A stretch of DNA of 19,674 nucleotides from Paraspadella gotoi (lineage: Eukaryota > Animalia > Chaetognatha). Of this stretch, positions 1 to 19,674 are shown one piece after another. Location: NCBI GenBank assembly GCA_051294375.1, contig JBJCIZ010001206.1, positions 1 to 19,674 on the forward strand, in the 5' to 3' direction. The notes beneath the pieces were generated by a model. The model did no database searches, had not been told where the DNA came from, and was given only the letters and a program-made list of their open reading frames with translations. How positions within the stretch are numbered: the stretch's first letter is position 1; each line of letters starts with the position of its first letter. Position numbers and translations under genes: made by a program.

Positions 1-174
1 TCTCCGTCAGTCTCACATAATTTTCACCATTTGGTTTAAACTGCCTTTTTCTTCGCACTTGGTCCCCGTTCGTTTTTTGTCTTTACGCCTTCTCGCCGTT
101 CGGTTCCGACGAGCGCCATCTTCTTCGTCTTTCGTTCTTTTGCTCTTCACCATCGCCTGTCTGGCTTATTCAAC

Positions 175-378
175 TTAGTCTTCCGTCTTTAACTTTCGCC
201 CTTCGGTCTTTCGCTTTCGCTTTCCCTTTCCCCTTTCGCCTTTCGCCCTTTCGCCTTCGCCTTTCGCCTTTCGTTTCCTTTCGCCTTTCGCTGCATTCGC
301 CATTTCGCCTTTCATATTCGCCTTCTCCATTTTACGCTTCTTCCGCCGAATATAAATTTCCGATTCGCAAACTTGCAC
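175..378 (-). CDS. Possible fragment of a low-complexity Lys/Glu/Gly-rich coding region, probably frameshifted by indels
   Basis: Purine-rich minus strand across 1-650 with AKGE/KAKG-like repeats. No recognisable domain. Confidence 0.2.
   Translation of the reverse strand: MQVCESEIYIRRKKRKMEKANMKGEMANAAKGERKRKAKGEGERAKGERGKGKRKRKTEGRKLKTED
194..322. repeat. Degenerate (TTTCGCC)n tandem repeat
   Basis: Repeated tttcgcc/ttcgc units. On the minus strand they read as K/A/G/E/R-rich codons. Confidence 0.8.
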
Positions 379-809
379 TCCTATTTTTCTTTCCTTTGTT
401 CTTTTTCTTTTTTTCCTTTCTTTTCCTCAGTCTTACATCCTCACTTTTTGGATATTTGCGGTCTTTTTCCATTTTTTTTTATTAATATTCTTTAGTTTAA
501 TTTTCTTGTTTTCGTCAGCATCCATATGTCTTCATTCTATGTTGTTTGCACGGGTTTACTTCTTGGCACTTTTTCTTAATCTTCATTCTTTTTGATTCAT
601 TTCCCTTTTCCCCCTTTTATTGTTTACTTCTTTTTGACCTCCTGAAATATCTTGGGGCCAGTTTCCCCTTTCCTCTTTTTTTCTTGGGCTCCGCGTCGCT
701 CGCTCTCCTGCACTTTTACGATGTCCGATTCCTATAGTATAAGGTTCTTGTTCTATTCCCGGTCATAATCCTATCTGTGAGGTCTTTTACGGGGCATTTA
801 CTATCCGCT

Positions 810-1127
810 TCACTTGTATTAAAATCACTTTTCATAAAAATCACTTTTATTAGAAGATCAATTTTATTAGAATCACTTTATTGAAGATCACTTTATTAAA
901 ATCAACTTTTATTAAAAATCATTGTGTTAGAATCACTTTATTAAGATACTTTTATTACATAAATCATTTAATTAGGATCACTTTATTAAAAATCACTTTT
1001 TATTAAAATCACTTTTATTAAAATCACTTTATTTTAAGAATCACTTTATTAGAATCACTTTATTAAAATACTACCTTTTAATAAAATCACTTTTATTAAA
1101 ATCACTATTTTATTAAAATCACTTTTT
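810..1127. repeat. Minisatellite, ~14-16-bp unit TTATTAAAATCACTT(T), roughly 20 units
   Basis: Head-to-tail repeats of tattaaaatcacttt with variants such as tattagaatcacttt. No spacers. Confidence 0.9.
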
Positions 1128-1146
1128 CAATCTGGCCAATTACTCT

Positions 1147-1190
1147 CTCCAGTCTTCTGAGGCGTGGGTTCGAATCCACACCATCTGCCA
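1147..1190 (+). pseudogene. 3' half of a tRNA-Leu (anticodon-stem 3' strand, long variable arm, T arm, acceptor 3' strand)
   Basis: ctccagtcttctgaggcgtgggttcgaatccacaccatctgcca closely follows the eukaryotic tRNA-Leu(AAG/TAG) 3' half CTCCAGTCTCTTCGGAGGCGTGGGTTCGAATCCCACCGCTGCCA. B-box GGTTCGAATCC at 1167-1177. No D arm or anticodon upstream. Confidence 0.8.
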
Positions 1191-1205
1191 CCTCAAAAAT
1201 AGGTA

Positions 1206-1995
1206 TGAGTCGCGGCAATTGCGCTAGGTTCACCCCGCTTAAGCATAACCACCTTCAGTCTGGACCGGTGCTCATTGAGCTTACAGCCATCAGCTCATGT
1301 ACCACTAGGTACCGGTTCAAGTTCCAAACCTCGGACCTACCCTGTGGGAAACCGTTGAGGACGGCCGATAACCGCCTTGGGGTGCGTGGCACACCCATCA
1401 AGCCTGGTTCCAAACCCAGGACCCGGTTCCATGGCTTACTGAAGGGAGGTAGTGAAAGTACATTAGTCAAATACTTTAAGTTCAAGAACACACTTTACGC
1501 ACTAACCACCATCAGTAGAACTAAATTTTAAGAAATTAATTTTTGTTAATTTTCAGTAGGAAATTTATATGATATACTTATAAATCAAAATTGAAAATAG
1601 CTTATCTAATTACCAATATGCAATATTTGTTCTGCAAGTTAGTAGAAATATATCTAACAGTTGTGTTAAATTTCTTCTCATTAAGTTGAGTTAATCGATA
1701 AAACGAGAAGTATTAAAGTAAATTTCATTTATATAGCCTGTTCTATTATGACACTAAGAAGGAATAAAAAGGTACTCTCTAACTTTTATGACGTCCAAAC
1801 AAAAAACTGACCTTCGATTTAACATTGTAGATCTTATAGTGGCTATGCGATATGTAAATTTATGTTTTTTAACAAATGTTCTAGTAATGCTCGTCTCCAA
1901 GTTAGATTTTCTTAATTATAACTTACGAATTTTATAGCCTTACTGCTACTAAAGTTTAGTTACGGATGCTCTTCACCCACCTAGCCCTTATCACA
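1206..1995. mobile_element. 790-bp insertion with TG...CA ends, absent from copy B (solo-LTR-like or other non-autonomous element)
   Basis: Copy A reads aaaataggta[tgagt...atcaca]gtagacagag and copy B reads aaataagtaagtagacagag. The insert is flanked by GTA/GTA. It has no microsatellites, and its composition differs from the flanks. Confidence 0.7.
1243..1517 (+). ncRNA. Candidate structured RNA domain inside the insertion
   Basis: Stems found by eye: 1252-1259/1438-1445, 1261-1272/1308-1319, 1276-1281/1292-1297, 1329-1334/1355-1360, 1376-1384/1392-1402, 1403-1407/1416-1420, 1437-1459/1492-1517. G-U pairs favour the plus strand. Confidence 0.45.
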
Positions 1996-2074
1996 GTAGA
2001 CAGAGATTCGAGACGAAATCTAAGTGGATTTTATTTTTCAGAAATAGATCTTATACAAACGTGTCAATATTTGC

Positions 2075-2190
2075 GGCAGAGTGAATTCATTACAGTTGGT
2101 TCCAAATTTCTACAGCTCATCTGGATCGGAGGTCAGGTAAAATTCACGGCGGGGAAGCCAGTCGATCATTGTCGTGATTTGTCTCTGCCA
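2075..2190 (+). other. 116-nt imperfect fold-back closed by GGCAGAG/CTCTGCC-A
   Basis: ggcagagtgaattcattaca pairs with tgtcgtgatttgtctctgcc, gttggttcc with ggaagccagt, and atctgg with tcaggt. Confidence 0.45.
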
Positions 2191-2756
2191 CATGAGATGT
2201 TCATGCCCGTGTCTTGATGATTTAGTTTAGATTAGATTCCTTTGCGAATGATATTTCTATTCGCATATTTTAACTTGATGATTTTAATTTATGTATTATT
2301 ATCTTAATTTAATATTATTAATATATCCGCCGCGCTCCTTGACCTTACTTTACCTTACTCTCGCTGGCTCCACTACCTGCCTTGCCCCACACTGACCCGC
2401 CCGTCTCACCTTTGACGTTTGGCTAAAATCGCCTGACTCGTATTCGTTCGCGCCTGACTTTCGTCTGTGCCATCGGGGCGAAGAGAGTAATAGGAAGAAA
2501 AGGAGGAAAGAAAAAAAAAGGAAAAAAGGATCTTAGAAAGTAATAAAAACGAAGAAAGAAAGAAATGAAAAAAAATTATCTAGGAAGAAGAGACAAAATG
2601 AAAAAAAAGGAAAAGAGAGAATAAAGGAAAAAAAAAAGAAAGGAAAAATAATAGAAAGGAAAGAAGCCGAATGGAGGCGGAAAAGGAAAGAAAAGAGTTA
2701 TCTATGTTTTCAGGACTTTTCCTCCTTTAACTGCTTCAAGTATCGTCTTTTCAAAG

Positions 2757-3006
2757 CAGAGAGAGAGAGAAGGATAGAGAAAGAGAGAGAGAGAGATGAG
2801 AGAGAGACGAGAGAAGAGAGAGAAGAAGAGAGAGAGAAGAGAGAAGAGAGAGAGAGAGAAAGTTATTTAATGTCTTCTAGCAAAGATGTCTCACCTTTGG
2901 AAGCAAGAGAACAAAAATACACGCAGATTCAAATAACGTTTTTCTTTGTTGAAAAAAATGAGAAAGTATGTTTACACTTCCTCGGCTTTTCAATTTAATT
3001 AGTGGG

Positions 3007-3064
<58 letters not shown>

Positions 3065-3237
3065 CGAGCTGACGCGTTCGGTCGTAGTTTAATCTCGTTT
3101 TCAAGTTATATCTTTTTTTTTCTCTCTTCTTGTTGCCTGTTAACTGCGTGATAGGCTGCTACAATTCATGAGCGATAAATTGTGATGAAACAAGCGCTCT
3201 CTTAATCTCTCTCTCTCTCTCTCTCTCCTCTCTCATC

Positions 3238-3275
<38 letters not shown>

Positions 3276-3300
3276 TATCTCTCTCTCCTCCTCTTCTCTC
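2757..3300. repeat. Cluster of (GA)n and (TC)n microsatellites (~2757-2858, 3007-3062, 3207-3300)
   Basis: Direct reading. Counterparts lie at ~7415-7480, 7634-7710 and 7864-7950. Confidence 0.95.
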
Positions 3301-3824
3301 TTTCATCCTGATGTATAAGAAGGGAATTGATACAAATCACGAGTTTCTCTCGATTCAATTACAGTGAGTCTTCTTGGGAGAAAAAGTGATTATGTGAATG
3401 AAACATGAATCAACCCGTCCTGCTCGTCTGGCGAATATATTAATTCACATTTGGCGTATGAGTTATTAATTTATCATTTTGATTTTTCATGGATTTGTAC
3501 TCTTTCGCTGTCGACGTAATTCGATTGGCCTCTTTTCTTATTTTGTATGTATAAACAATTTAGAAAACACGTGACATTTTAACTTTTTAAATCTTGTTTT
3601 CTTTTGGCCATACAAGATCAGTAGTCGTTTAAAAAAACTTTTTTTGGTCTCTAAGCCTTAAAAGTTAAAAGTTAAATATTATTGTGATGAGAACCATAAA
3701 TGTGAATATATTCTAATTTTAATAATTATTCTTTTGCCGAAGAATTTCAGCTGCTTGCGATGGTCGCTCAAGAGTCTTCAATATTTTTCTTTAATCAAAT
3801 CCAAACAAACAAACATTTTATGAG

Positions 3825-3874
3825 TCTCTCTCCCTCCCTCCTCCACCTCCCCTCCTCTCTCTCTCTCTTTCTCT

Positions 3875-3951
<77 letters not shown>

Positions 3952-3977
3952 CTTGCTCTCTCTGTCATCTCTCTCTC
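3825..3977. repeat. (TC)n microsatellite
   Basis: Direct reading. Counterpart at ~8519-8670. Confidence 0.95.
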
Positions 3978-4627
3978 CTATTTGAAAGTCTTCCAGAAAA
4001 TACAGCTCATAATTTTATGAAAGTACAAGAAAAAATAAGGAACCGAGGTTTTGCAAAAATGTTTGCAGAAATTTTGCAGAATCGTCGCCAAGAAAAACTA
4101 AAAATAGATTTTTTTCTTCTCTTCTCAAAACTGAAAATCAACAGAAAAAAAATAATCAGAAAAAAAAAGTGTATGGAAAGAAAATATAGAGGGAGCACTT
4201 CCAACTCTGAGGATATATCCTCTCCCACTCTCTCTCTCTTTCTCTCTCTCTCTCTAGTTTTGCATTAAATGTCGCTTATTTATTCAAAGTCCACTTTGTC
4301 TTTCATTACCTCTTCCGCTCCTCAGTTCAAAAAACCCCGCCAGTTATTTTTGTTATTGTTGTTATCTTTCCGCTTTCGCAATCTCACGCAGCCCAAGGGG
4401 GCGGGGGGGAGATTGAGTGTGACCACAGCCTCGTTTTCGCCGGCGATGCTCGCGCCATCTTTATCTCTCCCTGAGGATTTCTCCGCCGGCGACGAACAAT
4501 GCACAACGGACCTTTTGTTTGCCTCCCATGCGTTCGTTACTCTCTCTCTGTCTCGGTCTCTCTCTCCCATCCCATTTATGCAAATGAAATCCTGATTAGA
4601 TTTTTTTCCATTTATACATAACACGTT

Positions 4628-4733
<106 letters not shown>

Positions 4734-4974
4734 ACCGATATTTAACGTGTTCGACTTCCAGAGGATGGCGTCTCCGCCTAACCTCCTTCGTCTGAGTCCT
4801 TTATTTTTTTTAAAGATCGTTTTTTTAATCATCGGCAAAATCAAAGAAGGAAGCTTTAACAATTAAATAAAAAAATTTTATTGTGTTTTAACGTTTAACG
4901 TTAATTTTAATTTTTTTGTTTTGCAGAATAATCAATTAACGCGCAAGCAAAACTTCTTCGTCTGTCCGAGAGGT

Positions 4975-5024
4975 GACCCAAGGCCAACTAAGCTCAATGG
5001 ACCCGAGGCCAACTTGGCTCAATC
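4975..5024. repeat. 25-bp tandem duplication
   Basis: gacccaaggccaactaagctcaatg followed by gacccgaggccaacttggctcaatc. Confidence 0.8.
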
Positions 5025-5958
5025 GTAATGAAAGACAATTTTTTATTTGAAGACAAAGAGAATGAATTTTCTCTGCGGCGAAGATAGAAAGTGAAGAGAA
5101 AATAAGAGGGAATCGTTTCACTGTGAAAGATCGGGGGGGGGAGGAGTGAATGTGTTGGGGGGAGATGGTGAAATCAGAAGCGACAGTTGCGCCACCCATC
5201 GCTGTTGAAAAAAAAATCTATCGACCATTTCTCCCTACAAATCGTGAAAGGTCAGGAGAAAGTTGGTTTTATTTCTCTTTATTGTTCTGTCTTGACTCAC
5301 TCATTCTATTAATTCATACTTTTTCCGTTTTTTTATTATTTTTGTCGTCTTCTTGGTGAAACTTTTTTACTTTTTTATTTTTCTATTTCTTTTTACTTTC
5401 TATTTCGTCTTGACGGAAATTTCTTTCTTTCTTAAAAAAAAACGTTAAAAAAATAAGCGAAAAGCATAAGAAATTAGAATCGACATCTTGTCGAATTTCG
5501 ACTCTCGACTTTGAAATTAAATTCAATTTTTATTTTGCTCAGGGGAACGACGAAAGAAGCATAAAATAAAAGAGAAAAAATGAAATGAAAAAAGTTTACG
5601 AGTTTTTAGTTAAAAAAATTGAGTTTTGGTCTCAAGAAAGAAAAAAAAAGATTAAAAATTTATTGTTTTTTATTTGCCAAATCGGTTGACTGTTCGAGAC
5701 TATATTTTGTATGATATTTTTTATAATTCGTTATTATTCTATACTTTGTATAAATTTTATGAGATTCACAAAACTTTCTCTGGATAAAAACAAACAGAAT
5801 ATAAAAAGAAGAAACAAAAAAAAAAAAAAGAACGAGGCAAAAAACAAAAAAAACAAACAAAAAACAAAAACTAAAATTTTGCGAAAAAAAATGGCGACGT
5901 GAATTTTGTTTTGGTGGCGAGAATTCACGACTCACGACTCACGAATCCGACCGAAGAA

Positions 5959-6107
5959 GATTCACGTGAACGATTTCATTCTGATGCGAAAGGAAAGGAG
6001 GACCCAACCCCAAAGCAATTTCACGCAAACCGAAGATTGACTTACCCTACCTGAAACAAAGTCTCCCTTAGGGTTCCGCCTACAATCAGACTCTTTTAGA
6101 CAATGGA
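5959..6107 (-). repeat. Inverted copy of 14288-14483
   Basis: The reverse complement reads tccattgtctaaaagagt...aaccctaagg...tttcagg...gtcaatctt...cagaatgaaatcgttc(t)acgtgaatc, matching 14288-14483. The latter copy carries many extra bases. Confidence 0.85.
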
Positions 6108-6265
6108 CTTGGCCAGTTTTCCCCTTTGCCCTCTTTTTTCTTGGCTCGCTCGCTCGCCTCCCTGCATTTTTTCAACCGTCCGATTCCTATATATATTTCT
6201 TTTCTATTCCTGCCGGTCTAGTAATCCTATCTGGTGAGGTCTTCACGGGCCATTTACTATCCGGT

Positions 6266-6419
6266 TCACTTTATAAAATCACTTTATTAAAAATCACTTT
6301 TATAAAATTCACTTTTATTAAAATCAACTTTTATAAAATCACTCTATTAGAATCCTTATAATAATCAGCTTTATTAATAATCCACCTTGTTATTAAAAAT
6401 CACTTATTAAAATACACTT
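6266..6419. repeat. Minisatellite TTATTAAAATCACTT, shorter array (~10 units)
   Basis: Same unit as 810-1127. Confidence 0.85.
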
Positions 6420-6440
6420 CCAGCATCTGCCAATGTATCT

Positions 6441-6488
6441 CTCCGTCTCTTCCCTGGAGGCGTGGGTTCGAATCCCACGCCTCTGCCA
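6441..6488 (+). pseudogene. 3' half of tRNA-Leu, copy B
   Basis: ctccgtctcttccctggaggcgtgggttcgaatcccacgcctctgcca, with an intact T arm GTGGG-TTCGAAT-CCCAC and a B-box at 6465-6475. Confidence 0.8.
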
Positions 6489-6499
6489 CCTCCAAATAA

Positions 6500-6553
6500 G
6501 TAAGTAGACAGAGATTTCGAGACGTAACTCTCAAGTGGGATTTATTTTTTCAG
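6500..6553 (+). other. Candidate 54-nt spliceosomal intron
   Basis: GTAAGT donor and ttattttttcag acceptor. Copy A has a ctaag branch-like motif and the same acceptor ending at 2041. Confidence 0.4.
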
Positions 6554-7883
6554 AATAATAGATCTCTTATTCAAGACGGGTCAATATTTGCGGCAGAGTG
6601 AGATCAAATACAGGTGTTGGGTGTCCAAGTGTGTGTGAGCGTGTGATTCGGATCGGAGGTAAGGGTTAAAATCACCGCGCGGGTGGAGAACCATCGGATT
6701 CATTAGCACGGGTTGCCATTTGTCTCTAGCGCGTGGTCTTTACAATGAACGCCTAAATCCATCGTGCCCGTGTCGGTTGATCCGAATTTTAGATTTGAGA
6801 TTTGATTAGGATTCTTAGCTCGACTGATATCTCTATATTCGCATTTGATTTAATTGGAACTGATTTTATTTATTGTATTTAGTTATTTAATTTAGATATT
6901 ATTAATATACCGCCGCCTCCTTGACCTTACTTTACCCTTACCTCTCGCTGCTTCCACTGACCTGCCTTGCCCCACAACTGACCCGCCCAGTCTCACCTTT
7001 GACTGTTTGGCGCTCAGATCGCCTGACTCGTATTCGGTTCGCCGCCTGACTTTCGTCTGGTGCCACATCGGGGCCGAAGAGTTAATAGAGAAGAAAGATA
7101 TAGAGGAAGGAAAGAAGAACTAAAGTAAGAAAAAAGAAAAAAGGATCTTAAACATAATAAAAACGAAAGAAAGAACAGAAAGGAAAATGAAAAAAAATTA
7201 ATCTGCAGAAAGACGAAAATGAAAAGAAAGAAAAGAGAGAATAAAGGAAAAAAAAGAAAGGAAAAATAAAGAAAGGAAAGAAGACGAATGGAGCGGAAAA
7301 GGAAAGGAAAGAGTATCTTGTTTTCAGGACTTTTCTCCTTATAACTGCTCAAGGTACGTCTTGGCAAGCCAGAGAGGAGACGAAGGGAGAGAGAAGAGGA
7401 CGTGCCCCAAGGCGATGAGAGAGAGAGAGAGCGAGAGAAGAGAGAGAGAGAGAGGAGAGAGAAGAGAGAGGAGAGAGAGAGAAGTTTTTAATCGTTTTCT
7501 AGCAAAAGATGTCCACCTTGAAGCACAAGCAGAACCAAAAATAAACCGCAGATTCAATAACGTTTCTGTGTGTAAAAAAATGAGAAAGCTAATGTTTACA
7601 CTTCCTCGGCTTTTCAATTTAATTAGTTGGGGGGAGAGAGAAGAGAGAGAGAAGAGAGAGAGAGAGGGAGAGGAGATGAGAGAGAGAGAGGAGAAGAGAG
7701 AGGGAGGGAGAAGACGAGCCGCTTTCAGGTTCTAGTTTTAATCTCGTTCTTCAATGTTATATCTTTTTTTTCTTTCTCTTTTGTTCTGTGTACTGCCGTG
7801 TAGGCTGTACAATTCATGAGCGATAAATTGAGAAAAAGACGCCTCTTTCTCTTATCATCTCTGCTCTCTCTCGTCTCTCCTCT

Positions 7884-7932
<49 letters not shown>

Positions 7933-8567
7933 CTCCTCTTCTCTCTCCTTCTCCTGAGTATCAAGAAGGGATTATCTGAGCATACAATCACGAGCTTTCT
8001 CTCGATTCACGATTACAGTTGAGTCCTTCTTGGGAGGAAAAAAAGTGAATTATGTATGAAGAAACATGAATCACCGGTCCTGGCTTCGTCCTGGCGCGAA
8101 TATATTAATTCACATTCTGGCGCGATGAGTATTAAATTTAATCATTTTTTGATTTTCGATGGATTTTAACTTCTTTCGCTGTTCGAGCCCGTGTACTATT
8201 CGAATTGGCCCTCTTCTTATTTGTAGTGTCATAAACAATTTAGGAAAACACGTGACATATTTAACTTTTTAAATCTTGTTTTCTTTTGGTCCACTACAAG
8301 ATCAGTAGTCGTTTTAAAAAAAACTTTTTTTTCGGTGTCTCTAAGCCTTAAAAGTGTAAAAGGTAAATATTATTGTGATAGAGAACCATAAATGTGAATA
8401 TATCATTATTTAATAATCTATTCTTTTGCCGAAAGAATTTCAGTGCTTGCCGATGGTCGCTCAAGAGCTCATTCAATATTTTTCGTTTAATCAAATCCAA
8501 ACAAACAAACATTATGAGTCTCTCTCCCCTCCCTCCCCTCCCCTCCTCTCTTCTCTCTCTTTCTCTA

Positions 8568-8635
<68 letters not shown>

Positions 8636-8929
8636 CTCTCTCTCTCTCTTGCTCTCTCTGTTCTCTCTCTCCCTATTTGAAAGTCCTCCAGAAAAATAAC
8701 AGGCTCATAATTCTTATGAAAAGTACAAGAAAAGTCAGAGGAACGAGGTTTTGCAAAAATGTTTGCAGAAATTTTGCCAGAATCTGTCGCCAAGAAAAAA
8801 CTAAAAAAATAGATTTTTTCTTCGTCTTTCGTCCAAACGAACAAATCACACAGAAAAAAGAAATAATCCAGGAAAAAAAAAGTGTATGAAAGAAAACTAT
8901 AGAGGGCACTTCAAACTCTGAGGATAATA

Positions 8930-8932
8930 TCT

Positions 8933-9030
<98 letters not shown>

Positions 9031-9540
9031 TCTACTCTCTCTCTATCTATCTTCTCTCTCTTCTCTCTCTCTCTCTCTCTTTTTTTTTTTTTTTTTTTAT
9101 CGCCCAAATATTTTCTTTTCTCCATCACAAACAATGTTGGAGGCCATGAAAAAGAAAGGAAAGGGAGAGGATCTCGTTTTCCGCTTCGAGACAGAGACAG
9201 AAGAAAATAAAAGGAGAGAGAGATAGAGACAGAGAGCGTACTCTCTCCCTCTCTCGCCCACGAATTTCTTATGAAGAGAATGAAGAAAGATTAAATAAAC
9301 AGAGATCAAAGGATTTTTTCCTCCGAAGAAAATGTCACCGCGAAAAAAAGTGAGAGAAAAGGTTCGTCGCATTTTGTGAGAGGCTGGGGTTAATGCGGTT
9401 ATGGTGTTTCTATCACCATAAATGTATGAAGAAGTTTGTTGAGGTTTTTCCCGCATTTTGGTGAAAATTTTTTTGGTCTTTTGGTTGTGACGAGGAGAGC
9501 AAAGGCTGTGAGTGACTTGAAGAGGCAAGGCGTGCGGGAA

Positions 9541-9571
<31 letters not shown>

Positions 9572-9743
9572 CTCTCTCTCTCTCTTCTTCTCTCCTTTCT
9601 CTCTCTCTCTCTCTCTCCTCGCTCTCTTCCACATAAGTCCCCAACTTCAACCTCGTGATTGTCTTTGACAGGCTTTGCCTTGATTCTTTATTCGTGATTG
9701 ACCCAATTTCTGAAGAGGAGAGAGACGGATTAAGACAGAATAA

Positions 9744-9827
<84 letters not shown>

Positions 9828-11131
9828 ATTTCCTCGACTCCCTTCCTGTCTCGTCATGAATCGTCAAACCTAAAAAGAATATTTTTTCGCGGCGTCGACC
9901 TCCGATCATAAAGAGCCACGTCTCTGTCGTTCTCTCTCTCTTCTTTTTCTCCTTCTTCTTTCTCTCCTTTTCCTTCTCTTTCTTTTTATTGTCTCCTTCC
10001 ATAACTTCTTCTTTCCTCGTTCTCAACGAAAACAAAAATGAAAGAATAAAAACGATCACGATTTTGTGAGATATTTGTGATTTTTATTTTGATGTGGCAT
10101 TTTAATTTTAATTTTAGTTTAAATTAAACTTTCTCCTTGTCACTCTCAAAAAGATTCCATCACATCGTCTTCCCGTTTTCTTCCGCGTTTCTTTTCCCGT
10201 TTCCTCTCCGGAAGTGATTCTTAATTAGAAAACTTTTGGCGAAACTGCATTCACGATCTTCACAACATTCCAAAAAAATATCTCTCTGGCTGTCCACCGA
10301 ATTTTCCTTCTCAATCTTTTTTTTTCTCATTTTTTTTATTTATTTTTTAATTTCATTTTGCTTTTCTCCTCAAAAAATTCTCTCCTCCCCGCTTTTTCTT
10401 TTCCTTTTCTTTTCCTTTTCCTTCCTTTTTCCTTTCCTTTTTCGCTTCCTCTTCCCTCCCTTTTTTTCTTCTCCTCCCCCTTCCCTTTTCCTTCCCTTTC
10501 TTCCCCTTTTCTTCTCTTGCCCTCCTTAGATTCGCTTACCATCTCACATAGAAGACTTTTCCTTCCAGTCTTGCTCTTTATCTGTGTCCTTCACTACCCC
10601 CCCCCCTCCTTCCCACCCTTTCCCAAACTGGATCTTCTTCCACTCTTTATCTTAAAATCATGAAAGCGATAATGGGAGGAAAAAGTAGGAGGAGGAAGAG
10701 TAGTGAGGAGGGTAGAGGGAAGGAAGTCGAAGGAGGAGTGAGTCGTGGTGAAAGAGGGAAGGAAGATTGAAGGAAGAAGGAAAACATGTTTTGGAGGAGA
10801 GTAATGGTGTTATAAATAAAGGAGAAAACAAGAAAAAGCCGAAAGATAAGAAGATGGAATAAAACAAAAAGAAAAAAAGGGAATAGATAAGAAAAAAAAA
10901 TTTTTTTTGAAAACCAATATTTTAAAAAAGAATTAGGGTTAAAAATAATAGAAATGGATAAATGTTCACTCGAAGATAATAAAGAAAAATGAACAACGTA
11001 GAGAATATAAAAGTTATTTATAACTTACTATCATTATAATTACAAATAAAGACAAAATATAAACAAAAAAATGCTATAAAAACTCGCTTCTCTAAGGTTC
11101 CGCGTACAAACGTTTGCATTTCGGAAAAAAA
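8930..11131 (-). repeat. Left arm of a ~2.2-kb inverted repeat: (TC)n, T19, then a ~2-kb body
   Basis: Reverse complement of 14741-16890 along its length. For example, atcgcccaaatattttc at 9099 vs gaaaatatttgggccgat at 16690, and gcatttcggaaaa at 11116 vs ttttccgaaatgc at 14747. Confidence 0.95.
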
Positions 11132-11165
11132 CGACTCTTTCCACTATTGTTCAGTTGTTACTTAC

Positions 11166-11389
11166 AATGATGATTAACTTTGTACCACAAAAATTAGGCC
11201 GAACGAAGGATTGGTTAGAAACAACTCCACCCGTTTCTAATGATAAAATAGTACCATTTTGGCAACTTTTAGCCAAAAAAATTATGTCCATTTTTGTCCA
11301 TTTTTACTTACGACTTCTGATTTGAATGCCAAGGAAAGTTGAGAAAATTTTTTTACTTTGGAATCCGTTCTTTCTTATCTTCTTTACCT
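11166..11389 (-). CDS. Two candidate exons (11389-11312 and 11236-11166) joined across a 75-nt intron; product unknown
   Basis: The minus strand has gctaat..cccag, an exon, gtaagt..gctaa..attag, an exon, then gtaagt. The spliced frame is open: VKKIRKNGFQSKKIFSTFLGIQIRSQTGGVVSNQSFVRPNFCGTKLIII. Confidence 0.35.
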
Positions 11390-11785
11390 CTGGGTAAATT
11401 TATTAGCTTAAATCATTTATAGTTTGCCTATGAATTAATTTTAAAGTTAACAAGTCAAAAAGTTGGAGTTTCAGTCTTTATCATAATTTGTTAAACAAAA
11501 AATAAATCAAATTGGTTGAAATTAACAGAAAATATAGCCTATTGAATAAGCTTTTAACACCTATAAAATTATCAAAAAAACTTTTTTGGTTTTAGCCACA
11601 AATAATTTTTAAAGACGTCTTTTAATTTGTGACTTTTTGTGACTTGCATTTATTTTTGATAAAGAGAATATTTTCAACTCATTTATTAGTTTTAAAAGAT
11701 GAGGTACATACTGACCTTGATTAATTAAAAAAAACCGCGCATCCTTTTAACCAAATGGAAAGCGTCAGGACTTGTTTTTTCTCAG

Positions 11786-11830
11786 AATCGACAGATTTTG
11801 CGGAAAAATTTTCCGCAAAATCTGTCGATT
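11786..11830. repeat. Perfect palindrome, 22-bp arms and a 1-nt spacer
   Basis: aatcgacagattttgcggaaaa-a-ttttccgcaaaatctgtcgatt. Confidence 0.97.
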
Positions 11831-12631
11831 TACTAAATTGCTAGGCAACCAAAATTGAAAAAAAAATCATCGCGCTACCGTTCATTTTCTTTCTTATAAT
11901 GAATCAAAGAATTTTCATTGATTTGATTCAATCTAAATGAAGAAAATAAGTGATAAGAAAGAGGAAAGGGAGAACAAGAAGAGGAAGAAGGGGAAGATGA
12001 GAGAGAATGAGGTGAAAAAAGGAAAAAGAGAAGGCAAAGGGGATAAATAGTAGAGAGATAAAGATAAGGCGGGAAAGAGAGGGGGGAAATTTAAAGAAAA
12101 GAAGGGGAAAGAAAGGGAAGGAGAGAATAAGAGAAAAAAAAGATAAGGGAAATGGAGCGAGAAGCAGGGAAAGGTAGGGGGTAAAAAATGGAAAGTGAGG
12201 TCGTGATATGAAAGGGAGGAAAGAGGGTTAGAAAAAAATGAAAAGCTGTGAAGAAGAAAGGTAACGAGAAAGAATAACAGAGAGGATATGAGAAGGAAAA
12301 AATGGTAACAGATATTGTGGTGTCTTTTCTGAATAGTTTGCTCTAAATATAAAGATACAAAAATTATTATAGGGAATTCGATCTTTAAAAGTTTTCTGTA
12401 CCATGAAAATTCATACATACTTTTTTTAAAACTAAGGAAGTTAATGAGATTAGATTGATAAGCATCGAAAGAATCTTGTCTTACCTATTTTTTAACTCAT
12501 AGAATTTTATCTGGGACGTACTATGTCATAAGAGAGAAGATAACTATAAGCCTACCCGTTTTTTTAAATGAAAGAAAGATTCATACTAGTCAATGAGATC
12601 ATCAGAGATGAACGTAAATTAAGTTCAGAAT

Positions 12632-12656
12632 NNNNNNNNNNNNNNNNNNNNNNNNN
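12632..12656. other. Assembly gap, 25 N
   Basis: Direct reading. Confidence 1.
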
Positions 12657-14286
12657 AAAAAAAAAAAAAAAACGACTCTTTCCACTATTGTTCAGTTGTT
12701 ACTTACAATGATGATTAACTTTGTACCACAAACACCATTAGCGAGCGCGACGAAGGATTGGTTAAGAAACAACTCCACCCGTTTCTAATGATAAAATAGT
12801 ACCATTTTGGCAAATTTAGCCAAAAAAATTATGTCCATTTTTGTCCATTTTTACTTACGACTTCTGATTTGAATGCCAAGGAAAGTTGAGAAAATTTTTT
12901 TACTTTGGAAATCCGTTCTTTCTTATCTTCTTTACCTCTGGGTAAATTTATTAGCTTAAATCATTTATAGTTTGCCTATGAATTAATTTTAAAGTTAACA
13001 AGTCAAAAAGTTGGAGTTTCAGTCTTTATCATAATTTTTTAAACAAAAATAAATCAAATTGGTTGAAATTAAAGAAAAATATAGCCTATTGAATAAGCTT
13101 TTAACACCTATAAAATTATCAAAAAACTTTTTTGGTTTTAGCCACAAATAATTTTTAAAGACGTCTTTTAATTTGTGACTTTTGTGACTTGCATTTATTT
13201 TTGATATAAGAGAATATTTTTCAACTCATTTATTAGTTTTTAAAAGATGAGGTACATCTGACCTTGATTAATTAAAAAAAACCCGCATCCTTTTAACCAA
13301 ATGGGAAAGCGTCAGGACTTGTTTTTTCTCAGAATCGACAGATTTTGCGGAAAAATTTTCCGCAAAATCTGTCATGTTCTAAAATTTGCTAGTGGTTCAT
13401 ACCAAATTTGAAAATGCAAAAACAATTGATCATGCGCTACCGTTTCATTTTCTTTTCTTATAATGAATCAAAAGGAATTTTCATTGATTTGATTCAATCT
13501 AAATGAAGAAAATAAGTGATAAGAAAGAGGAAGGGAGAACAAGAGAGGAGAGGGAAGGGGAAGATGAGAGAGAATGAGGTGAAAAAAGGAAAAAGAGAAG
13601 GCAAAGGGGATAAAAGTAGAGAGATAAAGATAAGGCGCGGGAAAGAGAGGGGGAAAAATTTAAAGAAAAGAAGGGGAAAGAAAGGAAGGAAGGAATAAGA
13701 GAAGAAAAAAAAAAAGATAAGGGAAATGGGGAAGCACGGCAGCATAGAAGAACAGGGTAGGGGTGTGACGTGGGAAAAAAATGGAAAGTGAGGTCGTGAT
13801 ATGAAAGGGAGGAAAGAGGGTTAGAAAAAATGAAAAGCTGTGAAGAAGAAAGAGAAAGGTAACGAGAAAGAAGTAATAACAGAGAGGATTATGAGAGGAA
13901 AAAAAAATGGTAACAGATATTGCTGTGATGTCTTTTCTGATATGTTTGCCTCTAAATAAATAAAAGATTACAAAAATTATTATAGGGAATTCGATCTTTT
14001 AAAAGTTTCTTGTATGTACCATGAAAATTCATACATACTTTTTTTTTTTTTAACAACTAAGGAAGTTAATGAGATTAGATTGATAAGCAATCGAAAGAAA
14101 ATCGTTGTCTTACCCCGTCATTTTTTAACTCATAGTAGATTTTATTTGGGCACACGTACTATGTCATAAGAGGAAGATAATATAGGACCTACCGTTTTTT
14201 TTTCAACAATGAAAGAAAGATTCATACTATAGTCCAAATCGCTGAGCATCATCAGAGACATGAACGATAAATTTAAAGTGTTCAGA
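12657..14286 (+). repeat. Tandem duplication, copy 2 (right of the gap; insertion-rich after ~13375)
   Basis: Colinear with 11125-12630. Confidence 0.95.
13337..13373. repeat. Second copy of the palindrome (18-bp perfect arms)
   Basis: gacagattttgcggaaaa-a-ttttccgcaaaatctgtc. Confidence 0.95.
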
Positions 14287-14740
14287 TTCCATTGTCTAAA
14301 AGAGTGGCTGATGTGCTAGCGCAGGCAACCCTAAGGAGAACTTTCTTTCAGGCTATAGGGCTAAGTAGTCAATCTTTCCCGGCCCTGGTTGCGGGAGAGA
14401 AAAATTTGAACACTTTGGGTGTTGAGCGGATCCTCCTGTCCTTTCCCTTTGCCATTTCAGAATGAAATCGTTCTACGTGAATCCCGTGAGAATCTCTTTC
14501 CGGTAGACACTTCTCTTTCGGATTTTCAGTTAATGTTTTGCAGTCTGTGAGAGTCACTGAGGGAGGAAAAAGTTACTAACAGTCACAGTCCTCATAATTA
14601 CCGGCATACCGAGTGTACAACCTGCGTTCTGTCCATTTTTTTCAGCAAAATTTTGTATTATGTTGGAAGAGGTTTTTTGTTATTTGCCCAGCTTAGTCAC
14701 GTCTCTGTGTGATAATGCTTCTTTTTTGTGTTTCTTTCTC

Positions 14741-16004
14741 TTTTTTTTTTCCGAAATGCAACGTTTGTACGCGGAACCTTAGAGAAGCGAGTTTTATAGC
14801 ATTTTTTTGTTTATATTTTGTCTTTATTTGTAATTATAATGATAGTAAGTTATAAATAACTTTTATATTCTCTACGTTGTTCATTTTCTTTATTATTCTT
14901 CGAGTGAACATTTATCCATTTCTATTATTTTTAACCCTAATTCTTTTTTTAAAATATTGGTTTTCAAAAAATTTTTTTTTTTCTTATCTATTCCCTTTTT
15001 TTCTCTTTTGTTTTATTCCATCTTCTTATCTTCGGCTTTTCTTGTTTTCTCCTTTATTAAACACCATTACTCTCCTCCAAAACAATGTTTTCCTTTCTTC
15101 CTTCAATCTTCCTTCCCTCTTTCACCACGACCCTCCTCCTCCTACTCCTCCTCCTCCTCCTCCTCCTCCTCCTACTTTTTCCTCCATTTTCTGCTTTCAT
15201 GATTTTAAGAAGATAACAGAGGTGGAAGAAGAAGTGAAGGAAAAAGGAAAGAAATGGGAAGGAAAGAGGGGAGGAAGGAAAGAGAATGGAGGAAGGGGAA
15301 AGAGAAAAGAAAAGGGGAAGAAATGGGAAGGAAAGAGGGAAGGGAGGAAAGAAAAAGGGGGAGGGGCAAAGAGAAGCGAAAAAGGAAAGAAAAAGGAAGG
15401 AAAAGGAAAAGAAAGGAAAAGAAAAGGGAGAGAGAATTTTTTGAGGAAGAAAAGCAAAATGAAATAAAAAATAAATAAAAAAAATTGAGAAAAAAAAAGA
15501 ATTGAGAAGGAAAATTCGGTGGACAGCCAGAGAGATATTTTTGTGAATGTTGTGAATGATCGTGAATGCAGTTTCGCCAAAAGTTTTCTAATTAAGAATC
15601 ACTTCCGGAAAACGGGAAGAAAACGGGAAGAAAACGGGAAGACGATGTGATGGAATCTTTTTGAGAGTGACAAGGAGAAAGTTTAATTTAAAGCTAAAAT
15701 TAAAATTAAAATGTCACAATCATAAATAAAAATCACAAATATCTCACAAAATCGTGATCGTTTTTATTCTTTCATTTTTTGTTTTCGTGAGAACGAGGAA
15801 AGAAGAAGTTATGGAAGGAGACAATAAAAAGAAAGAGAAGGAAAAGGAGAGAAAGAAGAAGAAGAGAAAAAGAAGAGAGAGAGACGACAGAGACGTGGCT
15901 CGTTTATGATCGGAGGTCGACGCCGCGAAAAATATTCTTTTTAGGTTTGACGATTTCATGATCGAGACAGGAAGGGAGTCGAGGAAATGCTCTCTCTCTC
16001 TCTC

Positions 16005-16045
<41 letters not shown>

Positions 16046-16196
16046 TCTCTCCTCTCTCTCTCTCTCTCTCCCTCTTATTCTGTCTTAATCCGTCTCTCTC
16101 CTCTTCAGAAATTGGGTCAATCACGAATAAAGAATCAAGGCAAAGCCTGTCAAAGACAATCAGAGTTGAAGTTGGGGACTTATGTGAGAAAGAGAG

Positions 16197-16264
<68 letters not shown>

Positions 16265-16855
16265 TTCCCGCACGCCTTGCCTCTTCAAGTCACTCACAGC
16301 CTTTGCTCTCCTCGTCACAACCAAAAGACCAGAAAAAAATTTCACAAATGGCGGGAAAAACCTCAACAAACTTCTTCATACATTTATGGTGATAGAAACA
16401 CCATAACCGCATTAACCCCAGCCTCTCACAAAATGCGACGAACCTTTTCTCACTTTTTTTCGCGGTGACATTTTCTTCGGAGGAAAAAATCCTTTGATCT
16501 TCTGTTTATTTAATCTTTCTTCATTTCCTTTCATAAGAAATTCGTGGGCGAGAGAGGGAGAGAGTACGCTCTCTGTCTCTATCTCTCTCTCCTTTTTATT
16601 TTTCTCTGTCTCTGTCTCGAAGCGGAAAACGAGATCCTCTCCCTTTCCTTTCTTTTTCATGGCCTCCAACATTGTTTGTGATGGAAAAAGAAAATATTTG
16701 GGCCGATAAAATAAAAAAAAAAAAAAAGAGAGAGAGAGGAGAGAGAGAGAGAGAAGAGAGAATAGAGAGAGAGAGAGAGATAGAGAGAGAAGAGAGATAG
16801 AGAGAGAGAGAGAGAGGAGGCAGAGAGAGAGAGAGAGAGATAGAGAGGAGAGATA

Positions 16856-16886
<31 letters not shown>

Positions 16887-16890
16887 AGAG
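14741..16890 (+). repeat. Right arm of the ~2.2-kb inverted repeat: body, A-tract (16708-16727), then (GA)n
   Basis: Reverse complement of 8930-11131. Confidence 0.95.
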
Positions 16891-17246
16891 TGAAAGGGAA
16901 TGGTTTAGCGCTGGTGCGACAAAGAGAAAAAGAAAAAAAAAAGAAAAATTATAATCGGATTAAAAATAAACTAAATGTGAAACGAAAATCGAAACATTTT
17001 AAAATGTAAACGGATTTTAGATTTAAAAGAAAAACTGTAGATGTTTAAAAAAACAAAAAAAAACATAATGCGATTTAAAAAATATGGTTAATTCGAAGAA
17101 AAAAAATTATATCCGCTTGAAAAAAAAAGACTTAAGAAAATCAAATAAGAAAAGAAAAGAAAAAGAAGAGAAGAAAAAAAAAATCTTTAATTCAATTTTT
17201 AGTTGTAGAGGAATTTGAAAACCCACGAGTTATCAACTTCAGCCCC

Positions 17247-17313
17247 ACTGCTTCGTCAAATTTCTCTCTATTTCAGGTCTACTGCTTCGTCAAATTTCTC
17301 TCTATTTCAGGTC
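17247..17313 (+). repeat. Perfect 33-bp tandem duplication (period 34) containing a pyrimidine tract and CAGGT
   Basis: actgcttcgtcaaatttctctctatttcaggtc at 17247-17279 and 17281-17313. Confidence 0.95.
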
Positions 17314-17665
17314 ATCACCTTTTTTTCTCTTTTTTTTCTCTTTTTTTGTTGACTTTCTTTTAATCTGCTTTTTTTCAATTTCCCCCTTTCTGTTTTAAAT
17401 TATATAAATTATATTATATATTATTTATTATATATAATTATATTATATAAATTATATATATATATTTTTATATTTTCACATTAATTCATCGACCGGTGGT
17501 CGGGGTCTTTTAAAAATTTTATTTATTAAATTTGATTTTTTCCGCTAAAGCCTAAAGTTTAAAATCTAATAAATATTCATTGTTCTTTTCTCTTTTGATT
17601 TTGCTTTCGTTTTTGTCCCGCTTACGTTTAAGTTTAAGTTTGAAATTCTTTATCTAAATTTTTAA

Positions 17666-17717
<52 letters not shown>

Positions 17718-17758
17718 TTTATCATCATCATCATCATCATCATCAACATCATCATCAT
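17666..17758. repeat. (CAT)n microsatellite
   Basis: Direct reading. A second tract lies at 18503-18563. Confidence 0.97.
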
Positions 17759-18233
17759 TATTGTTACGTAATAATGATCAATATATTACGAGGAAATTTC
17801 AGCTTCTCTACCTTTTCCCCACTGCTCTTTTGTTCCCTTACTAACGCAAGGATTTTCCGTTTCTCTGGCGATCACAGCGACACCTCTAGTTTCGATTGTG
17901 TATTAAAGTATATACTTAAGTACAAGTTTCCGAGGCAGTGTGTGGCATGTTCTGATTGGTTGCCGCGGTTTCGATAGAATTCAGCCATGATTTCTATCGA
18001 TGTGCAACTCTTCAGACTTCACTTAGTCTCACACTGCGTTTTGCTACTTTTTTATAAGTTTCTCTACAATTCGCATATAGATATTCTCGGAAACACGTTT
18101 TTTAATAATAAGTTTTTGTGATCGCTGGATTGGGGGACTTTCTTTGTGATAGAGGCAACATTTTACAATTCTGGCTTCAGAAACAAGTAAGAGAATCTCT
18201 TTAAAATTTATATATATATTTACTGAGTGTGTA

Positions 18234-18362
18234 TTAAATGTTTTGTTCCCTTCGTCCAGGATTTCTAACTTTAGCTTCAGAGAAGATCCTGGATTTCGCA
18301 TCGACTTGATCGTCCGCCATGTCGTCGACGATCAACTTTGCCGAGACTTTGTCGTCAGCCAT
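18234..18362 (-). CDS. Possible 42-aa small ORF or exon with an internal repeat
   Basis: MADDKVSAKLIVDDMADDQVDAKSRIFSEAKVRNPGRREQNI*, in a GC-richer island, with caagATGg start context. Confidence 0.25.
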   Translation of the reverse strand: MADDKVSAKLIVDDMADDQVDAKSRIFSEAKVRNPGRREQNI

Positions 18363-19059
18363 CTTGAGCTAGTGGACCGGTGCCATCGTCTCTTTTGCGC
18401 CATCTTCCTCGAATTCCTCTACTTATGATAGCGCAGAATTAGTTCAGGAAAGTTAGCGAATCAACGACAGCCACCTCTACGACTTCAGTTCGTTTACAAT
18501 TATCATCATCATCATCATCATCATCTCCATCATCATCTCCATCATCATCATCATCATCATCATCTCCTAAATTCACTTCAACCAAACAAAATATTTCTTT
18601 TTTTTATTTTTGTTTACAAAATGAGTCACACAGATTTTTCTTCTTTTTTTTCTTTTCCTCATCATCCACACATAATCGACGAATTGTTTTTTGTTTTGTT
18701 TTCTTAATCTTTACTTTTTGCTTTTTTCATTTGGCTTCCCCATAGCCGAACATCTCTCTCACTCCTCTCATCTCGCATATCGGGTGGACGTAGCTGCTCT
18801 GATCATGTGCTGTTTCGGCACGGACTCTCATCATCTCTCTCCTCTCATCATCCCGCATCTCTCCGATCTCTCTCCTTCTCTCCCCTTCAATACGGATCTC
18901 AGGCGAAACTCTTTATTTTTTCCCTATTTTTCTTTTTTCCCCTTTTTTTCCTTTTTTCTTATGTAGCTTCAACTTTCTTTCTCTTGATTGAATTCTTGAA
19001 GCAAATCTCTTTGCCTTCGTTTTTGGTGAAACTTGATTTTCCCTCTTTTATTCTCTTCT

Positions 19060-19078
19060 TTTTCTTTCTTTCTTTTTT

Positions 19079-19170
<92 letters not shown>
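19060..19170. repeat. (TTTC)n microsatellite
   Basis: Direct reading. Confidence 0.97.
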
Positions 19171-19416
19171 TTATATTTTATTAATATGATTATTTTACTT
19201 ACTACAAAAAATGTTTTTACAAAAAAAATTATTTTGCTATTATTATTTGAATATAAATTATATATATATATATAGGATTACATATGAAAATGTTCATTTC
19301 ATTACATTTTCTTTTCATTTCCTCCTTTTTCTTTATTTTTTTCTCTTCACTGGCGACTTCCTTCACTGTGACTTTGCTCAGAATTTCCTTTTAACTTCCC
19401 CGTGTGAAGTTCAAAG

Positions 19417-19417
<1 letters not shown>

Positions 19418-19459
<42 letters not shown>
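19418..19459. repeat. (CGC)14 trinucleotide repeat in a GC-rich island
   Basis: Direct reading. It may encode poly-Pro or poly-Ala in an exon. Confidence 0.9.
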
Positions 19460-19460
<1 letters not shown>

Positions 19461-19674
19461 CTCGCTGCCGCCACCAGCAGCCCATAAAACTCGACGTTAT
19501 GGGGTCCAGGCTGACGGGCACTCCACCATGAAATTCAAAGGGAAAAGTTCACTTCCTCTCTTGACTGACTTTAATTACAAGTTTTGCTCTTTATTGTAAT
19601 TTTGTTATCATTATTTTTCGCTGCTTCTATGTTTCTCTTTCTCTCTCTCTCTTTTTTTTTCTCTCTCTCTCTCT

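Follow-up and report, generated by a model that had tools for sequence, protein, structure and literature searches.

Target-site duplications (TSDs) of LTR retrotransposons are given as 3-6 bp long in PMC10045372, and most Gypsy LTRs carry the end pattern TGTNR described in PMC2836005. According to PMC5006619, the dictyostelid Skipper-2 is an LTR element that lies 7-136 bp downstream of tRNA genes and also occurs as solo LTRs. Here we set beside these systems an insert of about 790 bp found in a window of 19,674 nucleotides, the whole stretch of DNA that was analysed. It is probably a genuine insertion and probably one of an ordinary kind. We consider it best read as a young solo LTR, an end-repeat left behind by a retrotransposon, and put the probability of this reading at roughly 0.45.

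Self-comparison of the window reveals two related segments, copy A and copy B, and about 790 bp (1206-1994 or 1206-1995) that are present in A and missing from B. Copy A matches B at 656-1198 (B 6111-6496) and again at 1995-4258 (B 6503-8972), and B lacks the stretch in between. The flanks that the insert separates in A are joined in B, and after the insert the flank picks up within a few bases of the break. The first-pass annotation had proposed just such a filled and empty site, and the comparison of both copies confirms it; the TG start (1206), the CA end (1994-1995), the GTA on both sides and the words GCTAGGT and ACCTAGC that it described are likewise all present. The insert, to which no orientation is assigned, runs from 1206 to 1994 if there is no TSD and from 1206 to 1995 as a TG..CA element; 1206-1993 is also CA-ended. 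Candidate TSDs are the left GTA at 1203-1205 (AGTA or AAGTA if A has read errors) and the right GTA at 1996-1998, both given on the plus strand. Copy B (6111-8972, plus strand) is about 80% identical to A 656-4258 minus the insert, with mostly small indel differences, and its empty site (6493-6506, plus strand) carries AGTA twice in tandem. At that site B also reads GTAAGT (6499-6504), a splice-donor-like word spanning the insertion point, and A reads GT..AG across 1203-1996. Within the 19,674-nt window there is no second copy of the insert. We regard the stretch as a likely non-coding mobile insertion, seen with both its filled and its empty site.

How much can be read from this pair depends on how faithfully it was sequenced. 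Roughly every fifth column of the alignment differs between copies A and B; most of these differences are small indels, as in raw long reads. Counted over 1568 bases of A in seven mostly microsatellite-free segments, B has 213 extra bases (13.6%), A has 64 (4.1%) and 37 bases are substituted (2.4%); transitions make up 14 of the 37 substitutions, near the one-third expected of random error. True divergence leaves mostly substitutions, with transitions in excess. Raw PacBio sequence is credited in PMC3504050 with 9% insertions, 4% deletions and 2% mismatches, and the A/B differences, being close to this profile, are likely sequencing noise. Because the indel-rich pattern resembles raw PacBio error and is unlike true divergence, we infer that A and B are in truth near-identical, representing two haplotypes or else duplicates of very recent origin. 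They likely stem from different molecules, since the copy number of a 15-bp minisatellite (plus strand; 810-1126 in A, 6266-6412 in B) is 20.5 in A but 9.9 in B.

The rest of the window, which is repeat-rich and eukaryote-like, is similarly redundant. Besides A and B (656-4258 and 6111-8972, direct, about 80% identical), self-comparison yields an inverted pair (8930-11131 and 16875-14744, 91%) and a further direct pair (11125-12620 and 12666-14273, 89%) lying across a 25-N gap (12632-12656). The inverted pair, 2.2 kb long, has almost no substitutions and may be either a long inverted repeat of recent origin or a product of misassembly. The 25-N gap may be the mark of the gap filler of PMC3504050, whose default gap size is 25 N. 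Overfilled gaps are described in the same source (PMC3504050), and the pair around this gap, with nearly indel-only differences, has that look. Both copies of the duplicated segment contain a 45-bp near-perfect palindrome (11786-11830 and 13333-13373; 98% self-complementary) that could be a MITE-like or hairpin remnant. Elsewhere, a 7-bp minisatellite of 16.7 copies occupies 193-313, a unit of about 33 bp stands twice head to tail at about 17248-17313 (by eye), and 18153-18428 is more GC-balanced and looks coding, both strands having open frames of 91-95 aa, with no Pfam match. Unpolished long-read segments, visible as indel-rich duplicates of 80-90% identity, call for caution: they cannot carry TSD or footprint arguments.

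Because the two copies differ so often, the junction cannot be read to the single base. The base-exact reading offered earlier was not borne out, its three versions being only 1-2 edits apart amid pairwise noise of about 20%. Over both A junctions and the empty site, an insert without TSD needs 3 edits, TG..CA ends with a 3-bp GTA duplication need 4, free ends with AGTA also 4, and TG..CA ends with AGTA, or with AAGTA and an end at 1993, need 5; at the local error rate about 3-5 differences would be expected over this stretch anyway. Junction likelihoods were obtained from an error model summed over all hidden sequences, in four noisy settings and one accurate one, with a no-TSD insert with arbitrary ends as the baseline; only the summed error of A and B is measured, and its split between them is an assumption.

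Under the noisy settings, TG..CA ends without TSD score 10-15 against the baseline. Adding a 3-bp TSD raises this to about 60-125 (61-125), or to 11-46 if TGTNR is required at both ends; a 4-bp TSD scores 2.4-12.6, a 5-bp TSD 1.0-5.3, and a 6-bp TSD is disfavoured (0.06-0.8). Two further models, a T|T target (A|A on the plus strand) with free ends and GT..AG ends, reach 6.5 and 8-10. Footprint models, in which B keeps both target copies, outscore every plain insertion on junction likelihood (TG..CA with 3 bp, 247-579; TG..CA with 4 bp, 70-464; free ends with AGTA, 25-72). If the sequence is instead taken as accurate, and the copies as old duplicates, plain insertions with a 3-5-bp TSD score at most 0.15 and footprints 35-107; the ordinary reading thus requires that the noise be real. 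Simulated 4-5-bp TSDs of the ordinary kind were fully readable in A in 5528-15588 of 20,000 trials per setting (28-78%).

It had been argued that the junction fits no class, on the premise that LTR TSDs measure 4-6 bp. The premise is not upheld by PMC10045372, which gives 3-6 bp, and TG..CA ends with a 3-5-bp TSD are compatible with the junction once noise is modelled. The argument fails because, so modelled, TG..CA ends with a 3-bp TSD are 60-125 times as likely as the no-TSD baseline and lie within the LTR range. As it stands, the junction is compatible with an ordinary class and provides no argument for a new one. The suggested AGTA-AGTA excision footprint does attain the highest junction likelihood, but we keep it as a minority reading only.

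The body of the insert is compositionally distinct. As had been described, a GC-rich 5' third (GC 0.56 over 1206-1460) is followed by an AT-rich remainder (GC 0.28 over 1461-1994). TRF lists no array within the insert, and neither direct nor inverted long terminal repeats were found. The ratio of observed to expected TpA is 1.05, above that of all 85 overlapping 790-bp windows downstream (maximum 0.95, median 0.57), and simple sequence is as scarce in only 2 of these 85. Since both properties are unlike the neighbouring DNA, insertion into A is favoured over deletion from B. Neither end carries a poly-A or repeat tail.

The GC-rich part (plus strand) contains a 17-bp repeat at 1321 and 1407 with 2 mismatches, which was reached in 0 of 100 shuffles, and five of six RGTTCM words, the sixth being at 1479; all six are on the plus strand and their number was reached in 0 of 2000 shuffles. 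Both motifs were chosen post hoc. The AT-rich part, with no strand assigned, has TATAAA at 1579 and AATAAA at 1763, both on the plus strand and compatible with an LTR layout, but such motifs would be expected by chance at this composition. Near the left end, GCTAGGT (1223-1229; inverted partner at 1979-1985) overlaps TTCACCC (from 1229; direct partner at 1972-1978), together spanning 1223-1235 on the plus strand; the right-end partners, TTCACCC and then ACCTAGC, occupy 1972-1985 on the same strand. The inverted pair is therefore present as described but marginal, its P value rising from 0.02 through 0.04 to 0.125 as the end window widens from 30 through 40 to 60 nt (2000 shuffles per window, motif picked post hoc); the inverted and direct pairs jointly give P of 0.0005-0.018, again post hoc. 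These repeats and motifs would suit an LTR U3 region and transposase sites equally.

No transposase, integrase or reverse transcriptase was recognised in the insert, in agreement with the first-pass annotation: none of five frames tested, two of them in the insert, has a Pfam match. A 108-aa frame from 1205, which has no Pfam match, no protein candidate among lengths 59-189 and no usable Atlas match (recognition 1354), is treated as spurious, and read errors could hide a short coding fragment. An exact 20-mer of the insert had no match in viral contigs. With blastn, all hits were at chance level: among 50,697 phage records there was one (29 bp, E 0.8), and among 72,556 plasmid records ten (cover at most 6%, E at least 0.06). 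Translated-frame scans, covering 1205-1528 and 1758-1934 only, confirmed none of their candidates, which numbered 421 and 317 in metagenomes, 22 and 24 in viral contigs, and 320 in prokaryote genomes. Since these collections hold little eukaryotic DNA and barely cover its non-coding part, the absence of relatives speaks against a contaminant of prokaryotic or phage origin and no more. Dfam, Repbase or nt may already contain the family; the collections compared here were of phage, plasmid, viral, metagenome, prokaryote and protein sequences.

The proposal that the element is RNA-structured found no support in folding. The whole insert (z -1.26) and its first 295 nt (z -0.81) fold no better than shuffles, and in sliding windows 1 of 34 window-strands falls below -2 (40 shuffles each). 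The single low window lies at 1606-1725 on the minus strand, with z -3.3. Over 1100-2100, Rfam gives seven weak matches, none at gathering score. No hammerhead with an exact core occurs; an arrangement with one core mismatch at about 1435-1480 was equalled in 4 of 200 shuffles and shows, by eye, stems I and III and no clear helix II; Rfam gives no hammerhead match. Compared with the motif as given in PMC4209133, it is set aside.

Upstream of the insert lies the 3' half of a tRNA-Leu-like sequence (1146-1190, plus strand; also in B at about 6443-6488), with a variable arm, a T arm with B box and the acceptor 3' strand. As had been noted, 15 bases separate its discriminator-like A1190 from 1206. 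What had been called a tRNA-Leu remnant is indeed tRNA-Leu-like and so placed, but it is a 3' half only: it aligns only to the last 40-45 nt of tRNA-Leu genes, ARAGORN calls no tRNA gene in the window, and no 5' half was found there. A 19-mer common to A and B recurs in ten viral contigs, where ARAGORN calls Leu three times, Ser twice, Cys once, a tRNA of undetermined type twice and none twice. The half-tRNA belongs to the host flank. As a primer binding site of the element it was rejected, lying 12-15 nt away, reading CCT rather than CCA in both copies and being present in the empty copy. The insert's nearness to it is likely chance, or at most a weak B-box preference. Targeting of tRNA flanks would rest on one site beside a half-tRNA, and one site cannot show targeting.

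The solo-LTR reading draws on the TG..CA termini, the lack of any protein match, the short repeat on both sides and a composition unlike that of the neighbours. An integrase would have inserted a full LTR element here, cutting the target with a 3-5-bp stagger (GTA, AGTA or AAGTA), and recombination between its two LTRs would then have removed the coding interior. Copy B would derive from a molecule that never carried the element, its few extra junction bases being read errors, and a noisy long-read assembly likely kept both versions, whether haplotypes or very recent duplicates, next to each other, leaving the empty site visible. On the minus strand, the right end of the insert reads TGTGA and fits TGTNR; the left end, TGAGT, does not. 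A single unit of 790 bp is within the length range of LTRs. Against this reading, neither a second copy nor a full-length partner is seen within the window. A TSD costs 4-5 edits against 3 without one, and although the likelihoods favour 3 bp under noise, they fall to 0.15 or less if the sequence is accurate; the no-TSD reading needs the fewest edits and footprint models score higher. Further, few LTR elements make 3-bp TSDs, and if the site is young enough to be polymorphic, there has been little time for a solo LTR to form. The probabilities of all readings combine the junction likelihoods with how common each class is.

One unlikely alternative is that the insert is a non-autonomous cut-and-paste DNA element without long terminal inverted repeats (TIRs) and with a 3-4-bp TSD, B being an excision allele that retains both target copies; the RGTTCM motifs and the 7-bp end pairs would then be transposase binding sites. 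It has the top junction likelihoods (25-72 with free ends and AGTA, 70-579 with TG..CA and 3 or 4 bp), explains AGTA-AGTA in B with no further edit, and can account for end motifs and internal repeats that exceed shuffles. However, two events are needed, the short tandem TAAG-TAAG-TAG in B can arise by chance or read error, and the motifs were picked post hoc. TIR-less cut-and-paste elements are a rare type, which lowers the prior. Such elements with a DDE transposase and short subterminal inverted repeats do exist, as Dada in PMC3706591 attests, but the 40-270-bp TIRs of the Ginger type are absent. We think it very unlikely that the insert is, more specifically, a TIR-less TG..CA non-autonomous element homing 15 bp behind tRNA B boxes, with a 3-4-bp duplication of which both copies stay behind on excision; such an element would be recognised by its repeated RGTTCM motifs and paired 7-bp end motifs.

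Similarly unlikely is a copy-in element that makes no TSD, either a Helentron/HINE-like rolling-circle element (minus strand, T|T) or a Crypton-like tyrosine-recombinase element. Its edit count of 3 is the lowest, an A|A target (T|T on the minus strand) with free ends scores 6.5, and the minus strand shows a subterminal inverted pair and then, some 6 nt before the 3' end, a near-palindrome. Insertion at T|T is described for HLE2 (PMC11417382), and animal Cryptons without terminal repeats in PMC3212892. Yet the inverted pair has 7 bp (8 of 9) where HINEs have 12-15 bp (PMC4067079), and there is one T on each side where PMC4067079 gives at least two, extra terminal T's scoring 0.01-0.2. The near-palindrome (1212-1224) does not exceed shuffles (P 0.39-0.63 for end windows of 30-40 nt), and the TG..CA ends would be a coincidence.

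An assembly artefact, in which gap filling or consensus building introduced an unrelated piece, whether a host repeat or foreign DNA, into A or removed the stretch from B, is quite unlikely. The window is admittedly a patchwork of redundant segments joined at microsatellites and poly-A, with a duplicate across the 25-N gap, and the insert's composition is unlike its neighbours. Against this, the flank continues within a few bases of the break, even without a TSD the TG..CA ends have a 10-15-fold advantage over arbitrary ones, and no source appeared among phages, plasmids, viral contigs, metagenomes or prokaryote genomes. We hold it highly improbable that the insert is old single-copy host DNA from which B carries a simple deletion: no second copy turned up wherever searched and no-TSD is the minimum-edit reading, but the composition lies outside the neighbouring range, TG..CA would be chance, and a microhomology deletion would be expected to leave one GTA, not two. 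Most improbable of all is an intron-like GT..AG insert at 1203-1996, whether it came from an intron-generating element or is an intron that B has lost: A does read AG|GTATGAG...CACAG| at 4 edits and a likelihood of 8-10, but around the site, which is flanked by a minisatellite, a half-tRNA and simple repeats, no gene or frame is recognisable, and the insert has no TIRs.

Overall, the proposal of a non-coding mobile insertion likely stands; that of an undescribed class is not supported, given the noisy junction, the corrected TSD premise, folding no better than that of shuffled sequence and the single tRNA site. The 790-bp insert likely gives no ground for a new element class, its edges lying in what is likely sequencing noise. 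If it is a solo LTR, it represents one unannotated repeat family in one eukaryote, of use for a repeat library and as a polymorphic marker. Were the novel case true, DNA transposons would gain a TIR-less type that is directed to tRNA flanks and leaves an excision footprint, a DNA-transposon counterpart of the retroelements with that target, seen in both filled and excised states.

Comparison with known element types places the locus further. Several types are rejected: SINEs and LINEs by the lack of a poly-A or repeat tail, Helitron1 by ends that do not fit TC..CTRR at A|T, and Penelope-like elements and retrozymes by the lack of a hammerhead with intact core and helix II. Cryptons have terminal direct repeats of 4-6 bp, with none in the animal families, according to PMC3212892; in the insert AGTA is possible with one edit. 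The TRIMs Helenus, Ajax and Cassandra, as described in PMC10886601, are likewise short and non-coding, and the insert shares GGTTC words in its GC-rich part, but it has no paired LTRs, polypurine tract (PPT), full A box or B box. Its self-alignment shows no long direct repeat and there is no purine run of at least 10, which rejects Helenus and Ajax; nor do Pol III boxes hold up, with no full A box, no GTTCRANNC and no Rfam tRNA or 5S match in the insert. The longest LTR reported for hymenopteran Helenus in PMC10886601 is 323 bp, and a search for six words in that paper's supplement file gave no match.

HINE/DINE-1 elements (non-autonomous Helentrons, HLE2) resemble the insert in a minus-strand T|T target without TSD, a subterminal inverted pair and a near-palindrome at one end (PMC4067079, PMC11417382). 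Membership fails on subterminal repeat length and terminal T's: the longest exact pair is 7 bp against 12-15 bp, a single T stands against at least two, and by eye there is no likeness to the 15 subTIRs of Table S2 (all PMC4067079). Dada, in the account of PMC3706591, shares the absence of TIRs, subterminal inverted repeats of 7-9 bp and an association with tRNA-Leu. Its insertions lie within the RNA gene and have a 6-7-bp TSD (PMC3706591), whereas the insert lies 15 bp outside the tRNA-like sequence and 6-7 bp is disfavoured, and membership fails on both counts. Ginger1 and Ginger2/TDD agree in TG..CA ends and a possible 4-5-bp TSD, but their 40-270-bp TIRs, given with TGTNR ends in PMC2836005, are absent from the insert, which excludes it.

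A solo LTR of the Gypsy, BEL or Copia type remains the best reading. The insert differs from one in a left end that departs from TGTNR and in having no family, second copy or internal partner found; it agrees in its TG..CA ends, the absence of a protein match and a short flanking repeat, which as a duplication of 3-5 bp would fall within the 3-6 bp of PMC10045372. Skipper-2 differs in its LTRs of 208-315 bp (PMC5006619), and the insert adjoins a half-tRNA at one site. Its position 15 bp 3' of a tRNA-like sequence nevertheless falls within the 7-136 bp reported for Skipper-2 in PMC5006619, and because that element already sits downstream of tRNA genes, a preference for tRNA flanks would not be new for an LTR element.

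Follow-up and report, generated by a model that had tools for sequence, protein, structure and literature searches.

Three copies of an 18-base motif behind a predicted RNA switch: possibly the ends of a small CACTA-like transposon carried in a 789-bp insertion

The question raised by this locus is whether the segment at positions 1243–1529 specifies an RNA that alternates between two structures, as the original prediction proposed, or whether its internal repeats arose in another way. The window, i.e., the whole stretch of 19,674 nucleotides that was analyzed, contains an 18-base motif that was found three times inside a 789-bp insertion, twice forward and once inverted. Motif copy 1 (1244–1260, plus strand) begins with CATA and forms the 5′ strand of the closing helix in a first predicted fold (fold A); motif copy 2 (1437–1454, minus strand) ends with TAGTG as read on the plus strand and is the segment able to pair either way; and motif copy 3 (1500–1517, plus strand) begins with CACTA and is the partner in a second predicted fold (fold B). 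All of the coordinates and letters of the original prediction were confirmed, including the direct repeat 1246–1259/1503–1516 (13 of 14 bases identical, spacing 257), the complementarity of 1437–1454 both to 1243–1259 (−18.3 kcal/mol) and to 1499–1517 (−18.5 kcal/mol), and the first T4 run after the start of the insert (1526–1529, plus strand), a possible Pol III stop, with a T5 at 1540.

Two near-equal folds were also obtained as claimed, of −84.5 and −82.4 kcal/mol when one or the other partner was blocked; they differ by approximately 2 kcal/mol, and the pair probabilities were split about 0.52/0.48. The two-way pairing score, calculated on a segment picked after the fact, was 6.25 on the plus strand versus a shuffle mean of 1.15 and was reached by none of 100 shuffles, while the score on the minus strand was unremarkable (reached by 58 of 100). 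Shuffling reproduced the direct repeat alone in 6 of 150 cases and a crude score for three copies in 8 of 100. By the time motif copy 3 is made, fold A is already complete, with an estimated barrier of 12–14 kcal/mol, and the 1437/1517 helix of fold B contains four mismatches (A-A, G-A, A-C, and G-A) and no G-U pair. The split between the folds shifted between 0.15/0.70 and 0.52/0.48 depending on where the folded segment ended. When a read error of 4% was simulated in 60 copies, both states kept a probability of at least 0.2 in 11 of them, one state exceeded 0.8 in 28, neither exceeded 0.2 in 1, and 20 were in between. In these simulations, the predicted balance is fragile at the error level of this assembly.

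The folding of the whole region was better than that of shuffled sequences to a modest degree, and similarly on both strands (z of −1.86 on the plus strand, 6/200 shuffles; −1.92 on the minus strand, 10/200). The values for 1243–1455 were −2.9 on the plus strand (0/100 shuffles) and −2.3 on the minus strand, the domain interior (1260–1436) gave −1.0 (15/100), and DNA folding parameters gave −1.9 on the plus strand and a better −3.3 on the minus strand. The proposed 12-bp stem 1261–1272/1308–1319 was recovered with three G-U pairs and no mismatch (z of −4.4 on the plus strand and −1.3 on the minus strand). The hairpin formed by it (1261–1319, plus strand), with an upper 6-bp stem and a 10-nt loop, is the best supported of the region and, in the folding models, its only clearly plus-specific structure. 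The claim that G-U pairs work only on the plus strand was correct for this stem and failed for the rest, since the best folds of 1243–1455 contained 6 G-U among 70 pairs on the plus strand and 9 among 75 on the minus strand.

The GC-rich interior (1320–1436, plus strand) forms several short hairpins, and its fold is ill-defined except at 1378–1397. Two of the hairpins predicted here proved to be minor, namely 1329–1360 (outer pairs at a probability of 0.07–0.12) and 1403–1420 (0.23–0.49); the third, 1376–1402, lost its outer pairs (at most 0.02) and kept its inner eight (0.68–0.95), which make up the stable 1378–1397 hairpin. A 17-nt direct repeat is also present in this interior (1321–1337/1407–1423, 15 of 17 identical), and the GC content of the RNA region, 56.4%, is the highest of any 250-bp segment of the window. 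The possible pseudoknot between the loop segment 1285–1290 (plus strand) and 1431–1436 was no better than chance: the letters match, but 467 of 5000 shuffles held a 6-base loop complement, and five of the six partner bases were unpaired at a probability of only 0.03–0.25, being mostly paired elsewhere.

The window is AT-rich and microsatellite-rich, with one gap of N, and contains no convincing gene and no long coding frame under code 11 or 6; we infer that it is a eukaryote scaffold assembled from noisy long reads. The locus lies in a repeat present at 656–4258 (repeat copy 1) and again at 6111–8972 (repeat copy 2) with approximately 80% identity. The insertion (1206–1994, no strand assigned) is missing from repeat copy 2, where its flanks, 656–1198 and 1995–4258, abut directly at about 6497–6503, and comparison of the flanks defines an empty site at 6497–6510 (plus strand) without target duplication. 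The RNA region had been placed inside an insert, and the empty site bears this out; a deletion in repeat copy 2 instead of an insertion is possible. The left third of the insertion is GC-rich and the remainder AT-rich. The right-flank alignment of the two repeat copies spans 597 columns with 454 matches and 18 substitutions, and extra bases number 14 in repeat copy 1 versus 111 in repeat copy 2; therefore, repeat copy 2 resembles a raw insertion-rich read, and repeat copy 1 is cleaner, not clean.

Several other repeats were observed in the window. A 15-bp AT-rich unit is arrayed in tandem at 810–1126 (about 20 copies) in repeat copy 1, directly before a tRNA-like 3′ half, and with fewer units at 6266–6420 in repeat copy 2. 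Just before repeat copy 2, segment 5959–6107 has a 69% inverted likeness to 14483–14288, a similarity in sequence which suggests that the repeated unit may extend further than its two copies here. Around the N gap lie long duplicates, inverted and direct (8930–11131/16875–14744 and 11125–12620/12666–14273, 89–91% identity), likely assembly redundancy or large repeats. Two near-identical 34-bp units at 17246–17315 both end in a run of pyrimidines plus CAG, resembling a 3′ splice site present in duplicate, and the MITE-like palindromes ATTTTGCGGAAAA...TTTTCCGCAAAAT occur with recurring TTTGCA words at 11797–11822, 13338–13367, and 4050–4080.

The tRNA-like 3′ half (1147–1190, plus strand) lies outside the insertion and consists of a variable arm, a T arm, and an acceptor strand, with a B box at 1167–1176, no 5′ half, and no T terminator. 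It is present in both repeat copies (the second at about 6440–6490), gave a weak phage tRNA match, and is presumably Leu-like. No whole tRNA was found in the window by ARAGORN, and no good A box was found. Possible identities for this half are the head of a SINE, a relic of integration, and, on the minus strand, an extended primer site. A further observation concerned splice-like signals. The empty site (6495–6505) reads as the 5′ splice consensus AG/GTAAGT, which the insertion splits, and the insertion boundaries (1199–1208 and 1940–1996) show AG/GTATGA on the left, a pyrimidine tract and CAG on the right, and a branch-like TACTAA near 1945. Therefore, splicing could remove the insertion from a transcript, were one made by Pol II.

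The reading that we prefer, and hold tentatively from the sequence, is that the three motif copies represent the two terminal inverted repeats that bound a small, CACTA-like DNA transposon, plus an orphan second end. A non-autonomous element of 211 bp, its CACTA-type terminal inverted repeats imperfect, would occupy 1244–1454; a second element, whose right end may have been lost, would have its left end at 1500–1517; and both would be carried within the larger 789-bp insertion. A transposase provided in trans would bind the two ends and cut and paste the element, leaving a 3-bp duplication (AAG), and the CATA of motif copy 1 would be a CACTA that has lost one C. Along the plus strand, the motifs are ordered as left end (1244), right end (1454), and left end (1500), and they share a boundary, with CACTA at 1500, TAGTG at 1450–1454, and CATA at 1244. 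The probability of CACTA/G at a given position is 0.0024, or about 0.7% if the position may shift by a few bases, for a match spotted after the fact, many motif families having been tried. Inward from 1244 and 1454, the ends stay alike in inverted orientation over about 30 bases, interrupted by a 5-base gap. A candidate 3-bp target duplication, AAG, precedes motif copy 1 (1241–1243, plus strand), and AAAG follows motif copy 2 (1455–1458, plus strand), which equals AAG only with one extra A. En/Spm-type elements are defined by CACTA ends, subterminal repeats, and a 3-bp duplication (PMC8978399).

Transposon ends would account for the orientation of the motif copies, their boundaries, the strand-symmetric folding, and the non-wobble mismatches of the 1437/1517 helix, and the polymorphism of the insertion between the two repeat copies supports them. 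They would also produce the two predicted RNA folds, since the right end can pair with either left end on one strand with no need of selection for switching. Hence, a side effect of transposon ends is the more probable origin of the two folds, ahead of a functional RNA switch. Against this origin, the motif repeats agree in only 14 of 18 positions, no intact CACTA is read in motif copy 1, one indel has to be assumed for the duplication, and motif copies 1 and 3 are alike for 5 bases beyond the CACTA boundary (4 of 5). No right end for motif copy 3 was found in the window at up to 4 edits, nor any further copy of the 211-bp element. A search for subterminal arrays of 10–20-bp repeats gave one 17-nt pair, and the enrichment of short words was not significant (101 and 282 of 500 shuffles). 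Given the post hoc match, the 14/18 repeats, the missing partner end, and the null word enrichment, the locus is not filed as a CACTA member.

A separate observation was made in the surrounding repeat, where repeat copy 2 reads CACTACAAG at 8292–8307 and repeat copy 1 reads CATACAAG at 3611–3625. The former reads CACTAC versus CATAC in the latter, the same one-base difference as at 1244, which, together with the noise of the assembly, counts for the transposon reading. We take CACTACAAG to be like an Spm-type end, and this likeness is probably due to chance.

The weights given to the different readings are our judgement from the tests run. A transposon leaves the plus-specific 12-bp stem and the 56.4% GC unexplained, and for this reason a structured non-coding RNA with one working fold, which we regard as doubtful, stays the first rival. 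In such an RNA, the 1243/1454 helix would close a plus-strand domain with the 1261–1319 hairpin and perhaps the pseudoknot, motif copy 3 would be incidental, and transcription by Pol III would possibly be driven by the upstream tRNA-like B box and stop in the T run at either 1526 or 1540. The stem itself and the completion of fold A before motif copy 3, behind its estimated barrier, argue for it, as does the plus-strand z of 1243–1455, which is set against the value on the minus strand and the poor interior. The B box at 1167 would provide part of a promoter, but it is outside the insertion and has no good A box; the pseudoknot is at chance level with its partner occupied, and no Rfam match was obtained. 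It is unlikely, and less probable again, that the region has no function at DNA or RNA level and is GC-rich filler or degraded mobile DNA whose short words are local copies. The shuffle frequencies of the direct repeat and the three-copy score, the whole-region z of about −1.8, and the choice of this region out of 19.7 kb are in agreement with chance and local duplication, but several moderately unlikely features occur together within 290 bp.

A true two-state RNA is improbable on the folding models. In its most specific, retrozyme-like form, the two antisense copies would hide a hammerhead-like core at 1433–1482 (plus strand), whose folding could be no more than brief. The two-way score above all 100 shuffles, on the plus strand only, agrees with it, but the dependence of the split on the segment ends and its loss in most error-perturbed copies do not, and two near-equal folds are expected anyway because any sequence with one inverted and two direct motif copies predicts them. 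The core fits a relaxed type I hammerhead pattern with a 6-bp stem I, CUGA, GAAA, and a 4-bp stem III; any relaxed match was found in 5 of 600 shuffles, and in 1 of 1000 with thresholds tuned to this match. The strict pattern is absent; A9 is replaced and helix II is reduced to one G-U pair. Published hammerhead cores require CUGANGA (PMC8557442). Folding disfavors the arrangement (stem I probability of at most 0.012), and the window contains four other relaxed matches, two of them copies of one repeat. The 256-bp repeat spacing falls within the size range of metazoan retrozyme monomers, described in PMC7229834 as 220–350 nt and tandem, but no tandem monomers are present here. As a self-cleaving candidate, the core is a lead only, suggested by its sequence. 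Transposon ends, acting at the DNA level, account for the repeats at least as well.

The most ambitious version is very improbable: a self-gated ribozyme switch on a eukaryotic retroelement, in which a mobile insertion behind a tRNA-derived Pol III promoter carries an RNA of 280 nt and of no known class, whose non-canonical hammerhead-like core (no A9, no helix II) is locked in turn by one or the other of two antisense copies. If the locus is instead both transcribed and conserved, its RNA would belong to none of the 4227 Rfam families; to our knowledge, eukaryotic mobile elements rarely carry natural two-state RNAs or hammerheads of non-canonical type. Least probable of all is membership, after divergence or decay, in a known family, either RNase MRP/P RNA or a DIRS internal complementary region, and this was largely refuted. 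The AGCC/GGCU pseudoknot lies beside the closing helix, as P4 beside P1, and by eye its AG..CC/GG..CU pairs and an A two bases later fit the published P4 pattern (PMC1796607). However, the best P4 match at 1100–2100 on either strand had 6 deviations versus 2 allowed and was not at this pseudoknot (a broken pair counting as 2 deviations; consensus from PMC1796607 and PMC2996960). Inspection by eye showed no bulged U, gaa, acnnnan, CR-IV, or GARAR, and Rfam gave no match to this family at E up to 10. The insertion shares with DIRS elements the lack of a target duplication (PMC8969392), but no long terminal repeats were found, and the internal complementary region suggested by the original prediction was not recovered: neither insertion end has a significant complement inside the insertion (286 and 54 of 300 shuffles scored as well).

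Additionally, relatives of the locus were searched for in databases. Rfam returned nothing at the gathering score in the whole window, and only chance-level matches at E up to 10 over 1000–1800, 1225–1475, and 1700–2100. Pattern scans detected 3 loci in metagenomes, 0, 2, 9, 13, and 1 in viral contigs, and 10 in prokaryote genomes, and none of these 38 was meaningfully alike beyond the pattern itself. Plasmids and phages gave only short matches (E 0.07–0.9), Pfam gave no family at the cut-off in 10 frames, and no protein homologues were found for the open frames of either strand. Two protein matches among representatives were rejected as sums over tandem repeats at 21–27 bits each. The abalone protein P0001 contains about 35 tandem 56-residue repeats and then an RNase H-like domain at residues ~1955–2100 (RVT_3, E 0.03), and is probably a mis-annotated retroelement fragment unrelated to the locus. 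A literature search with six short locus motifs, with most subscription papers and supplements outside its reach, returned no description of the locus. A look-up of sequencing runs for 1120–1600 listed none, a result that carries no weight on expression. The repeats and the predicted two-fold ensemble are real, with no evidence of function.

Other RNA classes were compared with the region. An HDV-like nested double pseudoknot gave no match on either strand with a relaxed descriptor, and no convincing match was found to group I, group II domain V, C/D box, Sm site, or telomerase template motifs. A tRNA-like reading of 1311–1431 and a permuted hairpin-ribozyme loop B at 1458–1494, both noted by eye, were dropped, as the required helices do not form. 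The likeness to RNase MRP/P lies in the AGCC/GGCU pairs and in a closing helix whose 3′ side is immediately preceded by a pseudoknot strand, whereas CR-I, CR-IV, CR-V, and GARAR are lacking and the 5′ pseudoknot strand is here in a hairpin loop. With the type I hammerheads of Penelope-like elements and non-LTR retrozymes, the locus shares the order stem I, CUGA, GAAA, stem III, UH, stem I and a repeat spacing near 250 nt; it differs in the replaced A9, the missing helix II, the single copy, and the disfavored fold. The minimal hammerheads of Penelope-like elements, as described in PMC6155905, lack helix III and not helix II, whereas 1433–1482 lacks helix II.

Regarding the insertion as a whole, it resembles non-autonomous Helitron2/Helentron elements in the insertion without target duplication at a T^T site on the minus strand, and in an asymmetric inverted repeat (8 of 9) with a palindrome near the 3′ end, a combination reached by 162 of 5000 shuffles. 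In Helitron2, as PMC3627910 describes, the 5′ copy of the asymmetric inverted repeat is 0–2 bp from the end and in a hairpin; for a repeat expected to be 8–15 bp, the 5′ copy of the insertion is 8 bp from the end with no hairpin over it, and the site is not T-rich. The repeat is also shorter than the 11–15-bp subterminal repeats of HINEs (PMC4067079). An unconstrained comparison of the insertion ends remained at chance level (307 and 419 of 2000 shuffles). Examined as a solo LTR, for which TG...CA ends and a 4–6-bp duplication were expected, the insertion begins with TGA, a TCA stands one base short of its end, and both AGTA copies are already in the empty site. Its position, 15 bp behind the tRNA-like end, is inside the 8–23 bp behind a tRNA gene that is reported for Skipper-2 in PMC5006619. 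As in the DIRS1 internal complementary region, an internal segment is complementary to two other places and no target duplication is present. That region consists of two adjacent parts complementary to the two element extremities (PMC7192593 and PMC8969392), whereas here the same 18 bases pair with both partners and the partners are not the insert ends; the long inverted or split direct terminal repeats of DIRS1-like, PAT, or Ngaro elements were absent from the insertion.

Finally, compared with non-autonomous CACTA (En/Spm) elements and MITEs, the element at 1244–1454 differs in its CATA left end, its 14/18 repeats, the lack of significant subterminal arrays, its length of 211 bp only, and the extra unpaired left end 45 bp away. 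It resembles them in its inverted CACTA-type ends, the near-match of a candidate 3-bp flanking duplication, the lack of coding capacity, and the fold-back on both strands. The best reading is one of ordinary mobile DNA, in which three transposon ends can mimic an RNA switch.
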